NCBI GenBank assembly: GCA_041744215.1
Contig: JBGTLG010000030.1
Location: 98,971 to 162,970, forward strand
Reading direction: 5' to 3'
DNA: 64,000 bases
Source of the DNA: Fimbriimonadales bacterium
Lineage (GTDB): Bacteria > Armatimonadota > Fimbriimonadia > Fimbriimonadales > ATM1
Made by a program: the position numbers and the translations under genes. A model generated the notes under the pieces. That model was given only the letters and a program-made list of their open reading frames with translations, had not been told where the DNA came from and did no database searches. Positions 1 to 64,000 of this stretch are shown in pieces. The first letter of the stretch is position 1. Each line of letters begins with the position of its first letter.

Positions 1-1
1 G

Positions 2-1183
2 GGGTTCGCGTATGGCATGGAGAGTAGCGTCTGGTCTGTCTTCGCAATAGTCATTTCGCTGCTGGCACCATTGTTCATCTTCCCGCCAGGTGATTACGGC
101 GGGTTCATTCTAAGTTTCTACGGGATCGCTCTGGTGGGACTCGGTCTTTTAACTACGACAGGTTACATCCTCGCGATGGACACTTTCGGCCCGATCAGCG
201 ACAACGCGCAAGGCGTCTACGAGATGTCGGGCGCAGCCCACAATGAAGTCAAGGAAGAAGGCAAAATGGCTGGCGGACGTGCGGTGCAGCGGCTCGATGC
301 CGCCGGCAACACGACGAAAGCGCTGACGAAAGGATTCGCCATCGCGACGGCTGTCGTCGCAGCGGTTGCGCTCTTCCACGCATACTTGGACAGCGCCAAT
401 CTTGAAGCGGTCGGTCTAAGACTGGAGATCCCGCAGATCTTCATCGGACTTCTGATCGGCGGCGCGACTCCATTCTTGTTCTCAGCGTTCTCAATCAACG
501 CGGTTGGTCGTGCAGCATTCCAGCTAATCGGCGAAGTACGAAGGCAGTTCGCCGCAGATCCTGGGATCATGAAAGGGACCAGCAAGCCTAACTATGCTAA
601 GTGCGTCGAAATCGTGACCGCCGCCGCGCAGAAGGAACTGCTCGGTCCGGGCATCCTCGCGATCGCGCTGCCGGTTCTGGTTGGGTTTGGACTCAGCATC
701 GGCGCGCAGCCCGTCACGATTGGTGGCAGCGAGTACAACCTTGTTGGCGCGCAGGCGTTAGGCGGGTTCCTAGCTGGCGCGATCCTGTCTGGCCAGTTGC
801 TTGCTGTGCTACTCGCTAACTCAGGCGGTCTGTGGGACAACGCAAAGAAGCTGATCGAGGATGGACTGCACGGAGGCAAGGGCTCGGATGCTCACAAAGC
901 CGGCGTCGTATGCGATACCGTCGGAGACCCGTTCAAGGATACGGCCGGACCTGCGCTGAACCCGCTGATCAAAGTCATGAATCTCGTCGCCCTTCTGTTG
1001 GCGCCGGTTGTGATTCTGCCGCTTGCGAACACGACGCTGATGGTGATCGTCGCCATCGCTGTGATCTTCCTCGGCATCGCGATCTACTGGTCAAAGCGCG
1101 GCTCGATTGGCAGTGAGATCGCCGCAAACACTGCGGCGGCAGATGCCCGAGCTGCTGCGAAGCGAGACAGTGACGATCAGTAA
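2..1183 (+). CDS. hppA: Membrane-bound H+-translocating pyrophosphatase, K+-independent type (5'-truncated by window edge)
   Basis: Motifs DTFGPISDNAQG, LDAAGNTTKA, GGLWDNAKK and DTVGDPFKDTAGP; many TM helices; frame open to the window start. Lys in GNTTKA marks the K+-independent subfamily. Confidence 0.95.
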   Translation, partial: GFAYGMESSVWSVFAIVISLLAPLFIFPPGDYGGFILSFYGIALVGLGLLTTTGYILAMDTFGPISDNAQGVYEMSGAAHNEVKEEGKMAGGRAVQRLDAAGNTTKALTKGFAIATAVVAAVALFHAYLDSANLEAVGLRLEIPQIFIGLLIGGATPFLFSAFSINAVGRAAFQLIGEVRRQFAADPGIMKGTSKPNYAKCVEIVTAAAQKELLGPGILAIALPVLVGFGLSIGAQPVTIGGSEYNLVGAQALGGFLAGAILSGQLLAVLLANSGGLWDNAKKLIEDGLHGGKGSDAHKAGVVCDTVGDPFKDTAGPALNPLIKVMNLVALLLAPVVILPLANTTLMVIVAIAVIFLGIAIYWSKRGSIGSEIAANTAAADARAAAKRDSDDQ

Positions 1184-1189
1184 TCGTCC

Positions 1190-2074
1190 ATGTCAATCCT
1201 GATCGATAAGTCAACGCGCGTTGTCGTCCAAGGCGTGACTGGACGCGAAGGGAGCTTCCATGCGCGTCAGATGATCGAGTACGGTACAAGCGTGGTCGCG
1301 GGCGTGACACCCGGCAAAGGCGGCTCGTCATTTGACGGTGTGCCGGTGTTCAATACCGTGAAAGAAGCCGTCGGCCAGACGGGTGCAACCGCGAGCGTGA
1401 TCTTCGTCCCGCCGCCGTTCGCACCGGACGCGATCCTTGAGGCGGAGGCTGCAGGGGTTCGCTTCATCGTCGCCATCACAGAAGGGATTCCGCAGCACGA
1501 TATGTTGCGTGTGGTTAACCGGATCCACGAGAACGGCACTTCGCGGCTCTTGGGCCCGAACTGTCCTGGCATGATCACCGTTGACGAGTGCAAGATTGGG
1601 ATCATGCCAGGGCATATCTTTTCTAGCGGCCCCGTCGGACTGGTTTCTCGCAGCGGAACCCTTACTTATGAGATTGTCAATGAACTCACAAAGTCAGGCC
1701 TGGGTCAGACTTCGTGTGTCGGCATCGGAGGAGACCCTCTGCTTGGCACGCGATTCATCGATGTACTGCCAATGTTTGAAGCTGACGCTGCTACGGAGGC
1801 GATCGTAATGATAGGAGAGATAGGAGGCAATGACGAAGAGGTCGCCGCCGAGTACATAAAGACGATGGGCAAGCCAGTCGTTTCCTTCATTTCTGGCCGC
1901 ACGGCTCCTCCTGGTAAGCGTATGGGACATGCAGGCGCAATCATTAGTGGAGGGGTTGGCGGACCAGACAGCAAAGTGAGCGCATTGAAGTCTGCGGGAG
2001 CGCTTGTCGCAGAAACAACAACACAAATTCCTGAAATGGTGCGCGAAGTGCTTCGCAAATCATCTGGAGTGTGA
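1190..2074 (+). CDS. sucD: Succinyl-CoA synthetase alpha subunit
   Basis: [33 protein letters not shown] and the phospho-His motif RMGHAGAII. Confidence 0.98.
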
Positions 2075-2080
2075 TATATT
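2072..2080 (+). promoter_or_regulatory. Extended -10 promoter (TGnTATATT) for a probably leaderless MarR-cysteine desulfurase transcript
   Basis: TGA-TATATT lies 7 nt before ATG 2088; no Shine-Dalgarno sequence. Confidence 0.55.
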
Positions 2081-2087
2081 CTTTCTT

Positions 2088-2612
2088 ATGCCTGACGTAG
2101 GCGCAGACCGAGTCGAGCTGCTCGGCGATATGTTCGCTCATTTTGTCCGCGTGTCACTTTGTCAAGAGGTCGTTGATGGCCTTCAGAGACATGGAATCAC
2201 GTACACACATTACGAGGCGCTTCGATACGTGATCGCCAAACCAGGATCGACAGTAGGTGAGATTTCTAAAGGTCTGATGATCGGATATCCTAAGGCGACT
2301 CTGCTGGTCGGCCGTCTCCATGAACTCGGCCTTCTATCGAAGCGCGGAGTTCGATCGGACAAGAGAATCGCCCGCATATACTCCACTCCAGAGGGTGAGA
2401 ACCTGGCGAGTCGAGTCGCCAAGCTTCGGACGCGGAAGATGGAGAAAGTCCTGAAGAAGATGCAATCAGATGCGCGGGACTCATTCGGGAGGTCGCTCGA
2501 ACAGTTTCTATTGGCAGCAGATCAATCTGGCGAGTTGCGGGAGTCTTTCAAGCGCGTTGGTCTCTCTCCAGAGCTTTTGCTTGATTCGGATGTTGACTCG
2601 TTTACACCATGA
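2088..2612 (+). CDS. MarR-family transcriptional regulator
   Basis: Winged-helix pattern ITYTHYEALRYV...TVGEISKGL...LVGRLHELGLL...SDKRIARIYSTPEG. Start moved to ATG 2088 to avoid overlap with sucD. Confidence 0.85.
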   Translation: MPDVGADRVELLGDMFAHFVRVSLCQEVVDGLQRHGITYTHYEALRYVIAKPGSTVGEISKGLMIGYPKATLLVGRLHELGLLSKRGVRSDKRIARIYSTPEGENLASRVAKLRTRKMEKVLKKMQSDARDSFGRSLEQFLLAADQSGELRESFKRVGLSPELLLDSDVDSFTP

Positions 2613-3736
2613 AATCGCTGTACTTTGACAACGCAGCATCGACGCGAATCGCACCTGAAGTTCTGGACGCGATGATGCCGTTCATGACTGACTGTTACGC
2701 GAATGCGAGCGCGTTGCATTGTCAAGCTCAGCGAGCGAAGGCAGCAGTGGAGGAGGCCCGAGAAACCGTCGCAGAACTTCTCGGTGCAGACGATTCAAGT
2801 GAGATCATTTTTACGTCTGGGGCTACTGAGGGCAATAACCAGGTTCTCCACACCTTTGATGGCAAGCTGTTAGTGTCGGCGATTGAGCATCCCAGCATCG
2901 CGAATCCGGCCGCGGAGTCTGGCCGCTCCGACGAGATTCCTGTCTTGGGAGATGGCACGCTCAACTACGACGCGTACGCGACGCTGATACGCCAGGGCGC
3001 CGACCTGGTCAGCGTGATGCTTGTGAACAACGAAATTGGGTCGGTCCAGGACATTGATCGAATCGGTGGGATCGCAGAGTCGGCAGGGGCGCGATTCCAC
3101 AGTGACATCACTCAGGGAGTCGGGAAGGAACCTCTAAACCTCTCAGGTCGACCGATTGATTACGCAACGCTGTCGGGCCACAAGATCCACGCGCCGAAAG
3201 GTGTAGGGGCGCTGTGGGCCCGTGCAGGGGCACCCCTACGCCGATTCATGATCGGTGGGACCCATGAGCACATGCGCCGATCTGGCACGCTCAACGTGCC
3301 GGGCATAGTCGGACTGGGCGTGGCTGCCAGGCTGCTGATAGAGCGAGGCGAGGCAGAGGCAGCCACAATGCGGGCGATGCGAAACAGAATAGCGGCGTCA
3401 GTTGTGAGTCAGATCCAGGATGTCAAGATCAACGGTCAAGAGCTCAACGCCCCTCATATTCTCAGCATGAGCTTCTACCGAACCGAAGGTGAGAGCGTAA
3501 TCATCAACCTGGACAGCCAGGGGATCTGTTGCACGGCTGGATCCGCTTGCTCCTCCGGGATGAATCTCAAAAGCCGCGTTTTGACGGCCATTGGTCTCTC
3601 GGACGAGTGGCTTCGAGGCACGATCCGGGTCAGCCTAAGCCGCTATACGAGTGAAGAAGATGTAGATGAGCTAGTGCGGGCGCTCGTCTCGGCGGTTGGG
3701 ATGGTGAGGTCGCTGGCGGGCTACGCAACGGGATAA
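2609..3736 (+). CDS. iscS: Cysteine desulfurase, IscS/NifS (group I) type
   Basis: YFDNAAST, IIFTSGATEGNN, PLP-lysine SGHKIHAPKG, catalytic AGSACSSG; ATGA overlap with the MarR gene. Confidence 0.9.
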   Translation: MKSLYFDNAASTRIAPEVLDAMMPFMTDCYANASALHCQAQRAKAAVEEARETVAELLGADDSSEIIFTSGATEGNNQVLHTFDGKLLVSAIEHPSIANPAAESGRSDEIPVLGDGTLNYDAYATLIRQGADLVSVMLVNNEIGSVQDIDRIGGIAESAGARFHSDITQGVGKEPLNLSGRPIDYATLSGHKIHAPKGVGALWARAGAPLRRFMIGGTHEHMRRSGTLNVPGIVGLGVAARLLIERGEAEAATMRAMRNRIAASVVSQIQDVKINGQELNAPHILSMSFYRTEGESVIINLDSQGICCTAGSACSSGMNLKSRVLTAIGLSDEWLRGTIRVSLSRYTSEEDVDELVRALVSAVGMVRSLAGYATG

Positions 3737-3814
3737 ATCACGAACTTTAGGCACGATTTATGCGTCTGATTCGGAGCTTGTGAAAGAAATCACAAGCATT
3801 TTCCGCAGGAAATC

Positions 3815-3843
3815 TTGACAGGTAGCCCGAACTGTGATACCTT
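3815..3843 (+). promoter_or_regulatory. Sigma-70 promoter: TTGACA, 17 bp spacer, TGn-TACCTT
   Basis: Perfect -35 at 3815-3820, exact 17-nt spacer, extended -10 at 3835-3843. Confidence 0.75.
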
Positions 3844-3849
3844 GATCAG

Positions 3850-3990
3850 GCTGAGCCCCACCAGGCCCGAGGTCTGCGCCTCTGGGGCGATCTCTACCCA
3901 GCGCGATTCTTTTCGGGGTGTCGAATGACTTTGGTAGGTCGCCTGAGACGAAATGGCCTGCTCGCGCGTAATAGCGTTGGGGATCTCGCG
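3850..3990 (+). ncRNA. Structured RNA or 5' leader of the sigma factor gene (family unassigned; 6S-like rod or cis-regulatory element)
   Basis: Nested complementary segments: 3853-3860 with 3978-3987, CAGGCC 3862-3867 with GGCCTG 3955-3960, and GGCGATCTCTACC with GGTAGGTCGCC. Begins at the predicted transcription start. Confidence 0.5.
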
Positions 3991-4025
3991 GAGCACACAA
4001 CGATTTGGAGAACAACTAGACAAGA

Positions 4026-4988
4026 ATGAGTACAAACAGCATTCTGCCATCGCTGCCGGATGAAACGCTTGAGGAGGATCTCCTCGAGCCGGCGGAGGTA
4101 GAAGAAGAAGAAGAACCGGACGAGGAAGAGCCCGAACCGCAGCCACCCGACGACTCTGAAGAGCTCGAGATGTGGATGCGGCAAACGCGACGGGCTCAAT
4201 TGCTCACGCCTGAGCAAGAAGTGAGCCTCGCTCGGCGGGTGCAGCATGGCGACGACCAAGCCAAGCGGATTCTGATTGAGTCGAACCTTCGGCTGGTCGT
4301 CAGCATCGCCAAAAAGTACAACGCGAGGGGGATCCCTCTGGCAGATTTGATTCAGGAAGGCAACCTGGGCCTGATTCGCGCAGTCGAGAAGTTCGATTGG
4401 CGGAAGGGGTTCCGATTCAGCACGTATGCCACCTGGTGGATTCGGCGAGCGATTGCACGCGCAATCATCAACCAAGGCCGGACAATCCGAATTCCGGTTT
4501 ACGTAGCGGAATTGATCAATAAGGTCGTTAAGACGCAGAATCGACTCCAGCAGGATTTACAGCGCGACCCGACTGAGGAAGAGATCGCTGCTGAGACGCA
4601 AATGCCGGTCGATCGCGTACGTGAGCTCCTGAGGGTTTCCTCTGAACCGCTGTCCTTGGAGACACCCGTGGGCGAGAAGGACAACTCGTCGCTCGGCGAC
4701 TTCGTGCCGAACAAAATCATGCCTGAGCCTACCGATGTCACTACGACCCTTATCAAGCGTCAAGAAATCGACTCGATCTTGGGCCGCCTGACTCAGCGCG
4801 AGAAAGACGTCGTAAGCCTTCGGTTCGGGCTTGATGATGGTCGTCCGAGAACTTTGGAAGAGGTCGGTGTTGCACTGAATGTCACGCGCGAGCGAGTCCG
4901 ACAGATTGAGCTTCGCGCGATGAAGAAGTTGCGGCACATCGGCGAAAAGCTTCGTGCGCTTGGCGTTCAGTTGCAGTCCTCGGCGTAG
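4026..4988 (+). CDS. RNA polymerase sigma-70 factor, RpoD/SigA family (regions 1.2-4, short acidic N-terminus)
   Basis: [68 protein letters not shown]. Confidence 0.95.
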
Positions 4989-5038
4989 CCACCTGGTGTC
5001 TCAAAGCGTCGGCCGCTCGGATTTCCTGCAGAGCTTCG

Positions 5039-6166
5039 TCAGCTACCCGAATCTTTGAATTCTCCCGCAAGCGACTCCAACTCAGTTGCGATCACACGAC
5101 GAATCGCCTCTGATTCGGTCGTGAGCTTGTGGGATAGTTCCGCCCGGTTCTCAAGGGCGTGGTTGCACACAGCAAGCAGGCCGCTTGCGTCGCCAAAATC
5201 CACGCAAGACAGTGGGTAGTCGAGTAGCTCGAGGAGCCCCGCAGTTTTGTGACTGCCGCTGGGCAGAGGAACGAAAGGCGTCCCGACCGTTGCCGCCAAC
5301 ACACTCATGTGATATCTTCCACCCACCAAGAGGCTGGCGTTTGCAATCACTCGGGCGACTTCTTCGTAACTCGCTGACGAAGGGACCTGAACGGTATCCG
5401 CGTGTTGTCCGGTTTTGATTCGATACCCAATGGTCTTCTGGTCCGCGGGGGCCGAAAGCAGACAGACCACTTTGAGACACTTTTCCTGCGCGAAAGTCCG
5501 TACCTGCTGAATGTAAGATTGCCAGTCCACTTCTCTGAGGATCGCAGATCCCGTCACTGCCAAGTAAGCTTGGCCTTGAAGGTCTATCGGGGAGTGAACT
5601 GAGGGCCTTGCTAAGAACGCGGTATCTGGAATGGATCTGACGCGTTTGACACCCAAACCGGCGATGAAACGCACAGAAGCAGGCTCCCGCATGGCTACGA
5701 CATGAAACCGGTTGAAGCATCCTGCGATCGCAGGCTCGAATTGCGGGTCTTTGGTCTCTGCGCTTCCGTTCAGGCAGACCACCCTCTTGTTCACCGCAGC
5801 AAGGGCAGCCGGGAGCAGCAGCAGTCTCGCGCCGGTGGTAAATCGGAGCCCGTCCATCGTTCCTTCGGGTTGAAAAATGGCGCACTCTGCCTCGACAGCG
5901 ATATCGAAATCTTCGCGATAAATCGCCCGCGCCGCTTTCGCGAGCAAATGGTCTCCAGTCGGACTGGGCTCCGAGAGTGCGGCTTCGATCTTTCGCCGCC
6001 ACCGCAAGTTAATGATTGCGTCGATGCCTTTCGACTTTCGCAGCGGAACGAGGTGAAAAGTTGCGGTTGGCGCAACTCGCGCGAGTTGCTTCAAGAGCTC
6101 TCCACTCGTGGCCTGAGACCCCCAGTTTCCACGGTCTCCGGTGTAATTGATTACGGAGATTCTCAT
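5039..6166 (-). CDS. Polysaccharide pyruvyl transferase family protein
   Basis: N-terminal NWGSQA, MREPAS, IPDTAF and GGRYHMSVLA motifs. Confidence 0.8.
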   Translation of the reverse strand: MRISVINYTGDRGNWGSQATSGELLKQLARVAPTATFHLVPLRKSKGIDAIINLRWRRKIEAALSEPSPTGDHLLAKAARAIYREDFDIAVEAECAIFQPEGTMDGLRFTTGARLLLLPAALAAVNKRVVCLNGSAETKDPQFEPAIAGCFNRFHVVAMREPASVRFIAGLGVKRVRSIPDTAFLARPSVHSPIDLQGQAYLAVTGSAILREVDWQSYIQQVRTFAQEKCLKVVCLLSAPADQKTIGYRIKTGQHADTVQVPSSASYEEVARVIANASLLVGGRYHMSVLAATVGTPFVPLPSGSHKTAGLLELLDYPLSCVDFGDASGLLAVCNHALENRAELSHKLTTESEAIRRVIATELESLAGEFKDSGS

Positions 6167-6819
6167 TGGCGAAGTGACCGAGACAATTCCGAATGCAAAG
6201 CCCGCACCATATCGTCAATGCTGATGGGCAAAAGGTGTGGCGTATGCGGCTCAGCGAAGACCTTCGCAGGGTCGATGAGTGGGCAACCGACAGGAATGCT
6301 GCACTGCGCGAGCACGGCATTCCGCGTAACACGCATCGCTACTCCGATCAACTTCTCCTTTGACGAGCGCTCCACGACGTCGTTTGGAGAACAGCGTACG
6401 AAGCAGTCCGCGGATGGCGGTCTACAATCGCTCTCGAGCGATTCGCCCAATGCGGCATCGATGCCGAGAGACCGAAGTGCGAGTATAAGGGGTGCGACCA
6501 ACTCTCGGTACAGGTCGCGAAGCCTCCTTGCATCCCCGAAAATGGGCCGCGCTATCGAAACCGTTAGGTCGTGACCGTGCAATACACCTCCACCCCCTGT
6601 CGGGCGTGTTACCCATCGTACAGAGTTGGGATCAATGAGCGCTTTCTCACTTTGTTGTGTTCGACCAAGCGAAACCCACGGTCCTTCCCATTGGTAGATG
6701 CGCGCAGTCGAGACTCGCTCCGCTGCGGCAGCCTTAAACATCGTTTTGTCGATGTGCATGTTTTCATCGCCGTCGCCTTCGCCGTTGACCCTGACGTTAG
6801 CCAGCGATAGGAGGCTCAT
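6163..6819 (-). CDS. Lipoate-protein ligase/octanoyltransferase family protein (LplA/LipM-like catalytic domain)
   Basis: NMHID, RIYQW, VSLGRTQ, RPTGGGGVLH, KLIGVA; next to the gcv genes. Confidence 0.85.
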   Translation of the reverse strand: MSLLSLANVRVNGEGDGDENMHIDKTMFKAAAAERVSTARIYQWEGPWVSLGRTQQSEKALIDPNSVRWVTRPTGGGGVLHGHDLTVSIARPIFGDARRLRDLYRELVAPLILALRSLGIDAALGESLESDCRPPSADCFVRCSPNDVVERSSKEKLIGVAMRVTRNAVLAQCSIPVGCPLIDPAKVFAEPHTPHLLPISIDDMVRALHSELSRSLRQ

Positions 6820-6984
6820 GGCGGGATTATGGCGAACTTGCTTCGGTCAGCAAACGCGACCCTGCAGATTCAGTCACTCGGCCAAGCCGGAGGCACACAT
6901 CCGGTTCCCGCCAGGCTGTCGGTTGATTTGGAAAATCGACGGAAGTTAGTTGTAGTGTCTTGCGGAGTGTGGCGCGTCGGGTTA

Positions 6985-8457
6985 CTACCGATTCGCCAGT
7001 TCCGCTTGTGCATCCGTCCAGCATACGTCGAGGGTCTTGGCAGCGAACGCTTCGTCCAACCTGCCCACCGGGGTTACGGTCGGGGCTTTATGGAGCAGCG
7101 CGGGATTCGTTTTCGCTTCGTCAGCTATCTCAAGCATTGCATCGCAGAATGCGTCAATGGTTTCCTTCGTCTCGGTTTCTGTTGGTTCGATCATCAGGGC
7201 CTCAGGGACGATCAACGGGAAGTAGTTTGTCGGAGGGTGAAAGCCGTAGTCAATCAACCGCTTGCTTACGTCAAGAGCGCGTACTCCAAACTTCTTAAGC
7301 GGCTTTGCTGTCAAAACGCACTCGTGCATACAAGTTCGCTCGAAAGCTCGCGGGTACTCATGTTCGATGCGAGCCTGCACATAGTTGGCGTTAAGCACCG
7401 CATGCCGGGCAATGTCTGCGAGTCCTTCCCTACCGTATGCTCTCACATACGCCCATGCGCGGACATTCATGAGGAAGTTGCCATAGAACATATGGACTCG
7501 ACCCACGGATTGGGGTCGGTCGTGATCCAGCTTGTATGCGCCGGTTTGCTTCGTTACAACGGGCCGAGGGAGAAAGGGCTCTAGGTGAGACTTGACTCCT
7601 ATGCAACCACAGCCAGGACCACCGCCGCCGTGCGGTGTGCTGAAGGTCTTATGCAGATTGAGATGCATGCAATCGAAACCGTGGTCTCCAGGTCTCGTGA
7701 CACCGACCATCGCGTTCATGTTCGCTCCATCGCAAAACACTTGTGCGCCAGCCTCGTGAATGAGCTTGCAGATTTCAGTGATGTTGTCTTCAAACAACCC
7801 GAGAGTGCTCGGGTTGGTGAGCATCATTGCCGCTACTTCCGGCGACAGATGCGCTTTGAGATCTTCAATGTCGGTGCTTCCCCGCTCGTTCGTTCTGACC
7901 GATTGGACACGGTAGCCAGCACGAGTGGCACTCGCGGGATTTGTACCATGCGCGCTGTCGGGGACAAGCACTATGTCGCGGTGGCCTTCTCCTCGTGAAT
8001 CATGGTAGGCGCGAATGAGCAGTAGGCAAAGCAACTCTCCGCTCGCACCTGCGGGGGGCTGCATTGTCGCCGTGTCAAATCCGGTGATCTCTGCCATCCA
8101 CGTCTGCAGATCGTGGATCACCTGTAGGTTTCCTTGGACAGTGCTCTCGGGCTGCAGGGGATGTGTCAATGCGTATTTTGGATTCGACGCCACAACCTCA
8201 TTTACTCTCGGGTTGTATTTCATCGTGCATGAGCCCAAAGGGTAAAAGCCGGTATCTATTCCGTAATTGCGATGACTGAGATTTGTGAAGTGGCGGACAA
8301 CTTCCAGTTCGCCCATTTCGGGAAGTTCTGCCGATTCGCGAAGGTTGCCTGCACCTACGAGTTCCTCCAGTTCAAGTGTTGGGACGCCTGTAGCTGGCGG
8401 CGTACACCCAGTTCGTCCGTCACGTGAACGCTCGAAGATCAAAGGAAAGTCGCTCAC
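6985..8457 (-). CDS. gcvPB: Glycine dehydrogenase (decarboxylating) subunit 2
   Basis: YPLGSCTMKYNP, SAHGTNPASA, HLNLHKTFSTPHGGGGPG, MIEPTETE. Confidence 0.97.
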   Translation of the reverse strand: MSDFPLIFERSRDGRTGCTPPATGVPTLELEELVGAGNLRESAELPEMGELEVVRHFTNLSHRNYGIDTGFYPLGSCTMKYNPRVNEVVASNPKYALTHPLQPESTVQGNLQVIHDLQTWMAEITGFDTATMQPPAGASGELLCLLLIRAYHDSRGEGHRDIVLVPDSAHGTNPASATRAGYRVQSVRTNERGSTDIEDLKAHLSPEVAAMMLTNPSTLGLFEDNITEICKLIHEAGAQVFCDGANMNAMVGVTRPGDHGFDCMHLNLHKTFSTPHGGGGPGCGCIGVKSHLEPFLPRPVVTKQTGAYKLDHDRPQSVGRVHMFYGNFLMNVRAWAYVRAYGREGLADIARHAVLNANYVQARIEHEYPRAFERTCMHECVLTAKPLKKFGVRALDVSKRLIDYGFHPPTNYFPLIVPEALMIEPTETETKETIDAFCDAMLEIADEAKTNPALLHKAPTVTPVGRLDEAFAAKTLDVCWTDAQAELANR

Positions 8458-9773
8458 GCATTGACCGCCTTTGCGACCGCTGCTACAAACTCATCAATCT
8501 CCGCTTTCGTTCTCACCTCAGTAACAGCTATCAGCAGAGCATTTGGCATCTCAGGGTAGTAATCCGACAGCGGTAATCCGGCTAAGAACCCGTCAGCCAT
8601 TAGCATATCTCGGATTTTATGCGCGTCTTTGCCAACGTTTAGCGCGAACTCATAAGCGAACGGCTCGTCGAACACCAAACTCACTCCTGGAAGTTTGCAA
8701 AGTTCGCGCTTTGCATAATGTGCGTTTTGTACACAACGCTCTGCAACCTGGCGAAAGCCCGTCTTACCCAGTGCGCTCATCCATACGGTTGCGACAAGAG
8801 CCATTAGCGCCTGGTTTGTGCAAATGTTGCTTGTGGCCTTTTCGCGTCGAATATCTTGCTCGCGGGGGCGAAGCGTCATCACAAATCCTCGCCTTCCGTC
8901 CTTGTCTTGAGTCCGGCCGACGATGCGACCGGGAATTGAACGAACGAGGCTTCGCTTGACGCAGAAAAATCCTACGAGCGGGCCTCCGTAACCCATAGGC
9001 ACTCCTAGTGCCTGGGCCTCGCCAACCACGATGTCTGCGCCGAGGTCACCAGGCGGAACGAGGACACCGAGGGCGATAGGGTCTGCTGCGACGATTACGA
9101 GCGCTCCCTTTGCGTGCGCCTGCTCAATGACCGTTCGAAGGTCGGTGACCCTTCCAAAAAAGTCTGGGTACTGCACAGCTACGCAAGCGGTTTCGTCATC
9201 GATTACAGATGCGATATCCTCGACTTCGACTACGCTGCAGCCGACAGGTCGAGAGAATGTCTGCACACACTCTCGGTAGTGAGGATGGATCGCTTTCGAC
9301 ACAACGAAGCGTGTGCGACCAGTTACACTGTTCGCCATAATGCACGCCTCGGCAAGCGCAGTCGCACCATCGTACATGGATGCATTTGCGACTTCCATTC
9401 CCGTGATCGCGCAGATCATCGACTGGAATTCATAGATCGTCTGCAGGTACCCCTGGCTCGCTTCCGGCTGATATGGAGTGTATGCAGTTAGGAACTCGCC
9501 CCGGGTTACTAACTGCATGACGATCGACGGCACGTAGTGCTCGTAGATCCCTGCGCCCAGAAAGCTGATGAGCGACCCGAGCGACACATTTTTGGAAGCG
9601 ATTTGGCCCATCTCACGGACCAATGCGTACTCGTCCAGAGCTTTCGGGATGTCCAGATCGCCTTCTACCCGCAAATCGCTTGGGATCTCGTGAAACAGGT
9701 CCTCAATTGTAGTGACCCCTATCGTCTTCAACATCTCTCGACGATCGGCTTCTGTATGCGGAATGTATCCCAT
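8454..9773 (-). CDS. gcvPA: Glycine dehydrogenase (decarboxylating) subunit 1
   Basis: FLTAYTPYQPEASQG, NASMYDGATALAEA, REQDIRREKATSNICTNQAL. Confidence 0.97.
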   Translation of the reverse strand: MGYIPHTEADRREMLKTIGVTTIEDLFHEIPSDLRVEGDLDIPKALDEYALVREMGQIASKNVSLGSLISFLGAGIYEHYVPSIVMQLVTRGEFLTAYTPYQPEASQGYLQTIYEFQSMICAITGMEVANASMYDGATALAEACIMANSVTGRTRFVVSKAIHPHYRECVQTFSRPVGCSVVEVEDIASVIDDETACVAVQYPDFFGRVTDLRTVIEQAHAKGALVIVAADPIALGVLVPPGDLGADIVVGEAQALGVPMGYGGPLVGFFCVKRSLVRSIPGRIVGRTQDKDGRRGFVMTLRPREQDIRREKATSNICTNQALMALVATVWMSALGKTGFRQVAERCVQNAHYAKRELCKLPGVSLVFDEPFAYEFALNVGKDAHKIRDMLMADGFLAGLPLSDYYPEMPNALLIAVTEVRTKAEIDEFVAAVAKAVNA

Positions 9774-9782
9774 AAGTCGGGG

Positions 9783-10157
9783 CTACTCCGACAGTAATGC
9801 GGTGTAGGCGTCCGCATTCATCAGGCCACTCGGATCGCCGTCCAGCTTGATTTTGACGATCCAGCCGGCACCGTAGGGATCCTGATTAATCAACTCACTG
9901 GTGCCTTCCAATTGTGGGTTAATCTCCAGTATCTCCCCTTTGACGGGGCTGTATATATCCGAGACAGTCTTCACGGACTCGATGGTCCCGAAACTATCTC
10001 CGGGTGCGACGGCCCGGCCCGGTGACGGGAGGTCCACGTAAACGATGTCGCCCAACTCTGATTGGGCGTATTCGGTGATTCCGACTGTTGCGGTGTCGCC
10101 TTCGAGGCGCACCCATTCGTGCGACTTGGCGTAGTGTAGATCCGTGGGAACGTTCAA
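9783..10157 (-). CDS. gcvH: Glycine cleavage system H protein
   Basis: SHEWV, GITEYAQSELGDIVYV, lipoyl-lysine IESVKT, DPYGAGW; TTG start at 10157 with upstream AGGAG. Confidence 0.96.
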   Translation of the reverse strand: MNVPTDLHYAKSHEWVRLEGDTATVGITEYAQSELGDIVYVDLPSPGRAVAPGDSFGTIESVKTVSDIYSPVKGEILEINPQLEGTSELINQDPYGAGWIVKIKLDGDPSGLMNADAYTALLSE

Positions 10158-10247
10158 GACAGAATTCTCCTGAGAAGAGCCTATCTTACACCACGGAACC
10201 GGGGGATTGGAGGTGCGATGTGGACCATTTCGCACACCGCCTGTCGA

Positions 10248-11150
10248 TTACCAGACGCCTACGTCGCGCCAGTCCTGGGGACGGTCTCTCCAATTCTCCT
10301 TGACTTTGACGTAGAGCCCCAAAAAGACCTGATTGCCCAGGAGCTTCTCGATATCCTTCCGTGCCTCCTGGCCAATCTGCCTGACCATTCGCCCATCGTG
10401 TCCGACCAGGATTGGCTTCTGACTCTTGCGCTCAACAAAAATGGTTGCTTCTATCCGAGTCAGAGGCTTTTCGGTAGCGGGGTCTGCGTCCTCCCATGAG
10501 TCGATGTTTACGGCAATGCCATGGGGCACTTCTTCTCTCGTATGTCGAAGCGCCTTCTCGCGGATGAGTTCTGCCGCCATGTCCCGCGTGCTTTGGTTTG
10601 TGTAGAAATCGGGATCAGGATAGAGTGGATCGCCTTCGGGCAGCTTGACAATCAGCATCACCAGCAGCTTATCGATGTTCTCTCCAGTTACCGCGTTCGT
10701 ATACATCATCTCGGCAGGTTGGGTCAGCGCCTCATATGCCTCGTAATTGGCGACAACGTGTTCAGCTCGCAGTCGATCCATCTTGTTTAGTGCAACGACC
10801 ACGCGATTCATGCCGCGCTGCCGTAACAGCTCCGCGATTCTCCGATCCTCGGTCGAAGGAGGATTGCTAACATCGACTACAAAGAGGACAACATCGCACT
10901 CATCCACGGTTTGGACGCCTTCGTCGACCATCTTTTTCGCCAGTTTTGTGTGGGGCTCGTGAATACCTGGAGTGTCACGAAAAACAATTTGAGCTCCGGG
11001 TTTGTTTGCGACTCCAAGAATTGACTTTCTCGTCGTTTGGGGCTTTGGCGAAGTGATCGCTACCTTTTCGCCGACGACAAAGTTCATTAGCGTGCTTTTG
11101 CCGGCGTTTGGGCGACCCACGACCGCCACGGTGCCAGATCGGAAGGCCAT
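10248..11150 (-). CDS. era: GTPase Era
   Basis: GRPNAGKSTL, KPQTTR, DTPG, NKMD, ELIREK...EVPH and KH domain. Confidence 0.97.
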   Translation of the reverse strand: MAFRSGTVAVVGRPNAGKSTLMNFVVGEKVAITSPKPQTTRKSILGVANKPGAQIVFRDTPGIHEPHTKLAKKMVDEGVQTVDECDVVLFVVDVSNPPSTEDRRIAELLRQRGMNRVVVALNKMDRLRAEHVVANYEAYEALTQPAEMMYTNAVTGENIDKLLVMLIVKLPEGDPLYPDPDFYTNQSTRDMAAELIREKALRHTREEVPHGIAVNIDSWEDADPATEKPLTRIEATIFVERKSQKPILVGHDGRMVRQIGQEARKDIEKLLGNQVFLGLYVKVKENWRDRPQDWRDVGVW

Positions 11151-11153
11151 GGC

Positions 11154-14100
11154 CTATTCCTTCGCCCTAAACCTAACGCCTATCTTGCCGGGCGACTCCG
11201 CATCCTCAGATTTGGGCCTTTCCCTCGTCTTCGTGGGGCCAGTCTTCGAAGGTGCACGTGACCGGGGCTGGGGCTTGGGTTTAGGTTTAGGTTTCTGTTC
11301 GCTTCTTGTTCTTAACTGCCCGCGCGGCTTCGGTGCATCAACGGTGTCTTCCTCGTGCGTATCCTCCTCTTCCAAGGGCTGGTCGCCGAACATCACCATT
11401 AGTTCATCTGCGTCGCTCAATCCAACCAACGACACCTCGTGGTGGAAGGCGTCGTCGTCGAGCGTATCTGGTTCTTGATCTGGGATAGTCTCAAGTGTGA
11501 GCAAGGCATCGGAACTGAGATCCGCGAGACGATTGACTTCCTCTTCTTCGCCCACCAGAAGGACCTGAGTTGCCCCATCCGTTGCCTGGCTTCGGAAGTG
11601 GGTTGCGTCTGCGCTGACTATCTGGTTGCTGACGATATCGTACGCATGCAATCGATCTGGCAATGTCGCTGTTCTGTGACCCGAGCCCGAAAAGTGAATG
11701 CTGAGATGGGGTTTTCGCACATGCACAACGTCACCGTGGTAGTTCCATATCTGGACACCTGCCATTTGACAGAGACCTCGAATGATCTTTTCGTTCACGA
11801 GCGGCTCACCCAAAAACACGCTTCGCCAGGTTTGTGATTGATCTTCATCCGAGGTTATCTCTCGCACCACTAAGCTCGGCAGACCCGTCTGTGTATATTC
11901 TCCGAGCACAACGCATCCTTCTTCTGGTATTGCAAAGAAGCTGGGCTCAAGCTGATCAACGACGCTGAGAGCGCGTTCTTCGAGTAGTTCAGTAAGCGGG
12001 TGCTTTCTGTTAAGAATTGTGGTGCCCGCTCTGCTGCTAAACGGTTGCGGACGTATCGCGATCCCAGTGATCTCGCGCACACGTTCGAGCGCTGGTCGGC
12101 CCGACTCAAACTGCCCGGCCGAGTAGACCCAAAAGAGCGTCTTTCCGTCACGCTGCAGCCGATTCTTGATGGCCGCGCGGACTTCAGGACGTGTATCCCA
12201 GGCGTTTAGGAAGATGTAGATCTTTGCCTCTGGGAACCGAAGCCGATGGGCCAAGTCGCTAAGGAGGTAGAAACCAGCGCTAACCCCTGCCCTCAAGACG
12301 GCTTCACGTGAGTCTTGTATGAGCTGCTTGAAGGCTCTTTGGTCGCTCAGGTAGGCGATACTGCGCTCATCGATGAGGACCGCTACGTCAGGATCGGAAG
12401 CAGGCGCAGCCGTCGCTTTTATCAAAGCATCCCTCACTCGCCGTGCTCGCTGCCAAATCGCAGGTGTGTTTAGCCAACCGTTCCCCCATAGATCCATCCA
12501 CGCGATGCCGGTCCCGTGTGCCACTGCACTACCGAGTCCGCGCCAGTGGGCAGCTTCGAGCGCTTGCGGAGTTGCCATTGCAGGATTGAAGTCATCCGGT
12601 TCTGCGCCTTCACTAATCGGTGTCTTGAAGTCTTCTTCGCTTATGAACAGTTTCCCGTTTAGCGCAAAGCTGTCGATCGGTCCGGGAAAGGAAGCCGCGC
12701 CACCCATCTGTCTGTCGCGATAAGACGGCGGACCGCAGATGATATCAATCTCACGCGTTCGAAGCAACTTACCGAGACTGAGGTGTCCGCTTGCAGGGTG
12801 TGACCACTCGAAGGTGTACCCGTAGCTCACTGCAACGAGGAGCCGTCCTTCCGATGCTCGCTTCACTTCGTGCGCAAGGTTTTGGATGCGTGCAACGTGC
12901 GCGTCGCTGAGAAACAGATGGTAGTCCACCCATCTGCGTTCTTTCCTGCTTTCTCTGAGGAAGCTCTCGCCGGATATCGGTACTGTCCCAAACTCGGGAA
13001 TCTTCAGAGTGTCAAACCGCGCGCGCCCATCGAACCATGCGGCCTGAAGTGCAACAGTGTCGTTGCCGTATCTCCATCGCGCCCACAAGCGAAACGCATC
13101 TTCTGCTGATCTGCTCGTGTCGTATCCCCAACCATCGGCGAAGAACCACTCACCACGATCCAAGTGTATCCCGAGAATCCTGGCACCGTTCTCGAGTGAT
13201 AACAAGCCGCGGGCAAAAGCTCCGAGAAGTCGCTTTGCTTCACCCCAAAAGCTCTCATCCGAGACGCTCGGCTCTGCAAGTGTTCCATCTTGAAAGCGAA
13301 ATGCGGCGGATGGGAACCGCTTGTCCCAACCCGGCGCGCCGGCGAACACAACCCGGAACATCACTCTAGCCGCCGGATCGATCTCAACTACCCTGTTAAG
13401 AAGATACGTTGCTATGTCGAATGCATCTTGCACAAGATCGTTGTCGACCGGAAACTCAATCATCAAGCTGTGCACATGCACACCAGCATCTGCCGCTCTT
13501 GCAACTTCGGACAACACAATTTCGGCTCTGCGCTCATCACTTGGGTTGCCGAAGAATATGAACGGTGGTATGACTTCGTGCCCGATCACGATCGTCGGTC
13601 TGCCACCTATACGCGCGACTCGAGGTGCATCGACAGGTGTCGGAATCGGCGGATACTCTGGCGAAAACGGCTTCGGTTTCGGCTTAGTGGAGGGTAGCGG
13701 TTCTCTCTCTGCCGGCGCCCGCTTCGGCCGGACTGTCGCCTCTTTCCGACCTGCATTGTCGGAGCGTGACGTCCGCTTGCTCGTGACCGCCTTCTGCGGC
13801 CCTCGGGAACGTGTTTTCTCTACAGGCGGAGGCTGTTCGCCCTTAGCACGGAAACGAACTTTCAAGCCGATGCTTGCGGGCGCAGGGTCAGTCTGCTCGA
13901 TCGGGGCGATTTTCTCAGCCTCAGGCTTCTTCCTGGTGCGCGTCTTTAATGTAGGCTGCGCACCCGATTCGCTTATCGGCGGTGCCTCGGGTGCCGTCTT
14001 TCTCGCGCTGACGCGTCGAGCGGTCTTCGGCTTTTGTTCGTCGGCATCCTTGTTACGGGCACTCTCGGAAGTAGTCTTTGGTTTCGTCGTTCGAGTGCGC

Positions 14101-14183
14101 TTCGCTTTTGTCGCATCATCGTTTGACTGAGGCGCCGCCACTTCTTCAGTCAAAGCGTCCTCGTCATTTTTCTTTCTGGGCAT
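11154..14183 (-). CDS. Beta-galactosidase-like protein (GH42-like TIM barrel plus trimerisation domain) with long disordered N- and C-terminal tails
   Basis: Core has GEW, F-x-x-W-x-x-x-x-Y, P-x-SY-x-x-R, SEEDFKT and a KIYIFLN segment; no signal peptide; K/R/P-rich termini. Confidence 0.6.
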   Translation of the reverse strand: MPRKKNDEDALTEEVAAPQSNDDATKAKRTRTTKPKTTSESARNKDADEQKPKTARRVSARKTAPEAPPISESGAQPTLKTRTRKKPEAEKIAPIEQTDPAPASIGLKVRFRAKGEQPPPVEKTRSRGPQKAVTSKRTSRSDNAGRKEATVRPKRAPAEREPLPSTKPKPKPFSPEYPPIPTPVDAPRVARIGGRPTIVIGHEVIPPFIFFGNPSDERRAEIVLSEVARAADAGVHVHSLMIEFPVDNDLVQDAFDIATYLLNRVVEIDPAARVMFRVVFAGAPGWDKRFPSAAFRFQDGTLAEPSVSDESFWGEAKRLLGAFARGLLSLENGARILGIHLDRGEWFFADGWGYDTSRSAEDAFRLWARWRYGNDTVALQAAWFDGRARFDTLKIPEFGTVPISGESFLRESRKERRWVDYHLFLSDAHVARIQNLAHEVKRASEGRLLVAVSYGYTFEWSHPASGHLSLGKLLRTREIDIICGPPSYRDRQMGGAASFPGPIDSFALNGKLFISEEDFKTPISEGAEPDDFNPAMATPQALEAAHWRGLGSAVAHGTGIAWMDLWGNGWLNTPAIWQRARRVRDALIKATAAPASDPDVAVLIDERSIAYLSDQRAFKQLIQDSREAVLRAGVSAGFYLLSDLAHRLRFPEAKIYIFLNAWDTRPEVRAAIKNRLQRDGKTLFWVYSAGQFESGRPALERVREITGIAIRPQPFSSRAGTTILNRKHPLTELLEERALSVVDQLEPSFFAIPEEGCVVLGEYTQTGLPSLVVREITSDEDQSQTWRSVFLGEPLVNEKIIRGLCQMAGVQIWNYHGDVVHVRKPHLSIHFSGSGHRTATLPDRLHAYDIVSNQIVSADATHFRSQATDGATQVLLVGEEEEVNRLADLSSDALLTLETIPDQEPDTLDDDAFHHEVSLVGLSDADELMVMFGDQPLEEEDTHEEDTVDAPKPRGQLRTRSEQKPKPKPKPQPRSRAPSKTGPTKTRERPKSEDAESPGKIGVRFRAKE

Positions 14184-14277
14184 GATGTTGTCTTAAAAAA
14201 TCGTTTGTTCGTGCAGGGCCCCCTGTCGTGGAAGAAACGACCTGCGGGACCGCTTCGAAGTCCCTTGATTCTACCCT

Positions 14278-16563
14278 TTAGTAGCTCGGACCCGTGCCTC
14301 CACCTACTGGTTGTCCGAGCCTACCTGTACCAAACGCGGAATCAAATGGAAGTCCCTTGATCCTTATGAAGAAGGCGATCTGTCGCCCGGGACTGAAGCC
14401 AGTATTGTCCTCCAAAATTTGAAGGATAGCCTCCGTGCAGTGCATATCGTAGGCGAACGAGAACTGCCTCGAATCAAACTGCCGTGTGAAGCCATTCCAC
14501 TGAAGTAGCACGGATGCGCTGAGCCTGCCCCATCGAAGCGCGTCGGCAAACAGATTCACACTCCCCCACCGCCCGCTGCCTGCGTCATAGTTTGCCGATG
14601 CCGCAAACGTAAAGTCGCCTTGCCGGTACATTGTATCAAGCCTAACTGATCCCCACCGCTGAGCGAAGGCATTGTAGTTCGCAAGCGCGCGAAAACGGAA
14701 TCTGTCCGTCGGTTCATATTCCAAGCGGATCGCGGGTGACTGCCACGCAATCTGGCCCTCTCTTTCTCGGTTGATATCGTAGCCCGTCTGCCCTCCGATC
14801 TTCAAACCTTGTGCCGGATGCGCAAGCGCATCGAAGCTAACGACATTTGACCTGCCACCTCGATCGAAGAACAGTGGAGTAAATCCGTGTTGTCGCGTAT
14901 AGTTGTACCGGAGGTTGATCGAGAATGCTCGCTCATGCTGGTAGGTCGTGCGAATGTTCGCGCTTGGTGTGAACTGCGCTGTATTGTCGCCATATAACCC
15001 TTGCTTGAGTCCAGCGTCGTATTCTACGCCGAACCCATTGATGGGAACGCCTGTTTTTGTCGTCCTGAGGTCAAAGAACAAACGGGCGACCTGTAGACTT
15101 TGCGCATTGTCAATGAAGTTCCCTACCGATAGAAGTGCGGAGAAATTTGGGAAGTTTGCCTGTGGTCCGAGTAGCCGGGTCTTGTCGGTGCGAAAGGACA
15201 GCTCGGGAGCACGATCGATCCCTCCCAAAAAGCTCAGGTTTGTTCCGATCGGTATCGCACGGTTGAAGTCGAGTTGTGCGGAAAACCTTGGCATCGCGAG
15301 TGAGTCTTGGAAGCGCACATCTAACACTTTTCGCGTTGAGATTGTTGTTCCGCCAACGGATGCCCGCACCTCGGATAGGTTTAGATTGAGGCTCGTCGTG
15401 TGACGCGAATCCCAGCGTCGATAGTCGGAAAGGGAGAAGTTAGATTGGGTACTTCTGAAATCACCAGTTTCGTTTATCAAGTGGTTGAGGCCCAGACGCG
15501 AGGTGCCGTTTGTTCCCAGGAAGTTCGGGAGAAAGGCCAACCGAATATCAGTTAGCTTCGACGTCGGTCCACCGAAGAATCGAAAACTGCGGGATTCCAC
15601 ATTGCCATCAAACTCGCCGAATGAGAAGCGTTGGCGGTGCTTTGCGCTCGCACTGTATCGAATCGTGTTGAAGCCATCCTCAAATCCTGCAATCGCTCGC
15701 ACCTCCCCCTTGGACTCTGGCGTCGCATATAGATAATCGCCCCCGAGTGCGACTCCTTTCTTGGTCGTCAAGTCCGTCCGAAAGATGAATAGGTTCTGCC
15801 TTATTGCGAGGGGAAACTTGAATCGAAGGTAATAGCCGTCATCTATAGACTGTCCAACTTCTGGCAGATACTCTCTGGTACTGCGGTCCAGAGGGATGTC
15901 TAATCTCGGCAGACCAAAAACCGTCCGCCCGAGAACTCTCAGCCTCATATTCTTGAAAGTCAATCTGCGATCAGGAATGACGATCAACTCTTGAGTCTCA
16001 ATCTCGTAGTGCGGGCGATCGTAACTGCAGGTCGTAGCAGCGGCGATTCGCGCCTCCAAAAGCCCTTCACGTCCAGTCGCAGATTCCGCTCGGAGATAAA
16101 TGTCGGTCGTGATGAAGCCTTCCAGTCTTTGTGGCTTCACGTCTGCGGTTCCAGATTGCAACTTGAAGGTTCGATTCTGAAAGTCAATCTCCATGTATTC
16201 AGCTTTGACAGTTTCCGATTGTCCAACAACATCGACCTCACCGCGCAGTTGAAAGACATTGGTTTCCAAGTCTCCATGAACTTCTTTCGCGCGCACGTCA
16301 TAGCCTCGATACTCGAAGTGCGCCTCTGTCGCGACGATCTTGCCCTCAGCCAGTCGGTACTCTCGAAACGACTTAATCCTCAGAGTGTAAGAAGATGCGT
16401 CTGAGGGCGGAGGCAGCCTCTGGTCTCTTGCCGAAGGATCCGTGCTCAATGTCGGCTGATTGCCGCGTTGCTGTTCAACCGGGCTAGTAGTCGGGGGCTC
16501 CTGACCAGCCGCGGCCATCGACACCGACGCGACGACGAAAGCCGAGACTATTCGGAGCGCCAT
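14278..16563 (-). CDS. LPS-assembly protein LptD/OstA-like outer-membrane protein
   Basis: Signal peptide, beta-jellyroll with TTC..DRPHY, long amphipathic beta-strand region, C-terminal YDMHC; follows an lptF/G gene. Confidence 0.75.
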   Translation of the reverse strand: MALRIVSAFVVASVSMAAAGQEPPTTSPVEQQRGNQPTLSTDPSARDQRLPPPSDASSYTLRIKSFREYRLAEGKIVATEAHFEYRGYDVRAKEVHGDLETNVFQLRGEVDVVGQSETVKAEYMEIDFQNRTFKLQSGTADVKPQRLEGFITTDIYLRAESATGREGLLEARIAAATTCSYDRPHYEIETQELIVIPDRRLTFKNMRLRVLGRTVFGLPRLDIPLDRSTREYLPEVGQSIDDGYYLRFKFPLAIRQNLFIFRTDLTTKKGVALGGDYLYATPESKGEVRAIAGFEDGFNTIRYSASAKHRQRFSFGEFDGNVESRSFRFFGGPTSKLTDIRLAFLPNFLGTNGTSRLGLNHLINETGDFRSTQSNFSLSDYRRWDSRHTTSLNLNLSEVRASVGGTTISTRKVLDVRFQDSLAMPRFSAQLDFNRAIPIGTNLSFLGGIDRAPELSFRTDKTRLLGPQANFPNFSALLSVGNFIDNAQSLQVARLFFDLRTTKTGVPINGFGVEYDAGLKQGLYGDNTAQFTPSANIRTTYQHERAFSINLRYNYTRQHGFTPLFFDRGGRSNVVSFDALAHPAQGLKIGGQTGYDINREREGQIAWQSPAIRLEYEPTDRFRFRALANYNAFAQRWGSVRLDTMYRQGDFTFAASANYDAGSGRWGSVNLFADALRWGRLSASVLLQWNGFTRQFDSRQFSFAYDMHCTEAILQILEDNTGFSPGRQIAFFIRIKGLPFDSAFGTGRLGQPVGGGTGPSY

Positions 16564-17639
16564 ATCGCCACCAGAGCTGCGAGCAAGAACAAGACGTTAG
16601 GCGCCCAAGCTCCGACCGCGACGGGCAAAAGCGCATGATTCCGAGCCAGCACTTGCGCAAGCAGAACCCAAAGATTGTAATAAATGACGACAGCAATCAC
16701 GCTGACCAGGACTCCGACGAAAGCGCCGCCACGGGCGAATCGAATGGCAAACACAGGGCCGAACAAAGCAAACACTAGACAGGAAAACGGTATCGCATAT
16801 CTGCTTTGGAGTTCCAACTCGTACTCTCTCGCTTGATCGAAGATCCCTCGCGATTTTAGTTCGGTCACCGTACGGCTCAACTCACCTGCTGTCTGCTCAT
16901 CTGGGAGTGGTGTACCAAAGAAGGCGTCGATGGCAATTCGTTGGCTGATGATGTGCCGATCACGAACCTCAAACTGGATGAGCCTCGTTCCTTCGAATTG
17001 ATACACGACCGGCCGCTGCAAAGTGAGTAGTCCATCACCGTAGACTCCATCGTCAGCCATCATGAACCAGTATTCGCCGCGCTTGGGGTGATGAAAGAGA
17101 AAGACGTTGCTCAGCATCACCTTGCCACTCTCACCTTTTTGTATCGCGCCGATCGACACGTGGTAGCGACCATCGTCAAACTTCAGGATGACGTTTGATC
17201 GCACACCGATCGCTTCAGCACTCATCATGATCTTTCGAAATGTATCTTTGAACCGCGCCTCCGTTATTGGCATAACGCGCTCAACAAGATAGAAGTTGAG
17301 ACCTGCTGCCAGCAAGCCCAAGAAGACTACTGGAACCAGCACACGTCTGATCGCGATTCCCGCAGCTCGCATAGCAGTGAGCTCGCTTTCCCGGGTCAGC
17401 CTCGTAAGCGCCAACGAGGTGGCGATCGTCGTGCCAACCGGGAGCGTCAGCTTGAGTGTGCTCGGAATGCTAAAGACCAGCAGTTGGCCAACCGCCGACC
17501 ACGGGACGTCTTTTGAGAACAGTTGCTCTGAGTAGGTGATCAGCGTGTTCGCGAGGAACATCAGCACGACCGCGCCCGTGCCGATGATGAACGGCACCAG
17601 CAATTCTTTGAAGACATAGCGGTCGAGGATTCGAATCAA
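16548..17639 (-). CDS. LptF/LptG-family LPS export permease
   Basis: ILDRYVFKE, RESELTAMRAAG, AIPFSCLVFALFG, AWAPN; TTG start overlaps the upstream stop codon. Confidence 0.9.
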   Translation of the reverse strand: MIRILDRYVFKELLVPFIIGTGAVVLMFLANTLITYSEQLFSKDVPWSAVGQLLVFSIPSTLKLTLPVGTTIATSLALTRLTRESELTAMRAAGIAIRRVLVPVVFLGLLAAGLNFYLVERVMPITEARFKDTFRKIMMSAEAIGVRSNVILKFDDGRYHVSIGAIQKGESGKVMLSNVFLFHHPKRGEYWFMMADDGVYGDGLLTLQRPVVYQFEGTRLIQFEVRDRHIISQRIAIDAFFGTPLPDEQTAGELSRTVTELKSRGIFDQAREYELELQSRYAIPFSCLVFALFGPVFAIRFARGGAFVGVLVSVIAVVIYYNLWVLLAQVLARNHALLPVAVGAWAPNVLFLLAALVAIWRSE

Positions 17640-18418
17640 TAGGCAGGGCTTCGGAGTATACGGTATAGCACCAACCCAGAAAGGGTCAACAGCCCGAGAA
17701 TCGCGGGGACGGCGTAGGCAGCCGCCAGCGAGAAGGCCAGCGCCGGGGCTACCACCAGGCTTGCCACCGCAACCAGCCAAAGCCAGAAGACCTTCAAGGG
17801 CGTGCCTTTTAGCACTTGGCCGCCACCAGCCAAGTTGATGAGGAGGGCAACTTTACAGTGCTGACAGTATCTCTCGCTCGGCTTGTTAGTAGCGTTGCAC
17901 TTTGGGCATCGAACATCTCTCTGCGAGACGGTTTTGCCATGGAGTGCCCGCCAACTCTCCAGGGTACGGCGCTCGTCCTCGAGCAGGTTTGGGGCGACGC
18001 CAACCGCTTCGTCCATCAATGCGACTGCAGACCCCACCATGCCACGTTTGTAGCACATTCTTGCAAGTTGGACTTTTGCGCCAACGTTTGTATTCTTGGT
18101 ATCGAGTTGCCTGTACGCTGACCGCATGATGTCAAGGTCAATCATTAGGTGCGCTCGTCGATTTAGCTGGCCCCTAACGAGCGGATACATGCCTCCTGCT
18201 ACCAAAAGTGAAAAGCACGCTGCCATCGCAATTGCGACGTGGGAGGTTGTTACTGCGAGCACGCACAGTCCGAAAACGAGCCCGATGGAAAAGAACCCCT
18301 CTACGTTTCCAATCTCGTCAGAAATCATCCAGCCAATGATCGAAACGACCCATGCGGCAGCTGGGATCATTGAGACGATCGCAAAAGGAAGTACGGGATT
18401 CTCAAGAACGCTTTCCAT
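17636..18418 (-). CDS. Membrane protein with TPR-like helices and a CxxC-x10-CxxC zinc ribbon
   Basis: Three N-terminal TM segments, AKVQLARMCYKRG, CPKC...CQHC, two C-terminal TM segments. Confidence 0.7.
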   Translation of the reverse strand: MESVLENPVLPFAIVSMIPAAAWVVSIIGWMISDEIGNVEGFFSIGLVFGLCVLAVTTSHVAIAMAACFSLLVAGGMYPLVRGQLNRRAHLMIDLDIMRSAYRQLDTKNTNVGAKVQLARMCYKRGMVGSAVALMDEAVGVAPNLLEDERRTLESWRALHGKTVSQRDVRCPKCNATNKPSERYCQHCKVALLINLAGGGQVLKGTPLKVFWLWLVAVASLVVAPALAFSLAAAYAVPAILGLLTLSGLVLYRILRSPAY

Positions 18419-18498
18419 GCTCAGTCGTTAAACGCGCGACCGCGCCAAACGTCGGACGGAGTCGCGTACACCGTAGGTTCCCAGACGGTTTGGAAATT

Positions 18499-19191
18499 CT
18501 ACTTTGTTTCTTCGGATAGCGGGGCATCGCGGGAGTGCTGTGGTTCAGGCAATTCGTTGCCGTCCGGTGCCACGGTAGAATTTTTCCGCCCAAACTTGTA
18601 CTCGGTTCCCTTCAGCAAGCGATCAATGTTGGAGCGGTGCTTATAAACAAGCAATGACGCCGCAACGCAGTAAAGGCCCCATGCGAGGATCGGCGCGCCT
18701 AGCAGGTACGCCGTCACGGGCGCGGTGATAACGGCAACTATGCTGGCAAGACTTACATAGCGCGTGAGAACAAAGGTAGTTAGCCAAACCGCGAACGTGA
18801 GCCCGCCGGCCAAAGGCGTAGTCGCCAGGACGACACCAAGCGCCGTCGCGACTCCTTTGCCACCGCGAAAACGGAGAAGCGGTGAAAATGTGTGGCCCAT
18901 GACCGCGCACAACCCAACAAGGATCGCTGCGCTTGGGGAGAACCCGTCGACGCCGAGATAGTGTCCACCTAGTAGGGCAGGAACATATGACTTCAGCACG
19001 TCGAGAATGAAAGCAGGCAGGCCAAGTTTCGGACCACAGATTCTCCAAACGTTCGTCGCGCCGATGTTGCCGCTGCCGACCTTCCTCAGATCGACGCCTC
19101 GAGTCATCGCGAGCCATAGTCCGAACGGCAGAGAGCCAATTAGGTAAGAGCCGACGCACGCGACCGACCAAGCGAGCACGTTGCTCGTCAT
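18499..19191 (-). CDS. plsY: Glycerol-3-phosphate acyltransferase PlsY
   Basis: YLIGSLPFG, GSGNIGATN, GH..SP..F.GGKGVAT, YVSLAS, HRSNI. Confidence 0.97.
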   Translation of the reverse strand: MTSNVLAWSVACVGSYLIGSLPFGLWLAMTRGVDLRKVGSGNIGATNVWRICGPKLGLPAFILDVLKSYVPALLGGHYLGVDGFSPSAAILVGLCAVMGHTFSPLLRFRGGKGVATALGVVLATTPLAGGLTFAVWLTTFVLTRYVSLASIVAVITAPVTAYLLGAPILAWGLYCVAASLLVYKHRSNIDRLLKGTEYKFGRKNSTVAPDGNELPEPQHSRDAPLSEETK

Positions 19192-21902
19192 AAACTCTCC
19201 TCACCAAGAATAGACTCGAACACAGCTTGAACTTCTTTGTGACACTCATCCACAATTCTCAGTAGCTCATTGGCGCCACCCACCTTGACCCAATCCGCTA
19301 TCCTTGCGAGTTTGTCCGGGTTCTCAGGCAGGACGGAGTCAGAGTCTAGTTCGAGCAGGTACATCGCATTGCGCAAAAGAGAGAAGAGCTCATGCGCGCT
19401 CGTCAAGGTATCCCTCTCGAGAATTGTGATAGCGTTCTCGTCTGCCAGTCGCCTTAACGAGTGAACGGTTCCAGTGCAGTTCCGTGCTGAAGTGTGCGTT
19501 CTCAGTTTGAGCACAGCGGTCAACCACTCGATATCGAATAGCGATCCCGGACCTAACTTGAGATCACGTCCGGCTTCACTTGGCTGCGTCCGCTCAGCAT
19601 GTACGCGCTTTCGCATATGTGCAGCCTCCGCTTCATCCGGTGATGACCACGGCCGAGAATACGTTGCCTGCAACAACCGGTCTGTACTTTCCGAGCGCTT
19701 CCGGAGCGACCGTGCACGAGCGTACGCAAGGCGCTCCCAGGGCTCCATGGCCGAGTTAGCGTATTCAGTGAGGCCAGAGAGAGAGCGCACTATGAGGCCG
19801 CTACGACCTTCAGGACGCAGGCGCACATCAACAGGAAGGGGGCTCCCGATCCCAATCCGCCTCAAAACTCGCATCCACTCCTCACCCGCCCGCTCCACAG
19901 CAGGGTGGATATCGTCGCCATGTGCGAGGAGCATAACATCCCAATCGGAGCAGAGCAGCAATTCTTCCGCACCGTAGCTGCCGAGAGCAATGATATCGAC
20001 ATCCGAGCCGCCACATCTGTCCAGTAAGGACAAAAGCATCAAGTCTGTGGCTGCAGTTTGGAACTGGCTTGATCTCTTTGCGTCGCCGTGAAGTGCGAGT
20101 TTGACAGAAGCCGTGACTGAAAGGCGCCGCGCAAGCGCCCCGGCTGCAATATCCCACCGATCATCAGCAGTCTCAAGTTGTGCTCTCCAATGCGCGAGAA
20201 GTCGGACATCGTCTTCGGGCGTAAACTCAACTTCTTCGGAAAACGCGACATCCCACAGTTCGCTGTGAAAGGCAACTTCACTAACTACGCGTGGCGCGCG
20301 TTCAACCAGCAGCCTTACTCTGGCAGTAGTATCCGCATCCAGCGGTCCGTCTCTCTTTTGGTCCACATCTCCGCTCACTGCCGCAAGCAGCTTCGTCAGG
20401 GACTCAGCTTCTCGACTTCCCGCTGAGTACGAGAAGTCTCCAATCACCCGATTCGAGTATGCAGCGACCGAAGCGAGACGCGGAAAACGATCTACCAAAA
20501 TGCGTCGTACGATCGCCTTTCGCTTTCGCACCTCGCCGTCAAGCGTCGCCCAGTCAGGAAAGCGCATCAGCCGCGCGAGGACTGCCCGATCGCGGTCAGA
20601 TTTCGGGAGCGTGTGCGTGTGGAATGAGTGTGTCAGTTGGATTCGGTGTTCCACCTGCCTAAAGAACCGATAGGCTGCGGCGAGATCGGTTGACTCTTTT
20701 TCGCTGAGGGCACGAGCACGAAAAAGGTGTGCCGCCGCTGACATTGTAGACGCTCCGCGCAACGGCAAGTTTTCCCTTCCTGCGACGAGCTGGAGAGTCT
20801 GCACAACAAACTCGATGTCGCGAATACCACCGCTGCCGTGTTTTAGATTTCCATCAAAGTCCGATGCGGACGAGGCCTCCACTTCAGCGCGCATTTTCGT
20901 TTCAAGCAACGATTCGAAGAACCAATCGGATCTCGCGCCTTTGTAAAGATGTTGATTTGCGATCTCAAGGAACCGTTCGCCGAGTTTCAGTCCCCCAGCT
21001 ATCGGGCGCGCGCGGACAAGAGCTTGCAGTTCCCACGGCTCTGCGTAGTTCTCCAAATACCGACTCAATGCGCTGATTGTGTGGGCTACGGGCCCCGCTT
21101 TTCCAAATGGTCTGAGTCTTAGATCGATGCGATAAAGGTCGCCGCGCCCCATCTTGCCATTGAGAGCTCGCACGAACTTTTCGCAGAACCGTACCGTTCG
21201 ATCGACGTCTTCCGTGGCGTCATCAAGAACAAAGATAAGATCGATGTCAGAGGAGTAGTTCAGCTCTCTCGATCCATGCTTTCCCATTGCAACAACGCTC
21301 AAACACTCGGGATCAATACAGTCCTCGGAGGAACACGCGTCGAGGGCCGCTTGTAGCAACCCGTCTGCCAATTCAGACAGCTCGAGCCAAATCGACTCGG
21401 CGGGCAAATCACCGGATAGGTCATGCCATACAATCCTCGCGAGCGTTCGCTTCTGAAGAAACCGTAACTGATCCAACTTGTGGCTTAACGAGATCGCGGA
21501 CTTGAACAGACGTGTAGCTTCGTTCTTCACGTTCGCGGCTACGACAGGTTCGTACACATCGTGAGCATCGAAGAGAAGCGTAGCCGCGTCTGGATCGCGG
21601 ATCAATTCGTTGGAGACGACTTGGCTCGATGCGAAAACGGTGAGAAGGCGGACCGCGAGTGGCGGCGAGTCATCGATCGCCGCTGCGCGAGTCTCGTGAC
21701 TACCTCCTGATGTTAGCCATCTCTCAAAATTGGACAGCGCTCGATCTGGATCCGGGGTTGCCTCAATGATTGTACGAAGTCTTTGCCACATTCCTTCTCT
21801 GCCGAAGTCTCCAAAGCGACCTTTCAGCGCGTCGAGCCGCGTTGCATCGAACAGCGACTCCTCGGCAGAACGTTTAGGCACTGACGTAAGCACCCCGCAC
21901 AC
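19188..21902 (-). CDS. glnE: Bifunctional glutamine synthetase adenylyltransferase/adenylyl-removing enzyme
   Basis: Two nucleotidyltransferase repeats (MGKHGSRELNYSSDIDL; LGSYGAEELLLCSDWDV), DLRLRP, K.G.GGIRDIEF. Exact start uncertain. Confidence 0.9.
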   Translation of the reverse strand: MCGVLTSVPKRSAEESLFDATRLDALKGRFGDFGREGMWQRLRTIIEATPDPDRALSNFERWLTSGGSHETRAAAIDDSPPLAVRLLTVFASSQVVSNELIRDPDAATLLFDAHDVYEPVVAANVKNEATRLFKSAISLSHKLDQLRFLQKRTLARIVWHDLSGDLPAESIWLELSELADGLLQAALDACSSEDCIDPECLSVVAMGKHGSRELNYSSDIDLIFVLDDATEDVDRTVRFCEKFVRALNGKMGRGDLYRIDLRLRPFGKAGPVAHTISALSRYLENYAEPWELQALVRARPIAGGLKLGERFLEIANQHLYKGARSDWFFESLLETKMRAEVEASSASDFDGNLKHGSGGIRDIEFVVQTLQLVAGRENLPLRGASTMSAAAHLFRARALSEKESTDLAAAYRFFRQVEHRIQLTHSFHTHTLPKSDRDRAVLARLMRFPDWATLDGEVRKRKAIVRRILVDRFPRLASVAAYSNRVIGDFSYSAGSREAESLTKLLAAVSGDVDQKRDGPLDADTTARVRLLVERAPRVVSEVAFHSELWDVAFSEEVEFTPEDDVRLLAHWRAQLETADDRWDIAAGALARRLSVTASVKLALHGDAKRSSQFQTAATDLMLLSLLDRCGGSDVDIIALGSYGAEELLLCSDWDVMLLAHGDDIHPAVERAGEEWMRVLRRIGIGSPLPVDVRLRPEGRSGLIVRSLSGLTEYANSAMEPWERLAYARARSLRKRSESTDRLLQATYSRPWSSPDEAEAAHMRKRVHAERTQPSEAGRDLKLGPGSLFDIEWLTAVLKLRTHTSARNCTGTVHSLRRLADENAITILERDTLTSAHELFSLLRNAMYLLELDSDSVLPENPDKLARIADWVKVGGANELLRIVDECHKEVQAVFESILGEESL

Positions 21903-23202
21903 GGTCCACCCTCATCGGTGGGATGTAGTCACCATGGGCTTCGATAAGTTCAGTGACCATGCCCCAGATTTCGTCTATCGTAAGCTCAGCTGAGGTGTGT
22001 GGGTCAAGCAGTGCCGCCTGGTAGACGTAATCCTGAATTCCTGTGAGCGCAGCCTCAACGGTGAGGGACTGCACGTTCACGTTCGTCATAATCATCGCAG
22101 CAAGTTGAGGAGGCAACGCTCCGATCCGCGTCGGCTGAATCCCGTTCTTGTCGACGAGGCATGGCACTTCAACGCAGCACTCTCGGGGCAGATTGTCAAT
22201 AAGTCCGTCATTCGGAACGTTACCATAAACGACGCGGGGAACACCGCTCTCCATCGAATGCATGATCAGCGAGCCGTACTCACTTGTGCGCACATGTTTG
22301 AGTGGATCGTCGCCCTCATACTCAACGCGTCGATTCTCCCAGACTGCCAATATGTCTTCGCAGCGGCGAATGTATTCATCGAGCGGAATGTTAAACGCTT
22401 CAATCAAATCTGGACGGTCGCGCCGAATGAAGTGATTGCAATATTCGCTAAAGTGTTCGCTACTCTCAGTAACAAAGTATCCGAGTCGTGTGAGCATTTC
22501 ATATCTCACACGGTTGTTCTCTGGATCCGTACCTTGCTCTGCGATCTTCATCAGTTCAGGGTACAGATCCCGTCCCTTGTGCGTGAACCGGAGATAGAAT
22601 GCGAGATGGTTGATGCCAGCACACAGGTAATCAATCTCATCCGCAGGTACACCGAGATCACGCGCCAACTCCCTTGCCGTTCCCTGAACGCTGTGGCAAA
22701 GCCCCACGGCCCGGATGTTTGTTGCTCGTGCGATCGCCCAGCAATTCATTGCCATTGGGTTTACGTATTGCAGCATGAGCGCGTTAGGGCATAGTTCCTC
22801 CATGTCTTTGCAGATGTCGAGGAGCACAGGAATCGTCCGCAGTCCCCTCATGATCCCACCAATGCCGGTAGTGTCCGCTATAGTTTGTCGAAGTCCGTAC
22901 TTTTTCGGGATCTCGAAGTCGATAACTGTGGCGGGCCTGTATCCGCCCACCTGAATCGCAGTGATAACATAGTCCGCGCCGTCAAGCGCTGCTCGCCGGT
23001 CTTCGGTTGCCATAATCGTTGGGTTGGAACCGGTTGCCTCTGCCAGTTTTTCGGTCATCCGCTTCGCGGTGTACAGCCGATCCGGGTCGATGTCCATCAG
23101 CCGAATGTCCGAAGATTGAAACTCCTCGAACAGAAGTGTATCGCCGATAAGGCTCTTCGCAAAAACGACCGATCCGGCGCCAATGAGAGCAATCCTTGGC
23201 AT
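21874..23202 (-). CDS. melA: Family 4 glycoside hydrolase (NAD+/Mn2+-dependent alpha-galactosidase type)
   Basis: IGAGSVVF, DFEIPKKYG, YVNPMA, GLCHSVQ, AGINH, TESSEH. Confidence 0.88.
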   Translation of the reverse strand: MPRIALIGAGSVVFAKSLIGDTLLFEEFQSSDIRLMDIDPDRLYTAKRMTEKLAEATGSNPTIMATEDRRAALDGADYVITAIQVGGYRPATVIDFEIPKKYGLRQTIADTTGIGGIMRGLRTIPVLLDICKDMEELCPNALMLQYVNPMAMNCWAIARATNIRAVGLCHSVQGTARELARDLGVPADEIDYLCAGINHLAFYLRFTHKGRDLYPELMKIAEQGTDPENNRVRYEMLTRLGYFVTESSEHFSEYCNHFIRRDRPDLIEAFNIPLDEYIRRCEDILAVWENRRVEYEGDDPLKHVRTSEYGSLIMHSMESGVPRVVYGNVPNDGLIDNLPRECCVEVPCLVDKNGIQPTRIGALPPQLAAMIMTNVNVQSLTVEAALTGIQDYVYQAALLDPHTSAELTIDEIWGMVTELIEAHGDYIPPMRVDRVRGAYVSA

Positions 23203-23211
23203 TATCGGAGT

Positions 23212-25971
23212 CTACCGCTTGGCCACGTTGAGCCACATGATGCTCCGGCGCAAGCCGTACTTGAGAATAAAGCCCACGTCGTCGTGGTCGCCCATCGGAG
23301 CTTCTTCTATGCCCAGGCCGCGATAACCGACTTGGAGGTTGTTGTCTGTCGCACCCTGCGCGCCGTCAACCCATCGATATGACCACAGCACGTCGTTGTC
23401 ATACCAACAGGCGGCGGAGTCGCTCCGCGAGTTCGTCCATTCATCGTAGTAGCGCTTAACAAGCCATCCGCCACGAACGGTCTTATCCGCGATCTGATGT
23501 GCTACATATTGCTGGGTCCACGGAGCGTCCTTGTTGGTCCGAAGCCCAGGACCAAAGACGTAGACTCGCCCACCAGCGCCAGCATCCTCGGAATCATCAA
23601 AGAGCGGAAGTAAACGTCCGCTGCCACGGGCATTGCCCTCCTCCCCTTCAACCCACTCGAAGCGATTCTCTCGGAACACCTCACCATCAAAATCGCACCA
23701 ACGTACTTGCCACCGAGAGGTCTTCGCCTCACTTTGATCCTGCGTAGTTGCAAAGATAACTTGGTTGGTCTTCGTATCGACGCAGAATCCAGGCGCAGTC
23801 TTGCTATTGAATGGCAGTGAGCGCGCCTCAGACCATTCCTGACCTCCGAGAAAGACCGAGTACTCCAGCTCGCCGTTGTCTTTATGGAGAACTACGATCG
23901 CCTTATCCTTGACAACTCCGCACGTCACGCGTCTCCCCGTTGAGTCAGGAAGGATTCCTGAGTTGCCCGGCTCGGTACCGAACAACTCCTGCCACTTAAT
24001 CCCTTTGCTCGTTGGTGCCAACACCATGTAGCTTTCTCCGAGCGACATTCCACATGGATCCCCTATCACTTCCTTTCCCCAAATGGTGTGAGGTCCGTCC
24101 CAAGACGTCCCCGCTGTGTGGAACATCGCAACGAGCGATCCCGGATTCTCTTCCGAAACAGTTGCAGGTTCGCCGGGCTTCGGCTCCGTGGGGAGCTGTG
24201 CGAAGAGATTTACCGCACGACCCGCGTGAACGAACAGCCACGGAGACGAGTGGGCCTTCGCGACGGTCTGCCGGGTACCTGCGTGTGTGCTGTACCCATA
24301 GTTGATGTCCGCACGTATGTTTCGTTCTCCGAAAACCCCGTTCCAGTTCCAATCGATGAGCGTTGTGTCCCCGTTCGGCTGCAGACGGAACCGATAAGGG
24401 CCCTTTTCGAGGAACTTGACCACTTCGTAAGGAAACGGAAGGACCTCGTCGAGTTGAGTCTCGCGGATGACGTACGAAGCTAATGCACCTCGGCTGTAGT
24501 GGATCGCGGATCCTTTGTCATCGAACGAGTAGCTGTACGCATAGCTCATCAGGCTCGTGTACGTTGGGCAGTGGCTTGGCCCCCAATGCCCAGTGTGATC
24601 CAAGCCGAGCTGGTGGCCAAACTCGTGTGCGAACACCGCGAACATTGACGCATCTCCGACTGCGCCCATATCGCCCATCTGGTTGGCTTGTCCGCCGCCG
24701 CCTTTCGTTATGTGCATCCAGTGAGCAATTCCGCGGTGCTCTTGCGGCATTGTCTCTCGCCCGACCTGAGGCCATCCCTTTCCTTTTACGCTTTCCAGGG
24801 ATGTTGGCTCGAGGTAGATCAAGTGCAAAAACACTCCCTGGGTCAGGTTCAGATTTTCGACCGGCAGATCCCGGTAGAACTGGCGCACGCGTTCAAGCTC
24901 CTTTTTTGCCCTCTCTTCGTCGACGTTCTCGTTTCGTTGGATGTAGCAAATGACATCGGGCTGCAAGGGTGAACAGCCCAACGCCTTCAGATCGAGCCCG
25001 CGGTAACCTCTGATCTCCCAGCCATCGAGTAATCCGTCGTTGTCCGTATCGCGGTCCCATGGATCAGTCCCTAGCAACTGCTCTTCTGCGTTGGTAAGGC
25101 CGTCACGATCCCAGTCGTCGTCCCCGGGGGAGAGTGAAAAGAGCACTTCGATGTCCCAGGATTCATGCTTTCGAGACCCATATCGGATTTTGACTAGGTC
25201 GCTGCGACCGTCTCCGTCCATGTCGCCGGTACGCAACACATAGGGCTCTTCCTCATCTGCAAGGCCCTTTAGTGGAATCGCCTCTGCGCCCTCAAGCAAG
25301 TGGCCCCCGGCAATGACTCTTCCTTCCCAAAGACAAACCGGCTCCCCCGGATCGCCGTTACGCAAAATCCGGTGGTCTAAAAGCCTCGGGCCATAGGAGC
25401 GGAGCTCTCCACCAGCCATCTGAACGATCCATCGTTTTCCGTCGAACTCGAACCATCTGACTCCGGCGGGCAGTGCTATGTCGACCTTTTGCGGCTCGTT
25501 GTCAAAGATGAATCTGAGTCCCGCACCGGACTTAGACGAGATGACTGTAAACCCCTTGCGCGATATACCCATCACCGGCTCAAGGAGCGGTGGATCGAAA
25601 CGATGAACTTCCGTCACTACCTGATACTTAGCACCCTCCATAGTGTGCGCCACTCGAACGGAGCCATCCGCAAAGACAGCGGCGACGTCTCCTCCCTGGG
25701 TTCCCAGAAACTCGCCTGCTGTCGCGGCCAAGCAATCCGGCCCAAAGTTGGTTCGCGCTTGGACTCCAAACGCAGGCTTCTGCCCGTCAACATTCCGCGA
25801 CACGTCAATGATCCCGCCTCCGGGCGGGTAAACACAGAGTAAATCGGCTAGGCCGTCGCCATCCGCGTCAGCAACCAGAGGAATTCTTGGAGGCGCGGCG
25901 AAATTGAACGCAATCAGCTGCGGCGGAGTAAAGAACTGAGTCGTAGCAGCAAGCACGAGGACGGAGACCAT
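23212..25971 (-). CDS. Secreted multidomain metzincin-type zinc metalloprotease with FG-GAP/VCBS and Ca-binding repeats
   Basis: [27 protein letters not shown]...[23 protein letters not shown] and Met-turn SLMSY. Confidence 0.7.
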
Positions 25972-25983
25972 TGGAGACGCATT

Positions 25984-26880
25984 GTGGACGATAGAGACCT
26001 CATCGATGAGGTTTCAGACCAGCGGCGCCCCGTTAACATTCCGTTAACGGAATCGACCCCACAATCAGCAGTGGAGCCCGCCGCGGTCGTAGATGACGTA
26101 ACCCTGCCGCCCTCCTACCCGGTCGAGGAGACCAAAGTCCGGGCAGCCGAGGTCGACTTTTTCTACGGCACGTTCCAAGCGCTCAAGTCGGTCTCAATCG
26201 ACATCCCGAAGAACAGGATCACCGCCCTGATCGGGCCCTCCGGCTGTGGCAAGACGACCTTCCTCCGCTGCATCAATCGTATGAACGATCTGATCGACGG
26301 CACCAAATTGCTTGGCAAGATCGAGCTGGACGGAAAGGACATATATGATCGCTCTATTGACGTCGTGCACCTGCGCAAGCGGGTTGGGATGGTGTTTCAG
26401 CGCCCGAATCCATTTCCGATGTCGATCTTCGATAACATGGCGTACGGGCCCCGCCTGCACGGCATCCGTAGGCGCGGCGATCTCGAAGACCTCGTTGAGA
26501 AGTGTCTGCGCCGCGCGTTTCTATGGGAGGAGGTCAAAGATAAGCTCCATGAGCCAGGAACTAATCTCTCTGGCGGCCAGCAGCAACGACTATGCATAGC
26601 ACGCGTCTTGACAGTAGAGCCGGACGTAATCTTAATGGATGAGCCTTGTTCAGCGCTCGACCCAGTTGCCACTTCGAAGATCGAGGACTTGATGATGGAG
26701 TTGCGTGACGAGTACACGGTCATCATCGTGACGCACAATATGCAGCAAGCTCAGAGAGCGAGCGACTACACTGGCTTCTTTCTTCTTGGCGAGTTAGTCG
26801 AGTTTCAAGGAACATCGAATCTTTTCGTTGTGCCTCAGAAGAAGGAAACAGAGGACTACATTAGCGGCCGTTTCGGTTGA
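25984..26880 (+). CDS. pstB: Phosphate ABC transporter ATP-binding protein
   Basis: [48 protein letters not shown]-terminal YISGRFG. Confidence 0.96.
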
Positions 26881-29188
26881 GCTTGTCGCCATCTGCTCGC
26901 ATTCGCTCTATGGCCTTGTTAACTTCTTGAATGTGGTTTTGAGGAAGCTGTGAGAATTCGACCGGTTTCATCGTCCCGAACGGCCAGGATTCCGCGAACG
27001 AATACTCCATTCCGAGTTCGCCAGCAGAAAACTGAAGTTTGATCCATCGATTAACCATCGGCACGTACTTCGCCTCTGGTGCTTCCCGGACCTCGTCTTC
27101 TTCCCACCAATCCTCAAAATCTTCAGGGAACCTTCTCATGTACTCCCGCCAGGCTACACTTTCGATATCCTCAAAGAAGGTCCTCGCTTCTTCTGACGAC
27201 CCGACGGTGGACACGAATGCGGGAAAGTCTTTGGCAAGGAGCCGAATAACACCGTCTGCCGGAAGCCCCTGCGGAAGAGCCACGGTCGCCTCATCCAGGC
27301 CGGCGATAGAATAGTCCGAGGTGCCGATCAGAGATTCGAGTGCGGACTTTAGATAAAGCCGTGCGTAGTAATCGGAATCATCGATGTCGCCCTCAGACTC
27401 CTCCTCGTCCCCGTGATCATGCATATCCTCGAGGTCTTCTTCGTCTTCGTCCCAGCCCGTAAGTTCGAAGAGGTAGTTTGGTTGACCCTGCTGGAAGAAG
27501 AGGCGCTCCAGTAAGGCTCTCTCCCGAATTCCAAGTGCAGAATACGGCAGGCTTCCCGTGCGCTCGAGCTGGAGCTTGAGATGGGCAGGCAGAGTCTTCC
27601 AGAACACCAGGGCCAAGTTTGCTTCAACATCGCCGTAGCCTACGCTGTAGCCCTCATCAGCGCCCCAGGTTTCCCGGTCCTCGCTCACCAGCGCGATGGC
27701 CCAGCAAGCGACCCCCAAAACGTCATCCCAAGGCAAAGCGTTGGACGAGACTAACAACGCAAGTCGATCCAGATCCCCCTGTCTCCATTCGTGCATCGAC
27801 CGCAGGAACGCTGCTTCAGCAGTTAAGTCAAGCGCGTTACGCGACTCTCGAAGCGGATACTTCGCCGTGAGGACACACCAGCCATCTTTGGTCTCGGCGC
27901 CGTGATTGAACTCCAACCCTCCGAGAATCATTGAAGGCATCGGGCGCTCATCCTCGGTTTCCGATGAGTAGTCATAGTAGAGCGGAAGGCGCAGCGCGAG
28001 ACTGAGCCCCTTTGTTCGACCCATATGATGCAGGTGATCCGATACATCGAAGGAGTGTCGATGGTGCTTGTCAGGCGACGAGAGCGCCTCCCTCACTTCT
28101 GGCGGCAGATCACGACCTCGCAATTCCCAGGACCGGCGCTTACCATCGGCTGTTGGAATTCGACCAGAGATTGTTCCGATCTGAGCGGAGATGGGCCGCA
28201 TCTCCGCAGTCGTTTCTTCGCTACCCGGCACGTACTGCTGTTGCACTACGCACCAACAATCGACGCCGTGTGTACGTGGTGTTTCCGAAGTTGCTTCAAG
28301 GTGAAGGTAGTGCGTCTCGGCCTGCGCGACGTCTCCCATGGCCGCGTACTCAAGAACTAGCCTCGCCTCGTAGGTTGGGTAAGAGTCCCGCTCCCAGGAC
28401 TTCCTCACGAAGAGGAATGCCTCTAAGATCGGCCCCTTGTCTACAAACATTTGCCCGAAACCGTCTCTTGAGCCGTAGCCCGTGTCCAACGCTCGGCGGA
28501 GCTTCGCCTGCTCTGCCTCGAAAATCGTAAGGGTTGCCCTCATGCCAGGATTGAATGGACGCTGGAATCTGCGAGGATTCAACGAGTAGACCACCCCGGA
28601 GAAATCCGGATACGCCATGAGTTCGGTCGTTGGCACGTGTGCGAGCAATCGCGCTGTTGCGCGGGCTATAGGAGTACTCCTACGAGCCTCGTGTTCGGAG
28701 CGAGCGAACTCGCCCCTTGCTATGCCACCCTCCAGGTCAGGCGAGTTGAGTAAGGCTTCCAAGCTTCGCATAACCGAGGCCTTCTTCTCCGCTTCCGATT
28801 CGTCGAACGGTTTTGCGTCGCCAGCGTCGCTTAGCAACCGGACCTTCGCAGAGTCAATCGCAATTCGCAGCTTCTCCCTCTCCGCACGCTCCATTTGCGC
28901 TACCAGCGAAGGTCGCCTTGTAAGTACCAGCGCGTCCAGTTCCGCCACCCACTCGCCTGCTACTGCGTCCGCAAGCTTTTCTAGGACTTCAGCAACCGGG
29001 CGTGCCCTAACAGACAGCAGGACCACTTCCCTTTGTAACTCGCGAGAAACCCGAAGCTGACGATCAGTCACCTCTGAGAGTCTCGGGATGAGGTGAATCA
29101 GCTGGCTTGCCGGCTCCTCGAAGGTAAGTTCGTCAACCGCGTGCTGGGCCGAACCAAGAGCGATCAGTGTCGATAAGAGAACGAGCAT
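26861..29188 (-). CDS. Hypothetical exported protein with an acidic low-complexity insert
   Basis: 775-aa ORF, N-terminal signal-peptide-like segment, D/E-rich stretch [27 protein letters not shown]. Confidence 0.7.
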
Positions 29189-29248
29189 AACATAGTGCCT
29201 CGCCTATCAGTATAACAGTTGGATTCCAATGTTAACGCTGCAGAGTGG

Positions 29249-30355
29249 CTATAGCCCAAAAACGTGGACAGGCGAGCCGAAAACTTCTGGATTTACCTCC
29301 ACACCCAGCCCGGGCTTTAGCGAGGCCGCCAGTTGGCCGCCCTGGCGATTGGGTCCTCCCGATGCAGTTCGCACGGTGACGTAGCTATTGAAATCGGTGC
29401 TTGAGAAGAGCATGCCCTGCGGTGTGCTGTGCGCAAGATGCGCGATCGCTGCCGTAGCGATGTCGCTGCCCCATGTGTCCTCGATGGTTACACCGATCCC
29501 AAGCGAGGTACAGAGGTCGCGTGCCTGCCGAGCCCCAGTCAAGCCGCCGAACTTCGCAATCTTGATGTTGACGACGTCCATCGCCCGATCCGAAATTGCG
29601 CGCACCAACATGGGAACCGAATCCAGCACTTCGTCGAGGATGAATGGACGGATTGTTTTCTCGCGCACCGTGCGGCACTCTTCATACGTCGCGCATGGCT
29701 GCTCAATGTATACATCTTCGTCGCCGACCGCGGCAACGACACGAAGCGCGTCATGCAATGTCCAACCGGTATTGGCGTCTGCAACCAGCACTTCACCTTT
29801 ATCAAGAACTTTTCTAATCTCACGAATCCGCGCGATATCTTCCTCTGGATTTCCACCCACTTTCAGCTGAAACTTCTTGTATCCCTCCTCGCGGTAGGTA
29901 GCCACTTTCGCGATCATCTTGCCCGTCGACTCCTGCGAGATTGCACGGTACAGGTCAAACGCGTCCCCGTATCTGCCGCCGAAAAGCACGCAAAGCGGCA
30001 ACCTGCACTTCTGACCCAGGATGTCCCAACATGCGATGTCAATCGGAGCCTTGGCGTATGGATGGCCCTTCAGAAGGCTGTCCATTGTTTCTCTAACGCG
30101 CTCTAGTTCTAGCGGGTCACTTCCCAGCAATCCGGGGGCTATCTCAGCGAGTGCAGCTATTGCTCCCGTCGCGAATGCAGGGAGATAAACAGATCCTAGC
30201 GGGCAACATTCGCCCCAGCCTGTGACTCCCTGGTCGGTGTCAACCGAAACAATCACTGAGTCAAACGTCGAGACCGACTTTCCACCAGACCAATTGTAAC
30301 TCCCTTCGACAAGCGGAAGCTTTACTTGGTATACGCTAATCCGAGTGATTCGCAC
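29249..30355 (-). CDS. Enolase-superfamily (MLE subgroup) enzyme, cis-3-hydroxy-L-proline dehydratase-like
   Basis: ECCPLGSVYLP, GHPYAKAPIDIACWD, LYRAISQ, FQLKVGG, DANTGW, EQPC, EDTWG, TDFNSY. Confidence 0.85.
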   Translation of the reverse strand: MRITRISVYQVKLPLVEGSYNWSGGKSVSTFDSVIVSVDTDQGVTGWGECCPLGSVYLPAFATGAIAALAEIAPGLLGSDPLELERVRETMDSLLKGHPYAKAPIDIACWDILGQKCRLPLCVLFGGRYGDAFDLYRAISQESTGKMIAKVATYREEGYKKFQLKVGGNPEEDIARIREIRKVLDKGEVLVADANTGWTLHDALRVVAAVGDEDVYIEQPCATYEECRTVREKTIRPFILDEVLDSVPMLVRAISDRAMDVVNIKIAKFGGLTGARQARDLCTSLGIGVTIEDTWGSDIATAAIAHLAHSTPQGMLFSSTDFNSYVTVRTASGGPNRQGGQLAASLKPGLGVEVNPEVFGSPVHVFGL

Positions 30356-30360
30356 GTTTA

Positions 30361-31509
30361 CTAACCGATGAGTTCTGCGACTTTTGCCGCAGCCTCCTGA
30401 ACAGATTCGGCTGGAATGAGGTTAGCTCGTGCCAGGATTTCCTTTGCTTCAGCTGCGTTAGTTCCCTCCACACGAACAACAATTGGCAGACTGACACCTA
30501 ACTGCTCAATCGCCTCGACCACACCTTTGGCGACTTCGTCGCCGCGTGTGATTCCACCAAAGATGTTGATCAACAGCGCCTTCACTCCTTTATCCATCAG
30601 CACAAGCTCTACGCAATCGCGCACACGCTCCGCTTGCGCTCCGCCGCCGACGTCAAGGAAGTTTGCGGATTTCCTGCCAGCGCGCGCAACTTCATCGAGC
30701 GTCAGCATCACGAGGCCGGCACCATTTCCGATGACACCGACATCTCCGTCGAGTTTCACGTATGCGATTCCTCGTCTCGCTGCCTCTGCTTCCAGAGGAT
30801 CCTCTGCGCTATCATCGGCGACCGCAGCGTACTCGGGATGTCGGAAAAGAGCGTTATCATCCAATGCAACTTTCGCATCCGCAGCGATGAGCTTCCCTTC
30901 CGTAGTCAGTGCACAAGGGTTGATCTCGATCATCGTTGCGTCGCTCTCGCGATAGGCTCGATAAAGTCCTTTGATCATCGCAACCATCTGACCGCGCGCG
31001 CGGGGATCGATCTCTGCAGCCGACACTGCTTCTCTAATCTCGTAGTCAGAGAGTCCCCACTTTGGGTCAACGTGCAACTTGATGATCGCCTCTGGCGACT
31101 CTGATGCCACTTCCTCAATGTCGACTCCTCCCATAGCGCTTATCATGAAGACGTCCTTCTGTTCTGCCCGGTCCAGGAGAACGGCAAGATAGAATTCCTT
31201 CTCAATGTCGATCCGCTCTGCGATCAAAACCCTTTCCACGAGCATCCCTTGTGGGTTTTGAATGGACTTTAGGGTCCTCCCTATCAAGTCGCGTGTGAAT
31301 TGTCCCGCTTCAGCCGCTGAGTCTACGACCTTCACTCCCCCAGCCTTCCCACGCCCACCCATGAGTACCTGCGCCTTGACGACTGCACGGCCACTGAATG
31401 ATTCGGCGATGCGTTCGGCGTCGCCGCTATTGTCCGCAACGTCACCGCCAGGGACGGCCACACCGAAGCGTGCCAGCAGCTCGCGCGACTGATATTCGTG
31501 GAGTTTCAT
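30361..31509 (-). CDS. sucC: Succinyl-CoA synthetase beta subunit
   Basis: MKLHEYQ, KAQVLMGGRGKAGG, EINP, GNGAGL, NFLDVGGGA, INIFGGI. Confidence 0.98.
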   Translation of the reverse strand: MKLHEYQSRELLARFGVAVPGGDVADNSGDAERIAESFSGRAVVKAQVLMGGRGKAGGVKVVDSAAEAGQFTRDLIGRTLKSIQNPQGMLVERVLIAERIDIEKEFYLAVLLDRAEQKDVFMISAMGGVDIEEVASESPEAIIKLHVDPKWGLSDYEIREAVSAAEIDPRARGQMVAMIKGLYRAYRESDATMIEINPCALTTEGKLIAADAKVALDDNALFRHPEYAAVADDSAEDPLEAEAARRGIAYVKLDGDVGVIGNGAGLVMLTLDEVARAGRKSANFLDVGGGAQAERVRDCVELVLMDKGVKALLINIFGGITRGDEVAKGVVEAIEQLGVSLPIVVRVEGTNAAEAKEILARANLIPAESVQEAAAKVAELIG

Positions 31510-31556
31510 GGGGGCGAGAGGATACCTCTTGAGCCCAGAAGCGTCAAACTGTAGCC

Positions 31557-33989
31557 ATGCGAATCGTAATCGTGGCGTTTCTGTTCTGCGCCAGCCTCGC
31601 CTGGGGCCAGGGATCGCTCGAAACCGCCAGGACGGCTTACCGGGCGGGCGAGTTCGCCAAGGCTGAAACCCACTTCAAAGCGGCTATAGCTGAGAATCCG
31701 GGCTTGTTTGACCCGCTGTTCGAGTATGGGATGCTCCTGCTGAAGGTGAGCCGGTGGGCGGAGGCAGTAGATGCCTTTGACCGTGCTGTAGCAGTCGATG
31801 CATCACGACCAGAACCTCACCTCGCTGCTGCAAACGCGCACCTGGAACTCGGCCACCCCGTATCAGCTCTCGCGGCGCTCGTTCGAGGCGAGACCGCGTC
31901 CGCGCAGATCCCTGAATACTGGGTGATGCGAGCAGGCATTGAAGCCACCCTCGAACGAAAGGCGGACGCCTCTCGGTCGCTGGACTCCGCTCGTAAGGCT
32001 AATCCGGGTCGCGCGGATATCTCCTATCAAGTAGGCGTCTCATATCTGGTCCTGCTCGAAGATCCAAAGACCGCGAAGGCGCATCTTCAAGCTGCGTATG
32101 CTGCAGAGCCAACCAACTCGCAGTATGTGATTGCACTAATCGATTGCCACCTCCAACTGTCAGAGTGGACTGAGGCGAAGTCGGTCCTCAACCCAGCTTT
32201 ACGGAGCAATCCGTCTGACGCAGAGTTGCTCGCTTACGCAACGCGAACCGCTGCCTCTGCACCGAACCTAGAAGCCGGTCTCGAGTTTGCCAGAGGACTC
32301 GCCGCCACCGGGCTGCAACAAGAGGAGGTTCTTGTTATTGAAGCGACCGTCTACACTGCGCATGGGCAGCAGCAAGACGCGCTCAGGTTGCTGAACGCCA
32401 CGCTTCGAATGCAGCCGAACCACTTTGACGCGCTTGTGCGCAGGTCCGCAACCAGGCTTGCACTTGCCGACCCCGATGGCGCCCTAGCTGACGCACGGCT
32501 TGCAGCAACTGAGCGTCCCTCCTCGCCTGCGGCACAGAAGGCGCTGTACAACTCGCTCGCAGCCACCGGCAGAAAACGTGAAGCTGAGCGAACCCTAAGA
32601 ACATGGTTGGCGGTCTCGCGAACCGATCCGATCCCGTATTCCATTCTAGGAGCGCTTCTCAAAGAGCGGAACGCGTTCCTTGAGGCAGCAGCTGTTTATG
32701 AAGCACTCCTCGCGATAAGGCCCAACGATTCAACAGCACTCCACGAAGCGGCCGCTTGTCACGTGAGCGCGGGCAATGCCGAACGGGCTGTAGAACTAGT
32801 TGAAGGTGGGATGGAGCGGGGTATCAAAACACCCGATCTCTTCATGCGCTTAGCCCTCGCACAGCGACAGCTCGCACAGACAGCAGAATCGCTCGCAACT
32901 CTTCGCGAAATGCGTACCGAGTATCCTAATGACACGAGGGGATGGACTTTCGCAGCGGCGATCCACGAAAGTGGTGGGAGACTTGAGCAGGCAATTGACG
33001 TCTATAGGGATCTCTCTGCGGCGCACCCAAACCTGCCGGACGGCCTCGATGGCGCTGCGCGTTGCCTGGCGGCACTCGGCCGTCCGCTCGAAGCTGCCGC
33101 TGCGTGGAGAACGTTAGGTGAGCGCTACGATGCTGCGATTCCCGCGCTTATCGCCGCGGGACGTGCGTACATCGACGGTGGACGTCGCGACACCGCTGAG
33201 GAGATGTGGACGGCAGTTCTAGCGAAAAGGCCGGAAGAGCCGCTGTTGCTCTCAGGATATGCACAGTTCCTAGCCTTAGATGGGCGTAAGCCTGAAGCAG
33301 TTGCCGTCTTCAAAAAACTGACGGAGCTACAACCACGGAGCTCGCAGCCGTACCTGGCTGCAGCAGAGCTCTTGATGGACCTGTCACGTAATGCGGAGGC
33401 AATCGAACTACTCGAAACTGGCATCAAGCACTGCTATGCCGACCACAACTTCATGCGCTTCTTCGCGCGAGTCGCTGCCCAAACAGCGCAGGGAGATAAG
33501 TTTGATCGGTCGATTGACTTGCTATTCGAGAGCAAGAGTTATTCCAAGCAAAGTGTCAGCGCGTGGGTCGATTTGCGAAACAAGAAGGGCGAACTGGCAC
33601 AAGCGATCAAAGTGCTGCAGGCCGCGGTGATCCACGATTCCCGTGTAGAACTTTGGTCGGGACTTGCCCGCGCGCACGCTCTCAATCGTGACGAAGCTGC
33701 CGCGCTCCTGGCTCTCGAGCGAGCGGCAGATGCGGACCCTACAGATATTGAGACCCTGAGAATTTTTGCGGCTGCTGCTGAGGCTGCCAGCGACAGTCTT
33801 CGGTGCGCTACGGCATTTCATCGGCTTGCAACGCTTGTTCCTGACGAGGTTGGAAACTGGCTCAAAGCTGCTGCGTACTACTTTGAGGCGTCCGAACTTG
33901 AAAAGGCGCGCCAGACTATACGAGCAGCTGCGCGGCGGCACCCAGAAGATGCAGATGTGCTTGCGGCGCTAACGCGCTTCGGTGGCTGA
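31557..33989 (+). CDS. Exported tetratricopeptide-repeat protein
   Basis: Signal peptide (ASLAWG) followed by many ~34-aa Ala-rich helical TPR units. Confidence 0.88.
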   Translation: MRIVIVAFLFCASLAWGQGSLETARTAYRAGEFAKAETHFKAAIAENPGLFDPLFEYGMLLLKVSRWAEAVDAFDRAVAVDASRPEPHLAAANAHLELGHPVSALAALVRGETASAQIPEYWVMRAGIEATLERKADASRSLDSARKANPGRADISYQVGVSYLVLLEDPKTAKAHLQAAYAAEPTNSQYVIALIDCHLQLSEWTEAKSVLNPALRSNPSDAELLAYATRTAASAPNLEAGLEFARGLAATGLQQEEVLVIEATVYTAHGQQQDALRLLNATLRMQPNHFDALVRRSATRLALADPDGALADARLAATERPSSPAAQKALYNSLAATGRKREAERTLRTWLAVSRTDPIPYSILGALLKERNAFLEAAAVYEALLAIRPNDSTALHEAAACHVSAGNAERAVELVEGGMERGIKTPDLFMRLALAQRQLAQTAESLATLREMRTEYPNDTRGWTFAAAIHESGGRLEQAIDVYRDLSAAHPNLPDGLDGAARCLAALGRPLEAAAAWRTLGERYDAAIPALIAAGRAYIDGGRRDTAEEMWTAVLAKRPEEPLLLSGYAQFLALDGRKPEAVAVFKKLTELQPRSSQPYLAAAELLMDLSRNAEAIELLETGIKHCYADHNFMRFFARVAAQTAQGDKFDRSIDLLFESKSYSKQSVSAWVDLRNKKGELAQAIKVLQAAVIHDSRVELWSGLARAHALNRDEAAALLALERAADADPTDIETLRIFAAAAEAASDSLRCATAFHRLATLVPDEVGNWLKAAAYYFEASELEKARQTIRAAARRHPEDADVLAALTRFGG

Positions 33990-33995
33990 AGCCGT

Positions 33996-35189
33996 TCACC
34001 ATCCATGCAGCATCAGGGCGGGACGCAGTTGCCCTTCATCGGTGGCCTCGTTCACAGGAAGCCTAATCAAACAATCCGCCGCAGCTAAGCTCTTTAACCC
34101 GAACGAACCTTGATTTCCCACAGGTCTCGCCACTCCGTCCGTTCCGATCTCGCACCGCACAAACTCCTCCCGCGCGTACGGAGGCGAATCCTCTCCAAAT
34201 GGCACATCGAACCACCGATTCGCCGGGGCTGCAGAGCCTGAGAGCTTGCGGATTGCGGGCAAGCAGAAGAGACGAAAACCAACAAACGCGCTTGCCGGGT
34301 TTCCCGGCAGCCCGAAGACCATAGCCTTCGCAACTGTTCCAAACAGCACAGGTTTTCCCGGCCTGAGCAGGACGCCATGAAACATCACGGTCCCGAGCGT
34401 CGAAACGGCTCGCGGAGCAAAGTCGTAGTCGCCGACGGAAGCACCGCCTGACACAATCACGATGTCGTGGGAGTCGGCCAATTCTGAGATAACGCGCTCC
34501 ATCTGCTCCAGGTCGTCTCCTATTGCCAGCAGTGTTGGGATGATGCCCGCATGCTGCTCAACGAGAGCGGCTAGCATCACTGAGTTGGAATCGTATATGT
34601 CCGCTGCTCCGAGAACCTCGCCGGCCTGTTTCACCTCTTCGCCGGTCGTCAGAATCGCTACCCTCGGCGGCTTCCACACTTCGACCTGTGCAATTCCCTG
34701 GCTAGCGATCAACGCGACGGATTCGGCGCTGATTCGCTCTCCTGATCTAACGAGAGTTTCTCCTGTAGCGATGTCCGTACCTGCTTGGCGGATGTTCGCA
34801 CCTTGGATGGTCGAAGTCTTAAGAGTAATGCAGTCGCCTTCTCTCAAGACTTCTTCTTGCATCACGACCGCAAACGTACCTTTCGGAATTGGCGCGCCAG
34901 TTAGTATCCGGATGCACTCGCCCCGGGAAATCGCCGTGTTGCTCGAGGTCCCGGCTGCTTGCTCTCCGATGACACGAATTCTTGAGCCGGCGCCGCAGTC
35001 CATCTCGCTTGAAAGCGCGTATCCATCAACTGCGGAGTTAGCGAATCGAGGATTGGGAATGACGGCAGGAATGTCTGTACTGCTGAAACGACCGACGGAA
35101 GCTCGCAGGGGTCGCACTTCAGCTGAGTCAGCGAACGGAGTGCGAGCTATAACAATCGCTTCGGCTTCGTTCCAGAGTATGAGACTCAT
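33996..35189 (-). CDS. moeA: Molybdopterin molybdenumtransferase MoeA
   Basis: NSAVDGYA, ILTGAPIP, TTGEE, IYDSN, SGGASVGDYD, RPGKP, LPGNP; ATG 35189 overlaps the upstream stop codon. Confidence 0.95.
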   Translation of the reverse strand: MSLILWNEAEAIVIARTPFADSAEVRPLRASVGRFSSTDIPAVIPNPRFANSAVDGYALSSEMDCGAGSRIRVIGEQAAGTSSNTAISRGECIRILTGAPIPKGTFAVVMQEEVLREGDCITLKTSTIQGANIRQAGTDIATGETLVRSGERISAESVALIASQGIAQVEVWKPPRVAILTTGEEVKQAGEVLGAADIYDSNSVMLAALVEQHAGIIPTLLAIGDDLEQMERVISELADSHDIVIVSGGASVGDYDFAPRAVSTLGTVMFHGVLLRPGKPVLFGTVAKAMVFGLPGNPASAFVGFRLFCLPAIRKLSGSAAPANRWFDVPFGEDSPPYAREEFVRCEIGTDGVARPVGNQGSFGLKSLAAADCLIRLPVNEATDEGQLRPALMLHGW

Positions 35190-36478
35190 TTTGTGCGGAT
35201 TATGGCTTTGCTCGGCCTCCCAATCGTCGCAGCCGCACGATAGAGAACGCCCGGCAACATTTTCTGAGCAGGAGTCCGTGCGATGAGGATCCCCGCATCT
35301 GGGGACGCCGTTGACACAATGTTTGTGCGCGGTCCTGGCAGCCAAGTGAGCTCGCTCGGCGTTTTTGACGCCAGCACCATCGCTCCGTCGCCCACAGCAA
35401 TCATCGTCGCTTGCGTCTGGAACGGCCCAAACTCAAGCATCGCGTGATCAAGCCGCCTTCTAGGGGTCAAGCCGACCTCAATGAGAACGCCTTTGTTTGA
35501 TAAGTCAGGGGACACTGTAATCGTCCAACGACCAATGTCAAGAGCGCCGACTAACTCAACACCCCTACTCGTAACGCGCTTCAGTTCCGAAAACATAGGT
35601 ACTGCAACACCGTCTCCCATGACAATCTGCGCACATTGGTGGAGTACACCTAGAGAAGCTTTTTCCAAGGGCGCAGTGACAAGCATGGGACCAAATCCCA
35701 AGTCTGTTTCGTGCGCAACAACGCGAGTTGTGCGACCACCTACCGAGAACCATCGCTTTGTACCCGCTACGTTTTCGTGAACTGGCTTATCCAGGTTGCG
35801 CGGCTGATGCTTGAGTGTAAAGCCCGATGTCTCACCAATCTGCTTGCCAAGCAGTAGCTTCAAGCTAAACTTCGCTACCGCTCGCCGCTGTCGAAGAACT
35901 TGCCACCGCAGGAGGGCAGATGCACCGACATCTAACGACGGCACCGGCACAGGGTGCCTGTACTCTTCTAGCATCTCGTGGTCAACCGATTCCAGTACAA
36001 CTTCTGCGAGAGAAATTGGCTCTGAACCCGTGTTCCGTACTTCGCACAAGATGTCGAAGGGGGAACCGGGTGGCGCAAACAGCGCAGTAGAGCGCACAGA
36101 ATCGAGCCTCAATCGTGGACCGACTGGCTCCATCACCACCTTCGAGATCCCAACGCGCTTGCCCGGGAGCCCTGTCGCCTGAATGCGAACTGGGGTTGCC
36201 GTAGGTACGACTTCGTCTGCGCCGTCCGGACTGTCCAACGTGCCTCGGCCGATCATCGCCAATTGAAGATCTCCCCGTATCGCCTTCTCGGCCCAAAGGC
36301 GATACGCGGCGTTCGGAACCACCTCAATCGGGTCGCTACAGATCGCAGCGGCTGAAGTCTCTCCGGCTAGCATCACGAATCTCTTTCCCGCTGCTGCCAC
36401 GACGGACACGCCCCCTGGCGTACACTCCCACTCAGAGAGACCAGATGAGAAGTCGGCGTTTGGAATCAGGTTGCCCAT
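35186..36478 (-). CDS. Hypothetical protein with an N-terminal carbohydrate-binding-like (NLIPNADF..G..W) domain and an Ig/CARDB-like domain
   Basis: N-terminus resembles CBM4/9-type modules; VRNTGSEP is Ig-like; no signal peptide; start set at ATG 36478. Confidence 0.55.
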   Translation of the reverse strand: MGNLIPNADFSSGLSEWECTPGGVSVVAAAGKRFVMLAGETSAAAICSDPIEVVPNAAYRLWAEKAIRGDLQLAMIGRGTLDSPDGADEVVPTATPVRIQATGLPGKRVGISKVVMEPVGPRLRLDSVRSTALFAPPGSPFDILCEVRNTGSEPISLAEVVLESVDHEMLEEYRHPVPVPSLDVGASALLRWQVLRQRRAVAKFSLKLLLGKQIGETSGFTLKHQPRNLDKPVHENVAGTKRWFSVGGRTTRVVAHETDLGFGPMLVTAPLEKASLGVLHQCAQIVMGDGVAVPMFSELKRVTSRGVELVGALDIGRWTITVSPDLSNKGVLIEVGLTPRRRLDHAMLEFGPFQTQATMIAVGDGAMVLASKTPSELTWLPGPRTNIVSTASPDAGILIARTPAQKMLPGVLYRAAATIGRPSKAIIRTK

Positions 36479-36518
36479 CACAGCGTCTGTACATTGTGAC
36501 GCGAAGCGAGGCCATGTA

Positions 36519-38768
36519 TTGAGTCTTCTGCTAGAGCCTGGCACTCTTGTCGGGGATCGCTACCGGATCGAACGCCTCCTCGGACGCGGTGGCTTCTCTG
36601 CTGCCTATCTTGCTTCCGATACGCTCTCTGAGCGCAAGGTCGTTTTGAAGGAGCTTCTGCCACCAGGTGCCCATCGTGACCCGGATGGCGTCGTCTTCTT
36701 CGCCGAGGGGGGTGACGCCGCGCACCGGCTGCTGCACGGCTTTATGGAGGAAGCTCGGCTGCTCGCTAAGCTTCGGTCGCCCAACATCGTGACCGTTTAC
36801 ACCGCGCTCCAGTGGAGTGGCACTGCCTACTCCGTCATGGAGTTCCTTGAGCACTCTCGTCCGCTTTCGATGTTGATGGCAGCGCGGGGAGCGTTCTCGG
36901 TAGACGATGCTGTGCAGATACTCACGACCACCGCAATTGCCCTGGGATCCGTACACGAACTCGGGTTCCTGCACCGGGACGTAAAGCCATCCAACATCCT
37001 CGTAAGTGATGATGGCGAAGTCACTCTCATCGACTTTGGGGCAGCTCGCGAGTGGCACGCCGACGTGACCGTTCGCCACACTGCTTTGTTTACTCCTGGG
37101 TACGCACCTATCGAGCAACTCTCAGAACTTGGGAAACGCGGCCCCGCCAGCGACCTCTACTCACTCGCGGCCACCGGTTGGCAGCTGCTGACAGGCGAAG
37201 CGCCGCCATCCGCAGTTGATCGGGTAGCAGGGGCACCATTGCCTCCCCTGGCTGCTTTCAGAAATGACGTCCCACCCGAGATTGAGGCTACTTTGCGGCA
37301 AGCGCTAAGCGTCCGCGCGATCGATCGCCCTCAGTCCGCCGCGGAGTTCGTTTCACTCTTGCGTGCAGAGCCGGCTCGCCAAGAACCGCAATTGTCTCGA
37401 ATTGACATCTTGGATGGCATAAAGTGCCGGCTACAGAAACAGCGGATTCGCGCGAGCCAATGCCCCGGATGCGGCTCACTTCTATCCGAACCGAAGCCGT
37501 TGAAGCCGGGCACTTGCGGTGTATGCCGGTCTGGGAAGATTGTTGAACGAAACCTCGATCAGCGGAGGTGCGCTGTGTGTCGCACTGGCCTTTTGAAAGC
37601 GATCGATTCGCAGGCTGCACCGTTTTGTCCGTTGTGCAGATACGGGCACCTTCGCTCGAAGGGTGTGCTAAAGAAGACCAATCACTGCGACGCATGCGGG
37701 GCGAGATTCGAGCGCTCCGGTCGTACAACTTTCAGACTCATCGACCTCGGAATCACTATAGAGTCTCTCTTCCTCGTGGGTCAGGAGGAAACCGAAGTTG
37801 CGTGGGCGCGTGCCGCTGGCCGGGCCCCAATTGTATTCGAATGCGAGACCTGCCACGCGCAGTTTGATGAACTGTCAGAGAATCGATGGAAGTTGAGTCA
37901 CGTTTGCGAGGACACCTTCGGCGTATCGGTTGAGCACGAAACACGATCCCCCGGCGAGTGGGCACGGATTGCAGCAAGACTTCCAATTGATGCAGGTAAC
38001 GCGGCGTGTGCGTCATGCGGAGCGGATTACTACCTCGATGGCGAGAACATCACGCTGCTCGATGCAGATTCGGACCCGTATGGTTTCTTGGAGCAGAATC
38101 ACGGTCGGTGCTTGCCTCTCGACTGCGTGCCCTGGATCGCCGTGGCGAAGTTGAGCGGCGAGCCTGGAGTTTTGTGCGATGATTGTGGAACGGAGTTCGA
38201 TTACGACCACGACTACTTGCGATTGAGGAGCACACAGCACCCGCTACTGCGACCCCACGTCGACCGCGCCTTACCAGTAGAAGACTGGCACCGCGTGGCA
38301 GACGATCTCCCGCTGCGTGAAGATGAAGCCGATTTCAATTCGGAGTTCGACTGGGCACTCCGAGATGCGATTCGAGCTGGCGAGATTGCCTGGGGAGACT
38401 CAAAGCGCAATCGAAACAGATGGCAAAGCCCGTGCTGCAGACTGGTGCTAACAGCGGACGGGTACGTCTCGGCAGGAAAAGGGAAGCTAACGATAACGGA
38501 TGAGTCCATTGACTTGACCAGTAGAGGCAAGTCTTTTCAGATCCCGACGGATGCGGTGATTTCTGCCCAGTTGGACGAGGATGCCGTAATCTTGAACGTA
38601 TCGGGCGAAGTCGACCCCATTGTAGTTTCCATCGAGCCCGTTGAGTTGACGATACAGCTTGAAAGTGGTCGGTACGAAATTGAGATGAGTAGCGAGGATC
38701 TCACTGCGATAATCAATAGCTTCGCGACGCACACAGCTACAAAACAAAGCCGGCCATACGCGAGTTAG
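36519..38768 (+). CDS. Hanks-type Ser/Thr protein kinase with a Cys-rich (8 x CxxC) repeat region and a C-terminal PH-like domain
   Basis: LGRGGFSAAY, VLKE, HRDVKPSNIL, DFG, YAPIE, SDLYSL; TTG start with GAGG upstream; no TM segment. Confidence 0.9.
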   Translation: MSLLLEPGTLVGDRYRIERLLGRGGFSAAYLASDTLSERKVVLKELLPPGAHRDPDGVVFFAEGGDAAHRLLHGFMEEARLLAKLRSPNIVTVYTALQWSGTAYSVMEFLEHSRPLSMLMAARGAFSVDDAVQILTTTAIALGSVHELGFLHRDVKPSNILVSDDGEVTLIDFGAAREWHADVTVRHTALFTPGYAPIEQLSELGKRGPASDLYSLAATGWQLLTGEAPPSAVDRVAGAPLPPLAAFRNDVPPEIEATLRQALSVRAIDRPQSAAEFVSLLRAEPARQEPQLSRIDILDGIKCRLQKQRIRASQCPGCGSLLSEPKPLKPGTCGVCRSGKIVERNLDQRRCAVCRTGLLKAIDSQAAPFCPLCRYGHLRSKGVLKKTNHCDACGARFERSGRTTFRLIDLGITIESLFLVGQEETEVAWARAAGRAPIVFECETCHAQFDELSENRWKLSHVCEDTFGVSVEHETRSPGEWARIAARLPIDAGNAACASCGADYYLDGENITLLDADSDPYGFLEQNHGRCLPLDCVPWIAVAKLSGEPGVLCDDCGTEFDYDHDYLRLRSTQHPLLRPHVDRALPVEDWHRVADDLPLREDEADFNSEFDWALRDAIRAGEIAWGDSKRNRNRWQSPCCRLVLTADGYVSAGKGKLTITDESIDLTSRGKSFQIPTDAVISAQLDEDAVILNVSGEVDPIVVSIEPVELTIQLESGRYEIEMSSEDLTAIINSFATHTATKQSRPYAS

Positions 38769-39892
38769 CCGACGAATTCGGGAATCGAATTGTGCGCCAG
38801 GTCGAAGTACTTAGCAATTGCTGCAGCAATCCGCTTTGACGCCAAGCCATCTCCGTATGGATTGACGACATTCGCCATGCTTGAGTAGGCCAATTCACTC
38901 GTGAGAAGGTTCGATGCCGCGCGGGCGATCTTGCTCTCGTCTGTGCCGACCAGGATTGCGCTTCCAGCAGCAAGCCCCTCGGGGCGTTCGGTCTCATTCC
39001 GCAACACCAGCACAGGCTTTCCGAGCGCAGGCGCCTCCTCCTGTATTCCACCAGAATCTGTGAGGATGAAGTGTGAGGCCTTCATCCACTGACCAAACTC
39101 CTTGTACCCGGGGGGCTCAACAAGGAACACACTGTCTATGCCGCCGAGTTCGCCGACAAGTGTCTCTCTAACACGCTCGTTCTTGTGCATCGGGACAACG
39201 AAGAACACATCGGGGTGATCCTTAACGATCCGACGGACGGCACGCGCAATCGAGCGCTGCGGCTCGCCCCAGTTTTCTCTCCGGTGAGTAGTCAGCAAGA
39301 GCATTCTTCCTTCCGCGAGCGGGATGAAAGGTAATGACTCTCTCGTTACTTCGAGGATTGCGTCGATCGACGTATTGCCGGACACGACAACCTTCTCCAC
39401 TGGCACACCCTCGCCGAGTAGGTTCGCTTTGGCTACGCGAGTCGGCGTGAAGTGCATCTCAGCGATCTGCCCTGTTGTTCGACGATTGAACTCTTCGGGA
39501 AACGGCGACTTGATCGAACTCGTTCTTAACCCTGCTTCCACATGGGCAAATGGAATCTGACGGTAAAACGCCGCCAAGCTCGCAACAAACGTTGTCGTGG
39601 TGTCGCCCTGCGCAACTATCATGTCGGGAGTCTCAGCGGCGATTGTTTCGTCGAGTCCCTCGAGTATCGCCGCTGTAACATAGCAGAGACTCTGCTGCGG
39701 CTTCATCACGTCAAAGTCGATGTCGGGCGACAATTCAAACTCAGCCAGCGCCTGAGCAAGCATTTGACGGTGCTGACCAGATACGACAAGGCGAGTGTCC
39801 ATGTCGTTTCTCGCTCGCAGCTCATGGACAACGGGGGCCATTTTGATTGCATCAGGGCGAGTTCCACAGACGGCCATGATCTTCGGTTTCAC
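38765..39892 (-). CDS. wecB: UDP-N-acetylglucosamine 2-epimerase (non-hydrolysing)
   Basis: GTRPDAIKMAP, QGDTTT, HVEAGLR, PFPEEFNR, HRREN, TDSGGIQEEAP, NPYGDG. Confidence 0.96.
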   Translation of the reverse strand: MKPKIMAVCGTRPDAIKMAPVVHELRARNDMDTRLVVSGQHRQMLAQALAEFELSPDIDFDVMKPQQSLCYVTAAILEGLDETIAAETPDMIVAQGDTTTTFVASLAAFYRQIPFAHVEAGLRTSSIKSPFPEEFNRRTTGQIAEMHFTPTRVAKANLLGEGVPVEKVVVSGNTSIDAILEVTRESLPFIPLAEGRMLLLTTHRRENWGEPQRSIARAVRRIVKDHPDVFFVVPMHKNERVRETLVGELGGIDSVFLVEPPGYKEFGQWMKASHFILTDSGGIQEEAPALGKPVLVLRNETERPEGLAAGSAILVGTDESKIARAASNLLTSELAYSSMANVVNPYGDGLASKRIAAAIAKYFDLAHNSIPEFVG

Positions 39893-41019
39893 CTTGGGAC
39901 TGCCTCCTTAACCACGCTAACAAAATGTGATGTGACGACCGGCCATGCATAGTGCTTTTCTGCCTCTGCCCTCGCCAGCTCGCCCATGGATTGAAGTTCT
40001 TCCTGCGGACAGTCTCTGAGCTTCTGCAACCCGTCCACCAAGCCCTCGACACTGTTCGGCACAACCCATCCGACACGCAAGGATGGAATCATGAGCGCGG
40101 TGTCATAAACATCCATGCTCAAGACGGGGCGCCCAAGTGCGAGCGACTCAGGCCATTTCGTCGGAGCTGCGCCATTCTTATACTTTTTGTTGTCGGGATG
40201 CGCGATGATCGTTGTGCAGTGGGCATCTCGCATCGCTGCTGCGACCTCAGTTTGTGGGATTTGTGGGAAAGCCTCTATTCCCGCGGAGTCCGCAGCCCTT
40301 CGTAGCTCGGCTTCTCGTTCAGTGAATCCGATCATCCTCAGGCGCAAAGAACCCGGCTCCATCCGCTGAAAAGCCTCAACCAGTTTGTCGGCGCCTTGGT
40401 AAGGCACCATCGTCCCGGCGTAGGCCAGTAGTCTCGGACTGTCCTTCGGTACCGGGCCTGCCTCGAATCGATCCGGATCAACGCCGTGTCTGACTTCCCT
40501 CAGCCGCTCTGGCGGGAAGCCTCTTCTTCCGTAGTACTCTTTCTGGACAAGCGAGCTCCAGAGAATGTAGTCCGCTCGCTTGATCGCAATCGCTTCGGCT
40601 ATGCACGCCTCAACATAGACAACAAAATTCCGTATGCTCCGCTCCAGTTTGAACTGAAGCCACTTCTCCCCGACTGGTGGTGTGTGGATGTCGTACATCA
40701 CAGGAATGCCAGTCTTTCGCATAGCCCAAACACCCATTGCGGCGGTGTCGGCCGACGCGCAATAAACGCACCTCGCTCCCGCAAACTTTGCGCGCAACCA
40801 CCCGCTTCCCATCATCCGCTTCAAAACCGATCGGTCGGCGCGGTTGCGGCGGCTATACGTCATTGCACTCCTGAAGCCTGCGCTCTCAGCGCCCGCGCGC
40901 AAGCGATCAACACGGTGGTAGTAGCCCACGTTCGCGGGACTGCGTTCCTCGCCCTCGGTCCCATAAAGCACATAGCCAACGCTCTGACTGTCGATGGGGC
41001 TCCTGGCGACCGGTGGCAT
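39889..41019 (-). CDS. Glycosyltransferase family 4 (GT-B fold)
   Basis: HGVDPDRF, YAGTMVPYQG, PTKWPESLALGRPVL, AEKHYAW. Confidence 0.85.
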   Translation of the reverse strand: MPPVARSPIDSQSVGYVLYGTEGEERSPANVGYYHRVDRLRAGAESAGFRSAMTYSRRNRADRSVLKRMMGSGWLRAKFAGARCVYCASADTAAMGVWAMRKTGIPVMYDIHTPPVGEKWLQFKLERSIRNFVVYVEACIAEAIAIKRADYILWSSLVQKEYYGRRGFPPERLREVRHGVDPDRFEAGPVPKDSPRLLAYAGTMVPYQGADKLVEAFQRMEPGSLRLRMIGFTEREAELRRAADSAGIEAFPQIPQTEVAAAMRDAHCTTIIAHPDNKKYKNGAAPTKWPESLALGRPVLSMDVYDTALMIPSLRVGWVVPNSVEGLVDGLQKLRDCPQEELQSMGELARAEAEKHYAWPVVTSHFVSVVKEAVPR

Positions 41020-41082
41020 AATGACGGCGCCGATGGGCGCTATTCGTCATTTTGCCACAGTAGCCCAAAGAGTGGAGGGCGC

Positions 41083-42918
41083 TTGAGCGGCTTGTCATGG
41101 AAGCTCCGCCGATTGCGCAGCATGGGGATGCGGGAAATTCTTCATCGCGCAAAGACTACATTCCGTGACCGCTTCCACCCACCTAAGTATGTGCGTTGGA
41201 CTCCGGAAGAGGCCTACGAGCGGTTGTCTCTGGCCAACAGTTCAGCGATTGTCACTCCCCGGATCGCTGCGCCTGCGTCGCAGCCTGTAGTGGATGAAGG
41301 GGATGCTCTCCTTCATGGTGACTGGTCCATCTTCGGGCATCAAATCCAATTGGACGACCCACCGATCTGGAACAAAAACTATGTGAGGGGAGGCGAGTGG
41401 CCGGACGTACCCGCAGACAACTTGGACTACCGAAGGAACGACATTGCAGACGGCGTTAAGTTCACATGGGAGCTCGGCCGCTGGACGTGGGCGACGAGCC
41501 TAGCAACTGCTTATGCGTCCACGAAAGAGGACCGCTATCGTGAACTTTGCATCCGCTGGCTTGAAGACTTTGCCCGGAAGAACCCCATCTCCCAGGGCAT
41601 TCACCACACCAGCGGTATCGAAGACGCGGTGCGCGTACTCGCTGGCCTCATCGCGATCGGATTACTTGATGCGGCTAACGATGACCGTCTCATCCCGGTC
41701 CTCGGGCTCATTTATCAACAAGCGTTGCATTGTTCGGATCACCTCAGTGAAGGCACGAGCGCGAATAATCACCTCATCGCCGAGTACGCTTCAATGCTCG
41801 CTGCCGGGGCAGCGCTCCCCAACGCCCAGCACTCTGAGAAGCTCCGACTGCGCGGGTCAAAAGGACTCTACGATGAGATTCTCACACAAGTCAATCCGGA
41901 TGGAACATCAGTAGAACAATCTTTCGGATACATTCCTTTCATCTGGGAACTTGTGATTATTCCGCTAATCATTGCCAGTGCAAATGGTCTCTCGAAGCCG
42001 CCGCAAACTGTCCATGATCGACTAAAGATGAGTCTTGAGTTCATGAGGTCTGTTCGCCTGCCTGATGGAACTGCTCCACAGATCGGCGATGAAGACGACG
42101 GCAGGATTCTGCTTCCGGGCCACTCAGCAACGCGCCTGGATCTTGTTGGAAACTTGCTGGCAAAGTTTCTCGGAGCACCTCTGCTTTCGGATGAGCCGGA
42201 CGCCTCACTCCTTGCAGAGATGTTTTCTCCGGGAAACTCTCTACCAGCCCACGCTCCACCTCACGGCGTCCACAAGTTCCCAGACGGCGGATACACGGTT
42301 TGGCGAGACAAACTCTTGCTCGTCACTCTAGATCATGGGCCTCTTGGATGGCAGTCGATTGCAGCGCACGGTCACGCGGATGCGCTGTCGGTAACGGTAT
42401 TCGCGGGGTCTGTACCGATCGTAGTGGATCCTGGGGTCTACGCGTATCAAGACGACCCTGCGGCACGCGATCGATTTCGTGGGACACCGTATCATTCGAC
42501 AGTAAACTTCGACAACCGAAATCAAAGCGAGATTTTGGGACCCTTCATGTGGGGACGGCGGGCTCGAACCTATGCGCAGGGAGATGGCTGGGAGTGTGCG
42601 TGGCACACAGGCGAACGCCATTGGCGTGCAGTGTCGGTCGAAAGCAACGTCATAAGGATAGAGGACCGTGTCGATGGGCTGAACCCGGAAACCGTGTTTG
42701 TACTCCACCCAGCCGCAATCGTCGAAGTCACCGCGAACGTAGCAAAGGTTTCTGTCCGGGGTGTGTCTGCTACATTCGAATCCGACGGGCTTGGAGCATG
42801 GAGATGCGAGCCCGGCGAGTACTCGAGAATGCTCAGTCATAAAGAGCCAACAATTCGGCTGTGCGCTACATTTGAGAAACCCTACGCGAAGGTCACGATC
42901 ACGGTCGACGCGGGTTAG
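41083..42918 (+). CDS. Heparinase II/III-family protein
   Basis: VKFTWELGR, SANNHLIAE, EQSFGY, IGDEDDG, AHGHADALS, VDPG, FRGTPYHST; TTG start with GGAGG upstream (the longer ORF overlaps the glycosyltransferase gene). Confidence 0.88.
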   Translation: MSGLSWKLRRLRSMGMREILHRAKTTFRDRFHPPKYVRWTPEEAYERLSLANSSAIVTPRIAAPASQPVVDEGDALLHGDWSIFGHQIQLDDPPIWNKNYVRGGEWPDVPADNLDYRRNDIADGVKFTWELGRWTWATSLATAYASTKEDRYRELCIRWLEDFARKNPISQGIHHTSGIEDAVRVLAGLIAIGLLDAANDDRLIPVLGLIYQQALHCSDHLSEGTSANNHLIAEYASMLAAGAALPNAQHSEKLRLRGSKGLYDEILTQVNPDGTSVEQSFGYIPFIWELVIIPLIIASANGLSKPPQTVHDRLKMSLEFMRSVRLPDGTAPQIGDEDDGRILLPGHSATRLDLVGNLLAKFLGAPLLSDEPDASLLAEMFSPGNSLPAHAPPHGVHKFPDGGYTVWRDKLLLVTLDHGPLGWQSIAAHGHADALSVTVFAGSVPIVVDPGVYAYQDDPAARDRFRGTPYHSTVNFDNRNQSEILGPFMWGRRARTYAQGDGWECAWHTGERHWRAVSVESNVIRIEDRVDGLNPETVFVLHPAAIVEVTANVAKVSVRGVSATFESDGLGAWRCEPGEYSRMLSHKEPTIRLCATFEKPYAKVTITVDAG

Positions 42919-43469
42919 GAACTGCCCCGAACAAAGTCGCGAAACTTCTCAAGCTGTGTTGAAATCTGTTCGCGGGCTCGCTCATCGGTTAGCTCTCCGC
43001 TCTCGTCGAACTTTGTTTTGGCGAGCGTAACAAACACTTCTGGGAATTGCAGTTCCTTGACTTGCAGCGAGCCGAGCACTTGCCGCAACTGATACTGTCC
43101 TCGTGAGCCTCCGAGCAGACCTGTCGAAGCGCTCTGCACAATGACAGGCTTACCCACGAACGAGTTCTCCCCACCCGGTTTCGTCCCCCAGTCAATCGCG
43201 TTCTTCAGTACTCCCGTCATTGAGTGGTTGTACTCCGGTGCAGCGATCAGCAAACCATCGCTCAACGTAATCGCAGATTTGAACTCCCGCACAGATTCCG
43301 GCAGATCATGCTCAATGTCAGCGTTGTACAAGGGAATTGGCGAAAGATCAAAGCTTTCGATCGTCATTCCTGCTGGCGCGAGTTCTTGCGAGGCGCGAAT
43401 CAAGCCACGATTGTATGACTTCGCCCGCAGCGAGCCCGCAAACGCCAGTACCTTGACTTCTCTGTTCAT
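42915..43469 (-). CDS. NAD(P)H-dependent FMN reductase (ChrR/SsuE-like)
   Basis: GSLRAKSYN, PEYNHSMTGVLKNAIDW, GGSRGQYQLRQ. Confidence 0.92.
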   Translation of the reverse strand: MNREVKVLAFAGSLRAKSYNRGLIRASQELAPAGMTIESFDLSPIPLYNADIEHDLPESVREFKSAITLSDGLLIAAPEYNHSMTGVLKNAIDWGTKPGGENSFVGKPVIVQSASTGLLGGSRGQYQLRQVLGSLQVKELQFPEVFVTLAKTKFDESGELTDERAREQISTQLEKFRDFVRGSS

Positions 43470-43533
43470 GTGATACTACAAGTACTTAGTAGTCTAACAC
43501 AACTATTGAATCGGTCGTGCCATGATAGCCGCG

Positions 43534-44595
43534 ATGAAAGCGCTAATTCTCGCAGGTGGAAAGGGATCGCGCCTGCGCCCGATAACCTTCAGCCTGGCAA
43601 AGCAGTTAGTCCCTGTCGCGAACAAGCCGGTAATCGAGTTCGGCATTGACGCAATCCGCGCCGCAGGTATCACTGACTTCGGGTTCATCGTGGGTGATAC
43701 AGCAGCGGATGTCAAAAATGCCCTCGGCAATGGAGATCGATGGAACGCCACCTTTTCTTTCATCCCGCAAGACGCCCCACTCGGACTCGCCCATGCAGTG
43801 AAAACGGCGCGTGACTATCTCGGAAATGACAAGTTCATCATGTACCTGGGCGACAACCTCATCAAAACAGGTGTCAAGGAACTGGTCAAGGAATTCGAAG
43901 CTTCCACCGCCGACGCGATGATCCTGTTGACCAGAGTGCCCAACCCATCGGAGTTCGGAGTAGCAGAGCTTGATGGTGATCGGGTCGTGCGATTAGAAGA
44001 AAAACCGAAGGAGCCAAAGTCCGATTACGCCCTTGTCGGGGTTTACATGTTTACGCCTATCATCTTTGAAGCCATCGAAACGCTTACACCATCCTTCCGA
44101 GGCGAGTATGAGATCACCGATGCCATCCAAACACTTCTCGACTTGAAAAAGGACGTGCGATGTCACATCGTGACCGGATGGTGGAAGGATACTGGAACCG
44201 TTGACGCAATGCTCGAAGCGAACAAGCTGATCCTTGAGTCCATGGAGCATAGCAACGACGGTGAAGTTATCGATTCACAAGTCGCTGGGGGAGTTACCAT
44301 CGGTAGTGGAACTACTGTTTCCGGGAGTCGCATCACTGGGCCGGCGATTATTGGGGAGAACTGTGTCTTGCAGAACGCAACCATAGGCCCTTTCACGTCG
44401 ATCGCATCAGGGACTCGAATCGTTAGCTCCACCATCGAGTGCAGCATCATCATGGACGACTGCACGATCGAAGGCCTCGATGCGCCAATGTTTCGGTCAC
44501 TCATCGGAAGAGGTGTAACGGTCGGTAAAAGCGAGGAGCATCCGCGATCCTTGTGCATCGTCTTGGGAGACCATTCAACGATTGCCCTTCCGTAA
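43534..44595 (+). CDS. Glucose-1-phosphate thymidylyltransferase, long form with C-terminal left-handed beta-helix
   Basis: LILAGGKGSRLRP, KQLVPVANKP, LGDN, LEEKP, GEYEITDA, WWKDTG, hexapeptide repeats. Confidence 0.93.
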   Translation: MKALILAGGKGSRLRPITFSLAKQLVPVANKPVIEFGIDAIRAAGITDFGFIVGDTAADVKNALGNGDRWNATFSFIPQDAPLGLAHAVKTARDYLGNDKFIMYLGDNLIKTGVKELVKEFEASTADAMILLTRVPNPSEFGVAELDGDRVVRLEEKPKEPKSDYALVGVYMFTPIIFEAIETLTPSFRGEYEITDAIQTLLDLKKDVRCHIVTGWWKDTGTVDAMLEANKLILESMEHSNDGEVIDSQVAGGVTIGSGTTVSGSRITGPAIIGENCVLQNATIGPFTSIASGTRIVSSTIECSIIMDDCTIEGLDAPMFRSLIGRGVTVGKSEEHPRSLCIVLGDHSTIALP

Positions 44596-44597
44596 TT

Positions 44598-45200
44598 CTA
44601 ACCCTGAGTGAGCAGCCACGCTGCGGCTTCACGAAGCACCATTCCTCGGTGACTGATCTCGTTCTTGTGTTCAGGCTCTAGCTCTGCGTATGTTCTGCCG
44701 ATTTCCGGAAGGAGGAATATTGGGTCGTAGCCGAAGCCGTGCTCGCCTACTGGAGCCGCTGCAATAGATCCCGTTCGAATGGATTCAAACACTCGTGTAT
44801 CTTTGGCTGGAATCGCGATGGCAACGGCGCATCGAAACCTGGCCGTTCGCCCACTCTCTGCCACATCGTTCATCAAGGTGAGAATTCGTGCGATCTTTTC
44901 GGAAAATGGAGTGTCCTCGCCTGCAAATCGTTTGCTCTTAACCCCGGGCTGTCCGTTCAAAAAGTCGATCTCCAATCCTGCATCGTCGGCGATGCACCAC
45001 TCGCCTGTTGCGTCCCGCGCAGCTTCCGCTTTTATGATCGCGTTTTGTAAGTAAGTTTTGCCGCTCTCTTCAGGTTCATCAAAATCAGGATAGTCGCGCA
45101 AAGAGTTGACAACCCACTTCTCACCCAGAAGTGACTGAAGAATTGTCAACATCTCCCCACCCTTCCTCGGGTTTCGGGTAGCAACGACTATGCGTCTCAC
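44598..45200 (-). CDS. rdgB: Non-canonical purine NTP pyrophosphatase (RdgB/HAM1)
   Basis: ATRN..K, NAIIKA, ADDAGLE, GFGYDPIF, KNEISHRG. Confidence 0.95.
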   Translation of the reverse strand: MRRIVVATRNPRKGGEMLTILQSLLGEKWVVNSLRDYPDFDEPEESGKTYLQNAIIKAEAARDATGEWCIADDAGLEIDFLNGQPGVKSKRFAGEDTPFSEKIARILTLMNDVAESGRTARFRCAVAIAIPAKDTRVFESIRTGSIAAAPVGEHGFGYDPIFLLPEIGRTYAELEPEHKNEISHRGMVLREAAAWLLTQG

Positions 45201-45916
45201 TTCGCGAGCGTTTCCGCCTGCATCTGAAAGAGGGTCTTGAGCCCTCGCTTCGCGAGGCCGAGCATCTTTGCGAATGTTTCTTCTTCAAATGGCTCATCTT
45301 CTGCGGTCCCCTGAATCTCGACGTAACGCCCCTTGTTGGTCATCACAAGATTCATGTCGACAGCTGCACGAGAATCCTCATCGTAATTGAGATCAAGCAA
45401 TTCCTGACCCCCAACTACTCCAACACTGACTGCTGCAATGACCTCCTTCATTGGCGAACGATGTATCATTCTCTGGTCGATCATCCAGTCGAACGCATCG
45501 CTGAGTGCAATATGGGATGCGGTTATCGCCGCACACCGAGTTCCACCATCACCTTGCATTACATCACAATCGACAGTAATCGTTCGTTCGCCAATCAAAG
45601 TCAAATCTACGACTGCGCGTAGCGACCTTCCGATCAGGCGCTGAATCTCGAGAGACCTGCCATTAGGACGGAGAGTATCTCGCTGGTTTCGCTGTCGCCC
45701 TGAGCGAGGGAGCATTCCATATTCGGCTGTCACCCATCCCGATCCCTGACCTTTCATCCAGGGTGGCACACGGTCTTCCACGGTTGCCGTGACAAAAACA
45801 ATCGTGTCACCGATAGAGATTTCGCACGAGCCTTCCGCAAACTTCGCAACTCCCCGCGTCAACTTTACGGGGCGCAGTTCGTCTATCTGACGACCGTCGA
45901 TACGATTGAATGCCAT
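45197..45916 (-). CDS. rph: Ribonuclease PH
   Basis: GWVTAEYGMLP, EIQRLIGRSLR, DGGTRCAAIT, EIQGTAE; start ATG 45916. Confidence 0.97.
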   Translation of the reverse strand: MAFNRIDGRQIDELRPVKLTRGVAKFAEGSCEISIGDTIVFVTATVEDRVPPWMKGQGSGWVTAEYGMLPRSGRQRNQRDTLRPNGRSLEIQRLIGRSLRAVVDLTLIGERTITVDCDVMQGDGGTRCAAITASHIALSDAFDWMIDQRMIHRSPMKEVIAAVSVGVVGGQELLDLNYDEDSRAAVDMNLVMTNKGRYVEIQGTAEDEPFEEETFAKMLGLAKRGLKTLFQMQAETLAK

Positions 45917-45943
45917 AGGATGGGATTCTACCGGTACTCGCAA

Positions 45944-46789
45944 TTATTCGGGGCGGATGAATCGACCTGCTACCCAACCATCCTCTCGGATCCACGAGTG
46001 GACCGCCAAACCGGTGGCCTCAACCGCAGCCTGCACGTCTGGAAGGTTTGCAGGAATCACCCCAGAGAAAATCCAAACGCCACCATGATCTACGATCTGT
46101 GCGATCGCAGCAGCCTTTTGAATGATGATTGCCGAGACGAGGTTGGAAACTACAACGTCGCATTCGGGAATGTCCTCTGGGATGTGACCCGTCGTCCATA
46201 GGGCAATGTCGACCTGATTGATTTGAAAGTTCTTAGCTGCCACATCCGATGCTGCCTGGTCTACTTCGGTGGCGTAGACTTCGGCAGCCCCAAGCTTCTT
46301 CGCAGCGATCGACAGAATCCCGCTACCGGTTCCGATGTCGCACACCGTCGCGCCAGGGCCTACCTCTTGCTCTAGCAACGAGATGCACATCCTTGTCGTC
46401 GGATGATCGCCAGTCCCAAATGCCTGCCCTAACTCCAAGACAATAAGTTCACGTCCCTCGGTGTCATCGGGCACATCCCAAACCGGTGCGACGATGAAAG
46501 CGTTACCGATGAGAAGTGGCTTGAAGAACGCTTTCCAAGCCTCTGACCAGTCTTCCTCCGGAACAACATCCTGAACAACTGTTGTTGCACCCGCGTGTTC
46601 CAAAGCTCTCGTTAAGGACCCGAGAGTCTTTTCAGATTCGTTGTCTTCGTAAACGTATCCCGACATCGACGGAGGATTCCCATGCTCGATGGTGCCGCCG
46701 CTGCCATGCGACGCGAAGATTTCGTGAATTGGAGACCAGTCAAGCGGCGAGTCACTGAATTCCGCGCGAACGCAAATCCAGTTGGCCAC
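45944..46789 (-). CDS. prmA: Ribosomal protein L11 methyltransferase
   Basis: EDWSEAWK, AFGTGDHPTT, DIGTGSGILS; follows dnaJ. Confidence 0.95.
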   Translation of the reverse strand: MANWICVRAEFSDSPLDWSPIHEIFASHGSGGTIEHGNPPSMSGYVYEDNESEKTLGSLTRALEHAGATTVVQDVVPEEDWSEAWKAFFKPLLIGNAFIVAPVWDVPDDTEGRELIVLELGQAFGTGDHPTTRMCISLLEQEVGPGATVCDIGTGSGILSIAAKKLGAAEVYATEVDQAASDVAAKNFQINQVDIALWTTGHIPEDIPECDVVVSNLVSAIIIQKAAAIAQIVDHGGVWIFSGVIPANLPDVQAAVEATGLAVHSWIREDGWVAGRFIRPE

Positions 46790-47910
46790 TATTTGCCCTT
46801 CTTTATGTTTTCGCGGAACTGATCGAGAAAGCCAGGGCCCTTCGATTCTCTCGGCGTTTCGTTGCGAAGCGAACGGTCAAATTGCTCCAGTAGATGCCGT
46901 TGAAAATCATTGAGCTTCTTTGGCACATCAACGGTAACGCGAACGCGAAGGTCTCCGCGCTCCCGAGCTCCGATCTTTGGGACGCCCTCGCCGGGGACAC
47001 GAAACTCCTGTCCGGGTTGAGTCCCCGCGGGAACCTTCAGCGTGAACTCTCCGCTGATTCCCTGGAGCGACAACTCCGCCCCGAGAGCCGCCTGTGGAAA
47101 GGTGATCTCCACATGTGTAATCAAGCCGCGTTCGTCCCGCACAAAGCGCGGATCATCCTTCACACGTACGCCAACGTAGAGGTCGCCCGGCCGACCGCCA
47201 TTCAGCCCATCATCGCCTTTGTATGGCAGGTGAAGAACCGTTCCGTTCTCGACGCCAGGAGGAACGTCGATCTCCAGGCGTGAGCGCCTTTGCTCAAGTC
47301 GCTTTCCTTTGCACTGCGGGCACGGGTCGGTGATGATTCGACCTTCTCCCTCACACCGCCGGCAAGTGCTGCTTCTCCTGATCTGTCCGAGCAGTGTGTT
47401 TGAAATCTGAACGACAACGCCGGCGCCGCCGCATTCGGGACACATGGTTGGTGTTGAGCTCTCAGCGCTTCCCGATCCGTTGCACTTCGTGCAACTCTCC
47501 ATGCGATCTAACTCGATTGTTCGCTTCGCTCCCGTGACGACATCAGCCAACGTAAGGTTGACCTCAATCTGTAAGTCTCGGCCATCGACGACTCGCGGTC
47601 CCGCTCTTCGAGCCGCGCCAACGCCGAAAAACATTTCAAAGAGATCCGATATGCCCCCCGATCCAAAATCGAATCCTCCAGAGGGCATGTCGGCGACGGT
47701 CCCGTAGCGGTCATATTGAGCGCGCTTTGCAGGATCGCTCAGAACTGAGTACGCTTCACCGATTCGCTTAAACTTCTCTTCGGCCTGATCGTCGTCGCGA
47801 TTTACATCAGGGTGATACTTTCTGGCAAGTCGCCTAAACGCGGACTTGATATCCTCAGGGCTCGCATCGCGCGGTATCCCAAGCGCGGAATAGTAATCTG
47901 GCGCGGTCAT
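46789..47910 (-). CDS. dnaJ: Chaperone DnaJ
   Basis: J-domain with HPD, G/F-rich region, four CxxCxGxG repeats, C-terminal domain. Confidence 0.97.
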
Positions 47911-47916
47911 CGCGCG

Positions 47917-48348
47917 CTAAAGCTCGATTTCCTCTTCACCATCAGCGGACTCAATGCCGGCCAGCTCGTCCAACGAGATCGACTCGTCTTCTCCGGCCGT
48001 ACCCGCCATTGGGACCACCTCGCCCTCGGAATCATTCACCGAGGTGCCAGCATCCTTGAAGAGGTCGCTGATCAGCGAGTCGATGTTGTCCTGCTTGCCA
48101 GCCAGGTAGTCCAGATCCGCGATTGCGTCGTCTTGCTCGGGGACCCTTTCGATCTCTTCGAAGACCGCGACGACTGCGCCCTCTGCGATCTCCAGCATAG
48201 CGATCGTTAGCGGGTGGGGTTCGGACGTCTCGACTAAGGCCGGCGCCTTGTCGCGGGTTATCTGCGTCGAACGACGCGCAGCCAAGTTCACGAGCTCGAA
48301 CTTCTTGCCGTATGCGTCGAGTTTGTCACCTTCAGGGTATAGCGCCAT
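47917..48348 (-). CDS. rpoZ: RNA polymerase omega subunit with long acidic C-terminal extension
   Basis: KFELVNLAARRSTQI...HPLTIAMLEIAEG matches the omega core. Confidence 0.85.
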   Translation of the reverse strand: MALYPEGDKLDAYGKKFELVNLAARRSTQITRDKAPALVETSEPHPLTIAMLEIAEGAVVAVFEEIERVPEQDDAIADLDYLAGKQDNIDSLISDLFKDAGTSVNDSEGEVVPMAGTAGEDESISLDELAGIESADGEEEIEL

Positions 48349-48375
48349 AAGTCTTCTCAGGGGGTGCGAGCCCGA

Positions 48376-48381
48376 ATTATA
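48376..48381 (-). promoter_or_regulatory. -10 box TATAAT upstream of rpoZ-dnaJ-prmA
   Basis: Perfect TATAAT 27 nt upstream of the rpoZ ATG; no clear -35. Confidence 0.5.
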
Positions 48382-48685
48382 CCTCTCGCTGGGCGATGCT
48401 TCGTCGGACGGCCACCCGGAACGCCGAGTAGCACGACGGGCAGCCGAGGTACCCCTTCTCTACCACATCGTCCCTGCTCGCGCCGCACGCAGGACACCGG
48501 TCGAGATCGGCTGGAGTGCCATCGAGCTTCGCGACGTGGCCTCCTCGGGACATCGGCTTGAGAACAGCTTCAAGGCAACCGTCACACAGGGGGTCGCCAT
48601 CGAACGTTCGCTTCGCCGAGGCGCCGCAGTTAAAGCAAAGACTAGAACGGGGTCCCGTTCTTCGTCTCCTCGCGGAACAAGCCAA
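48377..48685 (-). CDS. Small McsA-like zinc-binding protein (4 x CxxC), start uncertain
   Basis: CFNC, LCDGC, CPACG and G-LGCPSCYSAF, as in the McsA N-terminal region; the only start codons lie inside ilvE. Confidence 0.6.
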   Translation of the reverse strand: MACSARRRRTGPRSSLCFNCGASAKRTFDGDPLCDGCLEAVLKPMSRGGHVAKLDGTPADLDRCPACGASRDDVVEKGYLGCPSCYSAFRVAVRRSIAQREV

Positions 48686-49517
48686 TGAGCTTGTTTGTGA
48701 CCTCGCCGGGCTTACCACAGCCTATAGCGCGAGTGTCTACCCTGCACATAGGCACGACTTCGGCGGCAGTTCCAGTCAGGAACGATTCTTCTGCCTCAAA
48801 CAAATCGTAAGTGGTCATGTACACCTCACGCACGTCGTAGCCCGCTTTTTTGGCGAGTTCGATCACCGTTCTTCGGGTGATCCCACCGAGAATTCCCGAG
48901 GCAAGGTGCGGGGTGCGAATGATGCCGCCCTTATCCACAATGAAGAGGTTATCTCCAGTGCCCTCGGCGAGGTAGCCCTCGGCATTGAGCATGAGCCCCT
49001 CATCGGCCCCCTGACGATTTGCCTCAAGCTTTGCGTAGATGTTGCTTACATAGCGCCCAATGGTCTTCAACCGTGGGTCCAGAGCGTCGTGTCGTATCAC
49101 TCGAGTGCTGACCACCACGCCTTTGAGGCCAGTTTCGTAACACTCAGGTGGGAACAGCCTCAGCTTGCTGACCATGACCATGACATTGGGCACACGGCTG
49201 ATGTTCCGGGGATCCAGGCCGAGGCCGGTTCCGCGTGTTACATTGATGCGGATGTAGCCGCTCTGCTCGTCTGCCTGCTTGCACGTGTCGAGGACGATCT
49301 GCTTTAGCTCGGCCTTCCCGACCTGCATCTCGAAGTCGAGAAACCGGATGCCGTAGTACAGCCGGTCGAGGTGGTCGTCGAGTTTGAAGACCTTGCGATC
49401 GTAGAAGCGAATCCCTTCAAACAGCCCGTCGCCGTACAGGAACGCGTGATCGCGGACGGATACGGTGGCGGTTTCCAGGGGGTGAATCTCGCCATTGAGC
49501 CACACCAATTCAGCCAT
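48642..49517 (-). CDS. ilvE: Branched-chain amino acid aminotransferase (class IV)
   Basis: LYGDGLFEGIR, HLDRL, AEGTGDN, ILGGITR, FLTGTAAEVVP. Confidence 0.93.
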   Translation of the reverse strand: MAELVWLNGEIHPLETATVSVRDHAFLYGDGLFEGIRFYDRKVFKLDDHLDRLYYGIRFLDFEMQVGKAELKQIVLDTCKQADEQSGYIRINVTRGTGLGLDPRNISRVPNVMVMVSKLRLFPPECYETGLKGVVVSTRVIRHDALDPRLKTIGRYVSNIYAKLEANRQGADEGLMLNAEGYLAEGTGDNLFIVDKGGIIRTPHLASGILGGITRRTVIELAKKAGYDVREVYMTTYDLFEAEESFLTGTAAEVVPMCRVDTRAIGCGKPGEVTNKLIGLFREETKNGTPF

Positions 49518-49536
49518 ATCGCGATGTTAGCACAGG

Positions 49537-49638
49537 TCAGGATCGCCTCTTTCTGCGCCGCTCAATCGCGATCACGTAGGCGAACAGGCCTAACCACACC
49601 AGGGTCGGGGGAATCGCTACCGCCAGTTGCCAGTCCAT
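49537..49638 (-). CDS. ccmD: CcmD-family heme exporter small subunit (33 aa: MDWQLAVAIPPTLVWLGLFAYVIAIERRRKRRS)
   Basis: AAGGAGG RBS, one TM helix plus a basic tail, directly after ccmC; below the ORF-track size cutoff. Confidence 0.8.
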   Translation of the reverse strand: MDWQLAVAIPPTLVWLGLFAYVIAIERRRKRRS

Positions 49639-50290
49639 CAGAAACCTCCTTCAGCAGCCCCTCCTCTCCTTCGCGAACACGCACCTTGTACGCCCACGCG
49701 AAACAAAGGAGAATCACGACCAGCGTCGTGTAGAAAATCGTGCGGTATGTCGGGTCAAGGCCACCGCCGACGACCGCCTGGTTCGCGCCTGCGTGACTGC
49801 TTGGCCACAGGTTCAATCGCGGCAAGATGAAGATGAGAAACGGGGCGGTCAACGCCGCAAAGATGGCGTACGCAGATGAGTACGCCGCGGATCTGACTGG
49901 CGTCGGGAAGGAATAACGTAGTGCAAAGTAAGCCGCATAAATCAGAAGCTGGATGAAGATGCTCGTTTGCCTTGGATCCCATTCCCAAAACGCTCCCCAC
50001 TGCACCTTCGCAAAGACCATCCCAGTAACCGTCGCCAACACGCATAACAAGGTCCCAACTTCGATGGCAGCAACACTCCGGACGTCGAAACGCAGATCCT
50101 TACTCATCAAGTATCGAATCGCCATTACCGCGCCCCAGAGATAGAACAGGGTGCATAGCATCGCAGGGGGAACATGAAAGAAGAGAATCTTTGCGCTTTC
50201 TTCTTGCGGAAAGCCCTTCGCTCCTGGCGCCCAAACATAAAGCGCGGTGACGCCTATTCCAGCCAAGAGAAGAAAGATTCGATAGATCAC
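49562..50290 (-). CDS. ccmC: Heme exporter protein C
   Basis: FFHVP, Trp-rich WGAFWEWDPRQT motif and second His (SSH); GTG start overlaps the ccmB stop codon. Confidence 0.93.
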   Translation of the reverse strand: MIYRIFLLLAGIGVTALYVWAPGAKGFPQEESAKILFFHVPPAMLCTLFYLWGAVMAIRYLMSKDLRFDVRSVAAIEVGTLLCVLATVTGMVFAKVQWGAFWEWDPRQTSIFIQLLIYAAYFALRYSFPTPVRSAAYSSAYAIFAALTAPFLIFILPRLNLWPSSHAGANQAVVGGGLDPTYRTIFYTTLVVILLCFAWAYKVRVREGEEGLLKEVSDGLATGGSDSPDPGVVRPVRLRDRD

Positions 50291-50958
50291 TGCTTCCAAA
50301 CCGCCGCGTACAGGTACGGGCCAAGCGACGAGAACGCGACCGCCATGCCGCCCAGCGACGCGACTGCGCTCCAAGATTCTGCGGACGGGTCGCCGAAAGC
50401 GCCACGAAGGGCAGTGATTCCGGCGGCCAAAACTGGCAACAAAAGCGGTAACGAGATTACCCCCATCAGCAAGCCCCGCCCCTGCGCGCGAGACGCGAGC
50501 GCGCCGCACATAGACACAACCGCAGCAAGTCCGGCACAACCGCACAGAACTCCGCTAATCAGCAGGAACGGCGCAACGACCTCTACTTTTACGAACAACA
50601 CAAACAGCGGCACAACGAACAGTGCGACAGCGATAAGCAACAGCATATTGAAAACGGCCTTTCCCCAAAACACCGGGCCGGGGTTTGCGAGGAGGCGCAG
50701 CAAATCGGCTGTTCCCTGCTCTTCTTCTGATAGGAAGGTTCTGGCTAATCCAACGACGCAAGCAAACAGCAGCGCGACCCACAGCAAACCCGCCGCCAGC
50801 GATGGTGACGGCTCGCCTCGAATGGACGCGATCCCTAACGCGGTCACCGCGCCAACTGCGAACACGAGCGTCGAATACAAGCCGACGCGGCCGCGCAACT
50901 CGACGCGGAGCTCTTTGCCAAGGATTGCTGCAACTTCACGCGCCCAGCTTGAGTTCAC
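50287..50958 (-). CDS. ccmB: Heme exporter protein B
   Basis: KELRVELR, EEEQGTADLL, GKAVFN, LPLLLPVL; GTG start with AGGAGG upstream. Confidence 0.92.
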   Translation of the reverse strand: MNSSWAREVAAILGKELRVELRGRVGLYSTLVFAVGAVTALGIASIRGEPSPSLAAGLLWVALLFACVVGLARTFLSEEEQGTADLLRLLANPGPVFWGKAVFNMLLLIAVALFVVPLFVLFVKVEVVAPFLLISGVLCGCAGLAAVVSMCGALASRAQGRGLLMGVISLPLLLPVLAAGITALRGAFGDPSAESWSAVASLGGMAVAFSSLGPYLYAAVWKQ

Positions 50959-51508
50959 AGTCGCCGAACCTCCTCTCTGCTGGATCATTAGTCGCGAGCA
51001 CGACGACTCCGCGAGATCGCTGCTCGTCGAGTACCCGCTCAACAAGCGATCTACCTTCCTCGTCCAGACTTGCGCCAGGCTCATCGAGAAGAAGGATGCC
51101 CGGCTCGCATTGGATGGCGAGCGCGAGCCGCAGCCGGGCTTTCATTCCGGTGCTGTAAGCGGAGACTCTCACGTTTTGTGCATCGGATAGGCCAACACTC
51201 TCGAGCAGCGTCTCGTCTGAGTTTGCGGGAAGACCTCTCAGGTTTCTGGCGAATTCGAGGTGCTCGATTCCAGTTAGTTGACTGTAGAGCGAGAGCTCCG
51301 GGGAGACATAGCCAAGATGCGCGTGGTGAACTACTTCCCCCGCGCTCGCAACTTCCAGCCCTGCAAGAATCCGCAGCAGCGTGCTCTTTCCTGCGCCGTT
51401 TGCACCGGTCACAACGAGCGCTTCTCCAGCGGGTAGGCAGAACTCGATTCCGCGAAACACCCATCGCGGTCCGAATCTCTTTCCAAGCCCAGTGACCGAC
51501 AGCATCAT
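50936..51508 (-). CDS. ccmA: Heme ABC exporter ATP-binding protein
   Basis: GANGAGKSTLL, YSTGMKARL, LLLDEP; upstream of ccmBC. Confidence 0.9.
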   Translation of the reverse strand: MMLSVTGLGKRFGPRWVFRGIEFCLPAGEALVVTGANGAGKSTLLRILAGLEVASAGEVVHHAHLGYVSPELSLYSQLTGIEHLEFARNLRGLPANSDETLLESVGLSDAQNVRVSAYSTGMKARLRLALAIQCEPGILLLDEPGASLDEEGRSLVERVLDEQRSRGVVVLATNDPAERRFGDCELKLGA

Positions 51509-51733
51509 CCGGATTGTGGCAGGTGCCTTAGCTCCGCCTGGGCGTGCTGTCGCCTGCTTGAAAAAAGTCCCGGGCGTCGACGGGCGTGACTGTTCGCAAC
51601 ACAAGGCGGAGGACACAGCCCGCCAGTCAGGGGCAGAGCTCCCTCCCAACAGGGCCTCGCCAGCCGCGAGATTCTGACCATGCCCGCCGCGCGCTCGCCG
51701 TTCGAGCCAAATTGCCTGGCATACGCCAGTCGC

Positions 51734-53785
51734 TCATCGCGGCGCGACCTTCGGCATTCCGTAGCGGCATTGCATACTGTCCCAGATGAGAATCGCGTTC
51801 TCGGCGCCATATGCGAGCCTGGATGGCTCATCTTCAATTACGAGTTGGCCTCCACGAATCCCGAAGTCACTGTCGTACGACGCCTCAAAGAGAGTTTGTC
51901 CTTGCGACCAATCCCCGAGCTTGATTGGATTGTCGGGATCAGACGTGCCGTTCGTAATGATCGTGAACGTACCAATGATCGCCAAGTAGAGATTCACCTT
52001 CTTCTTGTAAGAGTCACCTACACCACCAACGCCAAACGTGTTCTTCGTCCCCATGTTCTCATCCAGCCAGCATTTGGGCTTGCCTTCGCCCCGCCATGAG
52101 CAAAAGACCTTCCCTTCATGGTCCTTCAAATCTCCTGACGCATTCCAAGTGCATGTTGATCCCATCGCGGAATTCAAGCTCCACACGAGTTGGTCAACAG
52201 GCTTCATGCCAGGTTGTTCTCGATAGGACCAGGGGTCTCCAATCATATTCACTTGGAAGTCGGCGTTGAATGCCAACGAATCCCCGCCTGCAATCGTAAC
52301 GCCGATTTTTCCCGTCCACTTGCTCAGCCATCGGGAATTGCTTGGCCGTCCCTTATGAAACACCTTCACTTCGCCGGAGGGTCCAAGGTCGCTATCGGGA
52401 AGAAGGACAGTGATCTTGTCCGGCTCCCACTTATCTACAACTTGTGCGACATTAGCAATCTCGACTTTTCGATTCTCCTCTCCGGGGTCCTTTCCAAACG
52501 TTCCAATCAGCTCAATACGTCGCTGATAAGGCAACGGGTTGATAAACTTGATCGAAGGCGTCAGCAAGCCGAAGTTATCTCGGTTCGCTCTGAATATTGG
52601 ACTTGGGGTATGTTGCGCGCCCTTATACATAAAGACGGTCGGCCACAGCCGTTTTCTGTCCTTGAAGTCAGTGAATAAGCTCACCCAATCGAATGGTCGC
52701 TGAGCGACAACGTCCTCCGATGGAGGAATCAAATCATCATTCGTGCCGGTCATCCTGTCGAATAGCAACTTGATCCACTTATGGCAATCATTGTGTCCGA
52801 GGTCACTCATGCCGCAGTAGACAGAGGCATTGACGTCGGCCTGCGCGATAACGTCGCTCATCCGTGTTGTGGTGCATCCGTAGATAAGTACAAAGCTGTT
52901 CTTGCTGAACTTCCAAAAAGTTCGAATGAACTTCTTTGTAATGGTGAAGTAGCGCTTGTTGATCTCCTTGTTGTTGGCGTCCAAGTCGTAAAGCGCTTCA
53001 CAAGTTCCCAGATATCCCGCAGACATAAGACCGGCTGGCGATGACATCGGAGCCAGTTCCTCCATGTCCTTCTCTTTTGCCGCCGACCACTCTTCGCCGG
53101 ACACCAAGATGTACTCTGCTTCAAGCTTCTTGTCCTCACGATTCCACACGAGACCATTACCACCGTGACATTGCATATAAAAAACTCCGAGCCCGCGAAG
53201 ACTCATGAGTGTGGCTATGGATCCATCAACGCCAGGAGCGACCTTGTATCCCTTTCCTGTCAGAAGCCGCCGCACTTCATCGCAACTGTTACCAAACACT
53301 TTTCCAAGCGCATTGACGATTCGCGCATCCAAACTGTCCGGCAGATCGTTCGCTTCAAAGCGCTGCTGCGGCAGGCCTGGCGGCTCGGGGGCCGCTAACT
53401 CCAACGGTCGAACATAAGTCTCGGAAGACGCGCGAGGGCCATGTTCGCCGAGGAAACCAAGCGCCCGATCCTCATTCGGTGGCTGCACCGAAACGTTGCC
53501 AAGTATCATGTATGGCACGTGGTCACGGAAGACACATGCGATGTTTCCGTCCTCAGAGACTTCTGCGGTAAGGACTTCGGGAAGAGTCTTCGCAAACTCC
53601 GCAGTTTGAATCCTTCGCTGTGCGATTGGCAGCTGCACCAGCTCGTAGTACTTGTCTCGAATCGCGTCCATCGCTCTACCGCGAGTTGCCGGATTGAGCA
53701 GTTGGGCGTGGAGGGTTGCGAAGAAGGCTAAAGCGAAAACGACGAGCGCTGCGGCCCGAATGACACTAACTCTAATTGTTTGCAT
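51734..53785 (-). CDS. Exported protein with a putative caspase-like (clan CD) His/Cys domain and an IPT/TIG-like domain
   Basis: Signal peptide; VFYMQCHGG ... FVLIYGC; PSI...IELIGTFG...WEPDKITVLLP...SGEVKV...SN. Confidence 0.55.
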   Translation of the reverse strand: MQTIRVSVIRAAALVVFALAFFATLHAQLLNPATRGRAMDAIRDKYYELVQLPIAQRRIQTAEFAKTLPEVLTAEVSEDGNIACVFRDHVPYMILGNVSVQPPNEDRALGFLGEHGPRASSETYVRPLELAAPEPPGLPQQRFEANDLPDSLDARIVNALGKVFGNSCDEVRRLLTGKGYKVAPGVDGSIATLMSLRGLGVFYMQCHGGNGLVWNREDKKLEAEYILVSGEEWSAAKEKDMEELAPMSSPAGLMSAGYLGTCEALYDLDANNKEINKRYFTITKKFIRTFWKFSKNSFVLIYGCTTTRMSDVIAQADVNASVYCGMSDLGHNDCHKWIKLLFDRMTGTNDDLIPPSEDVVAQRPFDWVSLFTDFKDRKRLWPTVFMYKGAQHTPSPIFRANRDNFGLLTPSIKFINPLPYQRRIELIGTFGKDPGEENRKVEIANVAQVVDKWEPDKITVLLPDSDLGPSGEVKVFHKGRPSNSRWLSKWTGKIGVTIAGGDSLAFNADFQVNMIGDPWSYREQPGMKPVDQLVWSLNSAMGSTCTWNASGDLKDHEGKVFCSWRGEGKPKCWLDENMGTKNTFGVGGVGDSYKKKVNLYLAIIGTFTIITNGTSDPDNPIKLGDWSQGQTLFEASYDSDFGIRGGQLVIEDEPSRLAYGAENAILIWDSMQCRYGMPKVAPR

Positions 53786-53945
53786 AAGACGTACTTCGGT
53801 GGGATCGACGGACTTTCCTTCCCTGTGCCTCGGCGGCGTGCGACGTCTCAGCCATTAGGCCGGCCAGCGAGACAAGCGCGTACGGCGCAAGGGACCCGGT
53901 CAGGGTAGCTCGCCTGGCTGCGTTAGCAGAGCCTCGGCGCGTCAC

Positions 53946-54683
53946 CTACCCCCGCCAAAGAGTTTTGCCGCCTTGCTCGTCGGTTAGCAGCATCGAGCCG
54001 TCCTGTTGGTAGTAGTCCCACGCGGTGATCGACGAGTTTGTTAGCAGGATGAGCCGCCTGTCGTCACCAGCCCAGACGCCGACCGTGTCCACTTCCGTCC
54101 CTGAGTCCAGGCCAACCGCGGCTGTCCCGCCGATGGCCCTTCCCCATGATGAAAAGCTTCCGTCTGGCGCGAGGCGATACGTTCTTTCGATCGCCATCGA
54201 GAAACCTGCCATTGAATCGGTGTTCGACTCGGACCACTTCCAGTCGTGCGACAAGTTCTCTGGATTGCTGCGAGGCGCTGGCGCGAGCGATTTGCTAAGC
54301 GCAAGAAAGTCGTCGCGCTCGAAAGTTTCTCCGCCGGAGATTCCGACGAGTCCCGCTGCGAGGTCGCCTATCGAGCGCAGACTCCATGCGACGACCGATC
54401 CTGGTGTTTCCGGCGCACGCTCATAAAAGACGGCGACGCCGCCTGGGATCTCAACTCGTTCCTTACGAGGCCCGATTGCGCCGAGGCCCTCACGAAGCCA
54501 AGCCTCGTAGGAGTCCGCTACTTCCTCGGACGCCAGGTCTGCGCCTGGACCGTAGAGGTATGAGAGAAAGAAGACGTCGTTCGGTCGCTCTGGGCTTTGG
54601 ATCGCAAGAGACGCAGTGGTTTCGGTCCCCTGCAGGTGGAGCGGCACGGTTAGCGCAAGTCCGATCGGATTCGTGTATTCCAT
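53946..54683 (-). CDS. Hypothetical protein
   Basis: 245-aa ORF with GGAGG RBS; beta-rich C-terminal domain (YRLAPDGSFS...GVW). Confidence 0.7.
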   Translation of the reverse strand: MEYTNPIGLALTVPLHLQGTETTASLAIQSPERPNDVFFLSYLYGPGADLASEEVADSYEAWLREGLGAIGPRKERVEIPGGVAVFYERAPETPGSVVAWSLRSIGDLAAGLVGISGGETFERDDFLALSKSLAPAPRSNPENLSHDWKWSESNTDSMAGFSMAIERTYRLAPDGSFSSWGRAIGGTAAVGLDSGTEVDTVGVWAGDDRRLILLTNSSITAWDYYQQDGSMLLTDEQGGKTLWRG

Positions 54684-54695
54684 CCTCCGCCGATG

Positions 54696-55172
54696 CTACT
54701 CGGAATCGGCGGCGCGGTTTAGGGTTTCGATGTCGAGTTTGACCATGGTCATCATCGCTTCCATCGCTCTGCGTGCGCGGTTTGGGTCGGGGTCGTTTAG
54801 CAACTCCATAAGTCGACGCGGGATGATCTGCCAGGAGAGGCCATAGCGATCCTTTAGCCAGCCGCATGCGATGTCGGAGCCGCCTTCGGTGAGCGCGTCC
54901 CAGAGCCTATCGATTTCGGCTTGGTCGTCGCAGTAGATCTGGAAGGAAACCGCTTCGGAGAATTGGTATTGGGGTCCGCCGTTTAGCGCGAAGTAGGCAT
55001 TTCCGGCGAGAGTGAACTCGACGGAAAGGACGGAGCCTGCGGGGCCGGATGGCGTGTCGACCGGTGAGCGAAAGATCCGGTCAATGCGAGAGTTTGGTAG
55101 GAGCGAGGTGTAGAACGTTGCGGCTTCTTCGGCTTGGACGTCGAACCAGAGGCATGGGGTGACTTTGTTCAT
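54696..55172 (-). CDS. VOC/PhnB-like (3-demethylubiquinone-9 3-methyltransferase family) protein
   Basis: KVTPCLWF..QAEEAATFY, ALNGGP, SEAVSF, CGWLKDRYGLSWQIIP, MVKLDI. Confidence 0.93.
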   Translation of the reverse strand: MNKVTPCLWFDVQAEEAATFYTSLLPNSRIDRIFRSPVDTPSGPAGSVLSVEFTLAGNAYFALNGGPQYQFSEAVSFQIYCDDQAEIDRLWDALTEGGSDIACGWLKDRYGLSWQIIPRRLMELLNDPDPNRARRAMEAMMTMVKLDIETLNRAADSE

Positions 55173-55263
55173 TGCTGGGCCAATTATAGTGCGGACTTGG
55201 GGCAAAAGCAAAGGCGCGATTCCCTGCTCGATTGGGTAGGCTTAATCTCACCAGAGGAATCAG

Positions 55264-55884
55264 TTGACACATTTGAGAGCTCTATTGTTCTGCGGTCTCG
55301 CAGTCGCGGCCGCAACGGCGAACTCACAGCAGGGTGAAGCTCGCTGCCCGTTGTGAGTCGCCGGGGGATACGGCGCCAGTTCGGCGACGGAGGCAAAGTG
55401 GCTTTTCAATACCGTTTACGCGCCGTCGACAGTAACGCGCGCGGAGTCTTTTCTTTGGTATCAGGCGGCTCCGAGATTGCAACTTGGACTCGCGTTTCTG
55501 TGGAAGCAGGCCGCTTTTCGCGCGCTTGCGAGTTGGCAAGCGATCCAGGAAACCGACCACATTCCAAGCGTTAGCCTCAGCGCTGGAATTCAAGGAATCG
55601 GCACAGGCAATCCGGGATTCTCGATAACTACTGAGAAGAACCTGCGGTTCGATGACGGCGGATTCATAAACGGCTTCGTGGGCCTTGGCTATCGAACGAA
55701 CGAATCGCACGTGCATCCGCTCGGAGGGTTTAAGTGGAGTCCAGACGGGAAGTTTTCGTTAGGATTTCAGCACGACGGACATGACGGGCATCCCTTTACG
55801 ACGTATTCGATCGAGAACTACGTCGTAGGCGTGTATCTGATCGGCGGAGATCGCCCCGCGCTTATGGCGGGATTCCGCTACTGA
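55264..55884 (+). CDS. Putative selenoprotein: signal peptide, CxxU motif (TGA at 55354-55356), outer-membrane beta-barrel-like domain
   Basis: AGAGGA RBS, TTG start, signal peptide, C-P-L-TGA, then an open frame to LMAGFRY-stop; hairpin directly after the TGA. Confidence 0.65.
55357..55388 (+). promoter_or_regulatory. Candidate bacterial SECIS hairpin
   Basis: GTCGCCG (55357-55363) pairs perfectly with CGGCGAC (55382-55388), immediately 3' of the in-frame TGA. Confidence 0.5.
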
Positions 55885-56120
55885 ACCTCGATCAACGTTT
55901 GCGTAGCGGGGTTTTGGTTGATGGTCTCGGGTGATGGGAAAGCTGGGGCTGATTCGGGTGTCCTTCAATTCTCCCACCAGTCATGGCTCGCCGTTTGGAG
56001 TTTGCCCTTGTCATTTCGTGCTTGGCCGATGGTTCGTCGTGCTGTCCGCCCGCACCCGGCGTGATGTGGATGGAGAGCCCGGAAATCGCTGAGTTGGCAA
56101 AAGTACGTTAAGATGGAGTC

Positions 56121-58121
56121 ATGGTCGACCAATCCAAGATTACCTCCGGCTTCGATCTGGAACTGCTACTCAGCGAGCGGTACATCCAGTACTTCCTGCT
56201 GACATCATTCGAGACGGGTTCGATGCCTTGGTATATGCAGGATACCGACCCCGACACGGGCGTGATCACGCACATCATGATCCATCCGCCGGTCGAGCTC
56301 GAGCAAAACCGGCTGTACGAGCCAAGAGACGATTTCGTGGCGCACCCGTTCCCCAACGAGGTGCCGATCGTCTTCACGAACCACGGTGATGCCTGCAAGG
56401 TCGAACTGCTGCCCGATGACCAGGAGGCGGACATTCGCGTCACCCTTATCGTCAGCGTGGTTGGTCCGCCGCTCCTGCCGGGCGGCAATCCATTGATCCT
56501 TACCGAACAGGACATGACTTTGGACGCAAAGTTCTTCATTGCCTCCGACATCGACGCCAACGGAACGCAGAAGGACGTGCGGTTCACCCTCGAGGTGGTC
56601 GATATCAACGGACCGTTCCTCGATAAAGCGAAGACTCTTAAGCGAGTTAAGGAAGAAGTCGATCGCGACATACCGCTGACCATATTCGGGGAAGACAGTT
56701 CGATCATGCAAATCGAATCTCAAAAGTTCTTTGCCGAGCAATCCGATGATCCTCCGACCTGTCTTGGTTTGTACGTCAATCTAAACCTCAAGAACGGCCC
56801 AGAGCCCGACGCTTTCTTTCCTGCGCGTGGTGACCTTGCGCAGGCGAAGAACTTTATGCCAAAGGGTCATCATTTGGCGTTCGGGTTCAGTGGCGATCTC
56901 TATCCGAGGCTCGGCAGCGATATCTTTCAGAGAATGGCATCCCCTAAAGAAGGAGGTGGCTTCTTCTATCCGCTCGATCCCGACAACCCGGGCATGGGCC
57001 ATATCAAATCTGCGGTCGTCTTTCCTCAAGCCAACGGCCAGCACGTTCCGCTCGGCACTGCCGCGACGCAATTCGACAACATCTTGAACATTCAGGTCAA
57101 GGGCGAATTGGATATCGACACCTTTTTCATGCCGGACTTCCGGATGACGATTAGCCTCGTACCCGTTATCGACAATGGAGTGCTTACCTTTCGCCCAAGG
57201 TTCGACTTGAACATTCCTGCAGCCGGCTGGCTGATCGTGGGGTCGGCTCTGCTGAGCTTCTTGACACTCAAGCTCGCCATTCCGTTGACTTTAGCCCTGC
57301 TGGCCGCCAAGGCGATTATCGAAGACCTGGGCGAGGAAATGGCAGTACCGCTAATCGAAGCTAAGCTTGAAGATGCATCGTTTGTCGATTCATTTCCAAA
57401 CAAGTTGCCCGTGGAGAAGCGCCACTGGGATCCTGCGTACACAACAGAGCACCAGATCGTCTCACTCGTGAAGGAAGTGCCGATCAACAACGAGGGACTC
57501 GCGTTTGCCGCCTTCGATTTGCGCATTGGCAAGGAGCCGAAGATTCTCAAGAATGCCGTCATTCGATCAGAAGTGCGGGATGATGCTGGAAACGTCTCCG
57601 GATTATTGTATCGGATCAATGATTGGAGCCGAGACTTCGAGAAGGAACTGGACCTAATCTTCCCTGCAACGGATCGCCTAGGCTTTGTTGAAATCCTACC
57701 GCCGCAAGGTGGTGTCGAGTCGTTCCGGGTGCACCTGACCGTTGATCAAGCCGTAGAGCGAATAAAGACCAAACGGCTTATCGACAAGATCGCCTACCGC
57801 CCATATAAGATCGATGAAGTGGAGAATCAGATCTATCAGATTCTGACCCTTTCTGACGTCGAGGCTGAGGAGATTCGGCAGCTGGCCGCTGCGCTATTGC
57901 GGCGCGATCTCGTTGCGACCAAGGACGCAGAGTTTCGTCAGCAAGCGCATGACCAGTTGTTGGCGGAACTGGGACGCGAGCCGACACCAGAGGAGGTTGG
58001 CGCGGTACGCAATATCTTGCTTGAAGCGGCGGTCGAGGCGTTGTTCAGCCGGAAGGCCATGCCTGTGATGAGCAAGCCGTTCAATCCGGTGAGTTCGCTA
58101 CCCGCGATTGTCATTTGGTAG
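56121..58121 (+). CDS. Hypothetical protein, probably 3'-truncated (the last ~27 codons are antisense to the neighbouring gene)
   Basis: 666-aa ORF with a central hydrophobic segment (GWLIVGSALLSFLTLKLAIPLTLALLAA); overlaps the convergent ORF by 184 nt. Confidence 0.7.
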   Translation: MVDQSKITSGFDLELLLSERYIQYFLLTSFETGSMPWYMQDTDPDTGVITHIMIHPPVELEQNRLYEPRDDFVAHPFPNEVPIVFTNHGDACKVELLPDDQEADIRVTLIVSVVGPPLLPGGNPLILTEQDMTLDAKFFIASDIDANGTQKDVRFTLEVVDINGPFLDKAKTLKRVKEEVDRDIPLTIFGEDSSIMQIESQKFFAEQSDDPPTCLGLYVNLNLKNGPEPDAFFPARGDLAQAKNFMPKGHHLAFGFSGDLYPRLGSDIFQRMASPKEGGGFFYPLDPDNPGMGHIKSAVVFPQANGQHVPLGTAATQFDNILNIQVKGELDIDTFFMPDFRMTISLVPVIDNGVLTFRPRFDLNIPAAGWLIVGSALLSFLTLKLAIPLTLALLAAKAIIEDLGEEMAVPLIEAKLEDASFVDSFPNKLPVEKRHWDPAYTTEHQIVSLVKEVPINNEGLAFAAFDLRIGKEPKILKNAVIRSEVRDDAGNVSGLLYRINDWSRDFEKELDLIFPATDRLGFVEILPPQGGVESFRVHLTVDQAVERIKTKRLIDKIAYRPYKIDEVENQIYQILTLSDVEAEEIRQLAAALLRRDLVATKDAEFRQQAHDQLLAELGREPTPEEVGAVRNILLEAAVEALFSRKAMPVMSKPFNPVSSLPAIVIW

Positions 58122-58255
58122 GTTCGGCCGGTTGCGGTGGTCGTGGTTAGGGAAAACGAACCATCGGCCTCGGTCGTGGCGGCGCTGTTTGGCACTACGA
58201 CAGCGTTTGCGATGCCCGAAAACCCGAGCAAAGCGATCATTGCAATACTTTTCAC
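57938..58255 (-). pseudogene. Truncated exported protein (N-terminus of a PEP-CTERM-style surface protein)
   Basis: AGGAGGA RBS, GTG start, signal peptide (IANA), VVVPNSAATTEADG...RTYQMTI...ITGMAFRL; after ~77 aa it runs into antisense sequence with no sorting signal. Confidence 0.6.
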
Positions 58256-58497
58256 TATTCTCCTCCTTTCGCGAGATTGCTCTCGGAGCGGCTTTGGGAA
58301 CCTGCTCGGTACCAGTATGACAAAACTTCAGGGGATGTGGGGCGCTACGGCCAAGTATTTCTGCCGGATTTGTTGTGCGGTCGGGGGGGCGGGGTTGGAT
58401 TGGCGGTCGATCGCGCGGCGCTGTGAGGGAGTTTGTCGGGCGTGTGTTTTTCGGCGGGTTTAGGTTGTGCGCCGACGGTCTCGCGTGGGCGTGGCGC

Positions 58498-60140
<1,643 letters not shown>

Positions 60141-61169
60141 GTGATCATGAATCTTTTCACTCTTGCTACGGCGATTGGGGCGCTCGCTCAAGCGCCGGCG
60201 GGGCCAGCTCCGCTACTTGCCACTTATGTCGACGGAGTCTACGGCTTCATCGACCGTACCGGGAAGGTCATCGTCGAGCCAACCTATGACTACGCAGGGT
60301 TCATGCTCGAAGACATGGCCGTCGTTTCGAAGGATGAAAAGTTCGGCTACGTCGATAAAACTGGGCGGCTCGCAATTCCCGCGAAGTACGACGACGCGTT
60401 CGACTTTAGCGAGGGACTAGCTGCGGTTTTCACTGGCGAGAAGTACGGATACATCGATAAGTCCGGGAAGATGGTCATCGACGCGAAGTTTGATCCGGCT
60501 GCCGATGAAACGCCGTGCCGTCCCTTCAACGAAGGGCTCGCGGCGTTTCAAGACTACGATAAGGAGCGGTTCGGGTTTATCGATAAATCTGGAAACATCG
60601 CGATCGAGCCTAAGTTCCACTGGGTGGGCAACTTCAGCGATGGCCTGGCGCGAGCTGAGTACGAATTCGATAAGTACGGTTTCATAGACAAGACTGGAAA
60701 GGTAGTCATCGAGTTAGAAGATTATCCTTTCGAGGCTTTTTCCGAAGGGTTGTGCCCAATCGCAAAAGGCGAGAAGGTCGGCGTGATCGATCGCACCGGC
60801 AAACTCGTGATTGAAGCGAAGTACGATGACGTGGGCCCCTTCAGCGAAGGTTTAGCTTGGTTTATGGAAGGCGAGAAGGTTGGATTCATCGACAAGACTG
60901 GAAAGGTTGTGATTCCGGCGAAGTACCCGCTCGATGATGAAAGCGAGTCAATGCCCGTTGGAAGCTTCAAGAGTGGACTCGCTTGGTTTCGCGAGGGCAT
61001 AGGCGACAAAGCGCGCGAGGGATACATCGACAAGACCGGCAAGATCGTGATCCCCGCGAAGTTTCTTGTCGCGTTCGATTTCGAGCATGGAATCGCCGAA
61101 GTTTTCACCGACGACAACAAACAGGCGTACATCAACGCCAAGGGCGAGTTCATCTGGAAAGCTCCCTGA
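60141..61169 (+). CDS. Exported WG-repeat (KWG) protein
   Basis: About nine repeats of G(F/Y)ID(K/R)(T/S)GK(V/I)VI...FSEGLA after a signal peptide. Confidence 0.92.
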   Translation: MIMNLFTLATAIGALAQAPAGPAPLLATYVDGVYGFIDRTGKVIVEPTYDYAGFMLEDMAVVSKDEKFGYVDKTGRLAIPAKYDDAFDFSEGLAAVFTGEKYGYIDKSGKMVIDAKFDPAADETPCRPFNEGLAAFQDYDKERFGFIDKSGNIAIEPKFHWVGNFSDGLARAEYEFDKYGFIDKTGKVVIELEDYPFEAFSEGLCPIAKGEKVGVIDRTGKLVIEAKYDDVGPFSEGLAWFMEGEKVGFIDKTGKVVIPAKYPLDDESESMPVGSFKSGLAWFREGIGDKAREGYIDKTGKIVIPAKFLVAFDFEHGIAEVFTDDNKQAYINAKGEFIWKAP

Positions 61170-61219
61170 GTTAGGGAGCGCCATTCCATCGTTTGCGAAC
61201 AATCAGACGAAACTGTCGG

Positions 61220-61741
61220 CTATGTCTTCTTTTTGAAAGTGCCTTCTCCGCCCTTTGTCCATGTTTCGCCCTCTTTGAACTCCAGCAAGAAATGAAGTTC
61301 ATCCGCGCCTTTTTTCGTTATCGTTGCTCGTCCGACCACCAATTCACCCTCACCGGTGTTCCACGGCTCGCTCGTCATCACAAGCGTGTCGCCCGTCAGA
61401 GTTCCGGCTTCTAATCGGGGGTCCGGGGAGAAGTTTGTAAAGGTCCACCCGCGATACTTCTTTGAGGCTGCGTCCCACCCATAGTAGGCGGTTTCGGTGA
61501 ACATCATTCCCATCATGTCCATCTTGCTGGTGTGTTTCAGGAACTGTCCTTCCCATTCGCATTTGACTGTGTAGGGGACTTCGGCCTCCATCATGTAAGT
61601 CCAGTCCACTTTGCCAGACCATTCGCCCACCATCCAGTCGAGTTTCTTGAGTTCCGTTGGCGGCTCCATCGGCCCCTGGGAATCTGCCGCGCCAGCCATA
61701 AACAGGATGGCGACCGCCGCGATCATAGTGCGTGCTTTCAT
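61220..61741 (-). CDS. DUF1579-family exported protein
   Basis: AAGGAGG RBS, signal peptide, ELKKLDWMVGEWSG, YGWDAASKKY. Confidence 0.8.
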   Translation of the reverse strand: MKARTMIAAVAILFMAGAADSQGPMEPPTELKKLDWMVGEWSGKVDWTYMMEAEVPYTVKCEWEGQFLKHTSKMDMMGMMFTETAYYGWDAASKKYRGWTFTNFSPDPRLEAGTLTGDTLVMTSEPWNTGEGELVVGRATITKKGADELHFLLEFKEGETWTKGGEGTFKKKT

Positions 61742-61891
61742 AAGAGTCCTCCTTATTGCTTGAAGCGCCATTCTATCCGAGGGCCGCGCCCGAAAGCGAG
61801 GATTCTCCTTGCAAGTGCGCGATGGTATCACGGATCGCGCGACTGCGTGTTGCGAGTTGATACCTGCCCTCTCATCAGAACGCGATGAAAT

Positions 61892-61958
61892 CCTGGGGCA
61901 AGTCCGCGTTGGGAGTCTTGTGCAACGCGAAGTTGTGTGCCGCGAGATTTGCCCCAGG
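61892..61958. repeat. Long imperfect inverted repeat (hairpin)
   Basis: CCTGGGGCAAGTCCGCG ... CGCGAGATTTGCCCCAGG with an inner GCAAC/GTTGT stem. Confidence 0.7.
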
Positions 61959-62095
61959 CACCCCGAACGAAAGCTCTTCTTTCACACCCCGGCCACCCGC
62001 CGAGCCGATACACCACGCTCGCACCAATCTCGTCATCAACTTCTCAACTCTTTATGCATGTAGACCTTCTAGGCTGTCGGACGATCAGGAGCATA

Positions 62096-62926
62096 TCAGA
62101 AGTGCTTGATCTTATCGAACCCTTCGTATCGGTGTTTTCTCGTCCGCATGTAGTGTTTCCACGGCCGAAGGTCGCTGTTTTGCCCAAGCAGTTCGGCTGC
62201 ATCCAGACAAGGAGAGTTGCTATTGACAAGCAACAGTTCAGGCCAACTGAGCAAGCAGAATTTGTGCAACTGTCTGCGACTCAGCTCCTGCGGGCGGCGG
62301 GCGCCCACTTCCCATCTTGACCAGACGACGAAGCGCTCGCTCTTGGTTAGACCAGTTGCCAATAGTGGACGCCAGGCCCCTGCCGAGAGCGCCTCCCAAA
62401 CTTTGTCCGATGCGTTGCCTTCTCCTCTCAGCACCACGAAGTCATGGTGCTCGGCACTGCTGAGTTGGGCAACGGACTCGACGCTTGCAAGCTCAACGGC
62501 CGGAATGTTCTCAGGTTCGGCCAGCGGCAAGAGTTCTGGCTCAGGTGATGTGTGCATCCAGATCCAGGGATAAGGAGGAGAACAGTCCGCCAACAGCATT
62601 AGCGTAGGCGCAAATCCTCGGTACAAGGCCGACCAGTTGAGCGGTTGTAAGTCGCCAGCGCTAAGCAAGTCGCGGAATGAAGTATCGGGATAATCTACAT
62701 GCACGGAAAGCGGCGCGTAACCTTTCATGCAAAGTGACAAACTGACTTGAACGGCTACCTGTTGCTCTAAGTATTGGAGCGTGGTAGCGGCCGATTCCGG
62801 CGTGGTCCCCTCTGAAACAAACTCGGGTACGTATGTGTATTGCGTGGTAGCGCACGCTCGCGGCGAGGCGATCTGTGCAAGCAATTCTCCCTCAACGGGA
62901 GTTAGCTCAGTCCAATTCAGCTTCAT
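62096..62926 (-). CDS. Hypothetical protein, candidate immunity protein for the RHS toxin
   Basis: Starts 9 nt after the RHS stop codon on the same strand; no recognisable motif. Confidence 0.55.
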   Translation of the reverse strand: MKLNWTELTPVEGELLAQIASPRACATTQYTYVPEFVSEGTTPESAATTLQYLEQQVAVQVSLSLCMKGYAPLSVHVDYPDTSFRDLLSAGDLQPLNWSALYRGFAPTLMLLADCSPPYPWIWMHTSPEPELLPLAEPENIPAVELASVESVAQLSSAEHHDFVVLRGEGNASDKVWEALSAGAWRPLLATGLTKSERFVVWSRWEVGARRPQELSRRQLHKFCLLSWPELLLVNSNSPCLDAAELLGQNSDLRPWKHYMRTRKHRYEGFDKIKHF

Positions 62927-62935
62927 GAGGAAAGC

Positions 62936-64000
62936 CTAGTTTAGCGGAGTCAGAAGCTTGAACGAGTCGGTAGGTTTTGAGACCATAACTCGATGAACAA
63001 TCTGAAGCTGACCTTCGACCTCAGCTACAACGTACTCAAAGAACACATCTTTGCCTCGGTATCGCCCCTTGAGCAGATATCCTCTCGCGCCTCGTTTTCT
63101 GCTTGCTATTGCCACACCTTCGGTGAGGTCAACCATCGCATCCACGGCCTGTGTAAATCTGTGCCCAATGTCATTCGGAGGAGTTTTCAAGAGTTTGTCG
63201 AGATACTTTCCCTCGATCGGCAGATCAAGGAGTGTCCTCGAGGGTTTACTGGAATGCCTAGCGCGCGATACATCCGCAAGCGCTTCCGCCGATTTACTGA
63301 GTCGCTTATAAGCTTTTCCCGCCTTGCCTATCGCACCGATCGCCGGAATTGGCGTGATCGGGTTATCGATAACAGCATCTAGCGCCGCACTCCCCGCGCG
63401 CCTAAGAGCCTCCCCAGTCGAGCCGCCAGCATAGCCGCCTCTCCCTGGCGCATCGAGCATCCGGTACGGCTTGCTCGCTGGACTCGGGCCGACGACGTAG
63501 CCGCCCCCATCGGCCGCAGGAACCAGCGGCGCGGCGACAGGGCCGCCGCTCGCCGAAACAGGGTTGTTCGACCCTCCATCGCCAAACGACGCGTAGCCTC
63601 CGCCCGGGCTGCTCCGGCTCACAGACATGATGAACCGGCCGATGCTCGGATCGTAAAACGCGCCTTCGCCCGAATAGATCAGGCCCGAGTCGCCTTCTGT
63701 CTCGCTGCCTGTCCCGCCAAACGCTCCGAAAGGCGAGTTCGTCGACCCAGTGGCAGAGAGTGGGTTGCCCCATGCGTCCCATGTGCGCGACGATGCAGTG
63801 GATTCGTTCGAGGCGGTTTCGCGCCCGTTTTCACCTTGCGCGCCGAAGTGATAGAACCTGCTGACGCTGCTCCTTCGCTCAGAGATTCCCGGCGTGTACG
63901 CCGCGCTCCCATCCGACAGGATCGCCGAACCAGACGAAGCCCCCGCCCGCGCAAACGTGAAGCTTCCGCCGGAATCAGTCTTCGACACACGCGCACCAAA
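62936..64000 (-). CDS. RHS-repeat protein, C-terminal part with degenerate core and putative toxin domain (5'-truncated by window edge)
   Basis: RVSKTDS, YTPGISERR, WDAWGN, DSGLIY, YDPSIGRF, NNPV; frame open to the window end. Confidence 0.8.
   Translation of the reverse strand, partial: FGARVSKTDSGGSFTFARAGASSGSAILSDGSAAYTPGISERRSSVSRFYHFGAQGENGRETASNESTASSRTWDAWGNPLSATGSTNSPFGAFGGTGSETEGDSGLIYSGEGAFYDPSIGRFIMSVSRSSPGGGYASFGDGGSNNPVSASGGPVAAPLVPAADGGGYVVGPSPASKPYRMLDAPGRGGYAGGSTGEALRRAGSAALDAVIDNPITPIPAIGAIGKAGKAYKRLSKSAEALADVSRARHSSKPSRTLLDLPIEGKYLDKLLKTPPNDIGHRFTQAVDAMVDLTEGVAIASRKRGARGYLLKGRYRGKDVFFEYVVAEVEGQLQIVHRVMVSKPTDSFKLLTPLN

Follow-up and report, generated by a model that had tools for sequence, protein, structure and literature searches.

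A predicted selenoprotein with a Cys/Sec tail on a small outer-membrane beta-barrel in a Fimbriimonadales bacterium

Within the window, that is, the whole 64,000-nucleotide stretch of DNA that was analysed, the frame at 55264-55884 on the forward strand is, judged by comparison with its relatives, a real and intact selenoprotein gene. Its product has a predicted signal peptide; a short tail bearing the motif C28-P-L-U31 then opens the mature protein, followed by a predicted 12-stranded outer-membrane beta-barrel with very short loops (residues 46-205), alignments strongly supporting the tail motif and structural modelling the barrel. With moderate confidence, we propose that this selenoprotein barrel with its Cys/Sec tail would serve a thiophilic metal, probably copper, as its channel or acceptor in the outer membrane.

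An in-frame TGA predicted to be decoded as selenocysteine

The plain list of open reading frames showed only a 135-aa piece of the gene (55477-55884). Read upstream in the same frame, the coding sequence begins at a TTG (55264), 5 nt downstream of a Shine-Dalgarno-like AGAGGA (55253-55258, +), and comprises 206 sense codons including a single TGA (55354-55356), the next stop being the terminal TGA at 55882-55884 directly after LMAGFRY; full-length homologues support this extent. The N-terminus of the read-through protein is MTHLRALLFCGLAVAAATANSQ, after which QGEARCPL-TGA-VAGGYG follows. Residues 1-21 (55264-55326, +) were assigned as signal peptide from their hydrophobicity and from the conserved Gln that comes next in alignments, and the -3/-1 rule would place cleavage after A-N-S, leaving Gln22 as the first residue. 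This A-x-S pattern and the aromatic C-terminal residue, Tyr206 (55879-55884 with the stop codon, +), were both judged by eye. The C28-P29-L30-U31 motif (55345-55356, +) lies six residues from the start of the mature protein, with C28 and U31 invariant in the alignment, and the column of residue 31, the in-frame TGA, holds TGA in Sec forms and Cys in the CPLC and CPIC forms. Every element that the initial annotation had read here, from the AGAGGA and the TTG to the 206 codons, was found in the sequence, as were its two histidine clusters, ESHVHP (residues 147-152) and QHDGHDGHP (residues 169-177). As relatives share the frame, the motif and the TGA, the observation goes beyond chance. A second sample of the study (run X3) yielded a contig of depth 2 that is identical over 55325-55475, TGA included, which argues against a sequencing error; run X1 was left out as an independent sample because it is possibly the source assembly.

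Of 401 genomes sampled from the phylum, 81 contained homologues (43 of 208 genera), often as several paralogues per genome and usually with two Sec residues. Searching with the read-through protein returned matches in 29 of 61 related genomes, one of them unpublished (G011), the best of which contained one or two in-frame TGAs; the named relatives belong to Fimbriimonadaceae or Armatimonadota. Orthologues with as little as about 40% identity keep TGA in the column of interest, and other members have U-x-x-U or C-x-x-C, with C-P-L-U, U-P-x-U or C-P-I-C appearing at the same place in translated relatives. A script tally of motif types in the fetched loci, corrected by eye, gave about 51 U-x-x-U, 17 C-x-x-U, one U-x-x-C and five C-x-x-C. 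Full-length Cys forms with signal peptides carry CPLC (P0043, P0045, P0059 and P0063) or CPIC (P0048 and P0042), and further Cys forms align with the C-P-L-U motif (L064 with CPLC, L033 and L034 with CPIC), so that homologues have Cys, rather than Trp or Gly, at the TGA column. Only four columns are invariant among 24 aligned members, in an alignment that prints U as C, namely the two motif positions and two glycines. The segment upstream of the TGA, comprising frame, signal peptide and motif, is conserved as coding across families of the phylum.

The genome also encodes the decoding machinery. A tRNA-Sec (78.4 bits, anticodon TCA) is located on a contig other than that of the window, within which ARAGORN found no tRNA, and selA, selB and a selD with its own in-frame TGA, hence itself Sec-containing, are present; the matches to tRNA-Sec, SelA, SelB and SelD all lie above the curated cut-offs. 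Because selA and selB lack internal TGA codons and the window gene itself ends in TGA, the codon is not reassigned; a different genetic code was rejected on these grounds and on that of the Cys in homologues. Together, the Sec/Cys pairing in homologues, the coding conservation upstream of the TGA, a covarying SECIS-type hairpin and the presence of selA, selB, selD and tRNA-Sec bear out the initial annotation's proposal of a selenocysteine at this position, and strongly support decoding of the UGA at 55354 by the genome's SelB/tRNA-Sec system.

A conserved hairpin 3' of the UGA

Covariation and position strongly support a SECIS-type hairpin at 55372-55388 (+; GGCGCC, loop AGUUC, GGCGAC) as the element that guides Sec decoding. 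Across 15 Sec forms, 96.7% of the hairpin cells were paired, compared with 77.0 ± 2.8 in shuffles (none of 500 as high), and pairing amounted to 29-52% when the register was slid. Four of the six pairs showed compensatory change in these 15 forms, for which RNAalifold returned the same helix, and the G and U of the loop are invariant. According to the Fig. 2 legend of a 2026 review (PMC13188914), the bSECIS model comprises a stem of 4-16 bp, a loop of 3-9 nt with G in its first two positions, a distance of 16-37 nt from the UGA and a minimum free energy (MFE) of at most -7.5 kcal/mol. The window copy agrees with this model: its stem has 6 bp with one G.A mismatch, its loop begins 21 nt 3' of the UGA, and its local MFE is -8.4 kcal/mol, within a range of -8.0 to -14.6 kcal/mol across members. 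At the same distance, 22 members of the U-x-x-U-PGEG type have an 8-bp hairpin, mostly with a GGUUC loop. The hairpin is absent from all five subfamily-A Cys forms (0-2 of six in-register pairs, MFE -1.8 to -4.2); as a counter-case, L121, a Cys form of another subfamily, keeps five of six in-register pairs. In subfamily A, the SECIS loop, (G/A)GU-UCG in most members, simultaneously writes a Gly/Ser-Ser dipeptide 8-9 residues after Sec, an overlap that is, by its sequence, a clear case of dual coding.

The initial annotation had named a different element, a perfect 7-bp stem directly following the TGA. This stem, GTCGCCG (55357-55363) with CGGCGAC (55382-55388), exists in the window copy (55357-55388, +), where it belongs to the minimum-energy fold, has its 3' arm in common with the conserved hairpin and competes with it at lower energy. 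The closest orthologue, L022 (70% identity), lacks this stem, which was rejected as SECIS for want of conservation. The prediction of a hairpin 3' of the UGA thus holds, but for another helix than the one proposed.

A predicted minimal barrel without a family model

The AlphaFold model (pLDDT 84.2, pTM 0.77) contains 12 strands, and the predicted transmembrane barrel of residues 46-205 (55399-55878, +) rests on its strand list and on a structural match to KdgM. Within the barrel, pLDDT was 83-94 except for one 10-residue block at 66, whereas the N-terminal tail was modelled at low confidence (56-65). All best structural matches were 12-stranded outer-membrane barrels, with KdgM at the top (Z 17.1, rmsd 2.1, 154 residues), and the genome encodes an Omp85/BamA homologue (92.2 bits versus a cut-off of 24), in line with the barrel that had been proposed from the sequence alone. 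The last residue is F, Y or W in most members, and subfamily B ends in Arg or His. The termini of outer-membrane barrels face the periplasm (PMC9210255), and by analogy the tail would begin there as well. The same rule would place the conserved G-T-G-N-P-G turn between strands 5 and 6 (residues 113-118; 55600-55617, +) on the external side. Two further conserved elements were identified by alignment, N-E-x-H-x-H in the turn into strand 8 (residues 146-151; 55699-55716, +) and Q-H-D-G-H-D-G-H in the turn between strands 9 and 10 (residues 169-176; 55768-55791, +), with Q-x-D-G-H conserved and G172 invariant. Judged from strand order only, the conserved His/Glu/Asp cluster formed by NExHxH, QxDGH and TGNPG would lie at the external mouth, opposite the tail.

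Neither Pfam nor NCBIfam yielded a family at E up to 1, be it for the read-through protein (with U entered as C) or for the 135-aa fragment, and the NCBIfam selenoprotein models, including NF041115, NF041027, NF049945 and NF041384, gave no match at the same threshold. Searched against PDB sequences, the family profile returned only noise (E 1.6). Table 1 of the review lists no such family (PMC13188914), and a full-text literature search found no paper on one; it might be listed in the supplements of recent selenoproteome surveys that the review cites. The public entries among the matches listed are "hypothetical proteins" truncated at the TGA, which lack signal peptide and motif and measure 116-198 aa, or 33-87% of the query, two rows without BLASTP alignment excepted.

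Genomic context and possible function

To describe the gene's surroundings, we used 40 family loci hand-picked from the best-scoring matches, a set that is not random and in which related loci are not independent. A protein combining a YHS domain with a TlpA-like redoxin directly adjoins the gene in 16 of these loci, and YHS-only proteins do so in three (L085, L092 and L099, the last being joined in frame to the barrel); each genome holds only 3-6 YHS loci. P1B ATPases occur in four loci, with three ATPases passing the NCBIfam copper model and two the Cd/Zn model, HMA-domain proteins in two, and ArsR-type HTH_20 regulators in four (L100, L107, L109 and L112); all three HTH_20 regulators scanned passed the ArsR/SmtB NCBIfam model. 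RND pumps and a MerR-type regulator beside some members scored below the curated cut-offs of metal-specific models and were not counted as metal-specific. In some members the association extends to fusion: a YHS-like domain precedes the U-x-x-U-barrel in L099 and L120, as seen by eye and in the neighbour scan, and in L121 one or more YHS domains (E 1e-15), a C-A-G-C motif and the barrel form a single TGA-free ORF of 411 aa. Pfam detected no YHS domain (PF04945) in the window's protein. Nor did the window copy have a metal-related neighbour within about 8 kb, its surroundings consisting of a PF06983 protein and proteins without a family. As only three of 12 sampled subfamily-A loci (L085, L086 and L092) have a metal-related neighbour, the context argument rests mostly on paralogous subfamilies. 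The metal capture or uptake suggested in the initial annotation thus draws on neighbourhoods and domain fusions in relatives, while nothing at the window locus itself speaks for it.

In the mechanism we favour, the Cys/Sec pair, Sec/Sec in most relatives, would act as a soft-metal ligand or redox site, the barrel would accept the metal or let it pass, be it inwards or outwards, and the pair would, in many relatives, be kept reduced by a periplasmic YHS-plus-TlpA-like reductase dedicated to it. Copper would be the most likely metal but is not the sole candidate, since two ATPases among the neighbours are of the Zn/Cd/Pb type. In the periplasmic TlpA-ScoI relay, a TlpA-like thioredoxin-fold reductase serves a copper-binding client with a Cys motif. 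Here, too, the reductase is encoded with its presumed client and, by analogy, may keep the client's motif reduced for copper binding, but the client would be the Sec-containing tail of an outer-membrane barrel, and the reductase has an additional YHS-like module with three Cys.

The mode of action would be much like that of PcoB/CopB with its disordered, His/Met-rich N-terminal domain. That protein has an unstructured, metal-ligand-rich N-terminal extension needed for copper resistance (PMC9210255; PMC12509749), and its structure (PDB 7pge) is likewise an outer-membrane barrel in which short loops link 12 strands and the termini face the periplasm; our model aligned to it with Z 10.3 and rmsd 3.8 over 153 residues. 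Moreover, some relatives of the window gene adjoin copper-handling genes. The likeness is one of fold only, as no Pfam family, CopB included, matched at E up to 1. In contrast to PcoB/CopB, the tail is short and holds Cys/Sec or Sec/Sec in place of His/Met, and the usual partner is the YHS-plus-TlpA-like reductase, not a multicopper oxidase.

A real selenoprotein barrel could instead use its Cys/Sec tail as a redox catalyst, for example as an outer-membrane-anchored thiol/selenol oxidoreductase fed with electrons by the TlpA-like reductase and reducing, on the surface of the cell or in its periplasm, substrates such as peroxides, disulfides or chalcogen oxyanions, a reading we consider rather unlikely. 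C-x-x-U and U-x-x-C are typical selenoprotein redox motifs (PMC13188914), the commonest neighbour of all is a thioredoxin-fold, ResA/TlpA-like protein with W-C-x-P-C, and a DsrE-like gene (L119) and a sulfide-dehydrogenase-like flavoprotein (L097) lie within 3.5 kb of family members. However, that reductase itself bears the YHS-like metal module, whose three Cys are conserved, barrels are fused to YHS domains, and the neighbourhoods repeatedly contain heavy-metal ATPases, HMA proteins and ArsR/SmtB or MerR regulators; besides, the motif sits on a Gly-rich tail without a surrounding thioredoxin fold.

Improbable, in our estimate, is a general small-solute porin of the KdgM/NanC type whose Sec tail would be a plug or gate, closing, for instance, on oxidation, without metal specificity. 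KdgM-type porins carry acidic sugars and are not known to have a Cys/Sec tail. KdgM, VhGalP and NanC are the best structural matches of the model (Z 15-17), and the KdgM/NanC porins (PDB 4pr7, 4fqe and 2wjr) represent its closest fold, with similar size and minimal loops. In alignments to FapF, COG4313 and autotransporter barrels, matching starts at model residues 24-31, which suggests that the model places the tail inside the lumen, as a plug would be. Members with G-P-L-S (L124 and L125) have neither Cys nor Sec, so some activity of the barrel does not need the motif. Yet a common fold does not imply a common function: identity to the window protein is 6-9%, and at E up to 1 Pfam gave no match to the KdgM family. 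Furthermore, conservation within the selenoprotein family peaks at the motif positions, the cost of one or two Sec residues points to chemistry over a steric plug, and the metal-related context and the YHS fusions would be left unexplained.

Very improbable, and already contradicted by the comparative data, is the reading that there is no selenoprotein and that the TGA is a true stop (in a pseudogene, or between a leader ORF and the 135-aa ORF), a sequencing error or a reassigned codon: gene callers in every source end the family at the TGA, and a paralogue in the same genome (C15:1418-2032) has an internal TAG and may be a pseudogene, but against this stand the coding conservation ahead of the TGA, the Cys at its column, the covarying hairpin, the absence of internal TGA from selA and selB together with the gene's own terminal TGA, and the recurrence of the codon in the second-sample contig.

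A channel or acceptor for a thiophilic metal would join several selenoproteins with metal motifs. Table 1 of the review names the UxxU protein NF041115 (HMA fold), a MerT-like protein, the SO_0444 Cu/Zn efflux transporter and the YHS-domain protein NF041384 (PMC13188914). These likewise have Sec for Cys in soft-metal ligand motifs, with the same U-x-x-U spacing, but they differ in fold and compartment from a motif on the tail of an outer-membrane barrel. The initial annotation had regarded an outer-membrane selenoprotein as an unusual class, which needs correction: the same table includes a GSU2204/MtrB-PioB-type barrel (NF041027) and an FCYXU-type TonB-dependent receptor (NF049945) (PMC13188914), both Sec-containing outer-membrane barrels and hence precedents for this location. 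They belong to other families and are large, whereas the barrel predicted here is minimal, about 160 residues long, and its Sec lies at the N-terminus of the mature protein.

Together, these findings add a selenoprotein family that is common in one phylum and has no matching model in Pfam or NCBIfam. Its truncated public entries, devoid of signal peptide and motif, illustrate why Sec genes with an N-terminal UGA go unrecognised. The family places Sec on the tail of a very small, predicted outer-membrane barrel, tied by neighbourhood or fusion to YHS domains, a TlpA-like reductase and heavy-metal efflux, and thus provides a testable model for a role of Sec in envelope metal handling. More tentatively, the barrels might be phylum-wide minimal channels in which a selenolate pair (U-x-x-U or C-x-x-U) on the N-terminal tail receives or gates copper or another soft metal on the periplasmic side and is re-reduced by a dedicated YHS-plus-TlpA protein, with one SECIS hairpin serving two UGAs 9 nt apart. 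If this is true, the passage of metal across the outer membrane would include a step that depends on selenium.

The in-frame TGA and the motif around it

A Shine-Dalgarno-like AGAGGA (55253-55258, forward strand) precedes a TTG start at 55264, from which the in-frame translation on the same strand reads MTHLRALLFCGLAVAAATANSQQGEARCPL, TGA at 55354-55356, VAGGYG ... LMAGFRY and a final TGA at 55882-55884; the standard ORF list gives only a 135-aa piece of the gene, from 55477. These features, and a GTCGCCG/CGGCGAC stem at 55357-55363 and 55382-55388, were all found in the sequence as the initial annotation had described them. The stretch is present in three DNA sequencing runs of one study, one of which (X1) is a possible source of the assembly. 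A 151-nt contig from run X3 (different sample, depth 2) covers the TGA region (55325-55475) with zero differences, arguing against a sequencing error, and conservation of the TGA across genomes is the stronger argument.

A six-frame search matched the read-through protein in 29 of 61 related genomes, the best rows having one or two in-frame TGA codons; one of the 29 (G011) is unpublished, and no other result rests on it. The translated loci have one layout: behind the signal peptide there is usually a Gln, then after a few residues the four-residue motif, which a Gly-rich stretch separates from the conserved body. With U denoting TGA read as selenocysteine (Sec), the motif is C-P-L-U in the window copy and its nearest relatives, U-P-[LIVM]-U (two TGA) in other members and C-P-I-C or C-P-L-C (no TGA) in a few. 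Only 37 relatives came out of an exhaustive HMMER run against 1.84 billion representatives, and they include full-length Cys forms that have signal peptides (P0043 and P0045, CPLC; P0048 and P0042, CPIC). The TGA column is kept as TGA in the closest relatives and is Cys in some homologues. When 24 members from three subfamilies are aligned, invariance is confined to four columns, namely the two motif positions and two glycines.

The fetched loci, which are best-scoring matches plus hand picks and not a random sample, contain about 51 U-x-x-U, 17 C-x-x-U, 1 U-x-x-C and 5 C-x-x-C motifs, as tallied by script with nine regular-expression misses corrected by eye. Added after the tally were a Cys form carrying fused YHS domains and two G-P-L-S members with neither Cys nor Sec (L124:266-976, reverse strand; L125:638-1321, forward strand). 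Paralogues of 177 aa, considered as TGA-free forms, were rejected as such because their alignment began downstream of a V-P-T-U-T-G-U-P-G-E-G motif; they form a further subfamily. A fourth group carries S-T-L-P-P-U-T-G-U. At locus L092 (G354:C7, about 75819-77037), two tandem family genes lie behind a multi-YHS protein, the first with the rare order U-A-G-C, the second with C-P-L-U.

Recoding signal, machinery and distribution

Fifteen Sec forms belonging to the window's subfamily were aligned without gaps over 63 nt around the TGA (alignment A2). Columns 31-36 paired with columns 42-47 in 96.7% of cells, versus 77.0 +/- 2.8 in shuffles (0 of 500 reaching the observed pairing), and pairing fell to 29-52% on sliding one arm. 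Four of the six pairs show compensatory change, and RNAalifold predicted the same helix unaided. By alignment and covariation, this hairpin lies at 55372-55377 with 55383-55388 (forward strand) around the loop AGUUC, the loop being (A/G)-G-U-N-C with invariant G and U in the 15 forms. The spacing from the UGA to the loop is 21 nt (30 nt when counted from the first UGA of a U-x-x-U form), and local energies range from -8.0 to -14.6 kcal/mol (window copy -8.4, with one G.A mismatch). The hairpin agrees with the bacterial SECIS model as outlined in the Fig. 2 legend of a review (PMC13188914), which asks for a stem of 4-16 bp, a loop of 3-9 nt having G at one of its first two positions, a distance of 16-37 nt from the UGA and an MFE no higher than -7.5 kcal/mol. 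A SECIS-type hairpin 3' of the UGA, as initially proposed, is present, but the 7-bp stem named for that role is a competing structure in the window and is absent from the closest orthologue, L022.

An 8-bp helix occurs at the same distance in 22 members of the U-x-x-U-PGEG subfamilies, mostly with a GGUUC loop and, judged by eye, with many compensatory changes. In five of five Cys forms of the window's subfamily only 0-2 of these six pairs line up, and local energies are -1.8 to -4.2; L121, a Cys form of another subfamily, keeps 5 of 6. The loop, (G/A)GU-UCG in most A2 members, encodes Gly/Ser-Ser eight to nine residues past Sec, and in the U-x-x-U-PGEG subfamilies the residues at this distance are mostly Gly-Ser, written GGU-UCG. 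At this site the RNA structure limits the protein sequence and vice versa.

The assembly (2.68 Mb in 42 contigs, the window being on C30) contains all the Sec genes sought, namely tRNA-Sec (78.4 bits, anticodon TCA), selA (471 bits), selB (356 bits) and selD (339 bits). The last (G000:C16:75837-76805, reverse strand, locus L018) has one in-frame TGA, so the selenophosphate synthetase of this genome is probably a selenoprotein too. Because selA and selB of this genome lack an internal TGA and the studied gene also ends in TGA, the codon is a stop unless locally recoded. Judged from sequence, we consider this almost certainly a real Sec-containing gene.

A sample of 401 genomes from across the phylum, searched with a profile, had members in 81 genomes and in 43 of 208 genera, and most rows reaching the N-terminal part had one or two TGA. 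Three copies occur in the window's own genome. Two of them (locus L050; G000:C15:776-1378, forward, and 1418-2032, reverse) are convergently arranged at the start of a contig, beside an IS200-like transposase (PF01797); one has V-P-T-U-T-G-U, and the other, with G-G-G-U-P-L-U and an internal TAG, is the reverse-strand copy and may be a pseudogene. In a 5.8-billion-protein collection, single-sequence and profile searches gave 41 and 153 matches, respectively. Among the matches listed (all 41, and the best 120 of 153), all are unnamed or "hypothetical protein", none has Pfam domains, and those named belong to Fimbriimonadaceae, Fimbriimonadales or Armatimonadota. They measure 116-198 aa and cover just 33-87% of the query where BLASTP-aligned (all but two profile-search rows), so nearly all are cut at the TGA.

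Predicted barrel fold

An AlphaFold2 model from the 24-sequence alignment (mean pLDDT 84.2, pTM 0.77) has twelve strands within residues 46-205 and the signal peptide as a helix, with residues 21-40 of low confidence (pLDDT 56-65). Top structural matches (Foldseek, VIA-align) are exclusively outer-membrane barrels: KdgM (Z 17.1, rmsd 2.1, 154 residues aligned), VhGalP (Z 16.8), a COG4313 channel (Z 16.5), FapF (Z 16-17), autotransporter barrels (Z 13-17), NanC (Z 15), a de novo designed 12-strand barrel (Z 13.5) and PcoB (7pge; Z 10.3, rmsd 3.8, 153 residues). The genome also encodes an Omp85/BamA homologue. The barrel proposed initially is supported by the model, and a 12-strand outer-membrane protein is highly probable. 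Alignments to barrels with an internal plug or linker start at model residues 24-31, a hint that the model may place the tail, within its low-confidence region, in the lumen. Conserved GTGNPG (113-118), NExHxH (146-151) and QxDGH (169-173) sit at three neighbouring turns, which would be external if the termini are periplasmic, as described for barrels in PMC9210255.

Gene neighbourhood and a possible metal function

No functional clue was found among the window copy's own neighbours. Three sizeable ORFs on either side, of 683 aa (51734-53785, reverse), 245 aa (53946-54683, reverse) and 666 aa (56121-58121, forward), gave no Pfam hit with E of 1e-4 or better. We scanned neighbours within about 3.5 kb of 40 family loci in other genomes with Pfam. 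In 16, a thioredoxin-fold Redoxin/AhpC-TSA protein directly adjoins the barrel gene, 15 downstream, usually by a few bases, and one upstream (L120). Aligned, all 16 show a signal peptide, a YHS-like module with three Cys, and W-C-x-P-C; the one scanned with NCBIfam (L093) best matches ResA and TlpA, below cut-offs. YHS-only proteins occur in three loci (L085; L092, several repeats; L099, fused in frame to the barrel), P1B ATPases in four (three ATPases pass a copper-translocating model, two a Cd/Zn model), HMA-domain proteins in two, ArsR-type HTH_20 regulators in four (L100, L107, L109 and L112; all but L100 were scanned, and all three pass the ArsR/SmtB NCBIfam model) and a MerR-type regulator in one. 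TolC-like or RND genes at some loci were not counted as metal-specific. With just 3-6 YHS loci per genome (five genomes checked), chance adjacency is unlikely. YHS domains have been put forward as modules for metal, probably copper (PMC4626032).

Three natural fusions are in line with this: L099 and L120 have a YHS-like domain N-terminal to a U-x-x-U barrel, and a TGA-free 411-aa ORF (L121:691-1923, forward, genome G025) has a signal peptide and joins YHS domain(s) (PF04945, E 1e-15) to C-A-G-C and the barrel. Similar frames of 405-500 aa occur in G034, G040, G054, G315, G329 and G406. Metal-related neighbours occur in only 3 of 12 sampled loci of the window's subfamily (L085, L086, L092), which is a weakness of the metal argument. 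At L086 (6609-7262, reverse, genome G006), a MerR-type regulator fused to Thioredoxin_3 ends at a TGA followed by in-frame G-C-G-R-S-C-G-C and a stop, possibly a case of Sec read-through that yields a Cys-rich tail. A U-P-L-U member at L032 (G005:C61, about 1576-2217, forward) resembles the family only up to residue 144 or so, beyond which the frame runs on into a thioredoxin/peroxiredoxin-like C-terminal part, either by rearrangement or as an assembly chimera.

By analogy, the nearest functional counterpart would be PcoB, a short-looped barrel of 12 strands whose N-terminal domain, disordered and rich in His/Met, is required for copper resistance (PMC9210255, PMC12509749). The studied protein differs in sequence: neither a Pfam scan nor a PDB profile search gave any relation to PcoB, and an NCBIfam scan gave no match to the selenoprotein families of Table 1 in PMC13188914. 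On this basis, we class it as a new selenoprotein family, apparently using the standard mechanism of Sec decoding in bacteria. The same table lists precedents for Sec in soft-metal motifs and in outer-membrane proteins. The protein perhaps handles a soft metal, a reading we slightly favour, while copper specifically is a more tentative assignment. As a whole, function included, this account is reasonably likely to hold.
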